From NCBI RefSeq assembly GCF_003018115.1, contig NZ_CP027457.1: a DNA stretch of 64,000 bases; one strand, given 5' to 3'. Below are positions 1 to 64,000 of the stretch, piece after piece. The stretch is from Escherichia coli (GTDB taxonomy: Bacteria > Pseudomonadota > Gammaproteobacteria > Enterobacterales > Enterobacteriaceae). The notes beneath the pieces were generated by a model, which searched no databases, had not been told where the DNA came from, and worked only from the letters and a program-made list of their open reading frames with translations. How positions within the stretch are numbered: the first letter of the stretch is position 1; the number at the start of each line of letters is the position of its first letter. The position numbers were made by a program, and so were the translations under genes.

Positions 1-1429
1 CATTCATAAAATAGATATCACAGGTTTTATTATCTGTATTGATTATGATTTTTTCGAATGTTTTATAGGCAAGTGTACGACATAGCTCTCGCCCATTTTT
101 ACTGGTTAAGTCAATAGCATGAAAATCACCAAGTGAACTCACCGCTTTACTCTTCAAAGTTTTTAATGATACAGAAGCCCTTCGTAATTCCTTATCTAAT
201 ACTCTGATTTTTTCTGCTATAGCGGTAACTTCAGGCGCAACAGATAATGCAGCAATTAAATTATTAATTTTCATCTGGAGCTCAATAATTTTCAACTCTA
301 AAGTTTCATTAGCATCTTTCTTGTTTTCAACTGGTTGGATTTTACTACAATTAAAAAGCAACTCATTAATGATATTATAATCAACCAAATCTCTCTTTAT
401 TGATGGCCTGTCACATCGATGCAGTCTTCTCATCGGACAAACATAATAGCCATGCAAACTTCCAGATACCGCATGAACAATCATGGTATTACCACAAGCC
501 TCGCACTTCATAACTGTTCGAAGTAGATTTATCAACATAGGATTTTTGCTACTATTGCTAATACCAAAAGGTGCCAACCGAATTTCCTGCACAGCGTAAA
601 ACAAATCATCTGATATGACTCTGGGATAATAGCCAGCGATTTCACTTATTCCTTTACCTCTTGCACGATATGAAGGTACGCATATACCTATCAGAGCTTT
701 ATTCGCTAATAATTTTTCAATTACAGAAGGTCCCCATGCACTTTCTTTTCCTGAGAAATTCTTTACAGCATGATCATTTAAATACTTGGCTATTGCATTC
801 AATGAGCGCCTTTCCATCCTGAGTTTAAAAATTAGCTCAATAGTTTTCACCCTGTCGGGGTCTGGAACAAAAGCCGTTCTTTTGTCATCCAATGAGAGCC
901 ATCTCGGACAAGACGCCGTCATAATCGTGCCTGACTCCAGTGCATCCTGCCGTTTTTTCTTCCATGATAATTTAACCCGACTTGACTTTATCTCGCTTTC
1001 TTCATTTGCCCTTTGTGCTATAAGTATGGCTTTTATTAATGAATATGGCTCATTCAATGAGTCAATATTATAGACTGTATTATCGCAAAGAGTTATAACA
1101 TCAATACCGTGATTCAAAATCAATTTCAGACGCTCAATCGCTTCACCGACTTTTTCTCTTGAAAGTCTGTCCAGACTTTCAACTAACAATGTAGTCCCTG
1201 GCAATATATAACCATGTTCTATAGCATCTAAAAATTCCGAAAAAGCTCCTGATTGTGCATGCTTTCCATTGAATGCGCTTAACCCCAAATCTTCATACGT
1301 TACGGTATCAAGGTAATAATCACTATTTACCTTTAGCCATTCAGTAATAAGCCTTCTCTGGCGGTTTAATGAATCACCAGACATCTGACCTGGTGATGAA
1401 AATCGCATATATGCTATGGCTTTTTTCAT
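1..1429 (-). CDS. ybcK: Large serine recombinase (resolvase-type N-terminus), 5' portion only; gene runs off the window start
   Basis: Reverse-strand translation from ATG near 1429 reads MKKAIAYMRFSSPGQMSGDSLNRQRRLITEW... (resolvase catalytic Ser motif) and stays open to position 1; matches my recollection of DLP12 YbcK. Not in the ORF track because it lacks a stop in the window. Confidence 0.8.
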   Translation of the reverse strand, partial: MKKAIAYMRFSSPGQMSGDSLNRQRRLITEWLKVNSDYYLDTVTYEDLGLSAFNGKHAQSGAFSEFLDAIEHGYILPGTTLLVESLDRLSREKVGEAIERLKLILNHGIDVITLCDNTVYNIDSLNEPYSLIKAILIAQRANEESEIKSSRVKLSWKKKRQDALESGTIMTASCPRWLSLDDKRTAFVPDPDRVKTIELIFKLRMERRSLNAIAKYLNDHAVKNFSGKESAWGPSVIEKLLANKALIGICVPSYRARGKGISEIAGYYPRVISDDLFYAVQEIRLAPFGISNSSKNPMLINLLRTVMKCEACGNTMIVHAVSGSLHGYYVCPMRRLHRCDRPSIKRDLVDYNIINELLFNCSKIQPVENKKDANETLELKIIELQMKINNLIAALSVAPEVTAIAEKIRVLDKELRRASVSLKTLKSKAVSSLGDFHAIDLTSKNGRELCRTLAYKTFEKIIINTDNKTCDIYFMN

Positions 1430-1684
1430 GGTGACACCTGCTAAAGTATGCTTTTATAAACCTTAGTGGTGAGATATTATTTTTGTTTAATTTTTATTTA
1501 AAAAGACAATTAAGGTCACATTATCTTGAATATACAACAATAATCGTATTGCAATTTTCTTACACCATAATCTTGAAAGCACAAAAGAATGAATAAAAAC
1601 TAAAGACATTAACAAAAAGCATAAAACGAGGCCCATATAAATATACGAGCCTCCATATTTTAGTCGTTTAAAAACAAATTATTT

Positions 1685-2017
1685 TTAATGTGGTGTGCTT
1701 CGTGACAATAAATTAATAACCAACACACCGGCACAAATCAACATCATGCCTATAATGGCTGGCAGGTCCAACCGTTGGCCGAAAAATCCCCATGATAGTA
1801 AGCTAATCAGGACAATACCGACTCCTGACCAGATAGCATAAGCAATCCCTGTAGGAATATAAGCCAGCGTCTGAGCTAATAACCAGAATGATGCACAATA
1901 ACAAATAATTGTACCAACAGATGGCCATAACCGTGTAAAACCTTCTGAAAACTTCATTAAGGTTGTACCAATGACCTCTGCAAGTATTGCACCACCAAGA
2001 TAAATATAAGGATTCAT
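1685..2017 (-). CDS. emrE: SMR-family multidrug efflux protein EmrE (110 aa)
   Basis: Translation MNPYIYLGGAILAEVIGTTLMKFSEGFTRLWPSVGTIICYCASFWLLAQTLAYIPTGIAYAIWSGVGIVLISLLSWGFFGQRL... is essentially EmrE as I recall it; start taken at internal Met 19 of the track ORF. Confidence 0.95.
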   Translation of the reverse strand: MNPYIYLGGAILAEVIGTTLMKFSEGFTRLWPSVGTIICYCASFWLLAQTLAYIPTGIAYAIWSGVGIVLISLLSWGFFGQRLDLPAIIGMMLICAGVLVINLLSRSTPH

Positions 2018-2084
2018 AGCATATTCTTTCCTGTTCAAACTGGAGAGAATTGTACTACAGTTTGAACTCAACTCACCTGTTTCA

Positions 2085-2387
2085 TCATTGTGTACCCATT
2101 GATGTTCTTTTATATACCCTCAATACCCGTTTCATCGCGGCACTCTGGCGACACTCCTTAAAAATCAAATTCGTGCTCACCTTTCCTTCCCATTCTTCTC
2201 TGGTAGCGAACCGATAATACACCGTTCGCCAGACCTTACCATCAACGACCAGGATTCCTGCCCGCGCCATTTTAGCCGCAGCCTGATTTATGCTGGTTAC
2301 CGTTGCGCCTGTTACCGCGGCAACGTCCTGCGCACAGAATTTCTTATGAGTCCCCAGGTAATGAATAATTGCCTCTTTGCCCGTCAT
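2085..2387 (-). CDS. ren: Lambda Ren-like protein
   Basis: MTGKEAIIHYLGTH...AAKMARAGILVVDGKVWRTVYYRFATREE... is near-identical to lambda Ren as recalled; its start overlaps the P stop by 4 nt, as in lambda. Confidence 0.85.
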   Translation of the reverse strand: MTGKEAIIHYLGTHKKFCAQDVAAVTGATVTSINQAAAKMARAGILVVDGKVWRTVYYRFATREEWEGKVSTNLIFKECRQSAAMKRVLRVYKRTSMGTQ

Positions 2388-3085
2388 ACCCTTGCTCCTT
2401 TCAGCCCAAACTTAGCTTTGATTTCTGCGATCTTCGCCAGAGCCTGTGCACGATTTAGAGGTCTACCGCCCATGACAGGAAGTTGTTTTACTGGTTCAGG
2501 TATAGCCTCACCACGGTTAATTCGTGCGGTCATACAGGACAGTTCATCGGCAGCCTTGCGCCGTAATTCCGCGTCAGTCAACGCATTAGCCCGCATGTTC
2601 TGATACAGGTTGGTAACCAGCCAGTAGTGCGCGTTTGATTTCCACGGATAAGACTCTGCATCCGGATACAGCCCGCGCTTCCGGCAATACTCGTAAACCA
2701 TATCAACCAGCTCGCTGGCGTTTGGCAGCCCGGCGGTAACGGATGCTTCTTCCCGGCACCAGGCGACAAACTGCCCGGGTGATGGCAGGAATGGTCGATT
2801 CTGCCGACGGGCTACGCGCATTCCAGCGTTAACCTGTTCCATTGTGGTGATCCCGTTTTCCCGAAAAGCCAGCACCCACTGGCGGCGGATTTCGTTCAGT
2901 TCATTCTGGTCACGGTTAGCCAGGCTCGCCGGGAAAGTTGCCAGTAACTGGCTGAACACACCGTTGATGATCTGCGCTACCTGCTGTACCTGTGGCTTTT
3001 CGTCGTACTGTTCCGGCATGTTGTTGGCGATCCGACGCATCTGCTCACGGTCAAAGTTAACCATCTGTGCGGCGATGTTTTTCAT
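2384..3085 (-). CDS. P: Replication protein P (DnaB helicase loader), lambda P-like
   Basis: 233-aa translation MKNIAAQMVNFDREQMRRIANNMPEQYDEKPQVQQVAQIINGVF... matches lambda P over its full length as recalled. Confidence 0.9.
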   Translation of the reverse strand: MKNIAAQMVNFDREQMRRIANNMPEQYDEKPQVQQVAQIINGVFSQLLATFPASLANRDQNELNEIRRQWVLAFRENGITTMEQVNAGMRVARRQNRPFLPSPGQFVAWCREEASVTAGLPNASELVDMVYEYCRKRGLYPDAESYPWKSNAHYWLVTNLYQNMRANALTDAELRRKAADELSCMTARINRGEAIPEPVKQLPVMGGRPLNRAQALAKIAEIKAKFGLKGARV

Positions 3086-4101
3086 AGATCCACCCCGTAA
3101 ATCCAGTCAGTGTTTGTCAGGTCGAGTTTTGGTTTGCCGACTGTCACGCCAGCCTGTTGCTTGTTCCGGTTGATTTCGAGCTGGGTCCACTTGTCGCGGA
3201 GTTTGGCCGGACTCAGCACGTTACCGGACCAGAAGTTGTCCTGGCAGGCCCAGCGGAACAGTACACACATGTCGCGGTGGTTACGTCCATCACGTTCACG
3301 CATCAGACGGATATCGTTAGCCCACCCTGCAAAATTCGGTTTTCTGGCTGATGGCGCGATGGTCTTCACCATGTCAAACATCCACTCTGCGGCGGTCAGG
3401 TCTTCTGCTGTCCCCCACTTGCTGCCGCTCTGAATCGCAGCATCCGCTTTCACCACAGGAAGGTCGTTTTCTGGCAGGTCAGAGGATTCGCCAGAATTCT
3501 CGGACGAATAAGGTTTTATATTGTCTTTTGTTAGTTTGTCTTTTGTGTTTACCTGATTCGGGTAAGTGCCTTTACCTGATTTGGGTAAACTTTTCTTACC
3601 TGATTCAGGTAAATTTACCTCTTTCAGGTAAACTTTATTTTTCTTACCTGATTCGGGTAATTTTGACCATTCCCTGACCACATTATTAATGCCGATATTC
3701 CGCCCGCTCTGAATAAAAATCCCACGCTTTACCAGAACACTTTTTGCAGCAGAACACTTGTGCGGCAATATCCCGGTCAACTCGGAAAGTTGCTCGTTGC
3801 TCACCCAATCCAGTTTTTTATTAAAGCCATATGTTTTGCGCATGACAGCCAGGAAGACCAGAAGCTGGTGCTGTGTTAATCCGGCCAGCATTACAGCTTC
3901 CAGCAACTCATTTGCAATGCGCGTATAACCATCATCGAGATCTGCCACGCGCGGCTCCTTTTGTGCCGCATCCGGCACTGGAAAATTGAATATCTCAGCA
4001 GTGTTTGCCATAATTCCTCCCGCAATGAGTGTGTTACGATTTGCACCTGAAAGTCGGTTCTGTTGCCGCAGACCGACTTTCGCCATTTTTGAACCTGTCA
4101 T
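3082..4101 (-). CDS. O: Replication initiator O-like protein (lambda O-type N-terminal iteron-binding domain, divergent C-terminus)
   Basis: N-terminal VADLDDGYTRIANELLEAVMLAGLTQHQLLVFLAVMRKTYGFNK resembles lambda O; the gene contains the iteron array; the 4-nt overlap with P is typical. Confidence 0.85.
   Translation of the reverse strand: MTGSKMAKVGLRQQNRLSGANRNTLIAGGIMANTAEIFNFPVPDAAQKEPRVADLDDGYTRIANELLEAVMLAGLTQHQLLVFLAVMRKTYGFNKKLDWVSNEQLSELTGILPHKCSAAKSVLVKRGIFIQSGRNIGINNVVREWSKLPESGKKNKVYLKEVNLPESGKKSLPKSGKGTYPNQVNTKDKLTKDNIKPYSSENSGESSDLPENDLPVVKADAAIQSGSKWGTAEDLTAAEWMFDMVKTIAPSARKPNFAGWANDIRLMRERDGRNHRDMCVLFRWACQDNFWSGNVLSPAKLRDKWTQLEINRNKQQAGVTVGKPKLDLTNTDWIYGVDL
3550..3660. repeat. 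Replication origin iterons: five copies of about 16 bp TACCTGATTCGGGTAA (each TACC-N8-GGTA dyad) inside the O gene, next to an AT-rich stretch (about 3490-3545)
   Basis: Directly visible copies starting near 3550, 3573, 3597, 3616 and 3645; the same arrangement as ori-lambda inside O. Confidence 0.65.
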
Positions 4102-4643
4102 ATTGCCCCCAGCATGGTGGTGACCATCGCCATCAATGGACCAGCCAGATCTGGGTCCACTCGAAACATCGACACAATGCCTTCACTCATCTCCTTCAGT
4201 TTCTGGTGGCGTGGTGCGTTGAGAATGACCGCCTGCTTTGCCTCACTGAGTTCCTTTTCCATTTCAGCCAGCCGAGCCATGAAGCTATCCTGCTCAACCA
4301 GGTGGCCGCGATATTCCAGCGGTAGTACCGCCAGAATTGCCGGGGTCAGTTCACGCACGTTATTTCGGTATTTTTCAGAATCGAATTTGTTATCGAGGAA
4401 GCGGAACAGCTTCTGGCGTGCACGACTGACATCATCAGGAAAATCGATGGTGCCGCCGCCCTGTGCTCGATACTCATTCACAATGAGTGCGGCAACTACA
4501 TCCTGATTATCTTCAGCAGACCAGGCGCGGACGGCATCACGAATTTTTTCGTGGCCTGGCACCTGTTTTATTTGAGAACGATTTATCACCGCAGTCGGGC
4601 TAAATCCGCTAGTCTGTTGGTATGTAAGTGGTTGCATAATCAT
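4098..4643 (-). CDS. CII-position regulatory protein, possibly YdaT/CP76-family (181 aa)
   Basis: Occupies the cII position between cro-like and O; motifs EYRAQGGG and LTPAILAVLPLEY recall the YdaT/phage CII (CP76) family. Family assignment is from memory only. Confidence 0.5.
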   Translation of the reverse strand: MIMQPLTYQQTSGFSPTAVINRSQIKQVPGHEKIRDAVRAWSAEDNQDVVAALIVNEYRAQGGGTIDFPDDVSRARQKLFRFLDNKFDSEKYRNNVRELTPAILAVLPLEYRGHLVEQDSFMARLAEMEKELSEAKQAVILNAPRHQKLKEMSEGIVSMFRVDPDLAGPLMAMVTTMLGAI

Positions 4644-4667
4644 CGCCTTATCAGTTAACGCCGCAGA

Positions 4668-4895
4668 TTAGGCGGCAGAATTACTCGCGTTAAACAATGG
4701 TGCGAGGTCGGGACGAATATCTGCTGGCTTAATCTTTCCACCAGTGGCTGAGACAATTTTCATTACATAGCGGGCATCAATTCCGCCACCGTGTAGCCAA
4801 CGCCAAACAGTGGGCTGGGCTACACCGCATAGATCTGCCAGTCGTTTTTGACTACCTGTAATACTGATTGCGAGTTGAATGGTTTGATTTGTCAT
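4668..4895 (-). CDS. Cro-like HTH regulator (YdaS-like), 75 aa from the ATG
   Basis: Helix-turn-helix motif QKRLADLCGVAQPTVWRWL; divergent from the cI-like gene; AGGA 8 nt upstream of the ATG at 4895 (track ORF starts at a TTG at 4901). Confidence 0.6.
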   Translation of the reverse strand: MTNQTIQLAISITGSQKRLADLCGVAQPTVWRWLHGGGIDARYVMKIVSATGGKIKPADIRPDLAPLFNASNSAA

Positions 4896-5005
4896 TATCA
4901 ATTCCTATTGGTATTACAATGAATGGATAATAGCAATGCGTATTAACCATGGCAATAGCAAAACGTGTTTTGACCATCAATACGCAAGCGTATAAATTAA
5001 AACTT
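4896..5005. promoter_or_regulatory. Immunity-region divergent promoter/operator region (OR-like), with dyad sites ATAATAGCAATGCGTATTAA (about 4927-4946) and GCAATAGCAAAACGTGTTTTG (about 4952-4972)
   Basis: Intergenic between divergent cro-like and cI-like genes; dyad-symmetric repeats sharing AATAGCAA with the OL-like region at 7530-7577. Confidence 0.45.
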
Positions 5006-5698
5006 ATGAAAAAAGAAACTCTTGCTGATCGCTTAAACCTAGCGATGGAACAATCTGGGATGTCTCAAGGCGCTCTTGCAAAGGCGTCTGGCGTAGCTCA
5101 ACCCACAATCTGGAGACTGACAAGCGGCAACGCGCGCGGCTCAACAAAAATTGTTGAAATAGCGAATGCATTGGGTGTTCGAACAGAGTGGCTCTCATCA
5201 GGCATAGGCCCGATGAGAAATGACGGTCAACAATCAGGGAAGCCTACTGTCAACCATTCCAAATACTTCAAGATTGACGTTCTTGATATAGAAGTGAGTG
5301 CCGGGCCGGGAGTCATCAACCGTGAGTTTGTAGAAGTCCTACGCTCGGTTGAGTACTCGTTTGACGATGCTCGTCACATGTTCGATGGCAGGAAGGCGGA
5401 AAATATCCGCATCATTAACGTACGTGGTGACAGCATGTCAGGAACAATCGAACCAGGTGATCTGCTGTTCGTTGATATCACGGTTAAATCTTTCGACGGT
5501 GATGGCATCTATGCGTTTCTGTACGACGACACAGCCCATGTAAAGCGCCTGCAAATGATGAAGGATAAGCTGTTGGTTATCTCTGATAACAAGAGCTACT
5601 CACCGTGGGACCCGATCGAGAAAGACGAGATGAACCGGGTGTTCATTTTTGGGAAAGTCATCGGGAGCATGCCGCAGACCTACAGGAAGCATGGGTAG
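5006..5698 (+). CDS. cI: cI-like prophage repressor (N-terminal XRE-type HTH plus C-terminal S24/LexA-like autoprotease domain)
   Basis: HTH motif GMSQGALAKASGVAQPTIWRL; C-terminal region with GDSM Ser motif (RGDSMSGTIEPGDLLFVD) and downstream Lys (HVKRLQ). Start could also be the upstream ATG at 4949 (track); 5006 leaves room for operators. Confidence 0.8.
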   Translation: MKKETLADRLNLAMEQSGMSQGALAKASGVAQPTIWRLTSGNARGSTKIVEIANALGVRTEWLSSGIGPMRNDGQQSGKPTVNHSKYFKIDVLDIEVSAGPGVINREFVEVLRSVEYSFDDARHMFDGRKAENIRIINVRGDSMSGTIEPGDLLFVDITVKSFDGDGIYAFLYDDTAHVKRLQMMKDKLLVISDNKSYSPWDPIEKDEMNRVFIFGKVIGSMPQTYRKHG

Positions 5699-5733
5699 GT
5701 AGTATGTAAAGAATTACCTTTGGTTGATTTGTA

Positions 5734-5763
5734 ATAGCTACCGATTACGTTATCGGTAGCTAT
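5734..5763 (+). terminator. Perfect hairpin (12-bp arms ATAGCTACCGAT / ATCGGTAGCTAT, 6-nt loop) followed by an A/T-rich tract; possible terminator or attenuator after cI
   Basis: Inverted repeat read directly from sequence; followed by aagaaattttt. Confidence 0.35.
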
Positions 5764-5821
5764 AAGAAATTTTTATGTCTTTAACTGTGTTTATTTATTC
5801 AATACTAGTTGGACTATAGCA

Positions 5822-6844
5822 ATGAAAGATAACAGACAAAAAGTCGTTCATTATAAAAAAGCAGTAATCCCACACAGCAAATCATCATTACAAAACATAC
5901 TACTTAGTATTATAGGTGAGGGCGGCGTTGCAGAAAAAGTACTTAGTAGACAAGAAAAAATAACACCTTCAGATGAAAATTCGGGGTATCGTTTCTTAAA
6001 TAAAAGCGACACATACAAAACTATACTTTTTGGGCAACTGGTTTTATTTGAAAAAGACAAAAGCCAGTCTCTATTAGAGCTTAGTGATAATGTTAAATTT
6101 TATGACATTAACTCCATCACGTCTAATGATATAATTATTGATGGAGATAAACGTAGTGACAAAAAAAGAGAGTTTGTAGATTCAATTTTATATTTTGGTG
6201 TACTAAACAACCATGTCATGATCGTTCAATCCACATCGCTTCGAGCAAGGGAGCTTGAGGCGCATTTGAATTGGCTAATTAATACATTCACAGATGAAAA
6301 AGAATCTGTGTTAATGCTTCAAGATAAGCCATCCGAAGAAACGATGAAAAAAATGGAGAAAGCACCAGCCAAGAGCATAAAAATTGGTGGATTACCCATT
6401 ACTTCAGAAGTTAAAAATTCAGAGAACCAAACACCCTCCTTTTCAAATGGTTCGGTGAAGACAATAAAATACCGCCCAATAGGGAAAGGAGGTGCGCTAC
6501 TAAAAGCATTTTTTGGCGATAACTGGGCAAATGATATAAACATTAAAGATTCATTAGATGAGGCCAATTTACAAGTAAGCCTCGAGATTACATACTTCAG
6601 AAAAACAAATGATAGCGGTCAAGCTGTTATAGACAGTATTGCTACCTCACTACGACATCTAGATGAGGATGATATTAGCATCAAACTTCAAGGCGGTGGG
6701 GAAATAACGGGAAAAGAGATAAAATTATCCGGAAAAATTAGCGTTGAACATAACAATGGCATTATTGATGAAAATGATTTATTCTTAAAAATGCATAAGT
6801 GGCTGTTCTCAAAACTTGATGCCGGAGAATTGGTTGCAAAATAA
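5822..6844 (+). CDS. Hypothetical 340-aa soluble protein, first gene of a rexA-position two-gene module (candidate phage-exclusion component)
   Basis: Long ORF in a markedly AT-rich segment immediately downstream of cI on the same strand; no family recognised by eye; no predicted TM segment. Confidence 0.6.
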   Translation: MKDNRQKVVHYKKAVIPHSKSSLQNILLSIIGEGGVAEKVLSRQEKITPSDENSGYRFLNKSDTYKTILFGQLVLFEKDKSQSLLELSDNVKFYDINSITSNDIIIDGDKRSDKKREFVDSILYFGVLNNHVMIVQSTSLRARELEAHLNWLINTFTDEKESVLMLQDKPSEETMKKMEKAPAKSIKIGGLPITSEVKNSENQTPSFSNGSVKTIKYRPIGKGGALLKAFFGDNWANDINIKDSLDEANLQVSLEITYFRKTNDSGQAVIDSIATSLRHLDEDDISIKLQGGGEITGKEIKLSGKISVEHNNGIIDENDLFLKMHKWLFSKLDAGELVAK

Positions 6845-6865
6845 CCTACCAAAAGGAGGGCGATA

Positions 6866-7372
6866 ATGAAATCGAACATCATCCACCTTATTGGTATGTT
6901 GGTCTTCTATTTTGCTGGTTACTTTTTGTTCAAGTTAGCATTGGGCTATATTACACCGGGTGTTGTCCTAACAGCTCCGTGGGCTGTGGTTGGACTCATG
7001 CAATTGCCATTATCATATTGTATACAAGCCATTTTTAAGGCAAATGAGGCCAATGACCACTCGTCTTTAACCCCTAGTGAGGTTAGGCGATTAGTGCCAA
7101 TAGTCAAATCCAAGAGACTGAAATTGGTTTTATTATTAGCTTTCTATGTATTTTCAACTTTGTTTGTAATCTTGGGGTTAATAGCAAGCACAAATGATCA
7201 AGCCCTACTCTTCAGGGTCTTAAAAATTTCAGGTGGATTACTCTTTATTTCTCTCTATACCAGTGTATTCGTTCATAAAATAATGGTTGAGCTTCAAGAG
7301 TTTAAAGCGTTATTAAACCGAAGAGAATCAGAGAAGAAGGAAAGAGAGTCACTCCTTGATAGATTAAAATGA
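6866..7372 (+). CDS. Hypothetical 168-aa membrane protein with four predicted TM helices and a charged C-terminal tail, second gene of the rexB-position module
   Basis: Hydrophobic stretches IIHLIGMLVFYFAGYFLFKLALGYI, VVLTAPWAVVGLMQLPLSYCIQAIF, LKLVLLLAFYVFSTLFVILGLIAS and GGLLFISLYTSVFVHKIMV; RBS AAGGAGG upstream; 21-nt gap from the upstream gene. Confidence 0.6.
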   Translation: MKSNIIHLIGMLVFYFAGYFLFKLALGYITPGVVLTAPWAVVGLMQLPLSYCIQAIFKANEANDHSSLTPSEVRRLVPIVKSKRLKLVLLLAFYVFSTLFVILGLIASTNDQALLFRVLKISGGLLFISLYTSVFVHKIMVELQEFKALLNRRESEKKERESLLDRLK

Positions 7373-7381
7373 CCCCCCCTC

Positions 7382-7408
7382 CCCGGCCGTCGTGCCGGGT
7401 TTTCTTTT
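7382..7408 (+). terminator. Rho-independent terminator (stem CCCGGC/GCCGGG, loop CGTCGT, then TTTTCTTTT)
   Basis: Read directly from sequence, 10 nt after the stop of the membrane-protein gene. Confidence 0.65.
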
Positions 7409-7529
7409 GCCTCCCCTCATCACACACCGTTCAAAAAACCACCATAACCCCCGCTTCAGTTATCGCTATGCGATGCAAGTCACAAAATTAATTCCTTTTG
7501 CTATCAAACAGTTAATATCAAAATACATC

Positions 7530-7577
7530 AATCAATAGCAATAAGTATTGATATCACCAATAGCAATAGCTATTATT
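7530..7577. promoter_or_regulatory. Candidate OL-like operators / pL region: TCAATAGCAATAAGTATTGA and CCAATAGCAATAGCTATTATT
   Basis: Dyad-symmetric sites sharing the AATAGCAAT core with the OR-like region; located upstream of the N-position ORF, as OL/pL are in lambda. Confidence 0.35.
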
Positions 7578-7649
7578 ACCATGTCGCAACAACACAACGA
7601 TACGGCAACCACCTGATTCGCCGTTGCGATGACCGCTTAGATCCGCAGC

Positions 7650-8060
7650 TTGAATTTCAGCAGGCTCCGGGGAGTGCGAGGGGTGAAGCGGACGCGTGAA
7701 CGTCGGTGTGACCAGCTGAAATCAACTCAACACTTCATACCTCAGTCGCTTCAACGAGGCGGCTTAGTTATGACAACCGGCGGCCATCCACCGCCTGAAT
7801 ACGCGCAGAAGTCTCTATATGTTCAGCAGCCCAGCTTACGGGCAGGAGTTTTTATGGTTCATCAACATTACGGAACTCAGACCGTTAATCGCGGTGCCGT
7901 CCGGCCAGGTATGCTGGTTAAACACAAAGATGGTACCTGGACGGCATCAGCTAATTTGCGCGGTCGGCTTTACTTGCATCGCGGCATCGAACGAACGTAC
8001 ACAAAAGATTTGCTCGTGGAGGTTTACCTGAATGGTACTGGCGGTGGTCTGAGCCACTAA
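7650..8060 (+). CDS. Putative N-like antitermination protein (arginine-rich motif near N-terminus); start codon uncertain
   Basis: Track ORF begins at a TTG; translation contains RGVKRTRERR, resembling the lambda N arginine-rich motif (TRRRERR). Alternative starts: GTG near 7683, ATG at 7770, ATG at 7854 (the last with AGGAG 5 nt upstream). Confidence 0.35.
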   Translation: MNFSRLRGVRGVKRTRERRCDQLKSTQHFIPQSLQRGGLVMTTGGHPPPEYAQKSLYVQQPSLRAGVFMVHQHYGTQTVNRGAVRPGMLVKHKDGTWTASANLRGRLYLHRGIERTYTKDLLVEVYLNGTGGGLSH

Positions 8061-8064
8061 CTAC

Positions 8065-8370
8065 TCACTTGTTTGGGCCGTGTGGAGCCAAAGCAAATTC
8101 AAGGTTGTAGATACTCCCATCAGGGGCTTTGAAATCAACCTCAAACCGAGATGGCGGATTGAATGGATCGAGTACATTTTCTGCTACGCATGTAGATCTC
8201 CAATTGATATGGCCTTTGCCAAGCGAGCGAGATTCCCACCAAGCTCTCCAGGTCTGGTCTTGCGGTTGATCACTCCCCTTTTCCCTTACATACCAATGAT
8301 TCTTTTTCGACTGCTTACCCATTTCTGCGGTTGGGTACATCGGAGAAGACTTTAACTTATCAATCAGCAT
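8065..8370 (-). CDS. Hypothetical 101-aa protein encoded antisense to the early-left operon
   Basis: ORF on the opposite strand with AAGGTG 6 nt upstream of the ATG at 8370 (track extends to an upstream GTG at 8379); no recognisable family; no TM segment. Confidence 0.4.
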   Translation of the reverse strand: MLIDKLKSSPMYPTAEMGKQSKKNHWYVREKGSDQPQDQTWRAWWESRSLGKGHINWRSTCVAENVLDPFNPPSRFEVDFKAPDGSIYNLEFALAPHGPNK

Positions 8371-8508
8371 TCTAGACACCTTATTTATCAGATTTTGAGC
8401 AAGACATAGTGTGATCCAACATTTTGATTAATCAAGCGAGTTCATTCAAACAACTATGCAGTTAACGCACTGTCTGGATCCGCACATCAAAATTTCAGGA
8501 GTTTATCC

Positions 8509-8805
8509 ATGAACGCTTATTACATTCAGGATCGTCTTGAGGCTCAGAGCTGGGCGCGTCACTACCAGCAGATCGCCCGTGAAGAGAAAGAGGCAGAACT
8601 GGCAGACGACATGGAAAAAGGCCTGCCCCAGCACCTGTTTGAATCACTCTGCATCGATCATTTGCAACGCCACGGGGCCAGCAAAAAAGCCATTACCCGT
8701 GCGTTTGATGACGATGTTGAGTTTCAGGAGCGCATGGCAGAACACATCCGGTACATGGTTGAAACCATTGCTCACCACCAGGTTGATATTGATTCAGAGG
8801 TATAA
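8509..8805 (+). CDS. gam: Gam (RecBCD inhibitor), 98-aa form
   Basis: [60 protein letters not shown]... matches lambda Gam as recalled; AGGAG RBS. Confidence 0.95.
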
Positions 8806-8810
8806 AACGG

Positions 8811-9596
8811 ATGAGTACAGCACTCGCAACGCTGGCTGGGAAGCTGGCTGAACGTGTCGGCATGGATTCTGTCGACCCACAGGAACTGATCACCACTCTT
8901 CGCCAGACAGCATTTAAAGGCGATGCCAGCGATGCGCAGTTCATCGCATTGCTGATCGTCGCCAACCAATACGGCCTTAATCCGTGGACGAAAGAAATTT
9001 ACGCCTTCCCCGATAAGCAGAACGGCATCGTTCCGGTGGTGGGCGTTGATGGCTGGTCCCGCATCATCAACGAAAACCAGCAGTTTGACGGCATGGACTT
9101 TGAACAGGACAACGAATCCTGCACATGCCGGATTTACCGCAAAGACCGCAATCATCCGATCTGCGTTACCGAGTGGATGGATGAATGCCGCCGCGAACCA
9201 TTCAAAACCCGCGAAGGCAGAGAAATCACGGGGCCGTGGCAGTCGCATCCCAAACGGATGTTACGGCATAAAGCCATGATTCAGTGTGCCCGTCTCGCCT
9301 TCGGATTTGCTGGTATCTATGACAAGGATGAAGCCGAGCGCATTGTCGAAAATACCGCATACACTGCAGAACGTCAGCCGGAACGCGACATCACTCCGGT
9401 TAACGATGAAACCATGCAGGAGATTAACACTCTGCTGATTGCCCTGGATAAAACATGGGATGACGACTTATTGCCGCTCTGTTCCCAGATATTTCGCCGC
9501 GACATTCGCGCATCGTCAGAACTGACACAGGCCGAAGCAGTGAAAGCTCTTGGATTCCTGAAACAGAAAGCCACTGAGCAGAAGGTGGCAGCATGA
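8811..9596 (+). CDS. bet: Bet (Red-beta single-strand annealing protein), 261 aa
   Basis: Full-length match to lambda Bet as recalled ([66 protein letters not shown]...). Confidence 0.95.
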
Positions 9597-10273
9597 CACC
9601 GTACATTATCCTGCAGCGTACCGGGATCGACGTGAGAGCTGTCGAACAGGGGGATGATGCATGGCACAAATTACGGCTCGGCGTCATCACCGCTTCAGAA
9701 GTTCACAACGTGATAGCAAAGCCCCGATCAGGAAAGAAGTGGCCTGACATGAAAATGTCCTACTTCCACACCCTGCTGGCTGAGGTTTGCACCGGTGTGG
9801 CTCCGGAAGTTAATGCTAAGGCGCTGGCCTGGGGAAAACAGTACGAGAACGACGCCAGAACCCTGTTTGAATTCACTTCCGGCGTGAATATTACTGAATC
9901 CCCGATCATCTATCGCGACGAAAGTATGCGCACCGCCTGCTCTCCCGATGGTTTATGCAGTGACGGCAACGGCCTTGAACTGAAATGCCCGTTTACCTCC
10001 CGGGATTTCATGAAATTCCGGCTCGGTGGTTTCGAGGCAATAAAATCGGCTTACATGGCCCAGGTGCAGTACAGCATGTGGGTGACGCGAAAAGATGCCT
10101 GGTACTTTGCCAACTATGACCCGCGCATGAAGCGTGAAGGCCTGCATTATGTCGTGATTGAGCGGAATGAAAAGTACATGGCGAGTTTTGACGAGATGGT
10201 GCCGGAGTTCATCGAAAAAATGGACGAGGCACTGGCTGAAATTGGTTTTGTATTTGGGGAGCAATGGCGATGA
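9593..10273 (+). CDS. exo: Lambda exonuclease (Red-alpha), 226 aa
   Basis: [54 protein letters not shown]... matches lambda Exo as recalled; ATGA overlap with the bet stop. Confidence 0.95.
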
Positions 10274-10452
10274 CGCATCCTCACGATAATATCCGGGTAG
10301 GCGCGATCACTTTCGTCTACTCCGTTACAAAGCGAGGCTGGGTATTTCCCGGCCTTTCTGTTATCAGAAATCCACTGAAAGCACAGCGGCTGGCTGAGAA
10401 GATAAATAATAAACGGGAGGCGGTATGCACAAAGCATCTCCTGTTGAGTTAA
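10264..10452 (+). CDS. Small hypothetical phage protein (62 aa), lambda orf60a/orf61/orf63-position
   Basis: ORF overlapping the exo stop; position corresponds to the small orfs between exo and xis in lambda. Confidence 0.45.
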
Positions 10453-10622
10453 GAACGAGTATTGAGATGGCACATAGCCTTGCTCAAATTGGAGTCAGGT
10501 TTGTGCCAATACCAGTAGAAACAGACGAAGAATTTCATACGTTAGCCACATCCCTTTCACAAAAGCTGGAAATGATGGTGGCGAAAGCAGAAGCAGAAGC
10601 AGATGAGAGAGACCAGGTATGA
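10425..10622 (+). CDS. Small hypothetical phage protein (65 aa)
   Basis: ORF with GGGAGG-type RBS; acidic C-terminus; translationally coupled to the next ORF through an ATGA overlap. Confidence 0.5.
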   Translation: MHKASPVELRTSIEMAHSLAQIGVRFVPIPVETDEEFHTLATSLSQKLEMMVAKAEAEADERDQV

Positions 10623-10702
10623 CAACCACTGAATGCATTTTTCTGGCAGCGGGCTTCATATTCTGTGTGCTTATGCTTGCCGACATGGGGCTTGTTCAAT
10701 GA
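10619..10702 (+). CDS. Candidate 27-aa single-TM peptide (MTTTECIFLAAGFIFCVLMLADMGLVQ), below the ORF-track size cutoff
   Basis: ATG overlaps the upstream stop (ATGA) and its own stop overlaps the downstream ATG (ATGA); hydrophobic core consistent with one membrane helix. Confidence 0.35.
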   Translation: MTTTECIFLAAGFIFCVLMLADMGLVQ

Positions 10703-10914
10703 CACCTCAGCAAGAAAACGCCCTTCGCAGCATTGCCCGTCAGGCTAATTCTGAAATCAAAAAAGCCAGACAGCATTTTCCGGATAAAAACGTCGATGAC
10801 ATTTGCCGTAGCGTACTAAAGAAGCACCGCGAAACGGTAACGCTGATGGGATTCACACCGACTCATTTAAGCCTGGCGATCGGCATGTTGAACGGCGTCT
10901 TTAAGGAACGGTGA
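10699..10914 (+). CDS. Small hypothetical phage protein (71 aa from MTPQQ...)
   Basis: Internal ATG of track ORF 10633-10914, chosen because it is translationally coupled to the upstream small ORF. Confidence 0.5.
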   Translation: MTPQQENALRSIARQANSEIKKARQHFPDKNVDDICRSVLKKHRETVTLMGFTPTHLSLAIGMLNGVFKER

Positions 10915-11012
10915 ACATGAAAAGCAAAATCATCAGGGAGCTACAGGCTCCTTTTTTATTATTCGCATTTACCCTCAAGCGTATTAACCAACAATTCAGG
11001 GATTAATGAAAG

Positions 11013-11231
11013 ATGGCAGACATCATTGATTCAGCATCAGAAATCGAAGAATTACAGCGCAATACAGCAATAAAAATGCGTCGTCTGAACTACCAGACTG
11101 TATCCGCAACTCATTGTTGTGAGTGTGGCGATCCGATAGATGAGCGAAGACGCCTGGCTGTTCAGGGTTGTCGGACTTGTGCAAGTTGCCAGGAGGAGAT
11201 CGAACTTAAGAACAAACAATGGGGACTGTGA
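11013..11231 (+). CDS. TraR/DksA-family C4 zinc-finger protein (72 aa)
   Basis: CxxC...17...CxxC motif (CCECGDPIDERRRLAVQGCRTCASC) typical of TraR/DksA C4 zinc fingers; common in lambdoid early-left regions. Confidence 0.7.
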   Translation: MADIIDSASEIEELQRNTAIKMRRLNYQTVSATHCCECGDPIDERRRLAVQGCRTCASCQEEIELKNKQWGL

Positions 11232-11278
11232 TGGCCTCAAAGCAGCAAATTTCAACATCATCCAACTGAGGTGTAAAA

Positions 11279-11557
11279 ATGTTCAGAATCATTTTTCCTA
11301 ACACCTGGTACGTCGACCACCACGGCACTCCCTGCAAAATCCTGCGTTCTACCCACAACAAAGTTCACTACATCCGAAAAGGCAGAACATGTATCGCCAG
11401 CATGTTCCGCTTTAATCATGACTTTGAACCTGTGAATAAAGCTGATGCAGATCGGATAGCAGAAGAGATCGAAACGGCAGAACACATTAAGAAGTTACGT
11501 GACATGCGTTCAAAAAGCAGAGGTAACCATGGAATCATACAGCCTCACACTCGATGA
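11279..11557 (+). CDS. Hypothetical phage protein (92 aa), upstream of xis
   Basis: ORF with AGGTG-type RBS in the position occupied by ea-type accessory genes in lambda; no family recognised. Confidence 0.45.
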   Translation: MFRIIFPNTWYVDHHGTPCKILRSTHNKVHYIRKGRTCIASMFRFNHDFEPVNKADADRIAEEIETAEHIKKLRDMRSKSRGNHGIIQPHTR

Positions 11558-11900
11558 GGCCTGTCAGTTTCTTAAGATATCCAGACCAACCGCCACCAAC
11601 TGGATACGAACAGGCCGCCTACAGGCAACACGTAAAGATCCAACCAAGCCAAAATCTCCTTACCTCACAACACGGCAAGCCTGCATTGCGGCGCTTCAGT
11701 CTCCGCTGCATACTGTCCAGGTGAGCGCGGGTGATGGCATAACAGAGGAAAGAAAATGTCACTCTTCCGCAGAAATGAAATATGGTATGCCTCGTATTCG
11801 CTCCCGGGCGGGAAACGAATTAAGGAATCTCTTGGCACAAAGGACAAGCGGCAAGCTCAGGAGTTGCACGACAAGCGAAAAGCAGAACTCTGGCGAGTAG
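11529..11900 (+). CDS. xis: Excisionase-like (AlpA/Xis-type HTH) ORF; reading frame runs about 145 nt into int, so the true 3' end is uncertain
   Basis: [36 protein letters not shown] is an AlpA-like HTH; immediately upstream of the integrase. Confidence 0.45.
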
Positions 11901-12919
11901 AAAAGCTAGGGGATTTACCTGATGTCACTTTTGAAGAGGCCTGCCTAAGATGGCTTGAGGAAAAAGCTGATAAAAAATCTCTCGATTCAGATAAAAGCCG
12001 GATTGAGTTCTGGCTTGAACATTTTGAGGGTATAAGGCTTAAAGATATCTCGGAGGCAAAGATTTACTCTGCTGTAAGCAGAATGCATAACAGAAAGACG
12101 AAAGAAATATGGAAACAGAAAGTTCAGGCCGCCATCAGGAAAGGTAAAGAACCGCCTGTTTATGAACCAAAGCCAGTATCAACTCAGACAAAGGCAAAGC
12201 ATCTTGCCATGATAAAGGCCATTCTCCGTGCTGCAGAACGCGACTGGAAGTGGCTGGAAAAAGCGCCTGTCATCAAGATACCAGCGGTCAGAAACAAGCG
12301 AGTCAGATGGCTGGAAAAGGAGGAAGCAAAACGCCTTATTGATGAGTGCCCCGAACCACTGAAATCTGTCGTCAAGTTTGCGCTGGCAACTGGTCTGAGA
12401 AAGTCGAACATCATAAATCTGGAATGGCAACAAATCGACATGCAGCGACGAGTTGCCTGGGTGAATCCAGAAGAGAGCAAATCAAACCGCGCCATTGGCG
12501 TGGCGCTGAACGATACCGCCTGTAAAGTGTTGCGTGATCAAATAGGCAAGCATCACAAATGGGTGTTTGTACATACCAAGGCGGCTAAGCGAGCAGATGG
12601 AACATCAACGCCTGCGGTCAGGAAGATGCGCATCGACAGCAAGACATCATGGCTATCAGCTTGTCGTCGTGCAGGAATTGAAGATTTCCGTTTCCATGAC
12701 CTCAGACACACCTGGGCAAGCTGGCTGATTCAGTCAGGCGTCCCATTATCAGTGCTTCAGGAAATGGGCGGATGGGAGTCCATAGAAATGGTTCGTAGGT
12801 ATGCTCACCTTGCGCCTAATCATTTGACAGAGCATGCGAGGAAAATAGACGACATTTTTGGTGATAATGTCCCAAATATGTCCCACTCTGGAATTATGGA
12901 GGATATAAAGAAGGCGTAA
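11756..12919 (+). CDS. intD: Tyrosine integrase, DLP12 IntD-type (387 aa)
   Basis: Full-length match to DLP12 IntD as recalled ([46 protein letters not shown]...; C-terminal [10 protein letters not shown]...RYAHL catalytic region); stop 16 nt from the tRNA 3' end. Confidence 0.95.
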
Positions 12920-12934
12920 CTGATTGAATTGTAA

Positions 12935-13011
12935 TGGCGCGCCCTGCAGGATTCGAACCTGCGGCCCACGACTTAGAAGGTCGTTGCTCTATCCAACTGA
13001 GCTAAGGGCGC
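12935..13011 (-). tRNA. argU: tRNA-Arg (anticodon UCU)
   Basis: Reverse complement reads GCGCCCTTAGCTCAGTTGGATAGAGCAACGACCTTCTAAGTCGTGGGCCGCAGGTTCGAATCCTGCAGGGCGCGCCA; cloverleaf with TCT anticodon and encoded CCA. Confidence 0.95.
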
Positions 13012-13253
13012 GTTGATACCGCAATGCGGTGTAATCGCGTGAATTATACGGTCAACCCTTGCTGAGTCAATGGCTTTTGATCTGGTTGCTGAACAAGTGA
13101 ACGACCGCGTCTGATTTTCTGATTTATTTCGCTATAGCGGCAAACAAACGCACACCGCTGCGCGTCTGAATCAAGAAAACCCGTATTTTCATGTATCAAA
13201 GTACAATTTACCGCCCTAACGGAAAATTGTCCGCTCCTATGAGACTGGTAACT

Positions 13254-13886
13254 ATGAAACCAACGTCGGTGATCATTATGGATACTCATCCTATCATCAG
13301 AATGTCTATTGAAGTTCTGTTGCAAAAAAACAGTGAATTGCAGATTGTCCTGAAAACGGATGATTACCGCATAACCATCGATTATCTCCGAACCCGTCCT
13401 GTTGATTTAATCATTATGGATATAGACTTGCCCGGAACAGACGGTTTTACCTTCCTGAAAAGGATCAAACAAATCCAGAGCACAGTGAAAGTGTTATTTT
13501 TATCATCGAAATCAGAATGCTTTTATGCTGGCAGAGCGATACAAGCTGGTGCTAACGGTTTTGTCAGTAAATGCAATGATCAGAATGATATTTTTCATGC
13601 CGTTCAGATGATCCTCTCCGGATACACGTTTTTTCCCAGCGAAACGCTTAACTATATAAAAAGCAATAAATGTAGTACGAATAGTTCAACGGTCACTGTG
13701 CTATCTAATCGTGAAGTGACCATATTACGTTATCTAGTTAGCGGATTATCTAATAAAGAAATTGCCGATAAGTTATTACTTAGCAATAAAACAGTTAGTG
13801 CGCATAAATCTAATATTTATGGCAAGCTAGGTTTGCATTCAATTGTAGAGCTTATCGACTACGCCAAATTATACGAATTAATATAA
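13254..13886 (+). CDS. fimZ: Fimbrial response regulator FimZ (REC plus LuxR-type HTH)
   Basis: Translation from MKPTSVIIMDTHPIIRMSIEVLLQKN... matches FimZ as recalled; track ORF extends upstream to 13191. Confidence 0.9.
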   Translation: MKPTSVIIMDTHPIIRMSIEVLLQKNSELQIVLKTDDYRITIDYLRTRPVDLIIMDIDLPGTDGFTFLKRIKQIQSTVKVLFLSSKSECFYAGRAIQAGANGFVSKCNDQNDIFHAVQMILSGYTFFPSETLNYIKSNKCSTNSSTVTVLSNREVTILRYLVSGLSNKEIADKLLLSNKTVSAHKSNIYGKLGLHSIVELIDYAKLYELI

Positions 13887-13888
13887 TA

Positions 13889-14404
13889 TTAATTATAATT
13901 GATCATAAATATCGCATCCGCTTTCGCCACACCTGGCCGAACACCGCTGGCTAACGCTCGATAATTGGCAAAAAAGTTTAGTGTGACATTGCCATTTGCA
14001 TCTACTTCCTCAGTCGGGCTCGCCTCCCCCAGTGCGAGCCGGGAGCGATCGCTATTACGTAATTCGATGGCGACGGTTTGTGCCATTGCGGGATCATCCA
14101 GAGCCAGCAGGTTGGCATCAGATGCCGGCGTTCCCGTAAATAAAATCGCAACTGAACCCGGAGGACATCCCTCCAGCCGCAGGCTAAAAGGGACGAGTGC
14201 CGTGGTATCGCCAGCGTTCAGTAATTGTGTCGTAGGCCATCTGCCTAAATCTACCGTCTTATCAATATCCGCTGTGTTTACGGTACAGGAGAAATCAACA
14301 ACGTTACCGTGCAAATTGATATTAATCGTTCCTAAAGGGTCAGCTGCCCATCCACTGGAACTCCACAGTAACCCGCAGAAACAGCTAAAGAATACTCTTC
14401 TCAT
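13889..14404 (-). CDS. sfmF: Type 1-like fimbrial minor subunit SfmF
   Basis: Signal peptide MRRVFFSCFCGLLWSSSGWA followed by fimbrial subunit domain; gene order matches the sfm operon. Confidence 0.85.
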   Translation of the reverse strand: MRRVFFSCFCGLLWSSSGWAADPLGTININLHGNVVDFSCTVNTADIDKTVDLGRWPTTQLLNAGDTTALVPFSLRLEGCPPGSVAILFTGTPASDANLLALDDPAMAQTVAIELRNSDRSRLALGEASPTEEVDANGNVTLNFFANYRALASGVRPGVAKADAIFMINYN

Positions 14405-14414
14405 TCTCCGTACC

Positions 14415-15422
14415 TCATTGATAATCGACGCGTAAATACCCCAGCGCGCTAAACGGCCCTTCGGTCGGTTTTTGACCGGTAATACTGATAGGCCAGGCGC
14501 GAAGTGTGACATTGGCTGCCGCAGCTGCATCCAGACGGAAAGGAATAACGCTATTGAGATCGTTAGGCGTGATCGGCGTATCGTTCTGATCGGCGACAAT
14601 AAAACCTAAATCCTGATTGTCCGACACCATCGCCTGACCAGAAACGGCACTGGCTTCCAGACGCATTGTTAAATAAGCCTGCGCAGCAACATTCGTACAT
14701 TTGACCGCAATGCTCTTGGTTTGCGGCATGACACCAGCAGGTCGATTACCCGGCCCTGCCGCACTAAATAACGATGCGCCGATATCACCAAAATCAAATT
14801 CAACAATCTGCCCGGCATTTAATTCGCAGTTTTGCGGTACTTCAACCCGGCCACCAAAACTAATGGTATAAACAGGTGTAACCAACGGATCGTAAGGCGT
14901 TGATGTCACATACACGGTAAACATCACCTGTCTGGGGATCTCCACCATGTTAATAAAGGGCCGAATAACCTTTAAACGAAATATCAAACGAGAATCCATC
15001 ACCCCGAACGGAAGGTTTTGCGAAACGTTAGGATCTGTTCCCATACGAATATAATTTTGCGGGGGAAATTGAATATCCATCACGCTATCAACCAGACTCA
15101 TCGCACCTAATAGATAATCATTTAATTGCATATATTTATAATTATCGATAGTTTCCTGAACAATAAAGTTGGTGACATAACTACGGTATGTATAATTCAC
15201 CAGCGTGCCGGGTGGACAAATTGCTGACACACCTACCCAGCCGGATTTTTCCGGTAAAACAACAATCTGCCCTGGCTGATTATTGGTGCTATTAAAGACA
15301 TTTGAGAGATCATAGTGTTCATCTTCTGCTACGCCAGTACTATTTGCACAAACAGTAGCCCAGGATATGTTTGCCAGACACAAACATGCCATTGCCAATA
15401 ATAATCTGCAGATTATCTTCAT
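14415..15422 (-). CDS. sfmH: Fimbrial adhesin-like protein SfmH
   Basis: Signal peptide plus FimH-like two-domain protein; position in the sfm operon. Confidence 0.85.
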   Translation of the reverse strand: MKIICRLLLAMACLCLANISWATVCANSTGVAEDEHYDLSNVFNSTNNQPGQIVVLPEKSGWVGVSAICPPGTLVNYTYRSYVTNFIVQETIDNYKYMQLNDYLLGAMSLVDSVMDIQFPPQNYIRMGTDPNVSQNLPFGVMDSRLIFRLKVIRPFINMVEIPRQVMFTVYVTSTPYDPLVTPVYTISFGGRVEVPQNCELNAGQIVEFDFGDIGASLFSAAGPGNRPAGVMPQTKSIAVKCTNVAAQAYLTMRLEASAVSGQAMVSDNQDLGFIVADQNDTPITPNDLNSVIPFRLDAAAAANVTLRAWPISITGQKPTEGPFSALGYLRVDYQ

Positions 15423-15434
15423 TGATAATTTCCT

Positions 15435-18044
15435 TTATGAGCCAGGATGTGTGCAAACTGCCGAAATAACAGTGACGGCTTGCTGTAAGCTTTGCTTCGG
15501 CAATACATAGTGCGCAATGCAGCGTGAGTTCGCGCCGTCTCCCCACTGAACCAGTAATTCACCAGACAATGGCGCACCACTTAAATAAACTTGCCCGTCA
15601 TCACCCACCATACTGGTTATTCCGGTACTGTTTTCCCGTACCAGTGATCCAAACGGCACCGGTTTTCCGCCCTGGGTAACGGTAATGAGCGCCCGCACGC
15701 CTATGCGGGTATCAAAATTGGCACGAACCAACGCGCCTTGCGTCGGCACAACGCTGCTAATATTTTTTTCAACATCGATGGAATTCCCCATCGTATTGGT
15801 ATCAAGCGCGATACGGTTATACCGATAAACCGTGGCATACGGCATCACCGCATAGCCGCGCCAGTCGGTTAAAATGCCAGTTTGATTTTCAATGCGTACA
15901 CCGCCTGCGCCAGGCGCTTTAATCAAAACATTGGTATCCCCTAAAGGCTGGCTCAGCGTTATGCCATTTTCATGCCCGACCACACCGCCAGACAGCTGCC
16001 AGTTAACGTCATGTTGATCGCGGTCGTAGTTATACCCGACCCCCAGCGTACCGTAAGCGGCCTGCCAGTTTGCCGTGGCGCTGCCCGTGTACCCATTATT
16101 CGAGGTATCACCCTGGCTTACGTGATAACTCAGGTTGTGGCCTTCCAGTAAGGTCCCACCTACACCTGCCAGCCAGCTATTTTGCCCGTTGCTGTTACGG
16201 TTGGCGTTAAAGGAGGCATAAGCGCGGTCGAGCGCATTTTCCCGGGTGTAGCGACGTTTGGTCAAAACATTGAAAGGCACTGAAACATTAAGTCCGACAA
16301 TACGTTCGTTATCGGGGATCCCTACAGATTCATTCCACGAAAATGAGAGCGAATAACTGATGCCAACCCAGCTGCTGGTATACCCCACCTGATACCACGT
16401 ATCTGAATCCGAAGTATTCCAGTATTTTTGATGGGTACCAGAGATATAAAGCGAGCCAAAGTCATTAAGTGATTGTGAAATATTTAACTGCAAACGGTCT
16501 TTACGGCTAAAGCGTAAATTGTGGTAATTCACGATTATCGGTTCATCGCGATGCTCACCGTCGTAATCGTAATCATATTCGTACCCCTCCATTCGACGAT
16601 ACGCAACATCATCAAGGGTATAAAAACCTTGTGTCGAATAGCGGTAACCCATTAACTGAAAATTGGTGCCGAAGGTGTTCATTGATTTCGCATAGAGGAA
16701 GCGAATGGAATCCCCCTCATGACGACTGTCGTCGGCTAACTGACTGCGCGCATGCGTTACATCCAGCGACACTGCGCCCCAGTTCCCGAGGTTGCGCCCC
16801 AGCCCTAACAAAAAGGCGGTGTAATTTGCAGATAATTGCGTCCCGCCGTAGGCAGTAAATTCCTGTGGTAAACCACCGAGTGCCGTGCCCTGAAAAAAGA
16901 AAGGCGATGATTGCTGACTATTACCGCTACGAAAATCGCCCGCCGTCAGGTCAAATTTGAAACGCCCTTCGCGTTGTAAAATTGGCACTGTTGAATACGG
17001 AATAGTGTAATTCTGCTGATTGCCATCGCGTTCGTCGATGGTGACGTCCAGATCGCCATTTGAAGATGTCGGGTGCAAATCTGTAATTTCAAAAGCGCCG
17101 GGGGAAACATAGCTTTGATAGATAATAAAACCATTTTGCCGAATCGTTAGCTGGGCCGCCGTACGGGCAATCCCACGTACCGTTGGGGCAAACCCTTGCT
17201 GGCTATCAGGATACATATTATCGGAAGAATAAAGCCGTACACCACGAAATCCAACACCATCGAAAATATCACTTCCTGTATTGCCGTCTCCCATTACCAG
17301 TTCACTTTTCAGCGGAATAATGGCGCGCTGTACCCAGGTGCCAATATTATTCCACTGTTCTGAATGATATCCATTTCCGCGAAAATAGTTCCAGGAACCA
17401 TTGTTGCGTAAACGCCACGGGCCAATATTAATCCCGCTGAGCTCACTAAAAAAATAGCTATCGTTACCATTACCTCTGTTACCGGTGAAATTATAATTCA
17501 GGAGTAAAGCAGGAATACCTTCATCCCACTCTTCAGGCGGAATGTAACCGTGAGCGCTACTCAACAACGCTATCTGAGGAATAGTGATGTTCAGGCGCAT
17601 CGCTGCAAAATCAAAGTTAATTGTGGCATCAGGTACAGATTTCAGTAAATTGATGCATTTATTGTTTTGCTGCTGGGCTAACTCGGGAAATGCACTGCTA
17701 TTAAGGCCAATTCGTTCAAGGAGTACCTGGTTAAAACAGGGCATTAACCCACCTGATTTATCACCTGTATTTTCTGTTGTCGATTCAAATACGATATCCT
17801 GTGAACCAATGAACTCATCATTACGCCAGAGATCCACCCGATACACTCCCGCAGGTTGATGATTGCCTCTCTCAAAGCGCGATAAATCAGCAACGGATGT
17901 GCCATTCTCTAATAAAAATGCCGGGTTGAAATAACTTTCCGCATAGCTTAAAAAGGAGGGTAAAATGGCAAGAGATGAATAACAAATTCCGGCCAGACAC
18001 CAGGTATACCTCTGCGGAATATCCGTAGTAGTGGGTATTTTCAT
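15435..18044 (-). CDS. sfmD: Fimbrial outer-membrane usher SfmD
   Basis: 869-aa usher-family protein between chaperone and adhesin genes. Confidence 0.9.
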
Positions 18045-18074
18045 AATTAGCTCTGATATTGTCAGATGATTCGG

Positions 18075-18767
18075 TTAGTTTAAGTTCACTTCTCTGACCG
18101 GGGTTACTGAACCATAATCATTAACGGTCTGAAATTTCAGCTTTCCCTGCACTCCTGAGGGTAAGGGAATTTGTGAATTAACTCTGGGTGCAGCCATAGC
18201 ATTCCCCAACTTTTGGCTGCCCACTTGTAAGTTAACCAGGGTGACATAAAAAGGTGATGGATTATGAACATTGATATAGTTACCGGATCGCGAAAACTTG
18301 AGTGTGTCCGGCGCTTCTGCGGGTAATTCTTGTAATTGAATTGGACGGAGAAATAATTTCATGCGCGATAAAATCGCCAGTTGCAAAACATTCCTGCCGT
18401 TCAATGCATTTTTATCTACCGAAGGGATCGTCTTAACATTCATCCAGAACAGAGACTCACGATCTGCTGCCAGCGGTGGACCGGTGTAAATAATACGCAA
18501 AGTATTTTCGCTTTTGGGTTCACTAACAAACAGTGGCGGTGTAATGATGAATGACTTTTCTTTTACACCGCTGCTGTTTTCAATCCACGAATTGACCAGA
18601 AAACGCTCATTGGTATGGCTATTTCTAATCCATACCGCAGTCTGTTTAGCATCAGCGGGATAAATAATACGCGTGGCACCTAATGCGATCCCTCCGGCAG
18701 CATGGGCGCTGGCCGAAATGATTAAATAAAATATAATGAGCATCAATAACTTTATTTTAGTCATCAT
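18075..18767 (-). CDS. sfmC: Periplasmic fimbrial chaperone SfmC
   Basis: 230-aa PapD-like chaperone with signal peptide. Confidence 0.9.
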
Positions 18768-18986
18768 AGTTAATACGCCTTGTGTATTCCTGACGGCAAA
18801 AATAAGAAATATAAAGAAATGATTGCTTTGGTTTCTTACAACACATCATTCCCTTTTCATTTAATAAAGCGGCATGATACAAAGTGAACATGATTTCGAT
18901 TTACATTGCCACCATACCGCTTCAGACAACCGGTACATTACTTTGTTATAAGACGTGGTATATAATTCAAAACAACGTGGTTTTGA

Positions 18987-19529
18987 TTATTCGTATCTCA
19001 TAATAAAAGTCGCGTCAGCATTTGCTTGCCCTGCTGATGCACTTGTACCGGTGCCTTTATAACGTGCAGAAAAATGAAGAACGTTGGTCCCGGGGATCAA
19101 GTTCTGGTTGGTTGAGAAGCTATTCCCATCAGGTTTGAGAATTGCGGATGTATTATCAAGTATTTCAATACCGACACCCGTTGCTGTTGTTGTATTGGTA
19201 CTGGATGCAATGGCCAATAAATTATCATTGATTGCATCAGCCTGACCAGAAAATGCAACGGCAGCATTAGCGGCAACAACAGGATCGCAGTCGTTCAACT
19301 GAATGGTGAATGGAATTAATGCAGAGGTATTACCAACAGCATTGAAAATATCGGTACGATATTGACCGAGTGTGACAACCTGGTCTGCCGAGTCAGTATT
19401 CACTGAACAGGCAGCATTCACCAGTTCGCCTTCAAAGTGAATTGTACCGCCATCTACAACGGCAGCATAACTACCCGTAGCGGCGAATAGTGCGGCAGCC
19501 AGCGCAGACGAAATAAATCTTAATTTCAT
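18987..19529 (-). CDS. sfmA: Fimbrial major subunit SfmA
   Basis: Signal peptide [22 protein letters not shown] and fimbrial subunit fold; start taken at internal Met of the track ORF. Confidence 0.9.
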
Positions 19530-19999
19530 ATATATTCCTTCAATCTCATTTATCGACTCCACATCCGTATATAACCGATTACTTTATTTAAGACACTGAT
19601 AGTAGTAAATTCCTTTTTATCCTCTAAGAATGTCTTAATTGAAAATATGCACTCTATTCTAAAAAATAGAGAGCCCCGTTAGATGAATACTTCCGCGCAA
19701 AATATATTCAACACAAATATAGACCTGAAGCGGTAAATTACCAGGCTGAAAATTCTTTTTATATTGTCAGGTATTTCTTAAATTATCTTAATCCTTAGAC
19801 AAGGAAATAAATCAGTTCCAGATTTACAACGCCATCATGGACGAAAAATGAAGCTTTCAATCTCAGCGACAGTGCGCCTCACCTTCGCAAGAGGTCGCTT
19901 CACGCGATAAATCTGAAACGAAACCTGACAGCGCGCCCCGCTTCTGACAAAATAGGCGCATCCCCTTCGACCTACGTAACAGATGGAATCCTCTCTCTG

Positions 20000-20866
20000 A
20001 TGGCAGCAAAGATTATTGACGGTAAAACGATTGCGCAGCAGGTGCGCTCTGAAGTTGCTCAAAAAGTTCAGGCGCGTATTGCAGCCGGACTGCGGGCACC
20101 AGGACTGGCCGTTGTGCTGGTGGGTAGTAACCCTGCATCGCAAATTTATGTCGCAAGCAAACGCAAGGCTTGTGAAGAAGTCGGGTTCGTCTCCCGCTCT
20201 TACGACCTCCCGGAAACCACCAGCGAAGCGGAGCTGCTGGAGCTTATCGATGCGCTGAATGCCGATAACACCATCGATGGCATTCTGGTTCAACTGCCGT
20301 TACCGGCGGGTATTGATAACGTCAAAGTGCTGGAACGTATACACCCGGACAAAGACGTAGACGGTTTCCATCCTTATAACGTCGGTCGCCTGTGCCAGCG
20401 CGCGCCGCGTCTGCGTCCCTGCACCCCGCGCGGTATTGTCACGCTGCTTGAGCGTTACAACATTGATACCTTCGGCCTCAACGCCGTGGTGATTGGCGCA
20501 TCGAATATCGTTGGCCGCCCGATGAGCATGGAACTGCTACTGGCAGGTTGCACCACCACCGTGACTCACCGTTTCACTAAAAATCTGCGTCACCACGTAG
20601 AAAATGCCGATCTACTGATCGTTGCCGTCGGTAAGCCAGGTTTTATTCCCGGTGACTGGATCAAAGAAGGCGCAATTGTGATTGATGTCGGCATCAACCG
20701 TCTGGAAAATGGCAAAGTTGTGGGCGACGTGGTGTTTGAAGACGCGGCTAAACGCGCCTCATACATTACGCCTGTTCCGGGCGGCGTTGGCCCGATGACG
20801 GTTGCCACGCTGATTGAAAACACGCTACAGGCGTGCGTTGAATATCATGATCCACAGGGTGAGTAA
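20000..20866 (+). CDS. folD: Bifunctional methylenetetrahydrofolate dehydrogenase / methenyl-THF cyclohydrolase
   Basis: 288-aa translation matches FolD as recalled. Confidence 0.97.
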
Positions 20867-20867
20867 C

Positions 20868-21080
20868 ATGGCGACATTTTCTTTAGGTAAACATCCGCAC
20901 GTTGAGCTGTGCGACTTGCTGAAGCTGGAAGGCTGGAGCGAAAGCGGCGCGCAGGCGAAAATCGCGATTGCCGAAGGCCAGGTGAAAGTTGATGGCGCGG
21001 TTGAAACGCGCAAACGCTGCAAAATCGTCGCCGGTCAGACAGTGAGTTTTGCAGGTCACAGCGTACAGGTTGTTGCCTGA
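20868..21080 (+). CDS. ybcJ: S4-like RNA-binding protein YbcJ (70 aa)
   Basis: MATFSLGKHPHVELCDLLKLEGWSESGAQAKIAIAEGQVKVDG...; internal start of track ORF 20814-21080. Confidence 0.8.
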   Translation: MATFSLGKHPHVELCDLLKLEGWSESGAQAKIAIAEGQVKVDGAVETRKRCKIVAGQTVSFAGHSVQVVA

Positions 21081-21187
21081 TCCCTTTCCCGGCCTGTATC
21101 AACAGGCCGGTTCTCTTTTCAGACTTTTGCCCTCTACGCCCCATTCATTCATGCTGATAGCATCGACATTTTGCCGAAGCGACCATC

Positions 21188-21709
21188 ATGCCAACCGTTA
21201 TTACGCACGCCGCCGTTCCTCTATGCATTGGTTTAGGGTTGGGTTCGAAAGTCATCCCTCCGCGCCTGTTATTTGCCGGAATCATCCTGGCGATGCTGCC
21301 CGATGCCGACGTCTTGTCGTTTAAATTTGGCATTGCTTACGGCAATGTTTTTGGTCATCGCGGGTTTACCCATTCGCTGGTGTTTGCGTTTGTTGTCCCG
21401 CTGTTATGTGTGCTGATTGGACGCCGATGGTTCAGGGCTGGGCTGATTCGCTGCTGGCTGTTTTTAACCGTCTCGTTGCTATCGCACAGCTTACTGGATT
21501 CGGTAACCACTGGCGGTAAGGGCGTTGGCTGGCTGTGGCCGTGGTCAGATGAACGCTTTTTCGCTCCCTGGCAGGTGATTAAAGTCGCGCCGTTTGCATT
21601 GTCTCGTTACACCACAGCGTACGGGCATCAGGTGATTATTTCTGAATTGATGTGGGTGTGGTTGCCGGGGATGCTACTGATGGGAATGTTGTGGTGGCGC
21701 AGACGATAA
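21188..21709 (+). CDS. ybcI: Inner-membrane protein YbcI (DUF457-type metal-dependent hydrolase-like)
   Basis: 173-aa hydrophobic protein; conserved position between ybcJ and cysS. Confidence 0.85.
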   Translation: MPTVITHAAVPLCIGLGLGSKVIPPRLLFAGIILAMLPDADVLSFKFGIAYGNVFGHRGFTHSLVFAFVVPLLCVLIGRRWFRAGLIRCWLFLTVSLLSHSLLDSVTTGGKGVGWLWPWSDERFFAPWQVIKVAPFALSRYTTAYGHQVIISELMWVWLPGMLLMGMLWWRRR

Positions 21710-21744
21710 CCGGATGCGAAAACTCGCATCCGGCAATAGCGCAA

Positions 21745-23130
21745 TTACTTACGACGCCAGGTGGTTCCTTGCGGGCCATCTTCCAGCACGATCCCCATCT
21801 CGTTAAGACGGTCACGCGCCGCATCTGCCGCCGCCCAGTCTTTCGCTTTACGGGCATCCAGACGCTGTTGAATTAACGCTTCAATCTCAGCCACTTCGCT
21901 GTCGTCTGCCTGCGCGCCGCTTTGCAGGAACGCTTCCGGTTCTTGCTCCAGCAGGCCCAATACAGCGGAAAGTTTACGCAGGTGAGATGCCATTGCATTC
22001 GCCGCTGCCATATCTTCTGCTTTCAGACGGTTCACTTCACGCGCCATATCAAACAGCACGGAATAGGCTTCCGGGGTGTTAAAATCGTCGTCCATCGCTT
22101 CAATAAAGCGCGCTTCAAACGCTTCACCACCGGCAGGGGCAACAGATTTATCCGTACCGCGCAGCGCAGTGTAGAGACGCTCCAGCGCCGCACGCGCCTG
22201 CTTCAGGTTCTCTTCGCTGTAGTTCAGTTGGCTGCGATAGTGGCCCGACATCAGGAAGTAACGCACGGTTTCCGCGTCGTAGTATTTCAGCACATCACGC
22301 ACGGTGAAGAAGTTACCCAGCGATTTGGACATCTTCTCGCGGTCAACCATCACCATCCCGGAGTGCATCCAGTAGTTCACATACTGGCCATCATGCGCAC
22401 AGGTGGACTGAGCGATTTCGTTCTCGTGGTGCGGGAACATCAGGTCTGAACCGCCGCCGTGGATATCAAAGTGGTTACCCAGCTGCTTGCAGTTCATTGC
22501 CGAACATTCAATGTGCCAGCCTGGACGGCCCGCGCCCCACGGAGACGGCCAGCTCGGTTCGCCCTCTTTCGACATCTTCCACAGAACGAAGTCCATCGGG
22601 TTGCGTTTGTCATCAACCACGTCAACGCGCGCGCCTGCCTGCAGCTGGTCGAGATCCTGACGCGACAGCACGCCATAAGTTGGATCGGTCGGGACGTCGA
22701 ACATCACGTCGCCGTTGTCCGCCACATAAGCGTGACCTTTGGCGATCAGTTGTTCAGTGAGTTCAATAATTTCTGCGATATGGTGCGTCGCGCGCGGCTC
22801 CATATCCGGGCGCAGAATGTTCAACGCATCAAAATCTTTGTGCATTTCGGCGATCATGCGATCCACCAGCGCCACAAAGCTTTCGCCATTTTCATTGGCG
22901 CGTTTGATGATTTTGTCGTCGATATCGGTAATGTTGCGCACATACTTCAGCTTATAGCCGAGGAAACGCAGATAGCGCGCAACCACGTCAAAAGCAACAA
23001 AGGTACGCCCGTGACCGATATGACAGAGATCGTAAACGGTGATTCCACACACGTACATGCCGACTTCCCCGGCGTGAATAGGCTTAAATTCCTCTTTTTG
23101 GCGTGTCAGAGTATTGAAGATTTTTAGCAT
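21745..23130 (-). CDS. cysS: Cysteine--tRNA ligase
   Basis: 461 aa with class I motifs HIGH (CHIGHGR) and KMSKS. Confidence 0.97.
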
Positions 23131-23303
23131 CGAAGATTCCGTTTAGACATGTGTGGGTAATTGAGTTGCGTATAATACCCATATTTCCCGCGCGAATCAG
23201 CATACATTGCGTGATGATCCGATCGTGCGGTTATGCTATAACACCACCCTATATATGACCCGAACTGGGTTGAAGCACCAATCAAACGGAACAGGATGCA
23301 AAA

Positions 23304-23798
23304 ATGGTTACTTTCCACACCAATCACGGCGATATTGTCATCAAAACTTTTGACGATAAAGCACCTGAAACAGTTAAAAACTTCCTGGACTACTGCCGCG
23401 AAGGTTTTTACAACAACACCATTTTCCACCGTGTTATCAACGGCTTTATGATTCAGGGCGGTGGTTTTGAACCGGGCATGAAACAAAAAGCCACCAAAGA
23501 ACCGATCAAAAACGAAGCCAACAACGGTCTGAAAAATACCCGTGGTACGCTGGCAATGGCCCGTACTCAGGCTCCGCACTCTGCAACTGCACAGTTCTTC
23601 ATCAACGTGGTTGATAACGACTTCCTGAACTTCTCTGGCGAAAGCCTGCAAGGTTGGGGCTACTGCGTGTTTGCTGAAGTGGTTGAAGGCATGGACGTGG
23701 TAGACAAAATCAAAGGTGTTGCAACCGGTCGTAGCGGTATGCACCAGGACGTGCCAAAAGAAGACGTTATCATTGAAAGCGTGACCGTTAGCGAGTAA
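23304..23798 (+). CDS. ppiB: Peptidyl-prolyl cis-trans isomerase B (cyclophilin)
   Basis: 164-aa cyclophilin ([36 protein letters not shown]...). Confidence 0.97.
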
Positions 23799-23800
23799 TC

Positions 23801-24523
23801 GTGGCGACACTCTTTATTGCAGATCTTCATCTCTGCGTGGAAGAACCGGCGATCACCGCCGGTTTTCTGCGTTTTTTAGCGGGGGAAGCTCGCAAGGCCG
23901 ACGCGCTGTATATTCTTGGCGATCTGTTTGAAGCGTGGATTGGCGACGACGATCCCAACCCACTCCATCGCCAGATGGCGGCAGCGATCAAAGCGGTGTC
24001 CGATTCCGGCGTTCCCTGTTATTTCATTCATGGCAACCGTGATTTTCTGCTCGGCAAACGCTTTGCCCGTGAAAGCGGCATGACGTTATTGCCGGAAGAA
24101 AAGGTGCTCGAACTTTATGGTCGTCGGGTGCTGATTATGCATGGCGACACGCTGTGCACCGATGACGCGGGTTATCAGGCTTTTCGCACCAAAGTCCACA
24201 AACCCTGGCTGCAAACGCTATTCCTCGCTCTGCCGTTGTTTGTGCGCAAACGCATTGCCGCGCGAATGCGCGCGAACAGTAAAGAAGCCAACAGCAGTAA
24301 ATCGCTGGCGATCATGGACGTTAACCAAAACGCGGTGGTCAGTGCGATGGAAAAACATCAGGTGCAATGGCTGATCCACGGGCATACCCATCGCCCGGCG
24401 GTACATGAACTTATCGCCAATCAGCAACCTGCTTTTCGCGTGGTACTGGGTGCCTGGCATACGGAAGGTTCGATGGTGAAAGTCACGGCGGATGACGTTG
24501 AGCTGATTCATTTTCCGTTTTAA
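23801..24523 (+). CDS. lpxH: UDP-2,3-diacylglucosamine hydrolase
   Basis: 240-aa calcineurin-like phosphoesterase matching LpxH as recalled. Confidence 0.95.
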
Positions 24524-24640
24524 AAAACCCGCAACTTTGCTGATTTCATAGCCACGCAACCGTTTTCCTTGCTCTCTTTCCGTGCTATTCTCTGTGCCCT
24601 CTAAAGCCGAGAGTTGTGCACCACAGGAGTTTTAAGACGC

Positions 24641-25150
24641 ATGTCTTCCCGCAATAATCCGGCGCGTGTCGCCATCGTGATGGGGTCCAAAAGCGACTGG
24701 GCTACCATGCAGTTCGCCGCCGAAATCTTCGAAATCCTGAATGTCCCGCACCACGTTGAAGTGGTTTCTGCTCACCGCACCCCCGATAAACTGTTCAGCT
24801 TCGCCGAAAGCGCCGAAGAGAACGGTTATCAGGTGATTATTGCGGGCGCAGGCGGCGCAGCGCACCTGCCAGGTATGATTGCCGCCAAAACGCTGGTGCC
24901 AGTGCTGGGCGTGCCAGTACAGAGCGCCGCACTGAGCGGTGTCGATAGCCTCTACTCCATCGTACAAATGCCACGCGGCATTCCGGTGGGTACGCTGGCG
25001 ATTGGTAAAGCTGGCGCGGCAAACGCGGCATTACTGGCAGCACAAATTCTTGCGACTCATGATAAAGAACTGCACCAGCGTCTGAATGACTGGCGCAAAG
25101 CACAAACTGATGAAGTGCTGGAAAACCCGGACCCGCGAGGTGCGGCATGA
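24641..25150 (+). CDS. purE: N5-carboxyaminoimidazole ribonucleotide mutase
   Basis: Translation from [20 protein letters not shown]... matches PurE as recalled; internal start of the track ORF. Confidence 0.95.
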
Positions 25151-26214
25151 AACAGGTTTGCGTCCTCGGTAACGGGCAGTTAGGCCGTATGCTGCGTCAG
25201 GCAGGCGAACCGTTAGGCATTGCTGTCTGGCCGGTCGGGCTGGACGCTGAACCGGCGGCGGTGCCTTTTCAACAAAGCGTGATTACCGCTGAGATCGAAC
25301 GTTGGCCGGAAACCGCATTAACCCGCGAGCTGGCGCGCCATCCGGCCTTTGTGAACCGCGATGTGTTCCCGATTATTGCCGACCGTCTGACTCAGAAGCA
25401 GCTTTTCGATAAGCTCCACCTGCCGACCGCACCGTGGCAGTTACTTGCCGATCGCAGCGAGTGGCCTGCGGTGTTTGATCGTTTAGGTGAGCTGGCGATT
25501 GTTAAGCGTCGCACTGGTGGCTATGACGGACGCGGTCAATGGCGTTTACGCGCCGATGAAACCGAACAGTTACCGGAAGAGTGTTACGGCGAATGTATTG
25601 TCGAGCAAGGCATTAACTTCTCTGGTGAAGTATCGCTGGTTGGCGCGCGCGGCTTTGATGGCAGCACCGTGTTTTATCCGCTGACGCATAACCTGCATCA
25701 GGACGGTATTTTGCGCACCAGCGTCGCTTTTCCGCAGGCCAATGCGCAGCAGCAAGCGCAAGCCGAAGAGATGCTGTCGGCGATTATGCAGGAGCTGGGC
25801 TATGTGGGCGTGATGGCGATGGAGTGTTTTGTCACCCCGCAAGGTCTGCTGATCAACGAACTGGCACCGCGTGTGCATAACAGCGGTCACTGGACACAAA
25901 ACGGTGCCAGCATCAGCCAGTTTGAGCTACATCTGCGGGCGATTACCGCTCTGCCGTTACCGCAACCGATAGTGAATAGTCCGTCGGTGATGATCAACCT
26001 GATTGGTAGCGATGTGAATTATGACTGGCTGAAATTGCCGCTGGTGCATCTGCACTGGTACGACAAAGAAGTCCGTCCGGGGCGTAAAGTGGGGCATCTG
26101 AATTTAACCGACAGCGACACATCGCGTCTGACCGCGACGCTGGAAGCCTTAATCCCGCTGCTGCCGCCAGAGTATGCCAGCGGCGTGATGTGGGCGCAGA
26201 GTAAGTTCAGTTAA
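25147..26214 (+). CDS. purK: N5-carboxyaminoimidazole ribonucleotide synthase
   Basis: 355-aa ATP-grasp protein; 4-nt overlap with purE. Confidence 0.95.
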
Positions 26215-26232
26215 GCAGGTGCTCATTTGATT

Positions 26233-26319
26233 GCCGGATGCGGCGTAAACGCCTTATCCGGCTTACCGCTCCGATACCCATTGTAGGCCTGATAAGACGC
26301 GTCAAGCGTCGCATCAGGC
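26233..26319. repeat. REP/BIME elements (GCCGGATGCGGCGTAAACGCCTTATCCGGC and AGGCCTGATAAGACGCGTCAAGCGTCGCATCAGGC)
   Basis: Palindromic REP consensus-like units between convergent purK and ybcF. Confidence 0.6.
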
Positions 26320-26350
26320 ATGGTGCACCGATTGCTGGATGCTCTCATCA

Positions 26351-27244
26351 CTACAGCGAAATACAGGTCCCCGCTTCGCCCGCCAGCGTCTCTTCAATTC
26401 GCGATAACGCCCCAATCCACGCGGGTTTACCACGGCTTCTGACATAACCACTCACCGCCGTTACCTTCGGCCCCATCGAACCATCGGCTTTGGCAAATGG
26501 CGCTAACTCATCCGGTGTGGCATGGCGAATGGCACGTTGCTGCGGCGTTCCCCAGTTTTCATATACCGCATCAGCATCGGTGAGGATCACCAGCCCATCG
26601 GCGTTAATCTGCTCGGCGAGCAACGCAGCGGCGAGATCTTTATCAATCACTGCTTCACTCCCTGCCCCGTCTTCCGTCACAGGCACACCGCCGCCGCCAC
26701 TGCAAATCACCACATGCCCCTCTTTGAGCAACAACTCGATGGCTTCGCTGTCGAGAATTTTACGCGGTTGCGGAGACGCCACCACCCGGCGCAAATATTT
26801 ACCATCACGTTTCATCTGCCAGCCGTAAGCCGCTTCCAGTGCCTCTTGTTCTTCTGGCTGATAAACCGGACCAATAAATTTCTCTGGCTGCAAAAACGCC
26901 GGATCATCAGGCGAAACCTCAATGCGCGTCAGCACCGTCGTAACAGGCGGCATCTGCGGCTGTGCGCTCAAGCTCTGCGCCAGCATATAGCCAATCATCC
27001 CCTGACTTTCTGCCACCAGCACATCCAGCGGATACGGTTCTACCTCTTTCCACGCCAGATTCTGTAACGCCAGCAGCCCCACCTGCGGTCCGTTGCCGTG
27101 AACAATCGCCAGTCGATAAGAACGGGCCAGGCGCGCCAGCGCGGGGACAGCACTGGCGATATTGCGATATTGATTTTCCGCCGTCAGCGCCTCACCGCGC
27201 TGGAGTAAGGCGTTGCCCCCAAGAGCTACAACCAGTGTTTTCAT
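26351..27244 (-). CDS. ybcF: Carbamate kinase-like protein
   Basis: 297-aa amino-acid-kinase fold ([18 protein letters not shown]...). Confidence 0.9.
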
Positions 27245-28056
27245 GGTTTTCCTTGTAATAATTGTTGACCAAGCCAGAACCCCAGCAGTGTATCTGCCCC
27301 TGACGTATGCCCCAGCGCCAGCAGCGAATCAATCGCAACAGCGGTACGTTTCGGGCAACTCAGAGCATGAACAAAGTGCAGGAGTGGCGAGGCGAAATAT
27401 CCTTGCGCGGCATAACGTAAATAACTGACGCTCACCGCTGTGGTAACGAGTTGCAGATTGTCGGAACAGGCAAAAAACGGACGACCGGAGCGCGCATCTA
27501 AAGCGCCATAATACCAGGCCGCCAGCAGCATTCCGCTCAGCGTGTCATCATGACTCGGCGTTAATCCGGGGCCTTTACCCAGCCAGTGCCGCCAGTCGGT
27601 CTTAACGCCATTGAGCGCGGCCTGAAAACAGTGACGAAACTGGCGTAATTCAGCAGGCAGCGGATCGCTTGCCGCCAACACCAGTGGCCCGAAAAGCCCG
27701 GTTTCCTCCGCGCGTTGCATCCATGCAGCTACAAGCGGTTGAGGATGCGCAGGCGGCGTAATACGCAGCAAACAATAACGCTGTGGCTGTTTAACCGTGA
27801 AACGCCCGAGGCGAATCCCTTGAGCCACAACCTGTGGTCGTTCATTGCCGCATAATCCACCGCATAACGCATCGAATTGCGCACGGCGAAGCACCCATCC
27901 TCCGGGGCCGAAACCACTACCCTGACGATGCAGCGTTAACAGTTCGCCGCTTTCCGTCATCAGGTTAATCGCCCGCCGCCACACTCCCGCTAACCGCCAG
28001 GACTGGCGATAATTCGGTGCGCTACTACTGGCAAGCAGAGGATGGATGATCGTCAT
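27241..28056 (-). CDS. ylbF: DUF2877-family protein YlbF
   Basis: Translation from [12 protein letters not shown]...; conserved position; 4-nt overlap with ybcF. Confidence 0.8.
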
Positions 28057-28066
28057 TGCGCGTTCC

Positions 28067-29326
28067 TCAACCAATACCCATGCTTTCAGCCAGTGCTTCC
28101 AGCGCCTGTTCAAAGCACGCCAGCGGTGCCCGCACGGTGCCTGCGCCAATCTGCCCGATCCCCGCCTCTTTATGGGCGATACCGGTATTGATGAGTGGCG
28201 TAATGCCGGTTTCTACCACGCGACGAATGTCCAGTCCCAGGCACGCGCCCTGAAAATCCCAGCTTGGGATCTGCAACTGCATATTGCGTTCAAGGTAAAT
28301 TTCCGCCATCTCTTCAGATACCGCCCTGGCCGCTTCCATGCCACCCGCACCGACAAAGCGCGTTACGCCAGGCGCTGCGATCATTGCCGCACCTCCGATA
28401 CCAAAGGTTTCGGTAATCGCGCTATCGCCCATATCCGGGTTCGCCTGCTCCTGCGAGAAGCCGGTGAAAAACAGACCTTGCGGAGTGTTTACAGGCGCAG
28501 TAAACCAGCGTTCACCCAGCCCGCTTACCCGAATCCCGAACATATTGCCGTTGCGGGTCATTGCCGTGACGATGCTGCCTGCGCGGATCATCGCGCCAGC
28601 ATCCATCACCGCCTTGCAGTAAGCCATCGCGAGGTTGAGGAAGAACTGATCGGTCACGCTGAGGAAATCCATCACTTCCGCGATGTGCTGTTTATCATGA
28701 TCGAGGCGAGCAATTTGTGGGGCCAGCGCACGCATTAACAGTGCTGAGGAAGCAATATTGCGTTGATGGAACTCATCGCCCATGGTAATGCCCTGCGCCA
28801 TCATCGCAGTAAGATCGATACCGCGCTCCATGCGCCCCAGCGCCGCGCTTAATACTGGCATTAACACATCGCGCATCCAGCGATGGCGAGTCAGGACATC
28901 TTCGCCGTAAGCGCCAAAACGCATCACTTTGCCGATACCTTCGTTGAGGTTGCAGTACGCCCGGTTGCCGTCGGTCACGTTCTCGACCACCAGCATCGGC
29001 ATACTGGCAGAAGTAATACCGCCCATTGGCCCGACGGCATTCACATGGTGACAAGGAATGAAGTTCACTTCCCCCTGCTCCAGTATTGCCAGCGCCTGCG
29101 CTTCATCTTTCGCCCAACCTTCGAACAGACATGCGCCCACGCACGCCCCTTTCATGGGTCCGGTCATCTCCTGCCAGCGCATTGGCGGCCCGGCGTGAAG
29201 CAGTGTTTTGCCCGGGTGTAGTTCGCTGATAAGTGAAGAAGCCGGTTGCACATCCAGCCAGTGTGGACGAGCGCGACGAATTTGTTCGATAACCGCAGCA
29301 TTGGCTTGCGCCACTGATGTAAACAT
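28067..29326 (-). CDS. ylbE: DUF1116-family protein YlbE (intact 419-aa form)
   Basis: Uninterrupted ORF of 419 aa in the conserved position. Confidence 0.85.
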
Positions 29327-29335
29327 GGGAACCCC

Positions 29336-31003
29336 TTATTGCAAACGTTCTAATAAACGAGCCAGTTTTTTATTGCCGCCGGCGACTGGCGACCATTGGT
29401 AATGCACAACCGGTTTGCTGGCGCTTTGTAGCTCCAGCGCAAAACTGCGTAATCCGATGTTAATCACGGCGACGTTTTCCAGTAATGACGGTGTGTGTTG
29501 CTGTGCGGCAGGCGAGAGCGGATGAATTAACGCTGCCGCCAGCAAGGTGGCTTCCGGTAGCGAACTCACGACCGCAATCCCCGCATCTTCCAGCGTGGCG
29601 ATTTGCTGCGAGCGGCATTGCGGGTCACGTTCGGTACCTGTCACCGTGGCAATGGCGTACAGCGGTTGGCTGTCTGAACGCGCGGCACAGGCTTTTTGCC
29701 AGGCGCTCACCAGCGAGGCGGCAGGATCGGCGGTCGCGCCGAAGCCAATCACGACATCAAGTAGCAATACGCGCACTGACGGTTTAGCGCCGAGATCGGC
29801 AATTAACTGGTTGCGTAAGGTTGGGTCGATCATCGGATGGGGACGCCCGACGGTGTAGAAATCATCGCCGAGGTCAATAATCTGGTGACCATCGGCGTCG
29901 AGCATCATGCCGTGATGATGGGCATCATCGGCTTCCACGCCAAGGTGTCCGGCAAGTAATCCCGCCGCTTCGGCAGCCAGCGTACCGCCGGTATACAAAC
30001 CGCAAATAAATCCGCTGCTGGCAGGCGTTATCGCGTTACGTCGCGCCGTAACGCGTGAAAGCAGGCAAGCCAGGCGTGCGGCCTCATCCAGCGAGGAGGC
30101 AAACCAGACATTCTCGTCGCGGGCCACCGCCGGGGTATAACCTAAAAACAGCGCCACCGTCGGTTTGCCGGTTGCTTTCATGGCATTAACAATTTTCAGA
30201 CGCACCGCTTCGGCAGGTGGTTTTGAAACAAATGCCAGCACTTCGCTTTTCTCGTCTGCACTGAGCATTTCCAGCGCCGTCAGCGCACTGATGCCGCCCA
30301 CTTCACGGCTGAGGTCGCGGCCGCCAAGGCCAATCGCGTGAGTAATTCCCTCCCCTGCCAGCGCAATCTGCGAGCACAGCTCCTGAATCCCGGTACCGGA
30401 AGCGCCAATGACACCAATGTTGCCTTCCGGCATCACGTTAGCAAAAGCCAGCGGCGTGCCGGCAATCATCGACGTACCGCAGTCCGGCCCCATCACCAGC
30501 AAGCCTTTTTCCCGCGCGCGGGTTTTAAGTTGGATTTCATCTTCCAGCGTGACGTTATCGGAGAACATCATCACGTTGAGGTTGCGATCCAGCGCCTGAT
30601 TCGCCAGCTCCGCCGCATACTCGCCAGCCACTGAAATCAGCGCCAGATTGGCATCGGGTAATTTCTGACAGGCACTGTCCCAGCGACGCACCTGCGTCAA
30701 CGCCTGGCTGCTGCCTGACCCCTGCGCCAGTTGTTTTAGCGCCTCTTCAAGCTGCTGCATAATCGCCTGCGCGATCCCCGCATCCGCCGCTTCGCTACGA
30801 ATTGCCACGCAAATATCGTTCGGCGTGGCGTTATTAAAATCGTCATGCCAGAAACCTGTGGTATCTAATAACGCTTTATTGGCGGGCGTACCCATCATTA
30901 CGGAAACATCATCAACATTTTCTGATTCGCTGAGTTTTCGTGAAATAATCATTAAACTGACCGAATCCTGAAAACACCCTTTTTTAATAAAGGCGTGGAT
31001 CAT
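29336..31003 (-). CDS. fdrA: FdrA (succinyl-CoA synthetase alpha-like CoA-binding protein)
   Basis: 555-aa protein with CoA-binding/ligase-like domains. Confidence 0.9.
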   Translation of the reverse strand: MIHAFIKKGCFQDSVSLMIISRKLSESENVDDVSVMMGTPANKALLDTTGFWHDDFNNATPNDICVAIRSEAADAGIAQAIMQQLEEALKQLAQGSGSSQALTQVRRWDSACQKLPDANLALISVAGEYAAELANQALDRNLNVMMFSDNVTLEDEIQLKTRAREKGLLVMGPDCGTSMIAGTPLAFANVMPEGNIGVIGASGTGIQELCSQIALAGEGITHAIGLGGRDLSREVGGISALTALEMLSADEKSEVLAFVSKPPAEAVRLKIVNAMKATGKPTVALFLGYTPAVARDENVWFASSLDEAARLACLLSRVTARRNAITPASSGFICGLYTGGTLAAEAAGLLAGHLGVEADDAHHHGMMLDADGHQIIDLGDDFYTVGRPHPMIDPTLRNQLIADLGAKPSVRVLLLDVVIGFGATADPAASLVSAWQKACAARSDSQPLYAIATVTGTERDPQCRSQQIATLEDAGIAVVSSLPEATLLAAALIHPLSPAAQQHTPSLLENVAVINIGLRSFALELQSASKPVVHYQWSPVAGGNKKLARLLERLQ

Positions 31004-31319
31004 AACAACTCCTTAAAAATTGCACCCATGGCAATTGCACGAGCAGTGTTAATGTGGCGATTACGGTATCGATGACAACGAGTAAATAAGGTGATGAATA
31101 TCACACAGGGATTATTAACAAAAGAATTCAAATAACCGCCAGACTATTACGAGTTATTTTTTAATAAGCATGGTTGTTTTAAAAACCAGGTTAAAAGCGC
31201 GAAGATTATCAAATAAATTCTAACTATATTTTTTTGCCTGTCTGGATCACATAATCCAGATATTTTCCCTGTATGTTAATTGCAGTCATGCTTCACACCG
31301 TCGTTAAAAAGGAAGACAG

Positions 31320-32369
31320 ATGAAAATCAGTCGGGAAACACTCCACCAGCTAATTGAGAATAAACTCTGCCAGGCTGGGTTAAAACGTGAGCACGCTGCA
31401 ACCGTGGCTGAAGTATTGGTGTACGCCGATGCCAGAGGGATCCACTCTCATGGCGCGGTGCGCGTGGAATACTACGCGGAACGCATTTCAAAAGGCGGCA
31501 CCAACCGCGAACCGGAGTTTCGTCTTGAGGAAACCGGGCCGTGCTCGGCAATTTTACATGCCGACAATGCCGCCGGACAGGTCGCGGCGAAAATGGGTAT
31601 GGAACATGCCATCAAAACCGCCCAGCAAAATGGCGTTGCGGTGGTCGGTATCAGCCGGATGGGTCACAGCGGCGCAATCTCTTATTTTGTGCAGCAGGCA
31701 GCCCGCGCCGGATTAATTGGCATTTCGATGTGCCAGTCCGATCCAATGGTGGTGCCGTTTGGCGGCGCGGAAATTTACTACGGTACTAACCCACTGGCCT
31801 TTGCCGCGCCGGGAGAAGGCGACGAGATCCTTACCTTTGATATGGCGACTACCGTACAGGCATGGGGAAAAGTGCTCGACGCCCGCTCGCGTAATATGTC
31901 TATCCCGGATACCTGGGCGGTCGATAAAAACGGTGCACCAACAACCGATCCGTTCGCGGTACATGCTCTGCTCCCCGCCGCTGGGCCGAAAGGGTATGGC
32001 CTGATGATGATGATTGACGTCCTCTCAGGCGTCTTACTCGGCTTACCGTTCGGGCGACAGGTTAGTTCGATGTATGACGATTTACACGCCGGGCGTAATT
32101 TGGGGCAATTACATGTAGTTATTAACCCGAACTTTTTCTCCTCCAGCGAATTATTCCGTCAACATCTTAGCCAGACCATGCGCGAATTAAATGCCATTAC
32201 CCCCGCGCCCAGTTTAAATCAGGTTTATTATCCCGGACAGGATCAGGATATTAAACAACGCAAAGCCGCCGTCGAAGGCATCGAAATTGTTGATGATATT
32301 TACCAGTATTTAATTTCCGACGCGCTTTATAACACGTCATACGAAACGAAAAATCCCTTTGCGCAATAA
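31320..32369 (+). CDS. allD: Ureidoglycolate dehydrogenase
   Basis: 349-aa Ldh_2-family protein; position in the allantoin cluster. Confidence 0.95.
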   Translation: MKISRETLHQLIENKLCQAGLKREHAATVAEVLVYADARGIHSHGAVRVEYYAERISKGGTNREPEFRLEETGPCSAILHADNAAGQVAAKMGMEHAIKTAQQNGVAVVGISRMGHSGAISYFVQQAARAGLIGISMCQSDPMVVPFGGAEIYYGTNPLAFAAPGEGDEILTFDMATTVQAWGKVLDARSRNMSIPDTWAVDKNGAPTTDPFAVHALLPAAGPKGYGLMMMIDVLSGVLLGLPFGRQVSSMYDDLHAGRNLGQLHVVINPNFFSSSELFRQHLSQTMRELNAITPAPSLNQVYYPGQDQDIKQRKAAVEGIEIVDDIYQYLISDALYNTSYETKNPFAQ

Positions 32370-32390
32370 TTATTGAGACAGGACTTTCTT

Positions 32391-33626
32391 ATGATTACAC
32401 ATTTTCGTCAAGCCATAGAAGAAGCGCTGCCCTGGCTTTCCTCATTTGGCGCTGACCCAACGGGTGGGATGACCCGTTTACTTTATTCGCCGGAATGGCT
32501 GGAAACCCAGCAGCAATTTAAAAAAAGAATGGGCGCAAGTGGGCTGGAAACACGTTTCGATGAAGTGGGGAATTTATACGGTCGCCTGAGTGGCACCGAA
32601 TATCCACAGGAAGTGGTTCTGAGCGGTTCGCATATCGATACCGTGGTTAACGGCGGTAACCTCGACGGGCAATTCGGCGCGCTGGCGGCGTGGCTGGCAA
32701 TTGACTGGCTGAAAACGCAATACGGCGCACCGCTGCGTACGGTTGAAGTGGTGGCGATGGCGGAAGAAGAAGGCAGCCGCTTCCCGTATGTTTTCTGGGG
32801 CAGTAAAAATATCTTTGGACTGGCGAATCCTGACGACGTGCGGAATATCTGTGATGCCAAAGGAAATAGTTTTGTCGATGCGATGAAGGCTTGCGGATTT
32901 ACTCTGCCGGACGCCCCGCTAACTCCGCGTCAGGATATTAAAGCCTTTGTCGAACTGCATATCGAACAGGGCTGTGTGCTGGAAAGTAATGGGCAATCAA
33001 TTGGCGTGGTGAATGCAATTGTCGGGCAACGTCGCTATACGGTGACGCTGAACGGCGAATCAAACCATGCAGGCACCACGCCGATGGGTTATCGTCGTGA
33101 TACGGTTTACGCTTTCAGTCGCATTTGCCATCAGTCGATCGAAAAAGCGAAAAAGATGGGCGACCCGCTGGTGCTGACCTTTGGTAAGGTGGAGCCGCGC
33201 CCGAATACGGTGAATGTGGTGCCGGGTAAAACCACGTTCACCATTGATTGTCGTCATACCGACGCCGCCGTGCTGCGTGATTTCACCCAACAGTTAGAAA
33301 ACGACATGCGGGCGATTTGCGATGAAATGGACATTGGTATTGATATCGATTTATGGATGGACGAAGAACCCGTGCCGATGAATAAGGACCTGGTCGCCAC
33401 CCTGACAGAATTGTGTGAAAGTGAAAAACTGAATTACCGGGTGATGCACAGTGGTGCCGGGCACGACGCGCAAATTTTCGCGCCTCGCGTGCCGACCTGC
33501 ATGATTTTCATTCCCAGCATCAACGGGATCAGCCATAACCCGGCGGAACGCACCAATATTACCGACCTTGCCGAAGGGGTCAAAACGTTGGCACTCATGC
33601 TTTATCAACTTGCCTGGCAGAAATAA
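32391..33626 (+). CDS. allC: Allantoate amidohydrolase (M20 peptidase family)
   Basis: Translation from MITHFRQAIEEALPWL... matches AllC as recalled. Confidence 0.9.
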   Translation: MITHFRQAIEEALPWLSSFGADPTGGMTRLLYSPEWLETQQQFKKRMGASGLETRFDEVGNLYGRLSGTEYPQEVVLSGSHIDTVVNGGNLDGQFGALAAWLAIDWLKTQYGAPLRTVEVVAMAEEEGSRFPYVFWGSKNIFGLANPDDVRNICDAKGNSFVDAMKACGFTLPDAPLTPRQDIKAFVELHIEQGCVLESNGQSIGVVNAIVGQRRYTVTLNGESNHAGTTPMGYRRDTVYAFSRICHQSIEKAKKMGDPLVLTFGKVEPRPNTVNVVPGKTTFTIDCRHTDAAVLRDFTQQLENDMRAICDEMDIGIDIDLWMDEEPVPMNKDLVATLTELCESEKLNYRVMHSGAGHDAQIFAPRVPTCMIFIPSINGISHNPAERTNITDLAEGVKTLALMLYQLAWQK

Positions 33627-33636
33627 GGAGTCATAA

Positions 33637-34422
33637 ATGGGATATTTAAATAACGTCACCGGTTACCGCGATGATTTACTGGCTAACCGTGCGATTGTGA
33701 AACACGGTAATTTCGCACTGTTAACACCAGACGGTCTGGTAAAAAATATTATTCCGGGCTTTGAAAATTGTGACGCGACAATCCTCTCCACGCCAAAGCT
33801 GGGTGCCTCTTTTGTTGATTATCTGGTCACACTGCATCAAAACGGTGGCAACCAACAGGGCTTCGGTGGCGAAGGCATTGAAACGTTCCTGTATGTGATC
33901 TCTGGAAATATCACTGCCAAAGCCGAAGGCAAAACATTTGCCTTAAGCGAAGGTGGCTATCTTTATTGCCCACCAGGCTCCTTAATGACGTTTGTTAACG
34001 CCCAGGCCGAAGACAGCCAAATCTTTTTATATAAGCGCCGCTATGTTCCGGTAGAAGGCCATGCACCGTGGCTGGTTTCTGGCAATGCCAGCGAACTGGA
34101 ACGCATTCTCTATGAAGGTATGGATGATGTGATCCTGCTGGATTTTCTGCCCAAAGAGTTAGGTTTTGATATGAACATGCATATCCTCTCTTTTGCACCA
34201 GGTGCCAGCCACGGTTATATCGAAACACATGTTCAGGAACACGGTGCCTATATTCTTTCCGGTCAGGGGGTTTATAACCTCGACAATAACTGGATCCCGG
34301 TGAAAAAAGGCGATTACATCTTTATGGGCGCTTATTCTTTACAGGCTGGTTATGGTGTAGGGCGTGGTGAAGCGTTCAGCTATATTTACTCGAAAGATTG
34401 CAACCGCGACGTAGAGATTTAA
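33637..34422 (+). CDS. allE: (S)-ureidoglycine aminohydrolase (bicupin)
   Basis: 261-aa cupin protein (ylbA) downstream of allC. Confidence 0.9.
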   Translation: MGYLNNVTGYRDDLLANRAIVKHGNFALLTPDGLVKNIIPGFENCDATILSTPKLGASFVDYLVTLHQNGGNQQGFGGEGIETFLYVISGNITAKAEGKTFALSEGGYLYCPPGSLMTFVNAQAEDSQIFLYKRRYVPVEGHAPWLVSGNASELERILYEGMDDVILLDFLPKELGFDMNMHILSFAPGASHGYIETHVQEHGAYILSGQGVYNLDNNWIPVKKGDYIFMGAYSLQAGYGVGRGEAFSYIYSKDCNRDVEI

Positions 34423-34464
34423 GTCATACCACTCGCCTGATTATTTTTAGCTATGTTGGATTTT

Positions 34465-34491
34465 GCCACGGTTTATACCGTGGCTTTTTTT
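34465..34491 (+). terminator. Rho-independent terminator after allE (GCCACGG-TTTATA-CCGTGGC then T7)
   Basis: GC-rich hairpin followed by TTTTTTT, read directly. Confidence 0.7.
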
Positions 34492-34499
34492 GTAACATT

Positions 34500-34605
34500 G
34501 CCTGATGCGCTTCGCTTATCAGGCCTACATGATCTCTGCAATATATAGAATTTGCGCGATTTTCAGGAAGGATATAGTACTCATGCCGCATCCGGCATGA
34601 GTACT
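34500..34605. repeat. REP-type palindromic elements, including the perfect 13-bp-arm palindrome AGTACTCATGCCG-CATC-CGGCATGAGTACT
   Basis: REP-like GCCTGATGCG...ATCAGGC unit and perfect inverted repeat between convergent allE and glxK. Confidence 0.55.
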
Positions 34606-34649
34606 GCGCTCTTATACGAAATAAATAGCATCCGCTTTAAAGGCAAGAG

Positions 34650-35795
34650 TCAGTTTTTAATTCCCTGACCTATTTTAATGGCGCAGGCAATATTTCGCGC
34701 GCTGTTGAAGAGATTGATTTCACCGCTGGCGAGCACTTCGGCTAAAGGTGCCAGACGTGGCAAAATGCTGAATACCGCATCAATGCCATACTGGTGCACC
34801 ACTTCCACGCCATCACCCAATACGCCAGCAATCCCAATCACCGGTACATTAAACTGCTTCGCCACCGACGCCACACCCAGCGGCGCTTTACCGCCTGCCG
34901 TTTGCGAGTCGATGCGCCCTTCCCCGGTAATCACCAGTGCTGCGCCCTGCACTGCCTGCGCAAGATTGACCGCATTCAACACAATCTCAATACCTGGTTT
35001 AATATCCGCATTGAGAAATACCGCCGCCGCAATACCCATACCGCCCGCAGCGCCGCCGCCCGCCATCTGACAGACATTAATTTCAGTTTGCTGTTGTAAA
35101 ACACGGGCGTAATTTTGCAGCCCCTGTTCCAGCTCTTCGACCATCTCCGGCGTTGCCCCTTTTTGCGGGCCAAACACCGCCGCCGCGCCGCGTGCCCCTA
35201 CCAGCGGGTTATCAACGTCACATGCTACTTCAATATGGCAGTTCGCCAGACGCGGATCGCATTCCTCCATCTCAATGCTTGCCACGCGCGCTAAATTGCC
35301 GCCGTTAGCTGCCAGCACCTGACCGTCGGCATCGAGAAAACGCACACCAAGCGCCTGCGCCATGCCCATACCGCCGTCGACCGTCGCACTGCCGCCAATG
35401 CCGAGAATAATATGGCGAATGTCGTTATCCAGCGCATGCCGAATTAACTCCCCCGTACCAAAACTGGAGGCCAGCAACGGATTACGCTTTTCAGGCGCGA
35501 CCAGCATCAGGCCACTTGCTGCCGCCATCTCAATCACCGCTGTTTTCCCGTCGCCGGTAAGGCCATAAAAAGCATTCACTTTTTCGCCCATCGGCCCGCA
35601 GGCTTCAAGCGTCACGATGTTACCACCCGTCGCGGCGACCATCGCATCCACCGTCCCTTCGCCGCCATCCGCTATCGGCAAACAGATATAGTTCGCATCG
35701 GGAAAGAGGGTCGAAAACCCGGCTTTAATTGCCTGACAACATTTTTCTGCACTTAAGCTCTCTTTAAAAGAGTCTGGCGCAATGACAATCTTCAT
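34650..35795 (-). CDS. glxK: Glycerate 2-kinase
   Basis: Translation from [16 protein letters not shown]... is glycerate-kinase family. Confidence 0.92.
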
Positions 35796-35817
35796 TATCA
35801 ATCCTTTTTTCAACAAA

Positions 35818-37125
35818 TTATTCGATGCGTTCCCACGGAATAAGGTTATCCATAAGAACAGCCAGTAAAATCCCGACCAATAAGCCGTTACTGAGCAGAG
35901 GACGAAGCGTTAATGGAAGGTCTTGCAGATACACAGGCGGTAATGCCATTAAAAATATGCCGACAAATAACGGCAATGCGAGTCGATAAATATTGCGAGC
36001 GGTAAACGTTATTTGCTGGCTAAACACCAGCGCGGAAAAGAGTAAAGGCAGATAAGAAACCAGCATGACCGCACTACTCACGGGTAAAGGGATACTGCAA
36101 AACAGTCGCGTGAGTGCAGGAACCAGCGCCACCAGCAGGCAAATAACGCTGCCATAAATAAACGAACGCCGCGTGTAATCGCCAGTCTGGGTTAATAAAC
36201 CAATGGATGAAACAAACGGTGAAAATGGAATTACCGCCAGCGGTACGGTTATCAGCGTCATAAATCCGGTCGCCACAAAGCTGCGACGATAACGCGTATT
36301 CCCCGCGCCCTGCTGCGGATAAAACACATCCGTGCCCCGAATCGCACCGTAGGTATTGCTGATATTCACCAGACCTGTAATCACCGCCGTCAGAATAATC
36401 CCCGGAGACAAAGCACCGCCACTGCCGAGCGGGAACCACTGCCAGTGCAACTCACCGGAGAGCGAATGCGAAGAAGGAAAGCAAAAGTACCACAACAACC
36501 AGCCGGTTATGGTGCCGACCAGCAGGCCATAACGGGCAAAACGTTGCGGCAGGAAAATAATCATCGCCAGTACCAGGCACATCACCGCCACCGAGAGCGC
36601 GAACGGCGGTAACTGAATTTTAAAATTCGGGTCGGCTATGCCAAACGGCAGCCCGAGCATACCTTTGAAAAAGATAGTGGTCAGCTGCGCGCCCAGCATC
36701 AACATAAACAAGACCATCACCGACGGCGTAAATAACCGTGCCAGGCGATGGCCTAATCCGCTAAAACCAATCAACATCGTCAGCACGCCGGAGAGTGCAA
36801 TCCCCACCGCCAGACTGGTAGCGATATCGTTGATCGGTGTCTCGCGCGATGCTTCGCCAAGGGTGATAGTTAGGATGGTTCCCCACCACAGGCCCCCCGG
36901 CCCTTCCATAATAGCGCGACGATGGCCACAGAACGCCTGAGCGAAGCAGGCCAGTGCGGTAGCAAGAAAAGCATATTGTGTGAGTGTAAGCAGGCTACTT
37001 TGCGGCAACTGAAAAGCAGAAAGTAGCGTAGGAGGAACCACAACCGTGTTGCAAAAAATAAAGAAAAACCACTGAAATCCTGATAACAGGCTTTCGCGGC
37101 TGACTGCAAAATTGAACATAAACAC
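35818..37125 (-). CDS. ybbY: Putative purine/allantoin-pathway permease (NCS2-like), YbbY
   Basis: 435-aa polytopic membrane protein between allB and glxK. Confidence 0.85.
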
Positions 37126-37175
37126 ACCTTAACCGGAGAATGCCCGCCGCAAGGACGGGCATTGCAGGGGCCAGA

Positions 37176-38537
37176 TTACTGCTGATGTTTAAGGATAAAT
37201 TGACCTTTCGGCGCAACAGGGAAGCCCTGTTCAATGTCGTAAATCACATCACCACGTAAGATGGTTTTCGTGATACGCGCGCCAATGGTACGGCCAACAT
37301 ACGGGCTGACTTTGTGGCGATATTCCAGATCGTCATTGGTAAGAACATAGCTGCTATTCGGCTGAATGAAGACGAAGTCGGCATCTTTTCCTGGGGCGAT
37401 ACGGCCTTTTTGCTGCAGACCGAAAATATCTGCTGCGTTAGTCGCCATTAATTTGCCGAACATTGGCAGAGACATTCCGCGTTTCTGTACCGCTTCATCG
37501 AACATCACGTCCATACAGTTTTGCAGACCGGCAATACCGCCCCATGCTTCCATGATGTTGCCGGCTTTCATTTCCGGAGGGCATGGTGAGTGGTCGGAAA
37601 CCAGGCAGTCGATTTCACCGTTAAACAGTTTTTCCCACATGCCTTTCTGGTTTTCCAGATCGCGGATCGGCGGTGAACACTTCGCCAGAGTACCGATTTC
37701 TTCGAACTGATCGGTATCCAGTACAAAGTAATGCGGGCAGGATTCACAAGTAACGTCCTGACCTTCCTGACGTGCACGAGTCACTTCCTCAACACCTTCC
37801 GGGCTGCTGATATGGCAAACGTGCAGACGGCAACCGGCAACTTTCGCCAGATACAGCACGCGGCGAATCGCTTCCACTTCGGTAAATACCGGACGCGAAG
37901 CCACATAGTCATGGGCAGTTACGCGACCTTCACGTTTCGCTTCTTCGCCCAGTGCGTCACAGATCAGCGCGTTTTCGCAGTGCACCAGCACCGGCTGCCC
38001 CAGTTCGCCCAGCTTCTGCGCGCCTTTGAAGAACTGCCAGTCGTTTACATCACGGAAGTCGTTGTCGATACCGCGATCGCCACAGGTCGCAACGAAGCAT
38101 TTGAAGCCGACAACGCCCACTTCATCCAGCTCATGCAGACGGTCGATGTTGTAAGACACCAGGCCACCGAGTTGTGCCGCATCGATAGTCAGCTTGCCTT
38201 TAGCGGCATCGAACTTCAGTTCAATTGAAGCGCGGTCAACCGTTGCAGGCAGCTGGTTGAGCGGCATTTCGATCATGGTGGTGATACCACCTTTTGCCGC
38301 TGCGCGAGTACCGGTTTCATAACCTTCCCAGTGGCTACGACCCGGTTCAGAAATATGGGTGTGCGCATCAACCATGCCCGGCGAAACCACCAGACCAGAC
38401 GCATCCATAACTTCTTTTGCATCGCCCAGATCCTGACCGATAGCAGCAATTTTCCCGCCTTTAACGGCGATATCTACAACGCGAGCTTCGTTTTCTAAAA
38501 TAACGGTGCCGTTTTTAATGATTAAATCAAAAGACAT
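37176..38537 (-). CDS. allB: Allantoinase
   Basis: 453-aa amidohydrolase with metal-binding HxH motif ([10 protein letters not shown]). Confidence 0.95.
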
Positions 38538-38596
38538 AACAAACTCCTTGTAAAATACAGATTGGTTTTTAACTCAATGTTCAATATCGGGATTAA

Positions 38597-40051
38597 TTAA
38601 CCTATGGTTTTTTGCTCTCCTGTTTTTTCTGCTGTTGTACGTTTCTTTAATAAGGCGTAGGCCGCAAAGGCGACGATGACGCCGACAAACCATGAAACAC
38701 GCGATAACGGTTCCATTAAGGGAATAAACTTACCGCCAAGAGATAAAATAACGGCGACCAGAGTTACTGAAAACGCGGTGAGGTTAAAACCGTTATCGTA
38801 ATATTTATAATCGCCTGGTGCGGTGTACAGTTCATCAAGATTAATTTGCCCACGCATCACCACAAAATAATGCGCCATCATGACACCAATTACCGGACCC
38901 AGCATTCCGCCGATGATATCGAGGAACAGATAAATACTGTCCTGATTTTCCATTAATTTCCACGGGCAGATCAGCAGGCTGATAATACTGGCAATCAGTA
39001 CGCCGTTTTTATAGGTCAGTTTCGTCGGTGCAATAGCGGCAATCTGATAACCGGCCGGAATAATATTACCGGTGGCGTTAGTGGAAATGGTCGTCATCAG
39101 AATAACCAGTACCGCAAAGAACGAGGCAAACAGGCTGTCCCAACGCTGAACAATATCCAGCACGTTCCAGGTGTCAGCGCCGTAGTGAATACTGGCTCCG
39201 GCAATAATACATACCCCGGCGACCGCAAACAGAATATAGGCCACAACTAAACCCAGCGTTTGCCCCAGCGCTTGCTCACGAAACGAGTGGGCGTTTTGCG
39301 TAAAGTCGGATGCGCTCACCGCCGGTGCCGCCCAGACCGCAACTACCGCGTTAATCACCACCAGGAACAAGAATCCACTGTTTTCTGCTTTCTGAATACC
39401 GCTCGGAATGTAGTCAAAGATTGGACCGAGCCCGACCAGCGAAATCGCCCAAATCGCCATACCGCCGAAAACGATATAGATGCACGGGTTAAGAATGGCA
39501 GTGAATTTATTTAAAACTTTGCCACCGCCAAAACCTATACCAACGTTGACCAGCCAGAAGAGTAAGAAAGTAATTAAGCCCGGTAGAGAAAGGCCTAACA
39601 GAGTGAAATCACCACCGAGAGTCAAAAATCCCGGCCAGATTTTGCCAATCAGAATCAAGCAGGCCAGTGACCCTGCGTAACATTGCAGGCCAAACCACAT
39701 AATGGCAGCAATACCGCCTCTTAATAATCCGGGAAACAGTGCGCCACGTACGCCGTAAGAAGCACGCAGGATCATGGCAAACGGTACGCCGTATTTACTG
39801 CCCGCAGCACCGTTTAATACCATTACCGCGGCAATGAAAAAGGCGCTGAGGATAATTGCCAGCATAATACTAAAGGTAGACAAGCCGAGAATAAAAAAGC
39901 CGCCGACCATCACATAATTGGGAACGTTATGAACCGAACCCATCCATAAGGTAAAGTAGTTAAATGTTTTCCAGGTCCGCTGGCTTTGCGTTTTCGGCAA
40001 TAGATCTTCGCTATAGCCGCGTTGCTGAAATAGTTTTCTCTGATGTTCCAT
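38597..40051 (-). CDS. ybbW: Allantoin permease (NCS1 family)
   Basis: 484-aa polytopic transporter. Confidence 0.9.
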   Translation of the reverse strand: MEHQRKLFQQRGYSEDLLPKTQSQRTWKTFNYFTLWMGSVHNVPNYVMVGGFFILGLSTFSIMLAIILSAFFIAAVMVLNGAAGSKYGVPFAMILRASYGVRGALFPGLLRGGIAAIMWFGLQCYAGSLACLILIGKIWPGFLTLGGDFTLLGLSLPGLITFLLFWLVNVGIGFGGGKVLNKFTAILNPCIYIVFGGMAIWAISLVGLGPIFDYIPSGIQKAENSGFLFLVVINAVVAVWAAPAVSASDFTQNAHSFREQALGQTLGLVVAYILFAVAGVCIIAGASIHYGADTWNVLDIVQRWDSLFASFFAVLVILMTTISTNATGNIIPAGYQIAAIAPTKLTYKNGVLIASIISLLICPWKLMENQDSIYLFLDIIGGMLGPVIGVMMAHYFVVMRGQINLDELYTAPGDYKYYDNGFNLTAFSVTLVAVILSLGGKFIPLMEPLSRVSWFVGVIVAFAAYALLKKRTTAEKTGEQKTIG

Positions 40052-40220
40052 AAATCCCTCTTAATTTCACGTATCGAATAACGTTGTTTTAATCTAGCTA
40101 TGAGGAACAAATAAAATAAAAAATATTATTTTTAATACTGAAGCAACATCTTTGGCTGCTTTCTTTTTTAATATTGCTGGCCGATTCATTTTCTGATATC
40201 GGCCATTTTTATTGCGGGTA

Positions 40221-41099
40221 TCAGGCCAGTTTATGGTTAGCCATTAATTCCAGCGCCTGCACTAACGCAGAGTGATCCAACTGGCTGCCACCGTTTGCCG
40301 CGCAGGTATTAAATAACTCCTGGCAGGTCGCAGTGTTTGGCAGGTTCAGCGCAAGTGCTTTCGCACTTTGCAGTGCCAGGTTGAGATCTTTCTGGTGCAG
40401 CGCAATTTTGAAACCTGGATTAAAGGTGCGTTTAATCATGCGCTCACCGTGAACTTCCAGAATACGTGAGGAAGCAAAGCCGCCCATCAGCGCCTGGCGC
40501 ACACGTACCGGGTCTGCACCGGCTTTTGAAGCAAACAGCAGAGCTTCAGAGACCGCTTCAATATTGAGCGCTACGATAATCTGATTTGCCACTTTGCAGG
40601 TTTGACCGTCGCCGTTACCGCCCACAAGGGTGATATTTTTACCGAGCAGTTCAAACAGCGGTTTAACACGTTCAAATACCGCTTCGTCACCGCCAACCAT
40701 AATTGACAACGTCCCTTCACGCGCGCCGATTTCACCGCCGGAGACTGGCGCATCGAGATAATCACCGCCCAGTTCATTCACCTGACGAGCGAAACGTTTA
40801 GTTTCAATCGGGGAAATGGAGCTCATATCAACAATGGTTTTGCCCTTCAGCGAGGCTTTGGTACAACCATTTTCACCGAACAGAACTTCTTCAACCTGTG
40901 GTGTATCCGGCACCATAATAAAAATGATGTCCGATGCTTCCGTTACCTGGTGCGCAGTTTCAACACTGACGGCACCCAGTGACAGTAATTCATCAGCAAC
41001 CGGACCAATGGTTGTGACATGCAGTTGATGACCGGCACGCGCCAGATTAATGGCCATCGGTGTACCCATAATGCCTAAGCCAATAAATCCCAGTTTCAT
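40221..41099 (-). CDS. glxR: Tartronate semialdehyde reductase
   Basis: 292-aa protein with N-terminal Rossmann motif (MKLGFIGLGIMGTPMA), 3-hydroxyisobutyrate dehydrogenase family. Confidence 0.95.
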   Translation of the reverse strand: MKLGFIGLGIMGTPMAINLARAGHQLHVTTIGPVADELLSLGAVSVETAHQVTEASDIIFIMVPDTPQVEEVLFGENGCTKASLKGKTIVDMSSISPIETKRFARQVNELGGDYLDAPVSGGEIGAREGTLSIMVGGDEAVFERVKPLFELLGKNITLVGGNGDGQTCKVANQIIVALNIEAVSEALLFASKAGADPVRVRQALMGGFASSRILEVHGERMIKRTFNPGFKIALHQKDLNLALQSAKALALNLPNTATCQELFNTCAANGGSQLDHSALVQALELMANHKLA

Positions 41100-41198
41100 A
41101 ATTAACCTCTTTTAAATTTCGCTTTTCCTGAATTCAGACAACACGATCCCCTGCCAACTTAGCGGCCTAAAAAAGCATTGCCTGAACAGCGTTACGTT

Positions 41199-41975
41199 TT
41201 AACGGTACGGATCCATCCAGCGTAAACCGGCTTCCGTGGTGGTTTGGGGTTTATATTCACAACCAACCCAACCGTTGTAGTCAGAATTTTCGATTACCTT
41301 AAAGAGATAATCATAATTAATTTCTCCGGTCCCCGGTTCGCCGCGATGCGGATTATCGGCAATTTGCAGGTGACCAATTTTATCGGCCCACTGAGTCATG
41401 GTGTTGGTTAATTCACCTTCCATCCGCTGCATGTGATAAATGTCATACTGAATTTTCAAATTGCAGCAACCAACATCATCAATCAATTTCAGCGCCTGCC
41501 GAGTTCCGGTGAGATGGAAACCAGGAATATCAAAATGGTTAATAGGTTCAATCAGTAATAAAATATCTTCTTTCATCAGCATATTCGCGGCATAACGCAG
41601 GTTTTCTACAAGCGTTGCGTGAATCTGTTCACTGCTGAAACCAGCCGGCGTTTTACCGACCAGACAGTTAATTTTTTTATTACCCAGCGCACGGGCATAA
41701 CGAATCGCTGCTGCTACGCCATCCCGAAACTCTTCTTCACGGCCAGGAATACAGGCAATACCGCGCTCCCCCGCCGCCCAGTCACCCGCCGGTAAATTGT
41801 GCAGCGTATGTTCGAGTTTATTACTCGCCAGCACCTGTTTTAATTCTTCAATGTCGTAGTCATAAGGAAACATAAATTCAACGCCGCGAAAACCACACTG
41901 CGCAGCTTTCTCAAAACGGGCGAGAAAATCATATTCACCAAATAACATCGATAAATTAGCAGAGAAACGTAACAT
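41199..41975 (-). CDS. hyi: Hydroxypyruvate isomerase
   Basis: 258-aa TIM-barrel xylose-isomerase-like protein. Confidence 0.95.
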   Translation of the reverse strand: MLRFSANLSMLFGEYDFLARFEKAAQCGFRGVEFMFPYDYDIEELKQVLASNKLEHTLHNLPAGDWAAGERGIACIPGREEEFRDGVAAAIRYARALGNKKINCLVGKTPAGFSSEQIHATLVENLRYAANMLMKEDILLLIEPINHFDIPGFHLTGTRQALKLIDDVGCCNLKIQYDIYHMQRMEGELTNTMTQWADKIGHLQIADNPHRGEPGTGEINYDYLFKVIENSDYNGWVGCEYKPQTTTEAGLRWMDPYR

Positions 41976-41987
41976 TATTTATCTCCC

Positions 41988-43769
41988 TTATTCATAGTGC
42001 ATGAAGCAGGTTTCAGTCGGTGCGTCCGCTGCGTTATCGGCGATATCTTCAAATTCCATGACGTTATCCAGTTCGCTGCCCATCGAAATATTGGTCACAC
42101 GCTCGAGAATAACTTCCACGACTACCGGTACCCGATATTGCGCCATTAAGGCTTTCGCCTGTTCAAAGGCTGGCGCAATATCTTCCGGTTTGAAGACGCG
42201 AATAGCTTTACAACCTAAACCTTCCGCTACTTTTACGTGGTCGACGCCGTAACCGTTCACTTCGCTGGAGTTGATATTCTCGAAAGCGAGTTGCACGCAG
42301 TAGTCCATGTCAAAGGCGCGTTGTGACTGGCGAATCAGCCCCAGATATGCGTTATTCACCAGCACATGGATGTACGGAATGTTGAACTGCGCGCCAACGG
42401 CTAACTCTTCAATCAGGAACTGGAAGTCAAAGTCGCCAGAAATCGCCACCACATTGCGCTCTGGATCAGCGGCACAAACCCCCAGCGCCGCCGGAATCGT
42501 CCAGCCTAACGGACCAGCCTGACCACAGTTGATCCAGTGGCGGTCTTTAAAGACATGCAGCATTTGTGCCGCAGCGATTTGTGACAGGCCAATGGTGGTG
42601 ACATAACAAACATCGCGACCAAAGGCTTTGTTCATCTCTTCATACACGCGCTGCGGTTTCACCGGCACGTTGTCGAAATGGGTTTTGCGCAGCAAAGTGC
42701 GTTTGCGCTGCTGGCAGTCGGCGACCCATTCTTTACGACACGGCAGACGACCCGCTTTTTGCATCTCCTGCGCCACTTCAACCAGCAGTGTCAGCGCCGC
42801 TTTAGCATCAGAGACAATGCCGAGATCCGGACACAGCACGCGGCCAATTTGCGTCGGCTCAATATCGATATGAACGATTTTGCGCCCTTCGGTGTATTTC
42901 TCTACCGAACCGGTATGACGGTTAGCAAAACGGTTACCGATACCAAACACCATGTCGGACGCCAGCAACGTTGCGTTACCGTAACGATGCGCGGTTTGCA
43001 GACCGACCATCCCGGCCATCAGTTCATGATCGTCCGGGATACAGCCCCAGCCCATCAGCGTTGGGATCACCGGAACGCTGGTCAGTTCAGCAAACTGTTG
43101 TAACAGTGCAGCTGCGTCAGCATTGATTACCCCGCCCCCGGCAACAATCACCGGACGTTCGGCCTGAATTAACATTTCTACAGCTTTTTCGATCTGCGTA
43201 CGGCTGGCAGCAGGTTTGTAGACCGGCAGCGGTTCGTACATGTCAGGATCAAACTCGATTTCCGCAACCTGAACGTCGAACGGTAAATCCACCAGTACCG
43301 GCCCCGGACGACCAGAACGCATCAGGTGAAATGCCTGTTGCAGCACGCGAGGCACCAGCGCCGCTTCACGAACTGTAACCGCCATTTTGCTGACCGGTTT
43401 AGCAATTGCTTCAATATCTACGGCCTGAAAATCTTCTTTATGCAGACGGGCGCGCGGTGCCTGGCCGGTAATGCACAGAATAGGAATGGAATCAGCAGAA
43501 GCGGAATAGAGCGCGGTGATCATGTCCGTGCCCGCAGGACCGGAAGTCCCCAGACATACGCCGATATTACCTGCCGTTGCGCGGGTATAACCTTCCGCCA
43601 TGTGCGAAGCACCTTCCACATGACGCGCCAGAATGTGACGAATACCGCCGTGCTTACGCATCGCTGAGTAGAACGGATTGATTGCAGCTCCCGGAACACC
43701 AAAGGCGGTGGTGATACCTTCTTTCTCCAGCACATACATTGCCGCGTCAACGGCTCTCATTTTTGCCAT
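41988..43769 (-). CDS. gcl: Glyoxylate carboligase (ThDP-dependent)
   Basis: Translation from [37 protein letters not shown]...; track ORF extends 30 codons upstream. Confidence 0.95.
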
Positions 43770-43858
43770 TTTATTCCTACCTCTATTAATTGGAAAAATT
43801 TTCCAGCTTTCAAATTTTGTCAAAAAAACCCGCTCCGCAGAGCGGGATGCGACAGACA

Positions 43859-44674
43859 CTATGGATGTGCTTTCAGTCCCAACGCCGTGCTGATATCGCG
43901 GGCGGTGTCTCTGACCAGCTCACCCTGACTGACAAAACGATCTTCTGTCAGTCTTGATGAAGGCCCGGAGATGGAGATAGCGGCAACAACACTACCTACA
44001 TCATCGTAAATTGCTGAAGCTATGCAATTCAGACCTACAACATGCTCTTCTTTATCTACGGTATAGCCCAGTTCACGCGCTTGCTCCAGGTCCTTCAGTA
44101 AGGTGGGCATATCCACAAGCGTAGTTGGCGTAAACTGCTGCAAACCGGTTTGCAGAATGATGCTCATCAACTCCTCTTCCGCCAGCGGATAAAGCAGCGC
44201 TTTGCCCGCACCGGAAGCATGCAGTGGCAGACGACTGCCCAGTGGCGCACACATCCTGACCATCGATTTACACTCTAACTGACCAATTAATACCGCTTCA
44301 TTGCCGTTACGGATCGCGACATTGACCGTTTCGCCGGAAAGTAACATCAGACGGCGCATAAACGGCCCGGCGACGGAGAGGACATCGCGGTTATGGATGT
44401 ACGCTGCACCGACGTTAAAGACACCTAATCCTATATGCCACCAGCCTAACTGACTGTCCTGATAGACAAAATCCGCTGCCTGTAAAACCTTCAGCAAGCG
44501 AAAGGTCGTGGAGAGCGGCAAATCCAGATTGAGAGAAATATCGCTAACCGAAGAACTTCCCCCACTTTTTTCCAGATATTGCAGAATCGCAATTCCCCGC
44601 TCTAATGCCTGTGCGCCCTTCTGTGCCACAGGCTCCGCCTGTCCTGGCCTGCCGCGCCGTCTAACTTCCGTCAT
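43859..44674 (-). CDS. allR: Allantoin regulon repressor (IclR family)
   Basis: 271-aa IclR-type protein. Confidence 0.92.
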
Positions 44675-44751
44675 ACCTACGTTAACTCCGACCTACAAGT
44701 GAGCATAAACAATGAACAATTAGTTTATCTTATGCAAGTCGGTTGCAGGCG

Positions 44752-45234
44752 TCACGCAAAACAGAGTTCCTGTTCAGGAATACTTTCAACATCACAGTTG
44801 TCACTGCCGCCGCGATCGATGGTCAGAAAATCGGTGACGCGCTGCCAGGCGAAAAGTGGGTGATGCCAGACGTTACGATGGTAATTCACTCCCTGTTCGC
44901 CGTTGGTAATAAACGCCCGCAGGGTTGACAGGTCTGGTTTGTCGTCACCTAACGCCACGACCACCACAAACACCTCACCTTTCATCGGGATAAAGGCCTG
45001 AGTACCCAGCGGATGACGTTCGAGTTCGTGAATGGTCAGCGGCAGATTCGCCGGTTGCGCGCGGTTAATGCTGATAAGCGTACGGTCTTGCTCAAGAATC
45101 TCAACCAGCGCCAAATCGTGGTAACGCTCCACCAGGCCATTGTTAATATGGAAAAAATCCCGTTGCTGCGTTTCGATTACGTCGCCATAAGCACTAAAGG
45201 CTTCCTGACTTAACGGTAATACCTGAAGTTTCAT
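44752..45234 (-). CDS. allA: Ureidoglycolate lyase
   Basis: 160-aa protein in the conserved position. Confidence 0.92.
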
Positions 45235-45463
45235 CTTTTTGTCCTTGTAACATAATTCCGTTCAACCACCGCCGACCGGTCAGCTTGGTTTCAATAACAG
45301 GCAATCTAAAACCTTAAGAGAACAACATCAACACAAAAGTTGGAATATTTTTCCAAAACTAGATTTAGTCCACAAATTGAACAGGGTTATCATGTAAAAA
45401 TACTGATAAATCAGAGGATAAGAAAATCACGCAACTTGCGGATTTAAAAGGGGATACCTGAAG

Positions 45464-46390
45464 ATGTTCGATCCAGAAACCTTGCGGACTTTCATTGCGG
45501 TTGCTGAAACAGGAAGTTTTTCAAAAGCGGCAGAACGATTATGTAAAACCACGGCGACGATCAGTTATCGCATTAAACTTCTGGAAGAGAATACCGGAGT
45601 AGCGCTGTTTTTCCGTACGACTCGCAGCGTGACGTTGACAGCGGCTGGCGAGCATCTACTTTCCCAGGCCAGAGACTGGCTGAGCTGGCTGGAAAGTATG
45701 CCAAGCGAGCTGCAACAGGTGAATGATGGCGTGGAACGCCAGGTGAATATTGTCATCAACAACCTGCTCTACAACCCCCAGGCCGTCGCCCAGTTGCTCG
45801 CGTGGCTGAATGAGCGTTACCCCTTTACCCAGTTTCACATCTCCCGACAAATCTATATGGGCGTCTGGGACTCGCTATTGTACGAAGGTTTTTCGCTGGC
45901 TATCGGCGTCACGGGAACTGAGGCGCTGGCAAATACCTTTAGTCTTGATCCCTTAGGATCGGTGCAATGGCGATTTGTCATGGCGGCGGATCATCCGCTG
46001 GCGAACGTTGAAGAGCCGCTAACAGAAGCGCAGTTGCGGCGCTTTCCGGCGGTCAATATTGAAGACAGCGCCCGCACCTTAACCAAACGCGTCGCCTGGC
46101 GATTGCCAGGGCAAAAAGAGATTATTGTTCCTGATATGGAAACGAAAATCGCCGCCCATCTGGCGGGCGTTGGCATTGGTTTTTTGCCAAAATCGCTTTG
46201 CCAGTCAATGATCGATAATCAACAACTGGTCAGCCGGGTAATCCCAACGATGCGCCCTCCTTCGCCATTGAGTCTGGCATGGCGCAAATTTGGCAGCGGC
46301 AAAGCGGTAGAAGATATTGTGACCTTGTTTACCCAGCGCAGGCCGGAAATCAGCGGATTTTTAGAAATTTTCGGCAACCCACGCAGTTAA
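45464..46390 (+). CDS. allS: LysR-family activator of the allantoin regulon
   Basis: 308-aa LysR-type regulator with N-terminal HTH. Confidence 0.92.
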
Positions 46391-46443
46391 AAATCAAGTT
46401 TCCTTGCGCGTTGGCGCGTAAAATAGCGCGCAAGCTGATTTGA

Positions 46444-47553
<1,110 letters not shown>

Positions 47554-47632
47554 TGAGGGACGTATTTGTATTAGTCGCGACTTGATCTGACACATAGCCT
47601 TGAAAGGTTGAGAGTTACCGGTTTTGATATGA

Positions 47633-48040
47633 GTGTCGAATCCTTATCCAAAACAAGAGGTAACTCTCATGCTTCATACTGCCAATCCCGTCATCAAACA
47701 CAAAGCCGGTTTGCTCAATCTGGCTGAAGAACTCAGCAACGTATCAAAAGCTTGTAAAATCATGGGCGTTTCGCGTGATACGTTTTATCGTTACCGCGAA
47801 CTGGTCGCTGAAGGCGGTGTGGATGCGCAGATTAATCGTAGTCGCCGCGCTCCTAACCTTAAGAACCGTACCGATGAGGCAACTGAACAGGCTGTTGTTG
47901 ATTACGCCGTCGCTTTCCCGACACATGGTCAGCACCGGGCCAGCAACGAGCTGCGTAAACAGGAGGTTTTTATCTCCGACAGTGGTGTCCGTTCTGTCTG
48001 GTTACTCCATAACCTTGAGAATCTCAAAAGACGATACTGA
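47633..48040 (+). pseudogene. ybbD: Transposase N-terminal fragment (IS481-like HTH region), ybbD-like remnant
   Basis: 135-aa ORF resembling the HTH region of IS481-type transposases (VSRDTFYRYRELVAEGG...INRSRRAPN); no catalytic domain follows. Confidence 0.5.
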
Positions 48041-48094
48041 ACAAATTTTATCAGGTGACGTTCCGTAAAAAGTTGTATGGAGTTCTCGATGCAG

Positions 48095-48190
48095 TCGGCG
48101 CGACTATCAGTACCCCCGCTGAACCCTGGACTATCGGGCCGCCGTACTGGGGCATGTCACCCTGGCGTGCCGCTGGTTTTCCGCTAATGG
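48095..48190 (-). pseudogene. Orphan Rhs 5'-end fragment (start codon mutated ATG to ATT)
   Basis: Reverse strand encodes ...[31 protein letters not shown]..., a degenerate copy of the RhsD N-terminus ([32 protein letters not shown]); roughly 80% nucleotide identity to 53158-53228 by eye. Confidence 0.5.
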
Positions 48191-48554
48191 TTTATTTCCT
48201 CTTTCTTTCCCAGCAAGAATTTATTTTAATCCGGAAGGATTATTTATTTTCAGATAGGGACTCACATTAAACACGTAACATTTTAATTAATGCATGGCTG
48301 AATATGTATTACACAATGTCAGATATCGTAAAAGACCAGTGCAATTCTATGTAAACTCTCTGACTGTTCATTTTATTTGTTGTTTCAGGGTCGGAACTCA
48401 CCCTCAATAAACAACTGAATACGAGTAGATATTCATCGTCTGAGCTATATGGCTTTACACAATAGCCGACATGTCTTTTCTCAGTCAGGAATTTTACTTT
48501 TCCTCACTACGAAGTTGACGACTTCGATATGGGATAGACTCTTAATTCAAGCAA

Positions 48555-49046
48555 TTACTCTGCACAAGCATCAGGCAATCCAGCTCCAATATTTGTTATA
48601 AAATAATGCGTAACATTAATTTCACCAACAAAAAAAAGGTTTACGCTATCCCCTTGCCCTGGTATTTTACCATATTTACACCACACTTTTTTTGTATCTG
48701 GATCATTCTCTGATACGATTTTCGCCACTTGTTCCCTGGCCCTCACTGTCAATGTTTTCTTAAACCTACCCCCATCATCATTTGTTAGGGAAAAATAAGA
48801 AAAAAAATAATCATCTTCTACATTTGTGTATATTGATATATCCACCGCTACGTGCGGAAAAAAATCTGGGAGCCATGTAAAAACTCCATCATTTTCTGGT
48901 ATTGCCATATAGTTTATGTAATGTTTACTTACAAGAGATTCATCTTTGTATAAATAAAGATAAGTAATTACGCATAAAACAACAATGATTATAATAGCAA
49001 AAATAAATATTATCATCTTTGATAGATTACTTGAGATAGCCAGCAT
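48555..49046 (-). CDS. Probable Rhs immunity protein (N-terminal TM segment)
   Basis: AT-rich ORF immediately downstream of, and overlapping, the rhsD 3' end; hydrophobic N-terminus [22 protein letters not shown]. Confidence 0.6.
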
Positions 49047-52000
49047 CTTGTAAAGCCTTTATCGTTTTTTTATGCTCTGGATTAATATAATCACTACATC
49101 TATCTGAGCAATCTGTTGTTGATGGACATGTCAACCCATGGTCATTTACAGCCAAGTCTTTTTTATTATCTTCAATCATTTCAGAATGGGATAGCTTTAC
49201 TTTTCTGCCGTACATACCGAACAGATTTAACCCGTAATCTCTAATCTCTTTTTCATAACCCAGCCCTTTCGCCGATCGGCTAACACCAGCGTCATTTAAT
49301 TTAGACACTCGACAAAATGCCATACAATGGAAAAATTGATCAGTCCCACCTAAATTTAATCTCTTCATATCTTCATAAGTATCAGATAATATATCCCATG
49401 CTCTTTGATGGTTTAGTTGATCTTTTCTTCTTATTAGCGCTACATCTGCGGGACTTAACCCTAATGGATCAATACCATTCACCGGATTCAGCGGATACGC
49501 ATACAGACTCCATCCCCCCTCCAGCCCTATCGGGTCCTGAGTGATATACCGCCCCTGCAACGGATCGTAGTACCGGTTCCGGTTGTAGTACAGCCCCGAC
49601 TCCGTATCATACTGCTGCCCCGGCAGCCGGTACGGCTGGTGCAGGTGATGCGGGTTCTCCTCATTAAGCTGGTTGCCCCATTCATCATATTCCGCGCTCC
49701 ACGCCGTATTGCCGTCTTCACTGATAAGCGCCAGCGGCAGGCCCCGGTGGTCACAGTGATAAAGATGTATTTTTCGCTCAGGCAAATAAACCGGCTCTAT
49801 CTGTGCCGCCAGCCGCTCCACCGTCAGCCCGCACTGCGCAAGCCACTGGCGGCTTTCACTGCTCACGCAGTTTGCCCGGATTTCCCCCTCCAGCCTGTCC
49901 AGCAGCCCCACCAGTTCAGCCGGGAACACCACACCGTGACCGTCCTCACTCCCTTCCTGCTGTAACTTCTCCACCAGGCTTCGCCGCTGCGCTTTATCCA
50001 GTTCGCCGTTCTCTGTCTCGATGCGGATGAGCGGCGCGAAGCTCCCCGGCTGGTATACCGTCTGGATACGCGTGGTATCGGTCTGTACCGTCGTCAGCCA
50101 GTCGCCGTCCCATCCGTACCACGTCACCTCCGGTTTACGCGACAGCGACATCCATCCCGTCAGGTCACTCTCGCGACGCCACACCCGTTTCCCCGTCCGG
50201 CGGCCCAGCGGGTCGTAGAGGTAGCGGCTCTCGACCAGTGGCTCCTCATGCTGTATCCGCGTGTAAAACACCAGCCGGTGCTGGCTGTCGTAGTGGTAGT
50301 GGTGGGTCCGCTCGTCGTCCGTCCGTATCACACCCGTCGGGATGCGGTCCGTCTTCTCCGTCAGCCTGCCGTATTCATCGTGGCGGTAGACATAGTGCGC
50401 ATCCTCCGCGATGCGGTTATCCGGCCACACTGTGAGTGTACTGTCCGGGTGCAGCTCCGGGTCCGGCAGCCGGTTGCCCGCCGGGTCCGTGGCATACGGG
50501 ATGCGGATGTCCAGGTCTGGTGCGAGGGTGCGCACACTCTCCAGCCTGCCCGTGGCGCTGTAGCCGTATTCCCGCGTCTGTCGCGGGCCGCTGATGCGCA
50601 CCAGGTCGCCGTTGTCACTCCACCCGTAGTCACGGTCATATACCAGGCTGTTCAGGTGCTGGCTCTGTAACTGGCCTGCGGGGGTGTATGTGCTGGTCAG
50701 TTCGTATGCGGCATTACTGCCTGCCATGCTGCCGAAGCTGCGCACCGTCTCACGGTGCAGCCTGTCCCGCGTATACTCGACCAGCGGCGTCCCGCCCAGC
50801 TTCATTCCCGCCAGGTAACCGCTGCCATACGTCAGCCACTCCACCGGCGGCAGGCTGTCCGGCGTGACGCGGTTTGCCAGCCCCTGCTCGTTGTATGCGT
50901 GTTTCGTCTCATGCTGCCACAGCAGTTCCCCCGTCTCCGGGTTCTCCACCGTCTGGCGTTCGCCGGTCAGGCGGCCTTTATCGTCATAGCCATAGTGGAC
51001 GGCAACACGGTGGCCTTCGCTCAGGTGGCTGATGTCTGTCAGCCAGCCGTGGCCATCATACTGCCACTGCTCTGCCGGTTCGCCGTTCACCGTGCGGTGA
51101 GTGATACGGTCCGATTCATCGTAGTACCAGAGGGTGACAAGTCCCTCATCCTCACTCTGTGTGAGTTTTCCTGTCAGGTCATAATGATAACGCTGCGTCC
51201 GCCCGTCAAAGCCGCCCTGCTGTACCAGGCGGTCCAGCGCATCGTAACTGAAATCACTGTGGCTGCCGTTCTCGTTAGTCAGACTGATGACACGTCCGGC
51301 AACATCGTACTCCATACTGCGCGTCAGCCCGCCCTGCGTGGTGCTGACCGCCTTTCCCCACGCATCGTACTGTGTCTCGCTCCGGTTGCCGTCCGGAGTG
51401 ATAACGGCAGTCAGGTCGCCTGCGGCGTTGTACTCATACTGCGTTTCACGGCCCTGTGCGTCTTTCACCGAGGTTAACCGGCCACGGTTGTCATAGCGGC
51501 GGTAACGGCTGATACCTTCCTCGCGGTGGACCGCCGTCATCTGGCCGAAGCGGTCGTATTCATAGCGGGTCTGGTAGCCCGAGCAGTCGGTGAACGCCAG
51601 CAACTGCCCGTAGCGGCTCCACGTCATCTGCCGGGTGCTGCCCGTCGCATCTGTTGTCGTGGCCGGTAATTCACTGTGCGGATTATCATAAGCATACCGG
51701 ATGACGTCCCCGCTGCGCGATGTCTCCGATACCAGCCTGCCCGGTTCATCATATGCCCGGCGGCTCTCCAGCCCGTCCGGGGACACCACCGCCGTCAGCT
51801 GGTTCCCGTCGTTATAGTAAAATTTCGTCTCCCGCCCGTCCGGTGTGGTGATGTCCGTGATATCGCCGGACACCACATTCAGACCGTACTCTGTCCGCCG
51901 TCCCGCCGCGTCCGTCTGCGCCGTGAGCCTTCCTGCCGCGTCATACCCGCTGTGCGTGACGCTGCCGTCCGCCAGTTCTTTTTTCACCACCCGTTTCAGC

Positions 52001-53256
52001 CCGCCTTCACCTTCTGTATGCAGCACCTCACGCCGGTTCAGGCTGTCGGTGACGGTGATGCGGTCCTGCTCATAAAGATAGCGGTAACTTAACCCTGCCG
52101 GGTTCAGTTGCTCCACCACCCGCCCCGTATCGTCGTAGCGGTAGCGCATCTCCGGCCTTCCCGCATAACGGTGCGCCACCATCCGGCCCGGGTGCTGCGC
52201 GTCATACGTGAAAGCGCGCACCTGCGTATTGCTGCGGTCATATACCGCCAGCAGTTCACCGGCTTCCGTATACGTGTACCGCACCAGTGGCGCAGCGGGC
52301 AGGCTCTCCGGGTATGCCGGGTCGTGCATCAGCCACACCGCCGAAAGGCGGATACCCCTGTCGGGGCCGTATTCGGTACCGGGCAGTGTGTCGGGGAACG
52401 CTGAGGCTGAGAGAGGGCGGGAACTGTCAGAAGAAGATAGCGAAGAGGTGCGGGCCTCTTCCGCACGCTGCGCCTGCGTGGTCAGCACCAGACGGAACTC
52501 CCGCCCGGCACCGTCCGTCACGCCGGTGATTTCCCCGGCCAGGTCGCCTGCGGCCTCACGCCGGTACGTCAGCGTCCGCCCGAAGCGGTCCGCCATCCCG
52601 GTAAGCACCCGGTACGGCGGCAGCGGCGCTGGCAGTACGTCCTCAGCACCCGGCACCCGCTCAGACCACCCCAGTATCCACCACGGCCCCTGTGCGCTGT
52701 TGGTCGCCAGGTAAAGATGCGGACTTAACCGGATATCCGGCGGCAGCGCCCCCCACAGCCGCGCCAGCGTGTGGCCGTCCGGCTGTGCTGCCTTACCACC
52801 GCGCACCAGCCACATTGACTCGCTGCGGCTGTACACCGCCTCACCCGGCAGCAGCGGCTCAAAGTGAATGCTCCGCCCGCCGTTGTCGTTGAGTATCAGT
52901 CCGTCATCACGTAGCTGTAAGCGGATATCAGAAGGCGCTTTCCAGCCGGGGCCGAAAAAGCCCACCGGTGCAGGCGTCCGGGTCCGGTAGCTGCTGTAGG
53001 TGCGGGAGAGAATGAACGGCAGCGGGCCGTGCAGCGCAAGGTCCGTCTCGCCGGGCAGCACCTTCGCCCCCAGCAGCGGATTTACCGGGTTGCCCGAAGT
53101 CATCCCGCCCGGACACACCGAGCACGCCACGCCAGTTGGCGCGCCAATTCTTACACCTGCCGACCCCTGGACAATGGGACCGCCATACTGAGTCATATCT
53201 CCCTGACGCGCCGCTGGTTTTCCGCTCATATAAAGTGCCCTTTTAGTTTTGTTCAT
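49027..53256 (-). CDS. rhsD: Rhs-family protein with YD-repeat core and variable AT-rich C-terminal tip after the DPxGL motif
   Basis: 1409-aa ORF; N-terminus [26 protein letters not shown] (the track start lies 9 codons upstream of MSGKP, making the preferred start about 53229); YD repeats; DPLGL boundary followed by a low-GC tip. Confidence 0.92.
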
Positions 53257-53656
53257 ATCCCTGTGTTAGCAACAAAAAAATAAAATGACACACAAGACCA
53301 GCTAATGTATTTATATATTTTTCACATAAACTTATTTGTTCTCAATCAACAACAACTGTTATTACAGGTCACTTTCAATATTTTATTAAACTAAAATTTT
53401 TAGCACAGATGAATTCATCATCAACAAATTCACTATATGGATAATATCCATTCAACGCATATGATTTATGATTTTATTAGTCTGAGTTATTTTTGTAGGG
53501 CTATATTTAAAATTATTAAACTCCACCGATTCAGATTAATATCAGCAATAGAAAAACAGGAAATCACCAATTCAATAACATCATCAATGAAACATATTGT
53601 AGAATTAATTTAAACAAGGCGTTCCATTCAACCAGAACGCCCCTTATTTACTCTCA

Positions 53657-56071
53657 TCACCCCGCAAACTGCCTGAACAGCGCCTTACCCTTAACCAGTC
53701 TCGCGCCCAGCCAGCCGCCGAAAAGCGACAGCAGCAGCGCACCGCAGCACGGCAGAACAATCCACAATCGCCAGTCTGGCTCCCACGGGAAATCAAACAC
53801 TTTCGCCTGCAACACTGCCAGCGCCGTTTCCGCACCAATTGCGGCCACCAGGCCAGAAACAAACCCAAGCATGGCGAACTCGCACCACAATGTCGTGCGC
53901 AGCAGTTTTTTCCCCGCACCGAGTGTGCGCCACACCACCAGCTCCTGATGACGCTGACGCATTCCCACCTGCACCTGTGCCAGCAACAGCAACATACCGC
54001 AGGCGGTGACCAGCACCACCATCACCTCCAGCGCCCGACTTACCTGCTCCAGCACCTGACCGACCTGTTTTAAAATCGCGCCAATGTCTAACAGGCTAAT
54101 GGTCGGGAACTGGCGGTTGAGTTGCGTCAACATGCCGTTGCCATTCTCCCAGCGGAAACTGGTAAGCCAGCTCTGCGGTTGCCCGTCTAATGCCCCTTCC
54201 GGGAAAATAAAATAGAAATTAGGCCGCAAACTTTCCCAGTCCACTTTGCGCAGGCTGGTCACTTTAGCGCGGAACTCCTGGGTATCGCCCATAAAAGTCA
54301 CGGTATCTCCGAGGGTAACGTTTAAGCGTTTCGCCAGCCCCTCTTCCATCGACACTTCATCAGCTTTTGGCGGCCAGTTACCGGCGACAATCGGATTATG
54401 ATCGGGCCGCGTATTTTGCCAGGTAAGATTGAGTTCGCGGTTGAGCGCCTCATCTTCATTGCCTTCTGTCGGCTTGCCGTTAATCGCCGTCAGCCGCGCT
54501 CGCACCACCGGATAAAACGATTCCGGGACTATCTGATGTTCCGCGAGGAACGCTTTTAGCGGCGTAACCTGTTCTGTGGCGATGTTGATTAAAAAGTAGT
54601 TCGGGCTTTCTGGCGGTAGCTGTTGTTGCCAGCGGTCTAGCAGATCGCCACGCAACACCAGCAGCAGCGCCAGCAGCATAAAGGAGAGCGAAAAAGCTGA
54701 AAGCTGGCTTAACGTTGACCACGGCTGACGTAACAGGCGGCTAACCGCCAGGCGCAGAGGCAGCGATTTCAGCGTCATGCGGCGAAGTACATTCAGCAGC
54801 ATCCAGCCCAGCACACCGCACAGCAAAGCCAGTACTACCGCGCCCGCCAGCACCGCCCAGAGCAGCATACTGCCGCCCATTAATCCGGCAAGCAGCAGCA
54901 CAACCACCACACTGACAATCGGCAGATAAAACTTCAGCGGCCAGACGTTCGCTACCACATCATTACGTAATACGCGTAAAGGCTGCGTTGCCAGCAACAA
55001 GCGGTACGGTCGTAGCCCCACCAGCAGCGAGATGACTGTCATGGTGCCAAGCGCCCACAGCCACGGCCAGAGACTGGCAGGCGGTAGTGCAGCAGGCAGA
55101 ACGGGCTTGAGCAGCACCATCAACACGTTTTCGAACAACAGGCCTATCGCCCCACCGGTAACGGCTGAAAGCGCCAGCACCATCAACCACTGACCGACGA
55201 TTAGCTTACGCAGTTGCGCTCGCCCTGCCCCCAGCGTTTTGAGGATCGCCACCAGATCGTAGCGACTGCGACAGTAATGATTCATCGCTACCGCCACTGC
55301 TGCCACTGCCAGCAGCAAGGTCAGAAGCGCCGAAAGCAGCAGGAACTGTTGCGAGCGTTCCATCGATCGCCCCAGCGCGCCTTCGTCCTGTTCCAGACCG
55401 TACCAGCGTTGTTCGGGTTTAAGCTGAGGTAACAACCATTTCTCATAGCTGTCGAGCTGGTTCTCGCTGCCGCCGAATTTATAGCGCCAGGTGACCCGAC
55501 TCCCCGGCTGCACGGCTCCGGTTTTATCGACATCCGCCAGATTCATCATCAGACGCGGAGCCATCTGGAAGGGGTTAAAACCGGAATCCGGTTCCTGAAT
55601 CACTTCTCCGGCAATCCGCAAGGTGGCATCGCCCACGTCAATGGTGTCGCCCGTTTTCAGGTTAAGCAGTGCCATCAGGCGTGGGGCCAGCAATACGCTG
55701 CCCGCCTGCGGTTTCAGGCCAGGGGGATTGGTTTGCAGATCGCCATACATCGGGTAGATATCATCCACCGCTTTGACGTTCGCCAGCTGCGGTGTGTCGC
55801 CTGCAAATGTCATGGTGGCGAAAGTCAGCTGCTTGCCGACTTTCAGGCCGCGCTTTTGCGCTTCCTCCAGCCACGCTTGCGGCACTTCGCGCGAACTGCG
55901 CAACGCCCGATCGCCCGACATAAACTCCCGGCTTTGCTGGCTTAAGCCCTTCTCCATGCGATCGCTGATATTGCCCAGCGCCAGCACGCAGGCCACCGCC
56001 AGGCTTAGCGCCAGCCAGACAATTAATAACGACGGCGAGCGCCATTCGCGCCAGAACCAACGTGCAATCAT
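53657..56071 (-). CDS. ybbP: ABC transporter permease (FtsX-like, duplicated), YbbP
   Basis: 804-aa polytopic protein, 4-nt overlap with the upstream ATPase gene. Confidence 0.9.
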   Translation of the reverse strand: MIARWFWREWRSPSLLIVWLALSLAVACVLALGNISDRMEKGLSQQSREFMSGDRALRSSREVPQAWLEEAQKRGLKVGKQLTFATMTFAGDTPQLANVKAVDDIYPMYGDLQTNPPGLKPQAGSVLLAPRLMALLNLKTGDTIDVGDATLRIAGEVIQEPDSGFNPFQMAPRLMMNLADVDKTGAVQPGSRVTWRYKFGGSENQLDSYEKWLLPQLKPEQRWYGLEQDEGALGRSMERSQQFLLLSALLTLLLAVAAVAVAMNHYCRSRYDLVAILKTLGAGRAQLRKLIVGQWLMVLALSAVTGGAIGLLFENVLMVLLKPVLPAALPPASLWPWLWALGTMTVISLLVGLRPYRLLLATQPLRVLRNDVVANVWPLKFYLPIVSVVVVLLLAGLMGGSMLLWAVLAGAVVLALLCGVLGWMLLNVLRRMTLKSLPLRLAVSRLLRQPWSTLSQLSAFSLSFMLLALLLVLRGDLLDRWQQQLPPESPNYFLINIATEQVTPLKAFLAEHQIVPESFYPVVRARLTAINGKPTEGNEDEALNRELNLTWQNTRPDHNPIVAGNWPPKADEVSMEEGLAKRLNVTLGDTVTFMGDTQEFRAKVTSLRKVDWESLRPNFYFIFPEGALDGQPQSWLTSFRWENGNGMLTQLNRQFPTISLLDIGAILKQVGQVLEQVSRALEVMVVLVTACGMLLLLAQVQVGMRQRHQELVVWRTLGAGKKLLRTTLWCEFAMLGFVSGLVAAIGAETALAVLQAKVFDFPWEPDWRLWIVLPCCGALLLSLFGGWLGARLVKGKALFRQFAG

Positions 56072-56754
56072 GCTTCCTCCTGCAACTGCCCGTTCACCAG
56101 CCGTAAGCAGCGGTCGCAGCGTGCCGCCAGTTGCAGGTCGTGGGTCACCATAATCAACGTGGTGCCATGCTCACGGTTGAGGGAAAACAGCAGGTCGGCA
56201 ATTTTATCACCCGTCTGGCGGTCAAGGTTGCCGGTGGGTTCGTCGGCAAACAGCACATCAGGTCGACCGTTAAAGGCTCGTGCCAGCGCCACTCGTTGCT
56301 GTTCACCGCCGGAAAGCTGTGCCGGAAGATGATCCAGACGTTTACCCAGCCCTAACTGTTCGAGCAACGCTTTCGCTCCGTTACGACTTTCCGCGCTACT
56401 CTCACCGCGCAGCAGAGCCGGAAGCTCGACGTTTTCCAGCGCGTTAAGGGTAGGAATTAACATAAATGACTGAAAAACAAAGCCGACGTGCTTCGCGCGC
56501 AACTTTGCCCGCGCTTCTTCGTCCATATTATGTAGCGGTTGTCCCACCAGACTCACTTCGCCACTGCTGCCGTCATCAAGCCCGGCGAGGATCGCCAGCA
56601 AGGTTGACTTACCCGATCCCGACTCGCCCACCAGTGCGATGGTCTCGCCACGTTTGACAACCAGCTCAACTCCGGTGAGGATGGAGAGTTCATGCTCCCC
56701 CTGACCGACGGACTTCTTAAGATGATGAACTTCAACAATGTTTTCCGCTGGCAT
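56068..56754 (-). CDS. ybbA: ABC transporter ATP-binding protein YbbA
   Basis: Walker A (GESGSGKST), ABC signature (LSGGEQQR), Walker B (ILFADEPTGNLD). Confidence 0.9.
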   Translation of the reverse strand: MPAENIVEVHHLKKSVGQGEHELSILTGVELVVKRGETIALVGESGSGKSTLLAILAGLDDGSSGEVSLVGQPLHNMDEEARAKLRAKHVGFVFQSFMLIPTLNALENVELPALLRGESSAESRNGAKALLEQLGLGKRLDHLPAQLSGGEQQRVALARAFNGRPDVLFADEPTGNLDRQTGDKIADLLFSLNREHGTTLIMVTHDLQLAARCDRCLRLVNGQLQEEA

Positions 56755-57348
56755 TTGCCCTTCCTGTTCCTGGTCCTGTTAACCTTCCGTGCCGCCGCAG
56801 CGGACACGTTATTGATTCTGGGTGATAGCCTGAGCGCCGGGTATCGAATGTCTGCCAGCGCGGCCTGGCCTGCCTTGTTGAATGATAAGTGGCAGAGTAA
56901 AACGTCGGTAGTTAATGCCAGCATCAGCGGCGACACCTCGCAACAAGGGCTGGCGCGCCTTCCGGCTCTGCTGAAACAGCATCAGCCGCGTTGGGTGCTG
57001 GTTGAACTGGGCGGCAATGACGGTTTGCGTGGTTTTCAGCCACAGCAAACCGAGCAAACGCTGCGCCAGATTTTGCAGGATGTCAAAGCCGCCAACGCTG
57101 AACCATTGTTAATGCAAATACGTCTGCCTGCAAACTATGGTCGCCGTTATAATGAAGCCTTTAGCGCCATTTACCCCAAACTCGCCAAAGAGTTTGATGT
57201 TCCGCTGCTGCCCTTTTTTATGGAAGAGGTCTACCTCAAGCCACAATGGATGCAGGATGACGGTATTCATCCCAACCGCGACGCCCAGCCGTTTATTGCC
57301 GACTGGATGGCGAAGCAGTTGCAGCCTTTAGTAAATCATGACTCATAA
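56722..57348 (+). CDS. tesA: Acyl-CoA thioesterase I / lysophospholipase L1 (SGNH hydrolase)
   Basis: Translation from MMNFNNVFRWHLPFLFLVLLTFRAAAADTLLILGDSLSAGY... with GDSL motif. Confidence 0.92.
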   Translation: MMNFNNVFRWHLPFLFLVLLTFRAAAADTLLILGDSLSAGYRMSASAAWPALLNDKWQSKTSVVNASISGDTSQQGLARLPALLKQHQPRWVLVELGGNDGLRGFQPQQTEQTLRQILQDVKAANAEPLLMQIRLPANYGRRYNEAFSAIYPKLAKEFDVPLLPFFMEEVYLKPQWMQDDGIHPNRDAQPFIADWMAKQLQPLVNHDS

Positions 57349-58147
57349 AGCAACGGAGATCCTGACAGGTAAAGTTATGCAAAAATCGGTCTTAATTACC
57401 GGATGTTCCAGTGGAATTGGCCTGGAAAGCGCGCTCGAATTAAAACGCCAGGGTTTTCATGTGCTGGCAGGTTGCCGGAAACCGGATGATGTTGAGCGCA
57501 TGAACAGCATGGGATTTACCGGCGTGTTGATCGATCTGGATTCACCAGAAAGTGTTGATCGCGCAGCCGACGAGGTGATCGCCCTGACCGATAATTGTCT
57601 GTATGGGATCTTTAACAATGCCGGATTCGGCATGTATGGCCCCCTTTCCACCATCAGCCGTGCGCAGATGGAACAGCAGTTTTCCGCCAACTTTTTCGGC
57701 GCACACCAGCTCACCATGCGCCTGTTACCCGCGATGTTACCGCACGGTGAAGGGCGTATTGTGATGACATCATCGGTGATGGGATTAATCTCCACGCCGG
57801 GTCGTGGCGCTTACGCGGCCAGTAAATATGCGCTGGAGGCGTGGTCAGACGCGCTGCGCATGGAGCTACGCCACAGCGGAATTAAAGTCAGCCTGATCGA
57901 ACCCGGTCCCATTCGTACTCGCTTCACCGACAACGTCAACCAGACGCAAAGTGATAAACCAGTCGAAAATCCCGGCATCGCCGCCCGCTTTACGTTGGGA
58001 CCGGAAGCGGTGGTGGACAAAGTACGCCATGCTTTTATTAGCGAGAAGCCGAAGATGCGCTATCCGGTAACGCTGGTGACCTGGGCAGTAATGGTGCTTA
58101 AGCGCCTGCTGCCGGGGCGCGTGATGGACAAAATATTGCAGGGGTGA
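57338..58147 (+). CDS. ybbO: Short-chain dehydrogenase/reductase YbbO
   Basis: 269-aa SDR with N-terminal nucleotide-binding motif TGCSSGIG. Confidence 0.9.
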   Translation: MTHKATEILTGKVMQKSVLITGCSSGIGLESALELKRQGFHVLAGCRKPDDVERMNSMGFTGVLIDLDSPESVDRAADEVIALTDNCLYGIFNNAGFGMYGPLSTISRAQMEQQFSANFFGAHQLTMRLLPAMLPHGEGRIVMTSSVMGLISTPGRGAYAASKYALEAWSDALRMELRHSGIKVSLIEPGPIRTRFTDNVNQTQSDKPVENPGIAARFTLGPEAVVDKVRHAFISEKPKMRYPVTLVTWAVMVLKRLLPGRVMDKILQG

Positions 58148-58165
58148 GTTGAAGCGCGCGCTTAA

Positions 58166-59062
<897 letters not shown>

Positions 59063-59092
59063 TATTCCGTTGATCGGCACATGAACCACAAC

Positions 59093-59118
59093 GCCGGATG
59101 CGATGCTGCGCATCCGGC
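59093..59118. terminator. REP-type hairpin GCCGGATGCG-ATGC-TGCGCATCCGGC between convergent cnoX and fetB (likely bidirectional terminator)
   Basis: Perfect inverted repeat read directly. Confidence 0.5.
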
Positions 59119-59124
59119 ATCGCA

Positions 59125-59904
59125 TCATTTCTTCTTCAATTGCGTCACCACCAACTGGTGGCGCGAATTATAAAACTTACGATAGGTTAAATAGCAGGCA
59201 ATAATGGTCGACAAGCTGGCGGTTGAGAGCAGCATAAAGGTCACCATAATCTGATATTTAATCGCCTTCACCGGATCAATCCCGGCAAATATCAGCCCGG
59301 ACATCATTCCTGGTAAACTCACTAAGCCAACCGTTTTTGCTGAATCGACCGTCGGAATTAAAGCCGCGCGAATACTGTCGCGAATCAATATCGCTGAAGC
59401 CTGCTTCGGCGTCGCGCCAAGACTCAGTTTCTCCTGAATCTGTTGCTGTTCGCTAATGACCCGTTGCCCTAAATTGTTGTAACACAACCCCACCGCTACC
59501 ATGGCGTTACCGGCAATCATCCCGGCGATAGGGATCACCTGCATCGGGATAAATTCAATCGACCCTGAGAGAATCAGCACCGCCAGGGTAATTCCCGCCC
59601 CGACCGTAATGGCAATAAACGATGAGATAAAAGCTTTAGCAATATATTTACTGCGTTTTTGCGCGTTCCACGCCGCATTAAAGCAGATAAATAACACCAT
59701 CAATAATGTCAGGCTGGCATCATCCACGCTGAAAATATACTTCAGCACATAGCCAACAATAATCAGCTGAATTATCGCGCGCCCGACGCTCCAGAGAATA
59801 TCTTTCTCCAGCGCCAGTTTTTCTTTATGGCTAATTAAGATTGCCACCACTACCAGCATTAATGCCAGTGCTAATGATTCGTTAGTAATATTATGCGAGT
59901 TCAT
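59125..59904 (-). CDS. fetB: Iron export ABC permease FetB (YbbM)
   Basis: Polytopic membrane protein from MNSHNITNESLALALMLVV... Confidence 0.9.
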   Translation of the reverse strand: MNSHNITNESLALALMLVVVAILISHKEKLALEKDILWSVGRAIIQLIIVGYVLKYIFSVDDASLTLLMVLFICFNAAWNAQKRSKYIAKAFISSFIAITVGAGITLAVLILSGSIEFIPMQVIPIAGMIAGNAMVAVGLCYNNLGQRVISEQQQIQEKLSLGATPKQASAILIRDSIRAALIPTVDSAKTVGLVSLPGMMSGLIFAGIDPVKAIKYQIMVTFMLLSTASLSTIIACYLTYRKFYNSRHQLVVTQLKKK

Positions 59905-60568
59905 AGCGTGCTTCCTGCATTTCTCCGGCATGCGGTTGCAATGTAATCACTTTATCCGCATGATTAATTTCGACTTTATCGTGTGTCACCCACAGCACGG
60001 CAATATTTTGCTCGCGCACATAACGATGGATCATCTCATTAACGTTATGTTTATTACTTTCATCCAGCGCACTGGTGATTTCATCCAGCAATAAAACCTT
60101 CGGCATAAATTGCAGGTTACGAATCAGTGAGATGCGTTGTTTTTCACCACCAGATAGCTCGGCGATATTTTTCGTCAAAATGCTGTCCGGCAAGGCGAAG
60201 CGTTCGAGAAAATCGAGAAAAATGGCTGGGTCAGGCTGCCGGTTACGGATCTGCCAGGGAAAGATCAGATTATCGTATACCGTATCGCCAAACAGCGTCG
60301 GTGTCTGGGCGCAGTAAGAGACTTGCTGGCGGTAGATTTCTGGCTTTAGTGTGCTGACATCCTCACCTTCAAACAGTAACGTTCCGCTGGTTGGGCTGAT
60401 CAATGAAGCAACTATTTTTAGCAGCGTACTTTTGCCACAACCAGAAGGACCGGTAATTAACTTAAATTCGCCAGCACGCAGCGAAAAATTGATGTTATTA
60501 AGAATCTTCGTATCACCCGCCAGATATCCTACGTTTTGTAGCTGAAGCAAAGGACTATTTTCCTGCAT
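59891..60568 (-). CDS. fetA: Iron export ABC ATPase FetA (YbbL)
   Basis: Walker A GPSGCGKST, signature LSGGEKQR, Walker B LLLDEITSALD. Confidence 0.9.
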   Translation of the reverse strand: MQENSPLLQLQNVGYLAGDTKILNNINFSLRAGEFKLITGPSGCGKSTLLKIVASLISPTSGTLLFEGEDVSTLKPEIYRQQVSYCAQTPTLFGDTVYDNLIFPWQIRNRQPDPAIFLDFLERFALPDSILTKNIAELSGGEKQRISLIRNLQFMPKVLLLDEITSALDESNKHNVNEMIHRYVREQNIAVLWVTHDKVEINHADKVITLQPHAGEMQEARYELA

Positions 60569-60713
60569 CGCTGTTCCCTTTTTCTGATTTTTACTAAAAA
60601 CAGTTTATCCTTCGCAGGAATAAGGGGGAACTCTCTTTCAGTAATCAGGTATAATTTGTTTAATCAAGCAGCAATTTTGCTGATTATGGACGGTACAACA
60701 GGAGGTTTTTCCG

Positions 60714-61631
60714 ATGCTTATCTTTATCCCGATTCTCATTTTTGTCGCGCTGGTCATTGTCGGCGCGGGCGTCAAAATCGTGCCGCAGGGCTATCAATGG
60801 ACGGTAGAACGTTTTGGTCGCTATACCAAAACGTTACAGCCGGGGCTCAGTCTGGTGGTGCCGTTTATGGATCGCATTGGTCGCAAGATCAATATGATGG
60901 AGCAAGTGCTCGATATCCCTTCCCAGGAAGTTATCTCGAAAGATAACGCCAACGTTACCATCGACGCAGTCTGTTTTATTCAGGTGATTGACGCGCCGCG
61001 CGCTGCCTATGAAGTCAGCAATCTGGAGCTGGCGATCATCAACCTGACCATGACTAACATCCGTACCGTGTTGGGTTCAATGGAACTTGACGAAATGCTC
61101 TCTCAGCGCGACAGCATCAACTCACGCCTGCTGCGTATTGTCGATGAAGCCACCAACCCGTGGGGGATTAAAGTCACCCGTATTGAAATTCGCGACGTGC
61201 GCCCACCGGCAGAGCTTATCTCTTCAATGAACGCGCAGATGAAAGCGGAACGTACCAAACGCGCTTACATTCTTGAAGCGGAAGGGATCCGTCAGGCGGA
61301 AATCCTCAAAGCAGAAGGTGAAAAACAGTCGCAAATCCTGAAAGCGGAAGGCGAACGTCAGTCGGCGTTTTTACAGGCTGAAGCGCGTGAACGTTCCGCC
61401 GAAGCAGAAGCCCGCGCCACCAAAATGGTGTCTGAAGCTATCGCCTCCGGTGATATTCAGGCGGTGAACTACTTCGTAGCGCAGAAATACACCGAAGCGT
61501 TACAGCAGATCGGTTCCTCCAGTAACAGCAAAGTAGTGATGATGCCATTAGAGGCCAGCAGCCTGATGGGGTCGATTGCCGGGATTGCCGAGCTGGTGAA
61601 AGACAGTGCCAACAAACGGACTCAGCCATGA
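60714..61631 (+). CDS. qmcA: SPFH/stomatin-family protein QmcA
   Basis: 305-aa protein with N-terminal TM and SPFH domain. Confidence 0.92.
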
Positions 61632-62080
61632 TGGAGTTAATGGTCGTTCATCCACATATTTTCTGGCTCAGTCTCGGCGGTTTGCTGCTGGCAGCCGAGA
61701 TGCTGGGCGGAAATGGTTATTTGTTGTGGAGCGGCGTGGCAGCGGTGATTACCGGCCTGGTAGTCTGGCTGGTGCCGCTGGGTTGGGAGTGGCAAGGGGT
61801 GATGTTTGCCATCCTGACGCTGCTCGCCGCCTGGCTGTGGTGGAAATGGTTGTCGCGGCGGGTGCGCGAACAAAAGCACAGCGATAGTCATTTAAACCAG
61901 CGCGGGCAGCAGCTGATTGGCCGACGTTTTGTGCTGGAATCTCCGCTGGTCAACGGGCGCGGTCATATGCGCGTCGGTGACAGTTCATGGCCTGTCAGCG
62001 CCAGCGAGGATCTCGGCGCAGGTACGCATGTTGAAGTCATTGCGATAGAAGGGATAACGCTGATCATCCGTGCGGTCATC

Positions 62081-62086
<6 letters not shown>
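61628..62086 (+). CDS. ybbJ: NfeD-like membrane protein YbbJ
   Basis: 152-aa protein, 4-nt overlap with qmcA (typical SPFH/NfeD pair). Confidence 0.9.
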
Positions 62087-62230
<144 letters not shown>

Positions 62231-62264
62231 TCCGCCATGTTAAATGTTAACTGGCATTGGCAAT

Positions 62265-62627
62265 TTACTCTTCCCGGCCTTTACTCATACTTTTTTGGTC
62301 TTCATCCGGATAGTGTTTTTTTAGATATTCCAGGACGTTTTTATTGACCTTGTGTTGGGTATACACCCACCCTTTCCAGTAATCAGGCTGGTCCAGGTAA
62401 ACTTCTGGCGGAATGGTGAAATCAGAAAGCGTTAACCATTCGGCTAACAGATCGGGGTTTCGTTTCTGGATCAACTGCAACAGCATAATCAGCGACATGG
62501 CAGAGGCAGGAGCCGTACTATCGCCGCTTAAATACTTCCACACTGTCGACCGGTTCGAACGAAAAAGGATCGGTAGCAATGCCCGGTCCAGATTCATTTC
62601 ATTAAAAATCTTCTCAAATTCATTCAT
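62265..62627 (-). CDS. Hypothetical 120-aa protein
   Basis: ORF in AT-rich DNA; no recognisable family. It is not CueR, which I would expect next to ybbJ in K-12. Confidence 0.45.
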   Translation of the reverse strand: MNEFEKIFNEMNLDRALLPILFRSNRSTVWKYLSGDSTAPASAMSLIMLLQLIQKRNPDLLAEWLTLSDFTIPPEVYLDQPDYWKGWVYTQHKVNKNVLEYLKKHYPDEDQKSMSKGREE

Positions 62628-62993
62628 TTAAATTTTCCTGCCTGGCGTAAACCTCTTAAAAATTGAGATTTATCAAAGAAACGTATTTTAGCACACATCA
62701 GGAACCGCTTCACGTTTAGTCCAGAAACAGAATTTATTTCGCTTATCAAAACAAGTCTTTACTCTTTTTTACATTGAAAGAGCACGAAATAATTTCCTTT
62801 TTTATTTATATAAGAAACCATTTTTGTTTCTTATTGGTGATGTTTACGCTTACACCAGACAAAAATGCGCTTTACATCACACAAATGGCGGCGTAGATTT
62901 CGATTAAATTGCAACGTAGTTTATTTCTTAAAACAATATTATTTGTTTCTTATAGAAACATTAATACGACTTATTTTGAACAAGAGAAAATGA

Positions 62994-64000
62994 ATGAAAA
63001 CTGTAAACGTAGCTTTACTGGCACTCATAATTTCAGCAACATCCAGCCCTGTTGTTTTAGCTGGTGATACCATTGAAGCGGCGGCAACAGAGCTTTCAGC
63101 CATTAACTCTGGCATGTCGCAATCGGAGATTGAGCAGAAGATTACCCGCTTTTTAGAACGCACAGACAACAGCCCCGCTGCGTATACCTATTTGACTGAA
63201 CATCACTACATCCCTTCTGAAACACCTGATACCACTCAGACTCCCACTGTCCAGACAGATCCTGACGCAGGACAAAAAACCGTTGCCGCTACAGGTGATG
63301 TACAGACAACTGCTCGTTATCAGAGCATGATCAACGCCCGACAGTCTGCGGTAACTGACGCCCAGCAAACGCAAATTACAGAGCAACAGGCGCAGATCGT
63401 AGCCACACAAAAAACGCTCGCCGCGACTGGAGATACGCAAAATACCGCGCATTATCAGGAGATGATTAATGCCAGACTGGCGGCTCAAAATGAGGCTAAT
63501 CAGCGCACTACCACTGAACAAGGGCAGAAAATGAATGCGCTGACAACCGATGTGGCAGTACAACAGCAAAATGAAAGGACTCAATACGATAAACAAATAC
63601 AAAGTCTGGCGCAGGAGTCTGCCCAGGCACATGAACAAATTGACAGCCTGTCACAAGACGTAACCCAAACGCACCAACAGTTAACCAACACCCAAAAACG
63701 GGTTGCAGATAACAGCCAGCAAATTAACACGCTCAACAACCATTTCAGTTCGCTAAAAAACGAAGTTGATGACAATCGTAAAGAAGCCAATGCGGGAACT
63801 GCATCTGCCATCGCTATCGCCTCACAACCACAGGTTAAAACCGGTGACGTGATGATGGTGTCAGCGGGAGCGGGAACCTTCAACGGTGAATCTGCGGTGT
63901 CTGTAGGAACATCTTTTAATGCCGGAACGCATACCGTGATTAAAGCCGGTGTCTCTGCAGATACACAATCTGATTTCGGCGCGGGTGTCGGCGTGGGATA
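62994..64000 (+). CDS. YadA-like trimeric autotransporter adhesin (signal peptide, coiled-coil repeats, start of the C-terminal membrane anchor); 3' end beyond the window
   Basis: MKTVNVALLALIISATSSPVVLAGD signal peptide; Q/T-rich heptad repeats (ATGDVQTTARYQSMINARQ / ATGDTQNTAHYQEMINARL); anchor-like ...GTASAIAIASQPQ...GDVMMVSAGAGTFNGESAVSVGTSFNA...; open to the window end. Confidence 0.7.
   Translation, partial: MKTVNVALLALIISATSSPVVLAGDTIEAAATELSAINSGMSQSEIEQKITRFLERTDNSPAAYTYLTEHHYIPSETPDTTQTPTVQTDPDAGQKTVAATGDVQTTARYQSMINARQSAVTDAQQTQITEQQAQIVATQKTLAATGDTQNTAHYQEMINARLAAQNEANQRTTTEQGQKMNALTTDVAVQQQNERTQYDKQIQSLAQESAQAHEQIDSLSQDVTQTHQQLTNTQKRVADNSQQINTLNNHFSSLKNEVDDNRKEANAGTASAIAIASQPQVKTGDVMMVSAGAGTFNGESAVSVGTSFNAGTHTVIKAGVSADTQSDFGAGVGVG

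Follow-up and report, generated by a model that had tools for sequence, protein, structure and literature searches.

Does the open reading frame that directly follows the operator-like sites of this lambdoid prophage encode an N-type antiterminator initiated at a non-ATG codon, or does its arginine-rich segment stand by coincidence in front of a shorter protein? Both possibilities were put forward in an initial annotation of positions 7409–8060 of a 64,000-nucleotide stretch of Escherichia coli DNA (hereafter the window). Our answer, which we regard as very probably correct, is that the locus consists of kil behind an untranslated PL leader and an RNA cassette, in a prophage without an N gene, and that the reading frame upstream of kil is non-coding.

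In its first 10 kb the window holds, on the + strand, a lambdoid prophage's left arm, which is of the Bievrevirus type (like 4A7 and Perceval), and the closest sequenced phages make up the Bievrevirus group: 4A7, Perceval, the PhiR series, Turner and IdasGreatGrand. The features that bear on the question are collected in Table 1. The hairpin of the cI-operon terminator spans 7382–7399 with the T-run after it, and position 7409, given as the start of the region, is the end of this T-run, outside the reading frame and out of frame with 7650. The operator-like sites do lie upstream of the frame, as first described, and are accompanied by a sigma-70-like promoter, the repeats overlapping the promoter hexamers; the OL segment varies by immunity type, while its flanks are common. 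Transcription from this promoter is predicted to start at about 7581–7583, and homology between phages of differing immunity begins at 7584, just past that predicted start. We infer that 7584–7853 forms a 270-nt untranslated 5′ leader of the PL transcript.

Table 1. Positions of predicted features in the left arm of the prophage (window coordinates).
Feature	Position	Strand	Description
S24-peptidase/HTH repressor	4949–5698	+	
Two rex-position genes	5822–6844, 6866–7372	+	
Intrinsic terminator of the cI/rex-position operon	7382–7409	+	CCCGGC-CGTCGT-GCCGGG then TTTTCTTTTG; found by terminator scan
Operator-like repeats (OL)	7487–7581		24-nt direct repeats 7533–7556 and 7558–7581; third related arm 7487–7507
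PL-like sigma-70 promoter	7548–7576	+	TTGATA, 17 nt, TATTAT; 10/12 matches
5′ module of PL leader, putatively non-coding	7584–7733	+	Conserved in the Bievrevirus-like group only; includes the arginine-rich codons
RGVKRTRERR codons	7677–7706	+	Predicted untranslated leader, no protein arginine-rich motif
Hairpin 1	7735–7773	+	Loop AAC 7753–7755; C7743 bulged
Hairpin 2	7779–7795	+	GGCGG, loop CCAUCCA, CCGCC; near-invariant across genera
Conserved linker GAAGUCU...GUUC	7808–7824	+	In nearly all of 70 distinct 3′ parts
Hairpin 3	7829–7843	+	GCCC, loop AGCUUAC, GGGC; directly abuts the Shine-Dalgarno
Shine-Dalgarno of kil, AGGAG	7844–7848	+	5 nt 5′ of the ATG
kil, Kil/KilR-family cell-division (FtsZ) inhibitor	7854–8060	+	68 aa, 207 nt; ATG start, stop 8058–8060
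gam	8509–8805	+	
bet	8811–9596	+	
exo	9593–10273	+	

The reading frame and the RGVKRTRERR codons within it are where they had been placed. The frame runs from TTG 7650 to the stop of kil (136 codons), is open from 7641 with an in-frame TAG just before (7638–7640), and includes kil as its C-terminal part. It is also true that no in-frame ATG precedes the arginine-rich segment; the only two, at 7770 and 7854, both lie 3′ of it. The segment resembles the arginine-rich motif of lambda N in composition. When the 64-kb window is translated in all six frames, though, decapeptides with at least five R and at least six R/K turn up in 36 separate places, and an equally arginine-rich decapeptide arose in 5.9% of dinucleotide-preserving shuffles of 7650–7853. 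Because similar decapeptides are so frequent by chance, RGVKRTRERR alone carries little weight.

The protein that begins at ATG 7854 matches phrog_294 (‘Kil protein for bacterial septation inhibition’; E = 1.6e-35, residues 1–67) as well as NCBIfam NF008465 (‘FtsZ inhibitor protein’; E = 9.2e-17), for which residues 1–66 align with profile positions 1–68 and residue 1 falls on position 1. As the NF008465 score (60.8 bits) is under the curated cut-off of 92, we treat Kil here as a homologue of KilR, not as an equivalog. In a version of 96 residues from ATG 7770, the extra 28 residues fall outside the NF008465 profile. An alignment shows an N-terminus, MxxQHYGT, common to this Kil and those of phi80 and HK225, the overall identity to phi80 Kil being 39%. 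Residues 1–68 are intact in all 80 of the 80 related loci, and both here and in relatives the genes after kil are gam, bet and exo. In the two genomes inspected, the RefSeq coding sequence starts exactly at the equivalent of 7854 (207 nt) and the leader is without annotation; nor did any of the E. coli matches listed carry a leader annotation. Of 5426 complete E. coli genomes, 2313 carry the leader itself.

These comparisons demonstrate that kil is the sole conserved gene predicted within 7409–8060. Its product is predicted to be a full-length protein of the Kil/KilR type, already known and annotated, and by homology with KilR it may inhibit FtsZ. The second of the two original suggestions, that of a coincidental motif and a shorter protein made from ATG 7854 behind a strong ribosome-binding site, has thus held up: the site is there, profiles and RefSeq agree on the start, and the protein is Kil, not N.

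Upstream of kil the same frame behaves quite differently. All eight sequenced relatives retain the 68-aa reading frame, whereas three of them carry an in-frame TAG (C7743T) and two others single-base frameshifts between the arginine-rich segment and ATG 7854; of 66 leader-bearing copies on viral contigs, 23 have a TAG or a frameshift that breaks the upstream frame. Across 54 distinct sequences, variable sites are distributed over the three codon positions as 18:9:16 in 7650–7853, compared with 7:6:36 in kil. Within one kil allele class, the leader has a diversity of 0.026, which compares with 0.0006 at codon positions 1 and 2 of kil and 0.048 at position 3. In the close group the leader appears to be mildly constrained non-coding sequence, about half as diverse as synonymous sites. 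A larger contrast, in which the leader seemed to evolve five times slower than kil synonymous sites, was dropped: the five-fold figure arose because two kil allele classes adjoined one shared leader, and within one class the difference is about two-fold.

Database comparisons point the same way. The upstream 68 codons gave no match in Pfam, PHROG or NCBIfam and no BLASTP alignment to phi80 N, and a tblastn search of 50,697 phage records with these codons had no other target than this leader, which it hit in 16 related phages. Some observations run counter to a non-coding reading. The 71 open codons remain open in about two-thirds of copies, the commonest three polymorphisms in 7650–7742 (at 7667, 7688 and 7733) are at third positions, and a GGGGAG lies 8 nt 5′ of GTG 7683, a codon that is ATG in two of the 54 variants. 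Nonetheless, the interruptions and the codon-position pattern together demonstrate that the upstream 71 codons are, as judged from sequence variation, no conserved coding sequence, and RGVKRTRERR is therefore best regarded as the conceptual translation of a purine-rich leader.

Two observations had been named beforehand as counting against an N gene at this place, namely the lack of a nut-like RNA hairpin upstream and the lack of conservation of the arginine-rich segment in homologues, and both were made. In the leader, a boxA was not found even with two mismatches allowed to the lambda, P22 or rrn consensus, nor was a boxB in the form of a short stem capped by a pentaloop of purines, and the folding energy is ordinary; the arginine-rich segment lies in a frame that is broken in many relatives and lacks codon periodicity. 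The proposed alignment with N proteins likewise yielded nothing, neither with phi80 N nor with any N family. Elsewhere in the phage the picture is similar: no N gene is annotated in the curated Perceval or RefSeq 4A7 records, both of which annotate Q, and among the other early reading frames none has an N-terminal arginine-rich motif except a 46-aa frame adjoining Q. The Bievrevirus-type lineage thus has no N gene at the N position, and its PL leader is joined straight to the RNA cassette described below. Lambdoid phages without N have been acknowledged before, with put-like mechanisms merely conjectured for them (PMC12315714), and other phage groups may carry N-like genes in the PR operon (PMC11893012). 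We found neither a put-like mechanism nor a PR-operon N-like gene in the prophage studied here.

How, then, do the readings fare that would have the upstream codons or the longer frame translated? An N-type antiterminator starting at TTG 7650 or at GTG 7674 or 7683, with RGVKRTRERR binding a boxB-like hairpin of the PL leader, would suit a frame placed directly 3′ of OL/PL in a lineage that offers no other candidate for N. Yet the frame is cut off from its C-terminal part in five of eight viable phages and in the 23 contig copies noted above, that C-terminal half is Kil and contains no N-like NusA- or RNA polymerase-binding region, and codon periodicity, N similarity, boxA and boxB are all lacking for a motif of a sort common by chance; the idea is exceedingly improbable and already largely refuted. 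The GGGGAG, the ATG variants and the three common third-position changes might instead speak for a short arginine-rich peptide from GTG 7683 (MKRTRERRCDQLKSTQHFIP...), translated separately and with an RNA-binding role. Depending on the phage, however, such a product would stop after 20 residues, run on for 79–136, or be fused to Kil; its overall codon-position pattern is flat, and its homologues occur only in the same leader. Lambda N needs contacts with NusA and RNA polymerase, which 20 residues are too few to supply, and we hold this peptide to be highly improbable. A 96-aa isoform of Kil from ATG 7770 (MTTGGHPPP...) is somewhat differently placed, as this ATG is in frame with kil in the window, is near-invariant together with the next 26 nt, and, in the records of PhiR5_1, IdasGreatGrand and Turner, heads coding sequences of 291 or 282 nt. 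Against it, ATG 7770 takes part in the pairing at the base of hairpin 1 and lacks a Shine-Dalgarno at a suitable distance, and the 28 added residues are those outside the KilR profile. The same ATG elsewhere opens reading frames of 9–197 codons that end before unrelated genes; at least 11 contexts have the invariant nucleotides in a different frame, which reads RRPSTA or KLAAIHRP. In L037 a stop closes the frame after 10 codons, and in PhiR30_1, Turner and L038 a frame shift ahead of kil separates the two. The longer isoform is very unlikely, and the comparative data settle the start of kil at ATG 7854.

If the leader is not translated, its sequence might be conserved as RNA, and here its two parts differ. 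For the 5′ module, RNAalifold proposed helices that are without compensatory changes and that a divergent subgroup breaks, and the folding z-score is about 0; structure in 7584–7733 was accordingly rejected. The 5′ end of the leader is CA-rich (CACAAC). An AgvB-like anti-sRNA was considered and set aside, there being no match to RF02702 and the published position of AgvB being downstream of PR′. Because HK639 appeared among the distant matches and its record annotates a putL-like RNA, we also compared the leader with HK022 putL and putR and with HK639 putL; only chance-level word matches were found, and a put-like RNA was rejected on this comparison. Searches by BLAST and covariance model revealed no second copy of any leader segment or of the cassette in the window or in Perceval.

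The 3′ 120 nt of the leader are another matter. Here, at 7735–7853, three hairpins form a cassette, the third of them adjoining the kil ribosome-binding site. In hairpin 1, positions 7735–7739, 7741–7742 and 7744–7752 pair with 7756–7764, 7766–7767 and 7769–7773, and at its foot CAUA pairs with UAUG, which sequesters the ATG at 7770–7772. The sequence of hairpin 1 differs in almost every phage, yet its complementarity is kept. Across 10 diverse sequences, 97.5% of cells were paired and seven of the 11 hairpin-1 pairs had two-sided changes; the covariation score was reached by none of 500 shuffles, and controls slid along the same 10 sequences were 31–53% paired. RNAalifold found the same helices independently. 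In 52 distinct sequences, whose alignment was fitted to a covariance model and seeded on hairpin 2, the paired fraction was 98.6% of cells, with 101 two-sided cells. In all, eight pairs of the cassette have compensatory changes, and the covariation support is strong. As U-G pairs are frequent, the structure belongs to the + strand RNA, which is the PL transcript. Hairpin 2 is without covariation because its sequence is invariant, an invariance for which the search pattern was partly responsible in the larger set. The variants of hairpin 3 in other phages keep their pairing as judged by eye (GCGC/GCGC, GCCC/GGGC, GCC/GGC), and 7824–7853 is the least variable segment (pi = 0.002). The C-to-T change at 7743 that makes a stop codon in three of the relatives affects the one bulged base of hairpin 1; it is predicted to do no harm to the RNA but to destroy the supposed protein. 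Taken together, these patterns demonstrate a conserved predicted RNA structure in the 3′ part of the leader.

The cassette is not confined to the Bievrevirus group. It occurs in HK225, phi80 and HK639, and also in Klebsiella phage KO-TP1, Enterobacter phages BHUENT6 and CobraSix, and Salmonella phage S9-5, with one copy per phage. In other lambdoid phages its place is right behind the first intrinsic terminator of the PL operon; in 62 of 93 contexts it directly follows the T-run of an intrinsic terminator, and it precedes at least eight unrelated genes. The genes 5′ of the cassette are diverse; considered as N homologues in the other phages, they proved to be of many kinds with no assigned function, and this idea was abandoned. 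In the window, neither hairpin 1 nor hairpin 2 leads into a U-tract: the nucleotides after hairpin 1 are UUAUGAC, which are themselves paired within its stem, and those after hairpin 2 are UGAAUACG. The terminator scan called no intrinsic terminator at hairpin 1 or hairpin 2. Rfam 15 covariance models run over 7300–8500 gave a best E of 1.3, all hits being far below the gathering scores, and the invariant hairpin-2 sequence is printed in none of the papers searched for it. The unnamed RNA cassette is the only part of this locus with some novelty, being absent from Rfam and spread across several enterobacterial phage groups. We would give an even chance to the proposal that it represents an undescribed family of cis-acting regulatory RNAs in lambdoid early-left operons of Escherichia, Klebsiella, Enterobacter and Salmonella, located behind the first PL terminator or, in the N-less Bievrevirus type, behind PL itself, where it would control the delayed-early gene that follows, in this case the toxic kil, and that its form joined to the leader is present in about 40% of complete E. 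coli genomes.

What the leader and its cassette do can be narrowed by weighing two devices. In one, the leader would take the place of N as an antiterminator made of RNA, in the manner of put in HK022 and HK639. The absence of N, the suspicion of put-like RNAs in N-less lambdoids (PMC12315714), a conserved leader, non-coding and located at the very start of the PL transcript like HK022 putL, and terminator-like sites further along the operon at 10334 and 10935 would all fit such a device. They have to be set against the lack of sequence similarity to HK022 putL/putR or HK639 putL, a 5′ module (7584–7733) without supported structure, and the occurrence of just one copy in each phage, with no space near cro for another on the PR side; moreover, the cassette coexists with a putL in HK639 and with an annotated N in phi80, in both cases 3′ of a terminator. 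A put-like role is quite unlikely. In the other, the cassette would be a leader-peptide attenuator, in which a polyproline stall in MTTGGHPPP would control Rho-dependent termination or downstream translation. This peptide is encoded in 75 of 93 contexts, a conserved ending, ...EVLY and the stop, is common to many of the small reading frames, two variants with a frame shift come back into frame and retain 21 codons, and the phi80 record annotates a Rho-dependent tL1B downstream. In at least 11 of the 93 contexts, however, the frame is lost, and lengths range over 9–197 codons; since neither frame nor length is kept, we reject MTTGGHPPP as a conserved peptide. Synonymous positions are invariant, which implies constraint at the nucleotide level, ATG 7770 is sequestered and without a spaced Shine-Dalgarno, and in the window the small frame has no stop before kil. 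We consider an attenuator of this kind unlikely. With low confidence, we prefer to see in the cassette an element that acts in cis, on translation or on stability, rather than a terminator, a leader-peptide attenuator or an antiterminator of the put kind. As hairpin 3 abuts the Shine-Dalgarno, the cassette would most likely set the translation initiation or the stability of the next gene.

Under the preferred reading, of kil behind an untranslated leader, events at this locus could run as follows. On loss of the repressor, RNA polymerase would start at PL, at about the position predicted above, and would transcribe the 270-nt leader without its being translated. Ribosomes would then initiate at 7854, and Kil, to judge from its family profile match, may block FtsZ-dependent septation as described for Rac KilR. 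The cassette would act in cis on the same transcript, most likely on the translation initiation or the stability of the first gene behind it.

For annotation, the consequences are modest but practical. GenBank records give the kil gene lengths of 207, 234, 282, 291, 378 and 420 nt, some of which take in the leader, an uncertainty over the start that the initial annotation shared, and one pair of records names the gene ‘membrane carboxypeptidase’. The analysis also removes a false lead: in place of a non-ATG-initiated N gene there is an ordinary, annotated kil, in a very common prophage lineage that lacks any N gene. If the cassette does regulate delayed-early expression, it would offer a new handle on how N-less lambdoid phages time kil and the recombination genes.

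Set beside known systems, the locus shares with lambda N its map position directly 3′ of OL/PL, and the run of arginine and lysine codons is alike in composition. It differs from lambda N with nutL in having no conserved translation, N homology, boxA/boxB or second site on the PR side. What the leader has in common with HK022 putL/putR and the putL-like RNA of HK639 is that it is conserved, non-coding and starts where the PL transcript does, in a lambdoid phage without N; the HK022 element is an RNA of about 70 nt with two stem-loops, to which the leader here, present in a single copy, bears no resemblance in sequence or structure. In other phages the structured part comes after terminators, and in HK639 the cassette coexists with putL. 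The region of phi80 annotated as ‘tL1 regulatory signal terminator’ (M11919) is homologous, the cassette overlapping the start of the functionally mapped tL1, and the second terminator annotated in HK639 is hairpin 2 of the cassette. Hairpins 1 and 2 of the window, which are without a U-tract, do not conform to the terminator label used in phi80 and HK639, and because most phages have a canonical terminator immediately 5′ of the cassette, the cassette itself would appear to be something additional. As for the protein, no test that we ran related this Kil to the 47-aa Kil of lambda. Its counterparts are Rac KilR and the Kil proteins of phi80 and HK225, with low identity in the case of phi80 and an NF008465 score below the curated cut-off, but with the same length class (68 as against 69–73 aa), the same N-terminus, full-length profile matches and the same site just 5′ of gam, bet and exo.

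A three-hairpin RNA cassette forms the 3' part of the PL leader in the window's prophage and is common to lambdoid phages from four genera, its usual place being immediately 3' of the first PL-operon terminator. Covariation is strong in hairpin 1. The cassette is absent from Rfam 15, and we did not find its sequence printed in the literature searched.

Coordinates of the features discussed, in the window or in comparison loci (L-numbers)
Feature	Location	Strand	Position or annotation
Two genes in the rexA/rexB position	window 5822-6844 and 6866-7372		between cI and terminator
CA-rich, G-poor run UCGCAACAACACAACGAUACGGCAACCACC	window 7584-7613		start of PL transcript
Three-hairpin RNA cassette	window 7735-7853; L004 2475-2610; L005 (phi80) 1995-2130; L006 1995-2140; L096-L099		
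104-aa ORF	window 8065-8379	-	between kil and gam, opposite orientation
phi80 'N'	L005 1685-1981		annotated N protein
PERCE_57, 46-aa ORF	L015 (Perceval) 19883-20023		PR operon, directly upstream of Q
PR operon start, RefSeq copy of the window's prophage	L221 64-861		cro/cII positions

The annotated phi80 N protein has no arginine-rich motif at its N-terminus and belongs to phrog_25091, a PHROG without assigned function; it has been called an N analogue on the basis of position and old genetics. An N-terminal arginine-rich stretch, AERLRRRWVR, is found in PERCE_57, which is annotated as hypothetical in Perceval.

Annotation at the kil locus contains errors. The gene is misnamed 'membrane carboxypeptidase' in the GenBank records of phages 1W and 3W (OM475428 and OM475430), and in PhiR30_1 (PV340558, L009 705-911) the Kil label is wrongly placed on an out-of-frame leader ORF, which arises from a +1 T. 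The 104-aa ORF that follows kil, a hypothetical protein in RefSeq, matches phrog_16212 (E=1e-69), likewise a PHROG without assigned function. Because sequenced Bievrevirus relatives have only ~75 nt between kil and gam at this position, the ORF looks like an inserted moron.

Neither of the two rex-position genes has a match in Pfam, and in Perceval the second carries a transmembrane-protein annotation. Together they make a candidate exclusion or defence pair expressed from the prophage.

At the 5' end of the PL transcript, the CACAAC within the CA-rich run resembles the GcvB R1 target consensus CACAACA, and the phi80 and HK639 leaders carry an analogous repeat, CGAAACGAAAC, at their start. On the PR side, the cro and cII positions of the RefSeq copy of the prophage, where its PR operon begins, are occupied by an HTH protein and a protein annotated as 'toxin YdaT domain-containing protein'. 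This is a Rac-like ydaS/ydaT arrangement, unlike the cro/cII of lambda.

Follow-up and report, generated by a model that had tools for sequence, protein, structure and literature searches.

Is a small reading frame that runs backwards through the early-left operon of a lambdoid prophage a gene, and if so, whom would its product serve? The question is raised by a frame between kil and gam in the DNA analysed here (the window: 64,000 nt of the Escherichia coli contig NZ_CP027457.1, assembly GCF_003018115.1, to which all positions refer). An earlier note, drawn up from the letters alone, had described the frame as an orphan gene with a good ribosome-binding site and had likened it to the morons that lysogens express. 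We conclude that it is an uncharacterised antisense accessory gene in a sieB-type slot of lambdoid prophages. Because it is already annotated as a hypothetical protein, its value is that of a lead rather than a discovery.

The prophage and its early-left operon

The host element is a phi80/Perceval-like lambdoid prophage, and its closest sequenced phage is Escherichia phage Perceval (Bievrevirus), with 97.8% identity across 4900-8025. Chromosomal genes lie to the right of tRNA-Arg(tct), and the left part of the prophage runs past the start of the window. The features of the region are collected in Table 1. The candidate pL is our candidate source of the transcription that opposes the antisense gene. 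An Rfam scan of 4500-12000 returned no known RNA.

Table 1. Features of the prophage early region and of the antisense locus
Feature	Position	Strand	Evidence or remark
Lambdoid prophage early region	first 13 kb of the window		integrated beside tRNA-Arg(tct)
Early-left operon		plus	order: pL-like promoter, kil, region under study, gam, bet, exo
cI-like repressor	4949-5698	plus	early-left region
Two genes in rexA/rexB position	5822-6844 and 6866-7372	plus	directly after cI
Terminator-like hairpin	7382-7399
Candidate pL	7533-7581	plus	TTGATA-17-TATTAT (7548-7576), operator-like repeats; promoter scan and direct repeats D1
kil (KilR-type FtsZ inhibitor, 68 aa)	7854-8060	plus	phrog_294 (E 1.6e-35), NF008465, PGAP CDS, homologues
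Mosaic block, 467 nt	8026-8492		last 35 nt (12 codons) of kil, antisense gene and upstream region
Antisense accessory gene CDS, 101 aa	8065-8370	minus	ORF, PHROG, PGAP, purifying selection
Shine-Dalgarno sequence AAGGTG	8377-8382	minus	6 nt upstream of the ATG; read from the sequence
Candidate sigma-70 promoter	8406-8435	minus	predicted from conservation of a -35-like block
gam	8509-8805	plus	phrog_259 (E 1.2e-60) and annotation
Integrase, intD-type	11756-12919		directly beside tRNA-Arg(tct)
tRNA-Arg(tct)	12935-13011	minus

The gene that precedes the antisense frame had been taken for an ORF in the position of N (7650-8060). This identification was mistaken: that frame is an over-extended reading of Kil/KilR (phrog_294, NF008465), whose true coding sequence is the shorter one in Table 1, and no N gene is present between pL and kil. 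The kil gene is convergent with the antisense gene, their facing stop codons lying 4 nt apart. Phage records themselves differ on the annotation of kil, which they give as 420, 291 or 207 nt, and one of them names the feature intervening between gam and bet a 'membrane carboxypeptidase'.

The minus-strand frame is a protein-coding gene

From the kil stop (8060) to the gam start (8509), the sole ORF that survives comparison with homologues is 8065-8370 on the minus strand, which runs from an ATG at 8370-8368 to a TGA at 8067-8065. Purine blocks resembling AAGGTG or GGAG occupy the site of the Shine-Dalgarno sequence in most homologues. An alternative start, GTG 8379, which would give 104 aa, was discarded because it is part of the Shine-Dalgarno sequence and is not conserved among homologues.

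Selection was analysed with seven distinct coding sequences, that of the window and six homologues. Pairwise pS ranged from 0.46 to 1.0, synonymous sites being essentially saturated, as compared with pN values of 0.05-0.27; in the three pairs with unsaturated dS, dN/dS was 0.07-0.09. Differences at codon positions 1, 2 and 3 numbered 421, 371 and 1156, respectively. Both the start (M-L-I) and the stop are conserved, and the minus-strand frame is open in all the homologues compared. Judged by frame and substitution pattern, the minus-strand ORF is thus a genuine protein-coding gene under strong purifying selection, far beyond chance, and the earlier note was right to regard it as the only credible ORF of the interval.

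The opposite reading, that the locus holds no functional gene because the frame is a chance ORF or because the plus-strand frame 8080-8355 is the real gene (the outcome that the earlier note had named as decisive against its own view), can point to the existence of that 91-codon ORF (91 aa), co-oriented with pL, but the frame and substitution analysis refutes it and leaves it next to no probability: of the six distinct homologous sequences, five interrupt the plus-strand frame with 4-7 stops and the sixth with one (L012, where no open stretch exceeds 65 codons), and the plus-strand product has no PHROG match, whereas the minus-strand frame is intact, with dN/dS of about 0.08 and an excess of third-position substitutions.

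A widespread family of small basic proteins

The deduced product matched phrog_16212 over its full length (E 9e-70, residues 1-101 on profile positions 1-101 of 101), a family that carries no functional annotation. In PGAP/RefSeq the protein is WP_000904075.1, 'hypothetical protein', and a literature search for this accession found nothing. Of 5426 complete E. coli genomes, 27 have the gene at ≥99.6% identity; E. coli WP2-W18-ESBL-08, FDAARGOS_1296 and O155:H21 NWU_1 are among those with the identical locus. The identical protein is found on at least 1000 contigs. Homologues with 55-82% identity are present in E. coli/Shigella, Klebsiella, Enterobacter, Citrobacter, Lelliottia, Cronobacter and Yersinia, as well as in IMG/VR contigs, and when 1.84 billion cluster representatives were searched exhaustively with a HMMER profile, just one further 50%-identity cluster representative of the family emerged, together with truncated or frameshifted copies. 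Conversely, not one of 50,697 phage records contained a copy, whether searched as DNA or by tblastn. The gene is therefore not an orphan, since it has a PHROG family and many homologues; what holds of the original description is that no characterised family was matched.

From its sequence, the protein is small, soluble and basic (11.7 kDa, pI 8.8, GRAVY -0.94, with no transmembrane or hydrophobic segment). Trp, His and Cys positions are invariant in its core, QSWxxWWxSxxLG..HIxWRSTC. No match to it was found in Pfam at E ≤ 10, in NCBIfam or in PDB-sequence searches, and no PADLOC-DB 2.0 family matched at E ≤ 0.1. Comparisons of the family with lambda Gam, Kil, CIII, Ea10, Ral, Orf28, SieB, N and RexAB revealed no similarity; scores with SieB, Ral and Rex were at most 1.6 bits, and the family HMM gave -1.2 bits against lambda SieB. 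One apparent hit, a dockerin-containing repeat protein of 1110 aa (P0021, E 1e-11), was rejected as an artefact of scores summed over repeats: it consists of ten copies, of about 10 bits each, of the W-rich motif SWxxWW...GHIxW, every one with an i-Evalue above 6e4 library-wide.

The alpha/beta model from AlphaFold was of moderate quality (pLDDT 73) and reached 80-92 when a second alignment was supplied, with the predicted order helix 15-23, strand 26-30, helices 41-47 and 54-65, and strands 75-81 and 87-94. No structural neighbour of this model was found. Because the model is moderate and has no structural neighbour, any activity of the protein can be proposed purely from its context. Function cannot therefore be read from the protein itself.

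The gene lies in a mosaic block that close relatives lack

Comparison of the window with Perceval showed 97.8% identity over 4900-8025 and 97.5% over 8493-10300, and no homology between these stretches. The break points are the same in comparison with prophage L062, which shares with the window the repressor WP_024185289.1 and the intD integrase, and whose kil-side flank (7380-8025) is 95.2% identical. Perceval, IdasGreatGrand and L062 all lack the antisense gene, while on either side of it they are 95-98% identical to the window; in the place of the 467-nt block, the sister genomes contain a 94-nt stretch with a 75-nt kil-gam spacer. The ribosome-binding site of gam (8494-8500) begins just past the end of the block (8492), and the junction at 8492/8493 is common to about 3200 E. 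coli genomes, in which the gam-bet module stands behind other upstream genes. A gapped alignment of the spacers was uninformative as to the direction of change, that is, loss in Perceval or gain in the window. An imperfect inverted repeat that flanks the cassette (I4, 8058-8075/8447-8464, 18 nt, 78% complementary) is not conserved in homologues, and we treated it as chance.

The base composition of the block also differs from that of its neighbours. GC content is 0.46 in the ORF and 0.37 in the upstream region, as against 0.52 in gam-bet-exo, and GC3 is 0.46 in the antisense gene as against 0.58 in its neighbours.

In the strict sense, a moron is a unit of promoter, gene and terminator. A simple scan found no terminator-like site after the stop of the antisense gene, towards kil, so that the window copy, unlike lambdoid morons, lacks a terminator of its own and falls short of the strict definition. 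In distribution, base composition and orientation, the likeness suggested by the earlier note was borne out. As with the lambdoid morons lom, bor and STMMW_20121 of ST64B, the extra gene is present in some near-identical phages and prophages and missing from others, here with sharp junctions. It also shares with lambdoid morons a deviating base composition and an orientation antisense to lytic genes (PMC7067206), a placement that is characteristic of moron loci (PMC7067206, PMC12197685), and a putative promoter of its own is predicted for it.

A conserved -35-like block upstream of the gene

The gene had been expected to possess its own promoter within 8380-8500. With 31 distinct upstream regions set in register at their start codons, we aligned the 16 whose mutual identity was below 85%. 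In these 16 regions, conservation of at least 80% was confined to one block, cTTGAT(T), at a fixed distance of about 59 nt before the ATG. In the window it corresponds to TTGATT at 8435-8430 (minus strand), inside the expected interval, and its conservation supports a promoter at the predicted position, from which the leader would be about 30 nt long. The -10 element answers the expectation less well, being poor in the window: either CACACT (8413-8408, 16-nt spacer) or CACTAT (8411-8406, 18-nt spacer). Most homologues contain CAGAAT or CAAAAT 16 nt after the -35-like block, and the most divergent ones (L056-58) have TTGATG-N17-TATAAG with an extended -10 TG (TGnTATAAG). The window promoter scores about 7/12 against the consensus and a simple consensus scan gave no minus-strand match; the candidate promoter looks weak in this copy.

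A palindrome at the -35, TTGATTAATCAA, was considered as a dedicated operator and rejected: the rest of the window shows no enrichment for it, and homologues conserve its 3' half only loosely.

In a number of homologues (L007, L012, L016 and L033-L052), a GC-rich hairpin, CCCGGC...GCCAGCC, is found about 60-100 nt upstream of the start codon. In most Enterobacter-type homologues it lies between the promoter of the gene and the ribosome-binding site of the next early-left gene, and it is absent in the window. This hairpin might act as an insulator or end transcription on one strand or the other.

Antisense placement is constant across loci and resembles that of sieB

We surveyed the context of the gene in 52 loci with 31 distinct upstream sequences. 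As described for the window, all 52 have the gene in antisense orientation inside a lambdoid early-left operon, at a place downstream of an S24-type repressor. Its convergent neighbour in most loci is a KilR gene, with stops exactly 4 nt apart. Elsewhere (L010/L054, L018, L056-58) an N-like gene takes that place, with the C-terminus GKSIPLI or CSRIPxGVI, at a gap of 0-12 nt (L018, L010/L054) or about 70 nt (L056/L057). A hairpin between the two genes occurs only in homologues that are not adjacent to kil. The next early-left gene varies (gam-like, phrog_37974, or genes for 75-aa or 67-aa proteins), as does the recombination module, which is of the Gam/Bet/Exo, RecT/YqaJ, Erf, Rad52 or RNase_T type.

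This arrangement recalls sieB. The sieB gene of lambda is encoded opposite to N and immediately adjoins the N stop codon, an arrangement also seen in a lambda-like E. coli prophage. For P22 sieB, which converges on gene 24, a promoter is annotated and the RNA start has been mapped to 31 nt before the coding sequence. The sieB gene of Rac overlaps ydaF convergently. The sieB gene is expressed from the prophage, and the antisense RNA sas switches its translation on superinfection (PMC7067206, PMC12197685).

Like sieB, the antisense gene opposes pL and abuts the preceding early-left gene, with 4 nt to kil in the window, and its N-adjacent homologues (L010, L018, L056-58) occupy the very position that abuts N. 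With its predicted leader of about 30 nt and its strong Shine-Dalgarno sequence, its geometry resembles that of P22 sieB. Unlike sieB, the window gene is located one gene further along, after kil rather than N, and no internal second start comparable to esc is evident in it. The products also differ, lambda SieB being a hydrophobic protein of about 185-192 aa and the antisense gene product a soluble, basic one of 101 aa with no hydrophobic stretch. Neither the profile comparison (-1.2 bits) nor Pfam indicated sequence homology to SieB.

A probable lysogen-expressed gene, presumably opposed by pL on induction

We favour the reading, with a probability of roughly 0.55, that the locus is a conserved moron cassette placed backwards in the pL operon between kil and gam, probably expressed in the lysogen and opposed by pL on induction. 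The gene would be transcribed from its own weak sigma-70 promoter (-35 TTGATT), with the short leader and strong Shine-Dalgarno sequence described above, and independently of pL; the product could therefore be made in the lysogen, while cI keeps pL repressed. Since only 4 nt separate the gene from the kil stop and no terminator intervenes, its transcript would extend antisense across kil. On induction, head-on transcription from pL would silence the gene through collision and antisense RNA, a proposed shut-down that follows the logic described for P22 sieB and the sas RNA.

The protein would serve the lysogen, either by exclusion or abortive infection of other phages or by modulation of a cytoplasmic protein of host or phage. 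Its position, analogous to that of sieB, and the way antisense morons generally behave make a function that benefits the lysogen, rather than lytic growth, the most probable. Similarity to any exclusion or defence protein was not found, either in PADLOC or in the comparisons with SieB, Ral and Rex. Antisense prophage accessory genes in early operons have repeatedly proved to have exclusion or defence functions, with sieB as the precedent in this slot, and the family is widespread in prophages of clinical Enterobacterales. In view of its strong conservation and the lack of homologues with a known function or fold, the gene is a cheap and well-defined candidate for phage challenge. The locus also offers a natural test of whether convergent transcription from pL is a general switch for lysogen-only genes.

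A bolder proposal, which we put forward as a tentative possibility, is that the protein is a new cytoplasmic anti-phage protein with an unseen fold, residing in the sieB slot, or that the unterminated transcript doubles as a silencer of kil. An anti-phage gene would be retained in this slot because antisense transcription from pL gives the resident phage automatic self-immunity on induction.

Other interpretations centre on kil or on lytic growth

The gene might instead be a module for the control of Kil, its unterminated transcript acting as an antisense RNA against kil or its protein binding and neutralising Kil in lysogens in which pL leaks. What suggests this is the close physical tie between the two genes: exactly 4 nt separate the stops in every kil-adjacent locus, despite divergence of the four bases themselves and of the surrounding synonymous sites; no terminator lies between the genes; the mosaic block carries the 3' end of kil along with the antisense gene; and about 10 of 16 representative lineages are kil-adjacent. 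However, the tie is not obligatory, as in the remaining lineages, about 6 of 16, the neighbour is N-like or another gene, a hairpin lies between and no KilR is adjacent, and the same kil occurs without the antisense gene in Perceval, IdasGreatGrand, L062 and many phages. A purely antisense role, moreover, would not need the strong purifying selection observed on the protein. An AlphaFold prediction of a gene-linker-Kil fusion from a paired alignment gave no support for a complex, with domains at pLDDT 80-92 and a pTM of 0.46, approximately the value that we estimated, without a control, for two independent domains; this is at most weak negative evidence. We think a role as antidote or silencer of Kil unlikely.

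It is likewise improbable, in our judgement, that the gene is a helper of the lytic cycle, expressed from its own promoter during infection or induction as an anti-defence or host-takeover factor in the manner of Gam, Ral or Kil. The lambdoid early-left region does hold small inhibitors of host proteins, many of them small, soluble and basic like the protein described here. Yet a gene needed in lytic growth would be badly placed antisense to an antiterminated early operon, the other host-takeover genes of the region are all co-oriented with pL, and none of the isolated phage genomes in the collection contains the gene.

Additional observations on the region

The two genes in the rexA/rexB position encode a soluble protein of 340 aa (5822-6844, phrog_3482) and a membrane protein of 168 aa (6866-7372, phrog_16807), and neither had a PADLOC match. 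In sister prophages with the same repressor, the cargo of this slot is a 173-aa protein, a DUF6932 protein plus a 310-aa protein, or a 287-aa protein. From its gene content, the slot looks like a variable defence slot expressed in the lysogen.

The untranslated leader between pL and kil contains a stretch of 62 nt (7734-7795, plus strand) that recurs with 97-98% identity in the Enterobacter prophage loci L008 and L012 (6999-7060) and without change in Perceval and IdasGreatGrand; the adjacent DNA of kil and the antisense gene in L008 and L012 is only about 70% identical to the window. The stretch contains a boxA-like sequence, CGCTTCAA, and a 9-bp hairpin. Because there is no N gene between pL and kil, we consider that it may be a nut- or put-like antitermination element. 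The region of the Rac sRNA KilS gave no alignment with the kil leader of the window.

Finally, the sequences P0016, P0018 and P0019 from public assemblies comprise frameshifted copies of the gene, identical to it for 66 or 33 residues and then out of frame, as well as a chimera in which its first 27 residues are followed by the C-terminal portion of a lambda-P-type replication protein. All of these may be assembly errors, or real products of decay and recombination.

Follow-up and report, generated by a model that had tools for sequence, protein, structure and literature searches.

A 27-codon frame between orf63 and orf61 of lambdoid phages is probably a gene for a small hydrophobic peptide

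Results

A 27-codon frame bridges orf63 and orf61 in the pL operon

A conserved 27-codon frame, termed orf27, joins the end of orf63 to the start of orf61 in the exo-xis region of a lambdoid prophage, and we consider it rather likely that orf27 is a real protein-coding gene of the early leftward (pL) operon that acts as proposed in the Discussion. The frame (84 nt) starts with ATG and encodes MTTTECIFLAAGFIFCVLMLADMGLVQ at positions 10619..10702 (plus strand) of the window, the whole 64,000-nt stretch of Escherichia coli DNA that was analyzed. It was defined from the ORF list, its conservation and its pN/pS.

The region is the exo-xis part of the pL operon of a prophage that sits at argU, and all genes described here lie on the plus strand. 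The exo gene (lambda exonuclease, 9593..10273; labelled exonuclease in homologous records) overlaps the bet stop in an ATGA at 9593-9596, and its own stop overlaps the start of orf60a (DUF1317, 10270..10452) in an ATGA at 10270-10273. PGAP chooses this 60-aa start of orf60a; an alternative ATG is present at 10264. The orf63 gene (DUF1382, 10425..10622) is lengthened here to 65 aa by an in-frame duplication of 6 nt (GCAGAA), and ends in GTA TGA (TGA at 10620-10622). The orf27 ATG is at 10619-10621, giving an ATGA overlap at 10619..10622. At its other end orf27 finishes in CAA TGA (TGA at 10700-10702) and orf61, in its 71-aa form (10699..10914), starts with the ATG at 10699-10701, so that the two share an ATGA at 10699..10702, which is GTGA in ∼1/4 of the copies. 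A 31-aa ORF (10911..11006, pN/pS 0.33) is coupled to orf61 by a GTGA at 10911-14, which is ATGA in lambda. A predicted intrinsic-terminator-like hairpin with a T-run (10935..10963, plus strand) lies inside the 31-aa ORF and downstream of the coupled chain; a terminator has been predicted between orf61 and orf73 (PMC4195576). In lambda, a 31-aa peptide of the same region, orf2313, was reported as translated (PMC8614690), and from the matching length we infer that the 31-aa ORF of the window corresponds to it.

The first-pass annotation had described ATGA overlaps at both ends of a 27-codon frame between the 65-aa and 71-aa ORFs. Both overlaps are present in the sequence, the frame is listed as a 27-aa ATG ORF, and the chain is longer than had been claimed, with the bet/exo, exo/orf60a and orf61/31-aa overlaps in addition. 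In total, 4-nt stop/start overlaps occur at five of the seven junctions from bet through the 31-aa ORF.

With the flanking genes given, exact stop-to-start bridging by chance would need the right phase (1/3), no stop in 25 codons (0.31–0.38), an A directly 5' of the orf63 TGA and another directly 3' of the orf61 ATG (∼1/4 each). By this arithmetic estimate the chance of such a frame is less than ∼1% overall.

The start of orf27 is retained in different upstream contexts

A purine-rich Shine-Dalgarno (SD)-like stretch, GAGAGAGACCAGGT (10605..10618, plus strand), lies upstream of the orf27 start. Its anti-SD duplex (−5.6 kcal/mol) beats ∼80–90% of positions (−5 is reached by 18% and −6 by 11% of them). 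The ATGA start is retained behind five different upstream sequences, namely orf63 ends of lambda, 933W and 2G7a type, a methyltransferase and a DGQHR protein, and every copy has ATGA or GTGA as the downstream overlap. Where the methyltransferase precedes orf27, the SD stretch at the corresponding place is GGGAGG (−10.3). In PhiR30_1 and REL606 homology starts exactly at the orf27 ATG, with the strong GGGAGG SD before it. The 71-aa start of orf61 has a weak SD (−4.7 kcal/mol), and the SD at the 93-aa start of orf61 (ATG 10633) is weak and badly spaced (−3.8).

No promoter-like site was found on either strand at 10560-10760. A structured RNA or Rfam element at orf27 was considered and rejected, with fold z-scores of +0.8 and +1.0 and no Rfam match.

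The predicted orf27 product has an extreme hydrophobic core

The single transmembrane helix proposed earlier agrees with a predicted hydrophobic helix of 16 residues, CIFLAAGFIFCVLMLA (10634..10681, plus strand; codons 6–21, C6-A21), flanked by E5 and D22. Its Kyte-Doolittle mean of 2.81, the best 16-residue value of orf27, ranks highest among the 496 small ORFs of 20–40 aa in the window, and by hydrophobicity orf27 ranks within the highest 0.3% of 27-codon windows free of stops. The simple sum of Hessa scale values over the 16 residues is −3.4. Residues G12-L20 (GFIFCVLML) are invariant among the observed peptide variants. Two features count against a membrane protein: the core is short for a membrane span, windows of 19–21 residues taking in D22, and orf27 contains no Lys or Arg, hence none of the basic flanking residues of the positive-inside rule, a feature that is not obligatory for the class.

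orf27 is conserved and under frame-specific purifying selection

The first-pass annotation had suggested a comparison across related prophages, both for integrity of the frame and for synonymous versus non-synonymous change. The frame is not broken across these prophages: 149 of the 152 distinct haplotypes (530 nt) have orf27 intact and 144 have orf61 intact, only two indel events fall in the 84 nt of orf27, and the peptide is identical in 216 of 262 copies. Synonymous changes are in excess: they make up 15 of the 30 variant alleles where 8.3 would be expected (permutation p = 0.008), compared with 6 and 8 of 30 in the other sense frames; among the common variants 10 of 12 are synonymous (our own binomial estimate, ∼1e-4). 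The pN/pS of orf27 is 0.12–0.16 and that of the other sense frames is 0.85–2.1, with values of 0.11, 0.20, 0.15 and 0.34 for the accepted neighbours orf61, orf63, orf73 and orf60a, respectively. The antisense frame that shares wobble positions over the 84 nt is also low (0.19), so that pN/pS alone cannot fix the strand. Since orf27 is confined to E. coli lambdoid phages at ≥92.6% identity, the selection test rests on ∼30 variants. Within this sample, orf27 is under frame-specific purifying selection.

The start codon is lost (ATA) in two copies, and in Escherichia sp. E1V33 the frame is broken by a 14-nt deletion. To judge from these few cases and from the SfI-type and Klebsiella-type modules, which carry no copy, orf27 is dispensable.

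orf27 is widespread in E. coli and lies under annotated orf61

The occurrence of orf27 was limited to lambdoid and Stx phages of E. coli, and at least 2898 of 5426 complete E. coli genomes, i.e. more than half, carry it. A scan of genome contigs gave three loci, and two viral scans for divergent alleles gave one and none. No distant homologue was detected, all matches being to E. coli lambdoid phages. Pfam profiles gave no match, the best NCBIfam model was MtrF (13.8 bits, below the cut-off of 25) and the best PHROGs hit had E = 0.68.

The frame had been called unlisted. This holds for every phage record and RefSeq genome inspected, none of which annotates it, but not for the sequence databases as a whole, where the exact peptide is deposited as 'hypothetical protein' and is seen on 981 contigs (some WGS records). 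The peptide string was not found in the literature text searched, nor in the supplementary data of the Sakai RIBOseq study, in which only ORFs of ≥30 aa were considered, nor in the available part of the supplement text of an Enterobacteriaceae microproteome study. Against translation of orf27, a review of the ribosome profiling in lambda names just two new peptides from this region, of 7 and 31 aa; however, any footprints on orf27 would have been assigned to annotated orf61, which overlaps it.

The same peptide (100% identity) is encoded in phage lambda at 31008..30925 (complement), in a different frame under annotated orf61. In lambda orf61 is frameshifted and orf27 is nevertheless 100% identical, which indicates that orf27 is independent of orf61. 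The annotated lambda orf61 (J02459, 30839..31024) and the 93-aa form in 933W and Phi24B occupy the same DNA as orf27, and this annotated reading covers orf27 completely or almost completely, but in another frame. The out-of-frame N-terminal 'extension' MHFSGSGLHILCAYACRHGACS (10633..10698, plus strand), which belongs to the 93-aa annotation and lies within lambda's annotated orf61, is probably not coding. Its frame has a pN/pS of 1.4–2.1, and its 22 residues are absent from SfI and from all distant homologues (five other genera), although the phrog_303 profile has the 93-aa form. The 71-aa start (MTP..ENAL) is common to SfI and to the Klebsiella, Yersinia, Enterobacter, Vibrio and Erwinia homologues. 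As read from these comparisons, orf27 together with a 71-aa Orf61 is better supported than the annotated forms, and the lambda reference annotation probably hides orf27 under a mis-started orf61.

Unrelated small hydrophobic ORFs occupy the same slot in Yersinia-type prophages

Three unrelated ORF types, Y1, Y2 and Y3 (29–36 aa, one hydrophobic helix each), occur in the slot of orf27, directly upstream of the orf61 homologue, at ∼23 of 35 Yersinia-type loci. Like orf27, they follow a methyltransferase or another gene and precede the orf61 homologue, with junctions that are stop/start overlaps or gaps of 3 nt, and most of them are unannotated. Gene callers predict two of them, which stand in tandem after an MT-A70 methyltransferase and before the orf61 homologue. 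Unlike orf27, they have charged flanks (MKRK.., ..VKEW) and sometimes form tandem pairs, and they show no sequence relation to orf27 or to one another. Y2 has a pN/pS of 0.25 at a pS of 0.52. The Klebsiella-type lineage has no small ORF upstream of orf61, so that the slot is not universal.

Discussion

We propose that ribosomes ending orf63 (a Dam-like methyltransferase in other mosaics) would restart at the overlapping ATGA with the aid of the purine-rich SD. The 27-residue peptide would then be made, and its helix (C6-A21), with the invariant GFIFCVLML core, would partition into the inner membrane and act through helix-helix contact with a larger host or phage membrane protein, as bacterial small membrane proteins do. 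Termination at the second ATGA/GTGA would hand ribosomes to the weakly SD-equipped orf61 start.

Other readings of the same DNA have to be weighed against this gene. That the true gene is a 93-aa Orf61 from ATG 10633, with the 27-codon frame a spurious overlap, is barely credible, even though no copy interrupts the frame from 10633 and many records annotate it. We rejected it on the pN/pS of the extension (1.4–2.1) and its absence from homologues, the SfI type and all distant homologues beginning at the 71-aa position. In addition, PGAP picks the 71-aa start, the SD at ATG 10633 is weak and poorly spaced, and residues 1-23 of Orf61 are inconsistent between predictors in published models (PMC8614690). 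The one ATGA-coupled 93-aa ORF that reads through in the 10633 frame, in Escherichia sp. E1V33, is explained by the 14-nt deletion within orf27. It is very improbable that the segment is a non-coding spacer, open by chance, whose substitutions reflect noise or a 63-aa antisense ORF (10495-10686, minus strand). The small sample of only ∼30 variant alleles would allow it, as would the pN/pS of 0.19 in the antisense wobble-sharing frame over the 84 nt. A spacer is not expected to suffer just two indels in 84 nt across 152 haplotypes or to keep its ATGA in five upstream contexts, and the antisense ORF itself was rejected: its constraint is inconsistent (pN/pS 0.35 in the orf27 part and 0.76 in the orf63 part), its start codon is lost in four copies, it opposes the operon and has no promoter-like site near it on the minus strand.

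It is distinctly unlikely that the frame is translated only to bring ribosomes from orf63 to orf61, the peptide being functionless. The weak SD of orf61 (−4.7 kcal/mol) and the ATGA/GTGA overlap of its start with the orf27 stop would fit such a role, and Klebsiella-type phages couple orf61 directly to the upstream gene without a small ORF, which makes coupling the constant feature. A relay, however, needs an open frame only, so that a pN/pS of 0.12–0.16, an invariant GFIFCVLML and extreme hydrophobicity are not expected, and lambda keeps orf27 perfectly despite its frameshifted orf61. Unlikely, too, is a real peptide that is not a membrane protein, its hydrophobic helix lying on a soluble partner, e.g. 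Orf61 or Orf63. The lack of basic residues, the acidic residues on both flanks and the core of only 16 residues are in line with this, as are the tight linkage and co-transfer of orf27 with orf61 in two upstream contexts and the unrelated small hydrophobic ORFs adjoining orf61 homologues in Yersinia-type prophages. Against a soluble partner, the hydrophobicity of the core (Hessa sum −3.4) equals that of a typical membrane helix, orf61 exists without orf27 in SfI-type and Klebsiella-type modules, and in the Yersinia analogues the flanks (MKRK.. and ..VKEW) are typical of membrane helices.

If orf27 is a gene, as we propose, (i) the orf61 annotations of lambda, 933W and Phi24B have a wrong start and conceal a gene; (ii) a peptide without assigned function is carried by over half of the complete E. 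coli genomes; and (iii) published phenotypes are confounded, since the delta-orf61 deletions replaced the annotated orf61 sequence and by coordinates removed orf27 too. Lambda is the reference temperate phage, and in it exo-xis is one of the few regions still poorly understood. According to the Wegrzyn and Donaldson papers, it has an effect on lysogenisation and on the induction of prophages, also in Shiga-toxin phages. To judge from the Yersinia-type parallels, orf27 may belong to a broader class of small ORFs that regularly escapes standard gene callers and length cut-offs. A more tentative extension, which we hold to be rather improbable, is that orf27 and Y1-Y3 mark a fast-turnover slot for tiny membrane effectors immediately upstream of orf61-family genes in lambdoid phages, and that in lambda, with its frameshifted orf61, the pro-lytic/lysogenisation phenotypes of 'orf61' reflect loss of the orf27 peptide, which would act on a target in the host inner membrane.

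Coupling by termination and reinitiation at ATGA overlaps is known from operons of bacteria and phages (Huber et al. 2019, cited in PMC11188072). The chain from bet to the 31-aa ORF, whose overlaps are read from sequence, does not differ from those systems in kind. Type I toxins such as TisB, DinQ, Ibs, Ldr and Hok are hydrophobic peptides of 19–50 aa with their own promoter and an antisense RNA. orf27 differs from them as an internal, coupled operon gene, and analysis of the locus revealed neither an antisense promoter or promoter-like site (10560-10760) nor a fold signal or Rfam match. Kil (FtsZ inhibitor) and CIII (FtsH inhibitor) resemble orf27 in being early, small and laboratory-dispensable products of the pL operon, but are not known to be transmembrane; Kil/KilR models did not match orf27. 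The first-pass annotation had raised host-targeting inhibition as a possible role for small peptides of this kind, and the window already has a Kil-type FtsZ inhibitor homologue as a separate gene (7854-8060). Bacterial small inner-membrane proteins of ≤50 aa, such as KdpF (29 aa), AcrZ, MgtS and CydX, bind larger membrane proteins, and KdpF, like orf27, is not known to contain Lys or Arg. orf27 has no sequence relationship to them, and is phage-borne and early-expressed, with a 16-residue core and a predicted location. It shares with them its size, a single predicted hydrophobic helix, the lack of an enzymatic domain and its place in an operon.

A 27-codon reading frame in the early leftward operon

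The left 13 kb of the window is a lambdoid prophage at argU. The tRNA-Arg(TCT) gene lies at 12935-13011 (minus strand), with fimZ beyond, and argU next to fimZ is the DLP12 attachment site in E. coli K-12. An Rfam 'Plastid-ycf2 5UTR' match at 12937-13011 (+) is surely spurious (34.7 bits, below the gathering score of 65.7, on the strand opposite to the tRNA-Arg gene). The ren, P, O, cII-like and cro-like genes are on the minus strand. On the plus strand, two unknown genes are listed between the CI-like repressor (4949-5698) and a Kil-type septation inhibitor (7854-8060), a homologue of Kil/KilR-type FtsZ inhibitors upstream of gam (phrog_294, E=1.6e-35; NCBIfam PRK11354). These are followed by gam (8509-8805, present only as the short 98-aa form), bet (8811-9596), exo (9593-10273), orf60a (10270-10452), orf63 (10425-10622), the 27-codon ORF, here termed orf27 (10619-10702), orf61 (10699-10914), a 31-aa ORF (10911-11006), orf73/TraR (11013-11231), a DUF4222 gene, xis and int (11756-12919). 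This gene order places orf27 within the exo-xis segment of the early leftward operon. The exo-xis block is wholly lost from K-12 DLP12, and the E. coli B REL606 remnant retains a partial methyltransferase gene, orf27, orf61, TraR and DUF4222, then intD. An in-frame 6-nt GCAGAA duplication (10587-10601), also present in strain JCC-EE 7, gives an orf63 of 65 rather than 63 aa.

The first-pass annotation had described a chain of ATGA-coupled ORFs downstream of exo that included an unlisted 27-aa membrane peptide. The ATGA overlaps at 10619-10622 and 10699-10702 are exact, and the chain extends further, with ATGA at bet/exo (9593-9596) and exo/orf60a (10270-10273) and GTGA at orf61/31-aa ORF (10911-10914). 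By our own arithmetic (phase 1/3, open frame 0.31-0.38, one required base per junction), an ORF would bridge stop to start exactly in less than ~1% of cases by chance. The Shine-Dalgarno (SD) sequence of orf27 is moderate (-5.6) and that of orf61 weak (-4.7). The orf27 product is MTTTECIFLAAGFIFCVLMLADMGLVQ; its core, C6-A21 (16 residues), is the most hydrophobic segment among the 496 small ORFs in the window, and no variation was seen among copies in G12-L20.

Conservation and selection on orf27

Phage records, IMG/VR, metagenomes and genomes together yielded 262 copies; since some contigs entered twice, the analysis is based on distinct haplotypes. The peptide was identical in 216 of the 262 copies. 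As to whether the frame is conserved in related prophages, orf27 was intact in 149 and orf61 in 144 of 152 distinct 530-nt haplotypes. In the three haplotypes without an intact orf27, the start ATG had become ATA, one nucleotide was missing (a metagenome contig covered at 1.3x), or 14 nt were deleted (Escherichia sp. E1V33).

The 84 nt held 30 variant alleles, of which 15 were synonymous in the orf27 frame; 8.3 were expected from permutations that moved each mutation to a site with the same base (p=0.008). In the other two sense frames, 6 and 8 were synonymous (p=0.9 and 0.5). Among variants present in at least six copies, 10 of 12 were synonymous. The pN/pS ratio (Nei-Gojobori over distinct haplotypes) was 0.12-0.16 for orf27 (pS 0.12-0.15) and 0.85-2.1 for the other two sense frames of the same DNA. 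The neighbours gave 0.11 (orf61), 0.15 (orf73), 0.20 (orf63), 0.33 (31-aa ORF) and 0.34 (orf60a). Thus, orf27 is under as much constraint as the accepted genes around it, among them one whose product has been solved by NMR (PMC10869804).

A low ratio (0.19) was also obtained in the antisense frame whose wobble positions coincide with those of orf27. The 63-aa ORF in that frame (10495-10686) is considered a by-product: its pN/pS was 0.35 where it overlies orf27 and 0.76 where it overlies orf63, its start codon is gone in four copies, and its direction opposes the operon. An RNA element at orf27 found no support (fold z-scores +0.8 and +1.0; no Rfam match). These comparative data support the reading of orf27 as a coding gene for a hydrophobic peptide without family, which sits in a phage early operon and is probably coupled in translation to its neighbours.

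Distribution and annotation

A 201-nt query around orf27 matched 3212 of 5426 E. coli complete genomes (2898 at ≥80% coverage) and ~178 phage records, all of E. coli lambdoid or Stx phages. With the peptide, tblastn detected 175 phage records at ≥92.6% identity and nothing more distant. The identical peptide is encoded in phage lambda (J02459) at 31008..30925, complement, where the orf61 annotation (30839..31024) spans it in another frame. An extra A in an AAAAAA run leaves lambda orf61 (1634-1850 of comparison locus L002) frameshifted and truncated vs. the 71-aa form that starts at ATG 10699 in the window, as already pointed out (PMC8614690).

The description of the peptide as unlisted holds for the inspected phage records (lambda, 434, 933W, 2G7a, PhiR30_1, HUN/2013, mEp332 and PhiR47_2) and PGAP-annotated E. 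coli chromosomes, in which a 76-nt gap separates orf63 from the 71-aa orf61, but not for public protein collections, where the exact peptide is deposited as 'hypothetical protein' from 981 contigs. Two unrelated glycosyltransferase-like proteins of 428 aa (P0006 and P0007) share its 90%-identity cluster, an artefact of clustering very short sequences. We found no paper that mentions the peptide, and a review credits ribosome profiling with only two extra peptides in the region, of 7 and 31 aa (PMC8614690). The latter, orf2313, described there as translated in lambda, is probably the 31-aa ORF MNMKSKIIRELQAPFLLFAFTLKRINQQFRD, whose coupling to orf61 is GTGA in the window and ATGA in lambda. A terminator-like hairpin downstream of orf27 (10935-10953) sits inside this ORF.

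Varied gene modules upstream of orf27 and orf61

The ATGA at the orf27 start is kept despite module-specific sequence just upstream. The junction reads CAGGTATGA after lambda-type, CCGGCATGA after 933W-type and CTTGCATGA after 2G7a-type orf63, GCTGCATGA after a Dam-like methyltransferase gene, and GCGGCATGA after a gene for a DGQHR-domain protein. In PhiR30_1 and REL606 a methyltransferase gene replaces orf63, and homology with the window starts exactly at the orf27 ATG, preceded by a GGGAGG SD (-10.3 kcal/mol). Unrelated upstream genes (several methyltransferases and a DGQHR protein) end in ..EAA*, encoded by GGAGGCNGCATGA (comparison loci L085, 690-704; L218, 970-984; L207, L209 and L210, ~690-704; L336-L406, ~790-804). 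This sequence gives an SD and ATGA to the next gene, orf27 or orf61, and looks like a shared junction for module exchange. Distant orf61 homologues (L207-L210, L336-L406) lie nearly always directly 3′ of a DNA methyltransferase gene with a 4-nt overlap, a possible sign that Orf61-family proteins and phage methyltransferases are functionally connected.

In Yersinia-type prophages, one or two unrelated small ORFs lie directly upstream of the orf61 homologue (L208, 602-697; L301-L335, ~700-800; L410, 2391-2599). In phage vB_YenM_29.18, a 31-aa ORF, MKRKISDGAWFWIYLIGYTVAATLYIVSNAG, starts in an ATGA overlap with the methyltransferase stop and ends 3 nt before that homologue. A 29-36-aa single-helix ORF occupies this slot in ~23 of 35 IMG/VR loci of this lineage. 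These ORFs form three families with no relation to one another: Y1 (MKRKISDGAWFWIYLIGYTVAATLYIVSNAG with its variants), Y2 (...YLDWILLIVGGGVAFWLLWVKEW) and Y3 (MNQPKVTEILIGICFALFIICLVVYVVGDAMNGVSM). All three are unannotated in Yersinia phage records and without a family match in a PHROG search. Y2, divergent enough to test, had a pN/pS of 0.25 at pS 0.52; its other five frames gave 0.9-1.8 in four and 0.37 in the antisense frame sharing wobble positions, and the adjoining orf61 homologue 0.28. Y1 was weaker (0.45). Two NCBI assemblies have the order MT-A70 methyltransferase, 36-aa ORF, 32-aa Y2 ORF, orf61 homologue, DUF1233 gene and integrase. In contrast, the orf61 homologue is directly coupled to a large upstream gene in 72 of 72 Klebsiella-type loci; the slot is therefore recurrent, not universal. 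Unrelated peptides filling one slot would be the pattern to expect if these were accessory genes acting at the host interface.

The start of orf61

The 93-aa Orf61 annotated in 933W and Phi24B starts at ATG 10633, and its extension overlaps orf27 out of frame. SfI-type prophages lack orf27, and their orf61 begins MTIEHNNALRS with its own GAGG SD. Homologues with 29-47% identity, from phages of Klebsiella, Yersinia, Enterobacter, Vibrio and Erwinia, without exception match the 71-aa form from its first residue onward and conserve its N-terminus, MTP..ENAL; both lambda's annotated start (31024) and the 93-aa start lie upstream of it. The pN/pS in the frame of the extension is 1.4-2.1. These starts and this ratio argue that the 93-aa form and the lambda start are wrong. 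The SD of ATG 10633 is weaker (-3.8), with poor spacing. The 71-aa form is, from these comparisons, probably the real Orf61 protein. E1V33 has an ATGA-coupled 93-aa ORF (L218, 981-1262) because the 14-nt deletion within orf27 puts the orf27 ATG in the orf61 frame; this makes the strain a natural knockout of orf27 and gives a long Orf61 no support. RefSeq frequently labels orf61 'cell division protein ZapA'; the sole support found was a sub-threshold Pfam ZapA match (14.7 bits vs. a cut-off of 23.8, E=0.038), ZapA is not among NCBIfam matches, and the label looks unreliable.

Proposed role and consequences for orf61 genetics

Ribosomes ending orf63 would restart at the ATGA of orf27; the 27-residue product would insert in the inner membrane via its 16-residue helix and act through contact with a larger protein, and termination on orf27 would supply ribosomes to orf61. 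This last step might be its whole role, orf27 merely passing ribosomes on, but the amino-acid constraint, and its perfect retention in lambda, whose orf61 is broken, argue against it. As a membrane protein the peptide would be atypical, since it lacks basic residues and its core is short, which leaves room for a soluble-partner model. Division inhibition, raised as a possibility in the first-pass annotation, need not be invoked, because the prophage already has a Kil gene.

The significance of orf27 is mainly that even lambda's annotation misses it and that it would confound the published genetics of orf61. In the Δorf61 strains of both phages, lambda and Phi24B, a cassette scar took the place of 'the nucleotide sequence of orf61' (PMC6213356); by coordinates, the lambda deletion would take out orf27 entirely, and the Phi24B deletion would spare only its first five codons. 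Since the annotated orf61 covers orf27, ribosome-profiling support credited to orf61 could equally stem from orf27. Several small ORFs of the region have been implicated in the block of host replication initiation ('bin'), according to work on the TraR family (PMC9239242). For each of these, orf27 is an unconsidered candidate: (i) the Δorf61 phenotypes; (ii) the orf61 profiling signal; and (iii) the 'bin' phenotype.

Follow-up and report, generated by a model that had tools for sequence, protein, structure and literature searches.

An orthologue of lambda orf73, predicted to encode a TraR-type RNA polymerase factor, in a lambdoid prophage at argU of Escherichia coli

The question at this locus is whether a very small prophage gene of Escherichia coli encodes a factor that binds in the secondary channel of the host RNA polymerase and reprogrammes host transcription, as the original prediction proposed. 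The DNA analysed (the window) is a stretch of 64,000 nucleotides from contig NZ_CP027457.1 of assembly GCF_003018115.1, and all positions refer to it unless lambda is named. The gene, here called the orf73-like gene, was found on the plus strand at 11013..11231, exactly where and exactly as long as had been predicted. Its reading frame is intact, with ATG at 11013, 72 sense codons and TGA at 11229-11231 and without any frameshift or internal stop, and the translation is MADIIDSASEIEELQRNTAIKMRRLNYQTVSATHCCECGDPIDERRRLAVQGCRTCASCQEEIELKNKQWGL. By family, motifs and fold, the 72-aa product is a putative TraR-type RNA polymerase secondary-channel factor. TraR in this text always means TraR of the F plasmid, not the LuxR-type quorum-sensing TraR of Agrobacterium.

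Profile searches placed the protein among the prokaryotic dksA/traR C4 zinc fingers. Pfam PF01258 (zf-dskA_traR) matched with 37.3 bits (E 2.8e-9), above its gathering cut-off of 24.9 bits, PHROG_54 (“DksA-like zinc-finger protein”) matched residues 1-70 with E 3.6e-26, and the only PDB sequences that matched at E <0.01 were E. coli YbiI and F-plasmid TraR (5w1s, 6n57). The NCBIfam model of the TraR subfamily, TIGR02419, aligned residues 3-64 with its full length (model positions 1-64 of 64) at 53.9 bits (E 2e-14), which is below its cut-off of 59.7. This score was calibrated with two reference proteins: TraR scored 80.5 and was above the cut-off, and lambda Orf73 scored 54.7 and was also below. 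The missed cut-off was rejected as an argument against membership, because the validated lambda Orf73 misses the same cut-off; the threshold leaves out the whole Orf73 clade and is no evidence against function. None of the NCBIfam DksA models matched the protein. The predicted assignment to the TraR/DksA type was right for the family and could be narrowed: judged by its sequence, the protein belongs to the short, ppGpp-independent TraR subfamily and not to DksA proper. E. coli DksA and YbiI share with it the PF01258 zinc-finger domain and the logic of secondary-channel binding, but DksA has about 150 aa, a coiled-coil tip and a dependence on ppGpp, whereas the orf73-like protein has 72 aa and a single N-terminal helix.

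The gene is widespread. Relatives of the protein were found by tblastn in 514 phage records, and of 5426 complete E. coli genomes, 3347 contained DNA that matched a 401-nt query spanning the gene; there RefSeq names the gene “TraR/DksA family transcriptional regulator”. A tblastn search of the window with the orf73-like protein and with TraR returned only 11013-11228 and no second TraR-like gene.

The protein is 100% identical to the product of an ORF of Shigella phage SfI and 86% identical to that of a 73-codon ORF of lambda, which lies on the minus strand between ea22 and orf61 (30396-30614). This lambda ORF is unannotated in NC_001416 and is the one named Orf73 in the literature (PMC9239242; PMC8614690). 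From orf63 through about codon 62 of the orf73-like gene the DNA aligns collinearly with that of lambda and is about 95% identical to it, and in codons 1-62 there are 12 codons that differ from lambda, 7 of them synonymously. The matches in Pfam, PHROG_54 and the PDB, together with the identity to lambda Orf73 and the synonymous codon changes, argue that this is not a chance ORF, and on this sequence comparison we regard the gene as the orthologue of lambda orf73. The likeness to lambda Orf73 (alias Orf2310; 73 aa against 72 here) extends to the DxxDxA motif, all six cysteines, the ExxRL motif and R46/R47, which are identical. It also extends to the surroundings: both genes follow orf61 within the exo-xis block, and upstream of both there is the same hairpin and nearly the same small ORF.

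The two loci differ at the end of the gene and beyond. The homology stops after codon 62 or so, and the last approximately 10 residues are EEIELKNKQWGL here and EDLELISKQRGSK in lambda. Both the tail and the downstream neighbour, a DUF4222 gene in the prophage and ea22 in lambda, differ because of a mosaic junction, at which the homology ends within the 3' part of the gene. The tail of the orf73-like protein is of the majority type in a family alignment of 28 sequences. By analogy with TraR, in which the C-terminal helix contacts beta Si1, the tail difference would count against full equivalence with lambda Orf73. The prophage also differs from lambda in its immunity region, where cro and cII are of the YdaS/YdaT type, and in that no N gene was recognised.

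The published hallmarks of TraR are an N-terminal DxxDxA motif that reaches the active site of RNA polymerase, a CxxC-17-CxxC zinc site, the equivalents of R48/R49, which lie inside an ExxR(K/L) motif and touch the rim helices and beta' Si3, and a helix at the C-terminus whose acidic residue touches beta Si1 (PMC9239242; PMC8614690). As far as sequence can tell, the orf73-like protein has all of them. The acidic tip residues, which had been singled out beforehand as the decisive point, are present as M-A-D3-I-I-D6-S-A8; they align with D3/D6/A8 of TraR, and D3, D6 and A8 are invariant in the 28-sequence alignment (which includes TraR and lambda Orf73), as are C35, C56 and E64. The zinc ligands C35, C38, C56 and C59 align with the TraR cysteines and form a CxxC-17-CxxC site with exactly 17 residues between the pairs. 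The C4 zinc finger of the original prediction was therefore found, but the cysteines number six and not four, with C36 and C53 beyond the C4 set as in lambda Orf73. R46/R47 are at least 90% conserved in the same alignment and correspond to the RR pair of TraR; they stand in E44-R-R46-R47-L48, the ExxRL motif shared with lambda Orf73. The C-terminal helix carries E61/E62/E64. The protein is thus like TraR (5W1S, 6N57) in its three-part architecture, size, D3/D6/A8, four zinc cysteines, RR pair and acidic residue of the C-terminal helix, but it is only 31% identical to TraR and has two additional cysteines, and its gene belongs to a phage early operon, whereas traR lies in the tra operon of a conjugative plasmid.

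An AlphaFold2 model, made with the 28-sequence alignment as input, had a mean pLDDT of 79.5 and predicted helices at 8-27, 44-49 and 57-70 and no coiled coil. The pLDDT was above 90 over the zinc domain and the C-terminal helix and 57-72 over the N-terminal third. Foldseek against the PDB gave TraR in its RNA polymerase complex (6n57_M) as the best match, with probability 1.00, TM 0.55, 71 aligned columns and an rmsd of 4.6 Å, followed by YbiI, TraR 5w1s and DksA/DksA2 structures. Free models of Orf73 and bound TraR have been reported to differ in their helix angles (PMC8614690), and the modest TM and the 4.6 Å rmsd of our model would match this difference.

The generic annotation as a transcriptional regulator, together with the zinc finger, is all that points to a sequence-specific DNA-binding regulator of phage genes. 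The predicted fold resembles TraR, YbiI and DksA and not DNA-binding fingers; TraR and DksA work through RNA polymerase and bind no DNA, and the lambda lytic promoters tested were unaffected by Orf73 (PMC9239242). We consider a DNA-binding regulator hardly credible.

The activity of an Orf73 protein is known from lambda Orf73 itself, which was characterised in 2022 by biochemistry and genetics (PMC9239242). The purified lambda protein binds RNA polymerase. In vitro its inhibition of rrnB P1 and rpsT P2 was as efficient as that by TraR; the two promoters were also inhibited in vivo, and Orf73 complemented a dksA deletion (PMC9239242). Synthesis of the rRNA precursor went down to 29% with Orf73 expressed from pL and about 14-fold with Orf73 expressed from a plasmid, and the growth of the host was slowed (PMC9239242). 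After mitomycin C induction the phage yield was 3-4 fold higher with Orf73; the D3A/D6A double mutant yielded as little phage as the deletion mutant, and motif substitutions lowered activity (PMC9239242). Unlike TraR, lambda Orf73 activated the tested host promoters weakly if at all, for which its two extra cysteines might account according to the authors (PMC9239242). The same class of activity has been demonstrated for P2 Orf82, VHML Orf8, VP882 Orf61 and X. bovienii Gp34, which are of the same family and more distant in sequence (PMC9239242). By analogy with a protein that is 86% identical, the predicted secondary-channel binding and reprogramming of host transcription may well be expected here, since both were demonstrated experimentally for lambda Orf73 (PMC9239242). 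The further suggestion of a likely host-takeover factor agrees with the role published for the lambda orthologue and is, for that very reason, no new hypothesis.

We consider it very probable that the orf73 orthologue in this argU prophage works by the mechanism of lambda Orf73 and TraR. It is by far the likeliest mechanism because 86% of the residues are identical and every functional residue is retained. The protein would fold into an N-terminal helix, a zinc-binding globular domain and a C-terminal helix and would bind the host RNA polymerase without DNA binding, as F-plasmid TraR does. The N-terminal helix would enter the secondary channel and bring D3/D6 of the DxxDxA motif near the active site, R46/R47 would meet the polymerase at its rim helices and at beta' Si3, and the C-terminal helix would meet it at beta Si1. 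In this way the protein would mimic DksA plus ppGpp without needing ppGpp, and it would inhibit promoters with short-lived open complexes, those of rRNA and ribosomal proteins, so that host growth would be slowed and resources diverted to phage production. For the binding to RNA polymerase, the promoter effects and the benefit to phage yield we infer from the experiments on lambda Orf73 and TraR.

The published phenotypes of lambda orf73 mutants are in conflict about what this activity is for, with a yield-raising role (PMC9239242) on one side and a pro-lysogenic role with lower yield on the other, the latter from assays of the Wegrzyn group summarised in a review (PMC8614690). In those assays, deletion of orf73 in lambda and in Stx phages lowered post-infection survival and lysogenisation, and the gene was classed as pro-lysogenic (PMC8614690). 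The orf73-like protein could then have the same activity on RNA polymerase and serve to bias infection to lysogeny and host survival instead of lytic yield, a reading to which we give a minor but real chance. The discrepancy is acknowledged in PMC9239242, where the in-frame deletion and D3A/D6A both cut the yield 3-4 fold after induction, in constructs that avoid polar effects. The pro-lysogenic and lytic roles are also compatible, infection and induction being different.

The targets of lambda Orf73 touch on another possible role, in which the main function would be to block the initiation of host DNA replication (“bin”, lambda orf73-ea22-ea8.5-orf55), for example through lower dnaA expression. 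Earlier work, cited in PMC9239242, tied orf73 and three adjoining genes to inhibition of replication initiation, and dnaA P2 was inhibited by lambda Orf73 in vitro with an IC50 of about 420 nM (PMC9239242). However, Orf73 from a single-copy prophage lowered dnaA mRNA little or not at all (PMC9239242), and in the prophage studied here the “bin” partners ea22, ea8.5 and orf55 are replaced by the DUF4222 gene. A replication block as the main function is in our view improbable.

The mechanism of lambda Orf73 and TraR would operate only where the gene is expressed, and the prophage around it was analysed for this. On the minus strand the gene order is ybcK, ylcJ, emrE, ren, P, O, a cII-like gene (YdaT-type) and a cro-like gene (YdaS-type). 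The plus strand carries the gene of a cI-like repressor, two genes without known function, a pL-like promoter, kil, gam, bet and exo, and then orf60a (DUF1317), orf63 (DUF1382), orf61, a 31-codon ORF, the orf73 homologue, the DUF4222 gene, a xis-like gene and int. The integrase gene (11756-12919) abuts tRNA-Arg(TCT) at 12935-13011, which is followed by fimZ and the sfm genes; the insertion site is argU, the DLP12 site. This order of cI ... exo ... xis, int and tRNA bears out both the prophage origin and the early-left position that had been predicted. The position of orf73 in the pL operon, after exo-orf60a-orf63-orf61 and before xis/int, is the same in lambda, in phage 4A7 and in E. coli VG35A2. 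The gene order recurs in the record of phage 4A7 (genus Bievrevirus), and the host element of orf73 is a lambdoid, Bievrevirus-like prophage. Its early region is complete (cI, cro, cII-like, O, P, kil, gam, bet, exo, xis-like, int).

Directly past ren, at 1-2071 on the minus strand, are emrE (an SMR efflux pump gene), ylcJ and ybcK. We take it that these genes are also found beyond ren in the cryptic DLP12 of K-12, and that DLP12 of K-12, unlike the prophage here, presumably has no complete early region. The prophage is a fuller relative of DLP12. At this site it may be defective; its right arm lies beyond the window.

Several other genes of the prophage are described here in their own right. 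The orf61 gene (10633-10914, plus strand) is full-length, with 93 aa and a match to PHROG 303. The orf61 of lambda codes for 61 aa, as one additional A in an A6/A7 run shifts the frame; the run lies at about 10771-10776 here, and the truncation of lambda Orf61 has already been reported (PMC8614690). An excisionase-like ORF at 11499-11900 (plus strand; PHROG 2907, E 4e-46; Pfam HTH_17) overlaps the annotated start of intD by about 145 nt, and in the near-identical locus of E. coli VG35A2 PGAP calls just a 66-nt HTH pseudogene fragment there. Between kil and gam, opposite the pL operon, a 104-aa ORF on the minus strand (8065-8379) matches PHROG 16212 (unknown function) with E 1e-69 and is a hypothetical protein in RefSeq; it is likely a moron, because it is missing at the matching position of phage 4A7.

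Right after the cI-like repressor gene, in the rexA/rexB position, are two plus-strand genes at 5822-6844 and 6866-7372. The product of the first has 340 aa and is apparently soluble, with no evident hydrophobic segments, and that of the second has 168 aa and several hydrophobic segments. They match PHROGs 3482 and 16807, to which no function is assigned, and neither product had a Pfam, PADLOC or PDB match. An identity with RexA/RexB was rejected, as there was no similarity. Phage 4A7 has another pair in this position (a hypothetical protein and an ASCH domain protein), so the slot after cI holds variable cargo, and the pair found here is a candidate exclusion or defence system expressed in the lysogen. 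In the chromosomal part of the window, and unrelated to orf73, Rfam gave gathering-level matches to a tandem of STnc480 and ES036 (CssrF) at 34429-34563 (minus strand) and to naRNA4 (CssrE) at 62137-62214 (plus strand).

The transcript that reaches orf73 probably starts far upstream. A promoter scan of the plus strand found a putative pL-like sigma-70 promoter (TTGATA-17-TATTAT) at 7548..7576, and no promoter-like site of orf73 itself on the plus strand from 10000 to 11013. Two copies of CAATAGCAATAG overlap the pL-like promoter. The rest of the window has seven other approximate matches to this sequence, 4 of the 7 in the cI-cro intergenic region at 4899-4964, a distribution that looks like that of OL and OR operators. 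This pattern suggests that pL is under repressor control and that orf73 is silent in the lysogen; the cI-like repressor (4949..5698, plus strand; the PGAP start by homologue is 5005) would silence the pL operon and orf73 with it. From the gene order and these promoter-like and operator-like sequences, we infer that orf73 would be co-transcribed with kil, gam, bet and exo from this repressor-controlled leftward early promoter. It follows that the protein would act after prophage induction or infection and not in the stable lysogen.

Terminator-like structures lie just before and along this route. The scan found a strong hairpin on the plus strand at 7382-7399, which closes the cI operon just before the pL-like promoter. 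Between exo and orf73, a second strong terminator-like hairpin lies inside orf60a at 10334..10356 (plus strand; dG -19.3 kcal/mol, z -4.3). This hairpin probably corresponds to lambda tL3, which we take to be carried by the lambda 31088-33241 fragment of pKD46; a search of the literature for coordinates of tL3 gave nothing usable. A third hairpin at 10935..10953 (plus strand), found by scan and shuffles, resembles an intrinsic terminator, with an 8-bp stem and a 3-nt loop followed by UUUUUUAUUAUU; its dG is -10.2 kcal/mol (z -4.1), and 0 of 200 shuffles were as good. It lies upstream of orf73, 60 nt from the start codon, in a stretch where the aligned lambda sequence is identical, and inside the 31-codon ORF (10911..11006, plus strand; GTG at 10911, in-frame ATG at 10917), which stops 6 nt before the orf73 ATG. 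The phage 4A7 record lists this ORF as a CDS, and possibly it is the 31-aa lambda peptide seen by ribosome profiling (PMC8614690).

The leader from the pL-like promoter to the Kil-family ORF is about 270 nt long (the Kil match starts near 7827, and the RefSeq homologue is at 7853-8059). In lambda, N antitermination takes transcription through such terminator sites. Within the ORF at 7650-8060 only the C-terminal approximately 76 residues match a family, and this family is Kil, the sole match in 7577-8060. The ORF was tried as an N-type antiterminator and rejected, as it has no Pfam, PHROG or BLASTP similarity to lambda N. Upstream of kil in the same frame, an arginine-rich run (KRTRERR) is faintly reminiscent of the N ARM and has no family match. 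HK022-type put RNA was not recognised, as the pL and pR leaders showed no similarity to the HK022 early region; an Rfam search of 7300-11300 gave no match at E≤1, and the fold of the pL leader was no better than that of shuffles (z -0.14).

Such a layout might suggest that orf73 is intact but an inert passenger, untranscribed behind the upstream terminators in a defective DLP12-type prophage that has no antiterminator. The insertion at argU next to emrE and ybcK resembles cryptic DLP12, the gene is preceded by two terminator-like hairpins, and neither N nor put was recognised. However, nothing is missing from the early region, and the reading frame is free of frameshifts and stops. The phage records 4A7, Turner, PhiR34_1 and 2G7b share either the layout without N or the block itself at 97-99.5% identity; the layout without a recognisable N is that of phage 4A7. 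We therefore think an inert passenger unlikely and favour an orf73 that would be expressed and would have the activity of its lambda orthologue. Of everything at this locus, only the read-through past two hairpins without a recognisable N or put is mildly novel. It would be a long shot that it reflects an undescribed antitermination device in the approximately 270-nt pL leader, serving orf73, xis and int, or that the KNKQWGL tail shifts the set of affected promoters.

The gene is already known, both from its RefSeq family annotation and from the experiments on the lambda orthologue (PMC9239242). This orf73 homologue is one of the ordinary genes of the exo-xis block, which is conserved in lambdoid phages, and adds little to what is known of it, and the locus makes no open question newly testable. 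Related copies are found in Stx-converting phages, whose exo-xis genes are linked to the efficiency of induction. The locus helps the annotation of the prophage, and by analogy with lambda it marks an RNA-polymerase-reprogramming factor that would be expected to act on induction.

Follow-up and report, generated by a model that had tools for sequence, protein, structure and literature searches.

The window, by which is meant the whole stretch of 64,000 nucleotides of Escherichia coli DNA that was analysed, contains an excisionase gene (xis) that runs far into the integrase gene (int) of a prophage inserted at the tRNA gene argU. The features of this locus are the following.

11279..11557, + strand: gene for a DUF4222 protein, overlapping the start of xis by 29 nt (ORF; DUF4222 E 1.9e-19; annotated in SfI and E. 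coli)
11520..11523, + strand: Shine-Dalgarno sequence GAGG for xis (sequence; X04052 marks an RBS at the equivalent P22 position)
11529..11900, + strand: xis, P22-type excisionase (recombination directionality factor) of 123 aa, very probably intact (ORF, HTH_17, phrog_2907, P22/SfI identity)
11529..11708, + strand: winged-helix DNA-binding domain of Xis, aa 1-60 (AF2 pLDDT 77-91; Foldseek)
11745..11749, + strand: Shine-Dalgarno sequence GAGGA for int, within xis (sequence; X04052 marks an RBS at the equivalent P22 position)
11756..12919, + strand: int, P22/DLP12-type tyrosine integrase of 387 aa (ORF; Phage_integrase E 5.5e-47; intD in identical E. coli loci)
11756..11900, + strand: putative dual-coding overlap of Xis aa 76-123 and Int aa 1-48, the arm-binding N-domain (coordinates, 14 loci, reduced int-synonymous change, fixed codons)
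11793..11846, + strand: predicted amphipathic helix in the Xis tail, aa 89-106 (AF2 at low to moderate confidence; conservation; fixed int codons)
11877..11879, + strand: xis codon 117, GAA, at the position of the P22/SfI stop (TGA/TAA) (DNA alignment; stop contexts in 14 loci)
12935..13011, - strand: argU tRNA-Arg(UCU), the integration target (ARAGORN; its 3' 45 nt, 12935-12979, phage-derived)

The xis gene starts with the ATG at 11529 and ends with the TAG at 11898-11900, which gives a product of 123 aa. Its frame contains no stop codon ahead of the int start codon (ATG 11756), and the two genes share positions 11756-11900, i.e. 145 nt or 48 codons plus 1 nt. The first position of an int codon is the third position of an xis codon (int lies in the +2 frame). 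A sequence-only reading of this DNA had described xis as lacking a stop ahead of int and as extending about 145 nt into it in another frame, and both the coordinates and the description were correct. The open reading frame delimited mechanically in the xis frame is 11499..11900, from a GTG. This GTG at 11499 was rejected as the xis start in favour of the ATG at 11529 on account of the GAGG Shine-Dalgarno sequence and the N-termini of the homologues; the starting residues M-E-S/T are common to P22, SfI and all homologues. The DUF4222 gene (92 aa), xis and int form a chain of three overlapping genes on the same strand, and phage SfI is annotated likewise.

Profile searches placed the product among the P22-type excisionases. 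Xis aa 1-116 aligned with positions 2-117 of the 117 positions of phrog_2907 'excisionase' (E 5.9e-46), Pfam HTH_17 (PF12728) matched aa 6-36 (E 1.2e-08; 35.5 bits versus a cut-off of 27), and the score with TIGR01764 'excise' (excisionase family DNA-binding) was 27.7 bits, just below the cut-off of 28.8. In sequence, in its winged helix and in gene position Xis agrees with PHROG 2907 and the P22-type excisionases. The label 'AlpA-like' that had been given to it is a loose one: the Pfam match is to HTH_17, and the AlpA family (Pfam Phage_AlpA) gave no match at E<=0.1, where only HTH_17, HTH_23 and HTH_29 were listed. A match to a lambda-type excisionase profile was not found in Pfam, NCBIfam or PHROG.

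The structure of Xis was modelled with AF2 on an alignment of 43 sequences. Foldseek matched the N-terminal domain over about 55 residues to Pukovnik Xis, BldC, RacA and P2 Cox (target-normalised TM 0.51-0.80), with TM values of 0.72-0.80 for Pukovnik Xis and BldC, and Pukovnik Xis was also matched weakly (E 0.02) when PDB sequences were searched with the Xis profile. Pukovnik Xis (PDB 4J2N) and BldC (6AMA/6AMK) share the winged-helix fold of Xis over these 55 or so residues with an rmsd of 1.6-2.9 A. However, they consist of 54-72 residues in all, and nothing in them corresponds to the 60-residue tail of Xis. Past aa 60 the model is disordered except for a helix at aa 89-106 (pLDDT about 53-63), which a linker joins to the winged helix, and the confidence of the tail as a whole is low (pLDDT 45-63). 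The conserved residues of this helix are L98, L101/L102, Q104, R105 and T106; of these, L98, L101, L102, R105 and T106 fall at i, i+3, i+4 and i+7 on the predicted helix, a pattern that would fit a protein-contact surface. In an AF2 model of a Xis-(GGGGS)6-Int(1-75) fusion, based on a shallow paired alignment of 14 rows and giving no contact output, the confidence of the tail was not raised.

Past int come argU and then fimZ; in E. coli K-12 this is the locus at which DLP12 is attached. From int as far as 12979, and no further, the window shows identity with the attP region of phage Turner. Therefore, the 3' 45 nt of argU have been supplied by the phage, and the junction between prophage and chromosome is at 12979/12980. 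Window positions 1-12934 hold a lambdoid early region (exo, bet, cI, O, P) that matches PhiR68_2 with 83% coverage and 97% identity. Only this int-proximal arm of the prophage, 12.9 kb in length, falls within the window, so that some other defect could still disable the complete prophage. A mosaic boundary is found at about 11508, some 20 nt ahead of the xis start codon: the lambdoid phages Perceval, 4A7, 1W, 3W and Lambda_4C10, which are otherwise collinear, match window positions 1-11508, after which a module with a large serine recombinase (YbcK-like) takes the place of xis-int. Several single-member database proteins of 206-212 aa consist of DUF4222 or an N-terminal serine-recombinase fragment fused in frame to Xis. 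These are probably rare indels, recombinant junctions or artefacts of assembly or gene calling at the 11508-11557 overlap. A near-consensus sigma-70 promoter (TTGACT-16-TATAAT, 11/12) is present at 13043-13070 on the minus strand, just upstream of argU.

The closest described relatives of the gene have the same layout. In P22 (X04052, locus coordinates) the xis polypeptide (aa 1-116) is at 296-646 and the int polypeptide (aa 1-387) at 523-1686, with an overlap of 124 nt and an RBS marked for both genes. P22 Xis is a homologue with 78% identity over 116 aa and no indels, and P22 shares with the window the gene order, the int start inside xis (nt 228), the frame relation and the positions of the RBS. 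Its att site is different from argU, the att site of the window element; P22 integrates at thrW. Xis of Shigella phage SfI (NC_027339) is 81% identical, again without gaps, and its DUF4222 gene also overlaps the xis start. In SfI xis is annotated as an excisionase that overlaps int, and like P22 it belongs, unlike the window, to the class with 116 aa and a 124-nt overlap. In P22 the xis stop is codon 117 and in the window it is codon 124. The cause lies in int codon 41, which reads Arg (CGA) in the window and Leu (CTG/CTA) in P22/SfI; xis thereby gains 7 codons, and the overlap becomes 145 nt instead of 124 nt. In the DNA alignment xis ends with ...ACA AGC TGA/TAA in P22/SfI and with ...ACA AGC GAA AAG CAG AAC TCT GGC GAG TAG in the window. 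Lambda too has a small winged-helix excisionase directly upstream of, and overlapping, a heterobivalent tyrosine integrase whose start lies inside xis. However, its overlap is 23 nt (28860-28882) and its Xis has 72 aa. The overlap in the window is 6 times that of lambda and encodes about 40% of Xis, and what it shares with lambda is confined to function and architecture.

A search of 5.8 billion proteins yielded 113 Xis homologues from about 15 genera of Enterobacterales, with identities down to about 59-63%. Among those of full length two classes can be told apart, one of 115/116 aa and one of 122/123 aa. The shorter occurs in E. coli, Salmonella, Enterobacter, Atlantibacter, Cronobacter, Hafnia, Edwardsiella, Erwinia, Pantoea, Mixta, Yersinia and Xenorhabdus, the longer in E. 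coli, Salmonella, Citrobacter, Cronobacter, Atlantibacter, Serratia, Pantoea and Rahnella. Conservation of the 122/123-aa form extends down to 59-63% identity in Pantoea, Serratia and Rahnella, with a C-terminal ...E[KR]xxxGE that is likewise conserved. At the DNA level 14 loci were compared: the window, P22, SfI and 11 genomes of different genera. These 11 divergent loci were retrieved by exact-protein look-up because the matches among viral contigs were all 98-100% identical. The int ATG is located at xis nt 225 or 228 in all 14 loci; 8 of them have an overlap of exactly 124 nt and the other 6 one of exactly 145 nt. Throughout this set the stop of the short class is always made of int Leu41 (xTG/xTA) and the A of codon 42, and that of the long class of int Val/Ile48 (xTA) and the G or A that follows. 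At the Erwinia locus the int open frame has only 226 codons and may represent a disrupted integrase, and xis is full length.

The same allele is common. The 822 bp from 11279 to 12100 are 100% identical in the phages Turner, 2G7b, ev243, PhiR26_1, PhiR30_1 and PhiR68_2, at least 80% of this query is present in 994 complete E. coli genomes, and more than 60 IMG/VR contigs encode the identical 123-aa Xis. In Turner a contiguous (recombined) attP adjoins int; therefore, this genome is in the excised form. PhiR68.2 is a plaque-forming temperate relative of lambda in a published panel. A literature search on phages 2G7b and ev243 returned nothing relevant.

These comparisons bear on the two explanations that the sequence-only reading had offered for the long xis frame, i.e. 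a lost stop or frameshift in a prophage unable to excise, or a natural long overlap. A broken gene could be suspected on three grounds. First, the stop at codon 117 of P22/SfI is absent. Secondly, in E. coli E2865 PGAP labels the identical locus as a 66-nt (22-codon) pseudogene, 'helix-turn-helix domain-containing protein, incomplete; missing C-terminus' (1751-1816, locus coordinates). Thirdly, the K-12 prophage DLP12, which occupies the same att site, has an xisD that is indeed a pseudogene. However, the alignment with P22 and SfI Xis is free of gaps over 116 aa and shows no frameshift, the 122/123-aa form is conserved with its C-terminus in Pantoea, Serratia and Rahnella, and isolated phages carry the identical sequence. 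The defect of K-12 is of another kind. DLP12 resembles the window element in its att site (argU beside fimZ) and in intD and the 3' part of xis, which are 99.8% identical. In contrast, its homology begins only at window position 11661, which is xis codon 45, so that codons 1-44 are gone; remnants of exoD and peaD and an IS3 lie upstream. This 5' truncation is absent in the window, where the gene is complete and the lambdoid early region is, unlike that of DLP12, collinear with live phages. Truncation, frameshift and premature or missing stop were all absent from the window gene, the length class of which is found in at least seven genera. A lesion that would prevent excision is therefore extremely improbable.

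The suspicion was right in that the stop at the P22 position is missing (TGA in P22 versus CGA here), but this difference defines a conserved second length class and not a lesion. The reading had also held that a lesion would be contradicted by intact homologous phages with an equally long xis; isolated phages do carry the identical 123-aa gene, and in P22 and SfI the 116-aa Xis overlaps int by 124 nt, which bears out the natural overlap. We are confident that xis is an intact P22-type excisionase gene and that its long extension into int is an ancestral arrangement of the module which has been conserved. A long overlap of xis and int is already known, since the P22-type overlap of 124 nt has been on record since X04052, and the 145-nt class is a one-codon variant of it that is widespread in E. 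coli and other genera. What is added here is that the overlaps fall into two discrete classes, that the stops are made up of int codons, and that a constraint on the Xis tail is indicated at the codon level. The annotated xisD of K-12 (2495-2716, locus coordinates) ends 121 nt into intD, at the P22-length boundary, where no stop is present; the open frame runs on to the TAG of the window, 145 nt into intD.

An intact gene could nevertheless carry a tail that is a mere passenger. According to this explanation only the winged helix matters, the N-terminal sequence of Int seldom creates stops in the xis frame, and the read-through is unselected. The solved excisionase-type wHTH proteins, complete at about 55-70 aa, are in line with this, as is the low pLDDT of the tail. 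Moreover, the Xis tail is about 50% identical to that of P22, versus about 73% for Int across the same DNA, and thus diverges faster. The best-conserved residues of the tail also sit over the conserved SLGTxD motif of Int. To simulate how often the frame would be open, synonymous codons were redrawn according to the codon usage of int itself while the Int protein was left unchanged. The xis frame remained open to int codon 41 in 19-49% of the trials per lineage (mean 35%; 32% for the window sequence alone), so that for any single sequence an open frame could well be due to chance. However, the frame is open in 14/14 lineages, for which the product of the chances is 2.6e-7 (the lineages not being independent), and only two stop positions are used.

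Further tests were based on Int residues 1-140, which align without gaps across the 14 loci. As pairwise dS was saturated for most pairs, p-distances, codon fixation and the above synonymous-resampling simulation were used. Sites were classified in an OLGenie-like manner, with int codons 50-90 and 91-138 read in a mock frame as controls. For changes that are synonymous in int and nonsynonymous in xis the p-distance was 0.59 in the overlap (14.67/24.8) versus 0.80 and 0.83 in the mock-frame controls, and the bootstrap intervals of dSN were disjoint (0.73-2.12 in the overlap, 2.62-5.82 in the control). The Nei-Gojobori pS showed the same, with 0.60 in the overlap versus 0.81 and 0.86 downstream. 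Int-synonymous change is about 30% lower in the overlap, which argues against an unselected passenger. The ratio dNN/dNS of the alternative frame was 0.61 (95% CI 0.36-0.98) versus 0.89 (0.69-1.14) in the mock-frame control; these intervals overlap, and as a sign of selection on the tail this ratio is suggestive only.

Codon fixation was examined at int columns whose residue is shared by 11 or more of the 14 loci. Codon heterozygosity was 0.39 in the overlap (n=25) versus 0.53 in the control (n=42; Mann-Whitney p = 0.009). Four int codons in the overlap, F4 (TTC), L26 (CTT), T28 (ACA) and D30 (GAC), are fixed in 14/14 lineages (4/25), whereas none is fixed in the control columns (0/42). CTT and GAC, fixed at L26 and D30, are not the usual majority codons. 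By their fixation the four codons keep Xis S80, L102, Q104 and T106 constant, and L102 is invariant in 43/43 aligned homologues. These statistics are approximate, because the 14 lineages are related and synonymous sites are saturated. Even with kinship, saturation and the SLGTxD motif taken into account, the sequence comparisons suggest that the tail is probably selected and functional, and a passenger is the rather unlikely alternative.

Reduced synonymous change could also be due to a nucleic-acid element instead of the Xis tail, such as a structure for translation initiation of int, a promoter or a protein-binding site. The start of int lies within the region, synonymous constraint is frequent at the 5' ends of genes, and the fixed codons L26, T28 and D30 are confined to 16 nt (11831-11846). 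However, this cluster is 75-90 nt downstream of the int ATG, past the typical initiation region. No sigma-70-like promoter was found on the + strand in 11000-12900, the only such site being the argU promoter, and a CII-box (TTGCN6TTGC, with at most 1 mismatch) as in the P_I promoter of lambda was not found in 11000-12900 either, xis included. In addition, the third position of int codon G27 varies freely between its fixed neighbours (xis residue 103 is A, G or E). Therefore, a protein constraint with codon periodicity fits better than a contiguous site, and a nucleic-acid element as the cause is improbable.

Selection on the Xis tail itself being the preferred explanation, the last 40-48 codons of xis, which lie wholly in the frame shifted by +1 relative to the arm-binding domain of Int, seem likely to encode a selected module, in which aa 89-106 would form an amphipathic helix for Xis-Xis or Xis-Int contacts. 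The overlap would then be a dual-coding region under purifying selection in both frames. Int residues 41 and 48 would help to set its two stops, at 124 and 145 nt, and the length of Xis would thereby be tied to the Int sequence. With a measurable constraint on the second frame, the module would make a clean and small example (41-48 codons) of dual coding on the same strand.

For P22 Xis it has been reported that it stimulates Int-mediated excision and that it binds and bends att DNA (Mattis et al. 2008, as cited in PMC7498355). By analogy with P22 Xis as it appears in such citations, the N-terminal 60 residues of the window Xis would fold as an excisionase-type winged helix, and by binding and bending att DNA they would direct Int towards excision. 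The literature on P22 and lambda together with general knowledge suggests that the arm DNA of att would be bound and bent cooperatively by Xis. The tail, with its linker and the helix at aa 89-106, would probably provide protein contacts, either for Xis-Xis cooperativity or between Xis and Int, as in the case of the C-terminal tail of lambda Xis. Ribosomes that translate xis would pass over the initiation site of int, so that translation of the two genes is probably linked and the synthesis of Int from transcripts containing xis would be coupled or modulated.

Because of its long overlap with int, this conserved and probably functional excisionase is systematically missed or mislabelled. In addition to the pseudogene call in E2865, no excisionase is annotated in the RefSeq/GenBank records of 2G7b, ev243, PhiR26_1, PhiR30_1, PhiR68_2 and PhiR34_1, and the Turner record has, instead of xis, an off-frame ORF of 56 aa (window 11554-11724; 1776-1946 in the Turner locus). 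Pipelines that use annotated xis genes to assess the intactness or excision competence of prophages would therefore wrongly flag common argU prophages as defective. In genomes of Serratia, Hafnia and Superficieibacter it is int that has been called from a downstream start, apparently avoiding the overlap.

Follow-up and report, generated by a model that had tools for sequence, protein, structure and literature searches.

A probable attL junction of a DLP12-family prophage at the tRNA gene argU of Escherichia coli is delimited by a 47-bp identity block reaching the anticodon loop

Introduction

Integration of a DLP12-type element at the arginine tRNA gene argU of Escherichia coli has been known since 1989 and is curated in the K-12 genome. 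The intD-argU junction of DLP12 was reportedly described in that year by Lindsey, Mullin and Walker, who are also said to have claimed that int and argU overlap. In K-12 the element is a cryptic remnant of 21.3 kb, in which xis and exo have become pseudogenes and which has received IS3 and IS5 insertions. The attR of DLP12 has been reported as 47 bp of argU (PMC6379469).

Comparable arrangements have been described in other phages. In the Salmonella phage epsilon34, a 43-bp argU attP lies just after an IntD-like int gene and has a core identical to part of the Salmonella argU; an N-terminal arm-binding domain was given to this integrase by analogy with lambda Int (PMC2629481). Integrases of the P22/SfI/SfV type belong to the same Int family, and their attP regions follow the same order: the int stop, a short spacer, the 3' part of the tRNA as far as the anticodon loop, and a conserved far arm with GTCCCA motifs. 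Their core, however, matches thrW and not argU, and they therefore use a different chromosomal site. For tyrosine integrases, sublocation in the anticodon loop has been described as a class (PMC4383910, Islander, with an anticodon-centred attP; PMC1635311).

Here we describe a junction of this kind in a 64-kb stretch of E. coli DNA, referred to as the window, whose positions are used throughout unless another record is named. A sequence-only reading had placed a prophage-chromosome junction at the 3' end of argU, and its claims are taken up below where the results bear on them.

Results

An IntD-type integrase gene ends beside an intact argU

ARAGORN found a single tRNA gene across the 64-kb window, on the minus strand at 12935-13011, which it typed as tRNA-Arg (anticodon tct), and the Rfam tRNA model matched at 12938-13011 with 72.1 bits. 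By both programs this gene, argU (tRNA-Arg(UCU)), is intact. Its anticodon loop (CTTCTAA, tRNA nt 33-39) occupies 12973-12979 on the minus strand, with the anticodon TCT at 12977-12975. On the chromosomal side, a consensus scan picked out a sigma-70-like promoter upstream of argU at 13043-13070 on the minus strand (TTGACT-16-TATAAT, 11/12, a pattern match only). This promoter-like sequence is unchanged in the alignment with an empty-site genome, and fimZ lies beyond it as the right-hand neighbour of argU. A terminator scan returned none downstream of argU within the int region.

Convergent with argU is int (11756-12919, plus strand, with its TAA stop at 12917-12919), which encodes a tyrosine integrase of 387 aa of the IntD/DLP12 type and which, because the two genes converge, ends beside the 3' (CCA) end of the tRNA. 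The product is identical to K-12 IntD (b0537) at 385 of 387 residues (99.5%), carries a full-length Pfam Phage_integrase domain at residues 184-355 (E=5.5e-47) and matches PHROG integrase families. The N-terminus gave no match to the Pfam Arm-DNA-bind family and only a sub-threshold one to DUF6538 (E=0.0046, 17 bits against a cut-off of 27). Between the int stop and the argU 3' end there is a spacer of 15 nt (12920-12934), so that the int coding sequence and the mature tRNA do not overlap here. The sequence-only reading had put this distance at 16 nt; the adjacency of the two genes holds, while the count is off by one at most. The argU target, the integrase and the spacer from int stop to tRNA are all shared with DLP12 of K-12.

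Overlapping the start of int is a candidate xis of 123 aa (11529-11900, plus strand), which matches the excisionase family phrog_2907 over profile positions 1-116 of 117 (E=5.9e-46) and Pfam HTH_17 (E=1.2e-8). Its equivalents in relatives are called by PGAP as a short, incomplete HTH pseudogene (locus L001, 45712-45777; locus L010, 2231-2293), and xisD is listed as a pseudogene in K-12. The 123-aa ORF of the window is nonetheless covered by the PHROG excisionase match along its whole length, and the pseudogene calls in the full-length relatives may be annotation artefacts.

A 47-bp identity block is shared by attB, attP and both prophage ends

The int stop is followed by a phage-specific spacer (12920-12932), which forms the end of the int-side attP arm, and then by a 47-bp identity block, AATGGCGCGCCCTGCAGGATTCGAACCTGCGGCCCACGACTTAGAAG (12933-12979), consisting of 2 nt past the tRNA 3' end and tRNA nt 33-77. 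In alignments, the spacer is the same in the attP of the free phages 2G7b and Turner and in the int-side junctions of K-12 and of the prophage of strain VG35A2, and it is unlike the envY side of the empty site. Four-way and seven-way alignments gave sharp breakpoints at 12932/12933 and at 12979/12980, with phage-specific sequence up to 12932 and chromosome-specific sequence from 12980. On the side of the tRNA 5' part, the block starts with tRNA nt 33, at which the anticodon loop begins.

All combinations of flanks around the block were present in the alignments (P-47-B', B-47-P', B-47-B' and P-47-P'). Exact copies of the 47-mer were found in the attB of the empty site, in the attP of 2G7b and Turner, and at both prophage ends in K-12, VG35A2 and OkiPb01681. 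In the empty attB the 47-mer stands between envY and the 5' part of argU, which is followed by fimZ, and an unoccupied envY-argU-fimZ site is carried by the closest chromosomal relative of the window, NZ_LR882990.1 (99.5% identity). VG35A2 has its far junction between envY and ompT, where 12933-12979 recurs as a 47-bp copy without a mismatch (BLAST E=5.8e-22).

A virtual attP was built from the int side of the window, the 47-mer and the far-side sequence of VG35A2, and the free phages 2G7b, ev243, Turner and Kati (4 phages, 6 records) proved to contain it without interruption at 98.3-99.7% identity. Their genomes measure 45.6-48.2 kb. Thus, in each of these phages the int side of the window is joined through one 47-mer to the far-side sequence. 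2G7b is classified in the genus Nesevirus. The GenBank record of Turner (PP925837.1) lists a 'tRNA-Pro' at its attP (6391-6474; locus L006, 3303-3386), which coincides with the argU 3' fragment. ARAGORN gave no tRNA there or at any far junction, and we therefore rejected it as a real tRNA; it is probably a mis-annotated argU fragment.

We hold with high confidence that 12920-13011 is the int-proximal junction (attL in lambda terms) of a DLP12-family lambdoid prophage that has integrated site-specifically into argU. The junction proposed by the sequence-only reading is thus borne out by all att forms in relatives and free phages, as is its view that the att core overlaps the 3' part of the tRNA gene, which the block does over tRNA nt 33-77 plus 2 nt. 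The core had been expected to be the terminal 15-25 nt of argU, and this has to give way to the identity block of 47 bp. The far copy had been called attL; in lambda usage that name belongs to the int-proximal junction, and the far copy would be attR, a matter of naming only.

Strand exchange probably occurs in the anticodon loop

The free phage carries, 13 nt past the int stop, a 47-bp copy of argU sequence that starts at the anticodon loop and includes 2 nt beyond CCA. In the mechanism that we propose, IntD recombines this attP with attB, the matching 47 bp of the chromosomal argU. As the phage comes with a tRNA 3' part of its own, argU is regenerated intact next to int, where the chromosomal promoter would drive it, and a 3' fragment, on this reading the original chromosomal one, is displaced to the far end of the prophage, beside envY. 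Alignment with attB and attP assigns the 5' 32 nt of argU (12980-13011, minus strand) to the chromosome; the 3' 45 nt, which form part of the identity block, are probably phage-donated.

Strand exchange probably takes place in the 7-nt anticodon loop, at about 12973-12979, on the chromosomal edge of the block. It is placed there because a phage has no need of tRNA sequence other than that lying 3' of the exchange point, and an exchange in this loop would make the 3' 45 nt of the tRNA phage-supplied. The locus shares several features with the anticodon-loop class (Williams 2002; Islander class A): the identity block begins at the anticodon loop and takes in the tRNA 3' end, the tRNA is intact, and both an empty attB and a free attP exist.

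The attP regions of four phages were compared, two with an argU core (2G7b and epsilon34) and two with a thrW-type core (ENT47670 and SfI). The cores differ, yet all of them end at the equivalent position, and they are flanked by conserved arms that include a noncoding far arm of about 125 bp. The int-side arm falls within the int coding sequence. In the window, tandem GTCCCA motifs, ATGTCCCAAATATGTCCCAC, occupy 12868-12889 on the plus strand in the 3' end of int, and they are putative arm-type sites for Int binding in the int-side arm. The motif, which was picked after the data were seen and lies partly in coding sequence, occurs four times in all, with two copies at the int 3' end and two in the far arm; ACGACATTTT, likewise chosen after the data were seen, occurs twice, one copy on each side of the core. 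The GTCCCA motifs are conserved in the attP of 2G7b, epsilon34, ENT47670 and SfI despite their differing cores, and we infer that these repeats, like ACGACATTTT, are candidate arm-type Int sites. Epsilon34 shares with the window an IntD-like integrase, an attP just downstream of int that matches the argU 3' part, and the conserved arms. It differs in having three core substitutions relative to the E. coli 47-mer in the alignment, about 79% DNA identity, a podovirus (P22-like) background and gtr cargo beside attP.

A 387-aa integrase was also seen in another E. coli assembly (locus L022, 17236-18399), beside Aldedh and AA_kinase/PUA genes that are proA/proB-like. We take these surroundings to be the thrW neighbourhood, and the L022 integrase would be consistent with the sister thrW-targeting integrases of the attP alignment.

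The position of the crossover within the 47-bp block is not readable from the sequence, as both copies are identical, and this leaves room for an exchange elsewhere in the block, for instance in the T-loop, with the identity up to the anticodon loop merely historical. We consider this unlikely. The edge of the block falls exactly on the base at which the anticodon loop begins, and the thrW-targeting SfI and ENT47670, with a wholly different core, end at the equivalent position beside the same conserved arm. The data moreover fit the described anticodon-centred class (PMC4383910).

The visible prophage is collinear with full-length relatives

The lambdoid prophage occupies 1-12932, as judged from its ORFs and from collinear relatives, and this visible part is its early half. 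The gene order is ybcK (cut by the window end), ylcJ, emrE, ren, P, O, ydaT/ydaS-like genes, a cI-like S24 repressor gene, two ORFs of unknown function, kil, gam, bet, exo, xis and int. The lambdoid order beside int (xis, exo-bet-gam, repressor, O/P, ren, emrE, ybcK) is thereby confirmed. DLP12 of K-12 has the same neighbours, with fimZ on one side and xis, exo and then emrE and ybcK on the other. In contrast to K-12, however, the early region of the window is undisrupted (gam-bet-exo, the cI-like repressor, O/P) and has an intact xis candidate, as in the 48-50 kb relatives. emrE (1685-2071) is also located inside the prophage.

Over its whole length the visible prophage is 98.6% identical to the prophage of VG35A2, and over most of its length it is 99.5-99.7% identical to that of OkiPb01681. 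The temperate phages Perceval and PhiR68_2 are 97% identical to it over 83-85%. The free phages (2G7b, ev243, Turner, Kati, Perceval and PhiR68_2, with genomes of 45.6-50.1 kb) differ from the window in their immunity and replication modules, which are mosaic. Two draft assemblies, GCA_028528485.2 and GCA_019342445.2, are at least 99.95% identical to window 1-14107 apart from one 6-nt indel. The matching draft contigs (GCA_028528485.2 and others), found through the exact O-like replication protein, reach only 6.9 kb past the left end of the window.

The two ORFs directly downstream of the cI-like repressor gene, at 5822-6844 (plus strand, 340 aa) and 6866-7372 (plus strand, 168 aa), are placed as rexA and rexB are in lambda. 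By eye, the translation of the 168-aa ORF has a hydrophobic N-terminal stretch that is apparently membrane-spanning. Neither ORF had a Pfam or PADLOC match, and both are kept in VG35A2, OkiPb01681 and the draft assemblies. Together they may form an uncharacterised exclusion or defence cassette.

The far copy lies outside the window

Neither a 30-mer (3 mismatches allowed) nor a 15-mer (2 mismatches allowed) from the tRNA 3' part had a second match in the 64-kb window, argU itself being the only one. With the far-end duplication seen in related genomes, this agrees with the earlier placement of the far att copy outside the window. In the relatives the far 47-mer is flanked by ompT and envY and stands 21.3 to 50.4 kb from its partner; the spacing is 21,302 bp for K-12, 48,038 bp for OkiPb01681 and 50,368 bp for VG35A2. 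The K-12 copies, at 564755-564801 and 586057-586103, are both identical to window 12933-12979. In the source genome, the far copy would be expected some 45-50 kb beyond the left end of the window, with envY on its outside and TTCCTAGAACGAC...ompT on its inside.

The sites were counted in 5,426 complete E. coli genomes, a match being one that covered at least 80% of a 647-bp probe. The int-argU-fimZ junction was present in 1,754 of these genomes, the far junction in 1,591 and the empty site in 2,532, and the 47-mer was found at 7,137 places in 5,424 genomes. If the two sets are nested, about 91% of the genomes with the int junction also have the standard far junction, and about 9% may lack it. 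On these population counts, the far copy is very probably present in the source genome. Two contigs from Logan, whose identity to the window is 99.4% and 99.9%, each end exactly 30 nt into the block, at 12962, which suggests a k=31 graph (k being assumed) that breaks at a repeat starting at 12933.

About 1,040 genomes had a junction-probe identity in the 90-95% band. The sole example of this band that was examined, H74 (NZ_CP023826.1, 586208-586677), has a diverged integrase beside argU (91.5% DNA identity) with different flanks, and other elements may thus also use this tRNA gene.

The junction could be real and the prophage nevertheless 'grounded' here, its far att copy having been deleted or rearranged so that there is no duplicated core and no excision. 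The far end does lie beyond the window, the same element has decayed to 21 kb in K-12, and the far junction is found in fewer genomes than the int junction (1,591 versus 1,754). However, int and xis are intact, and the 12.9 kb of prophage in the window match, in collinear order and at 97-99.7% identity, full-length prophages with both copies retained as well as active phages. Both 47-mers have been retained even in the decayed DLP12 of K-12, and the contig breaks of near-identical assemblies within the block suggest a repeat. We therefore regard a grounded prophage as very unlikely, and a far copy in its usual place, beside envY, remains our preferred reading.

Discussion

The comparison of attB, attP and both junctions bears directly on where the element ends. 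A short core of 15-25 nt at the extreme 3' end of argU, with strand exchange at the tRNA 3' end or at the acceptor/T-stem junction and an element boundary at about 12934, could appeal to the int stop lying only 15 nt from the tRNA 3' end and to the 3'-end and T-loop sublocations that exist for other integrase families (PMC1635311; PMC4383910), but it is highly improbable, since the identity between attP, attB and both junctions goes 45 nt into the tRNA and stops right where the anticodon loop starts, an exchange near the 3' end would leave the phage without a reason for carrying tRNA nt 33-60, and the curated boundary in K-12 is argU nt 33. As the 47-bp block extends to the anticodon loop, it does not fix the right boundary of the element at about 12934, where the sequence-only reading had drawn it. 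The boundary is better set at 12979, as in the K-12 annotation, where the RefSeq feature 'cryptic prophage DLP12' (564755..586056) begins at argU nt 33, equivalent to window 12979, and ends just before the second 47-mer.

For annotation, the prophage should thus be delimited at 12979 (argU nt 33), with a 47-bp att block, and not at the tRNA 3' end. The 47-mer is also the right tool for deleting, curing or measuring this prophage, the far end of which is to be sought between ompT and envY. The useful results of this work are the base-accurate boundaries, the attP in sequenced free phages and the occupancy figures for the site. Beyond correct annotation the junction matters little, and its practical value is the precise boundary.

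In free phages, ompT and an alpha/beta hydrolase gene directly adjoin attP (2G7b, locus L005, 4770-7394; compare locus L002, 9217-11841). Given this position beside attP in free phage genomes, the 'host' protease OmpT travels as cargo within the att-bounded element.

A wider reading, to which we give an even chance, is that the window holds an intact, still mobile DLP12. Such an element would be an inducible phage of about 48 kb like 2G7b, carrying 'host'-gene cargo (ompT, with emrE further in) and a swappable integration cassette, made up of conserved arms and a replaceable tRNA core, whose target would have switched between thrW and argU inside a single integrase family.

Finally, argU is the tRNA gene for the rare AGA and AGG codons, and the probable phage origin of its 3' two-thirds is relevant for that reason. 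The 3' two-thirds of the expressed argU is probably phage-supplied DNA.
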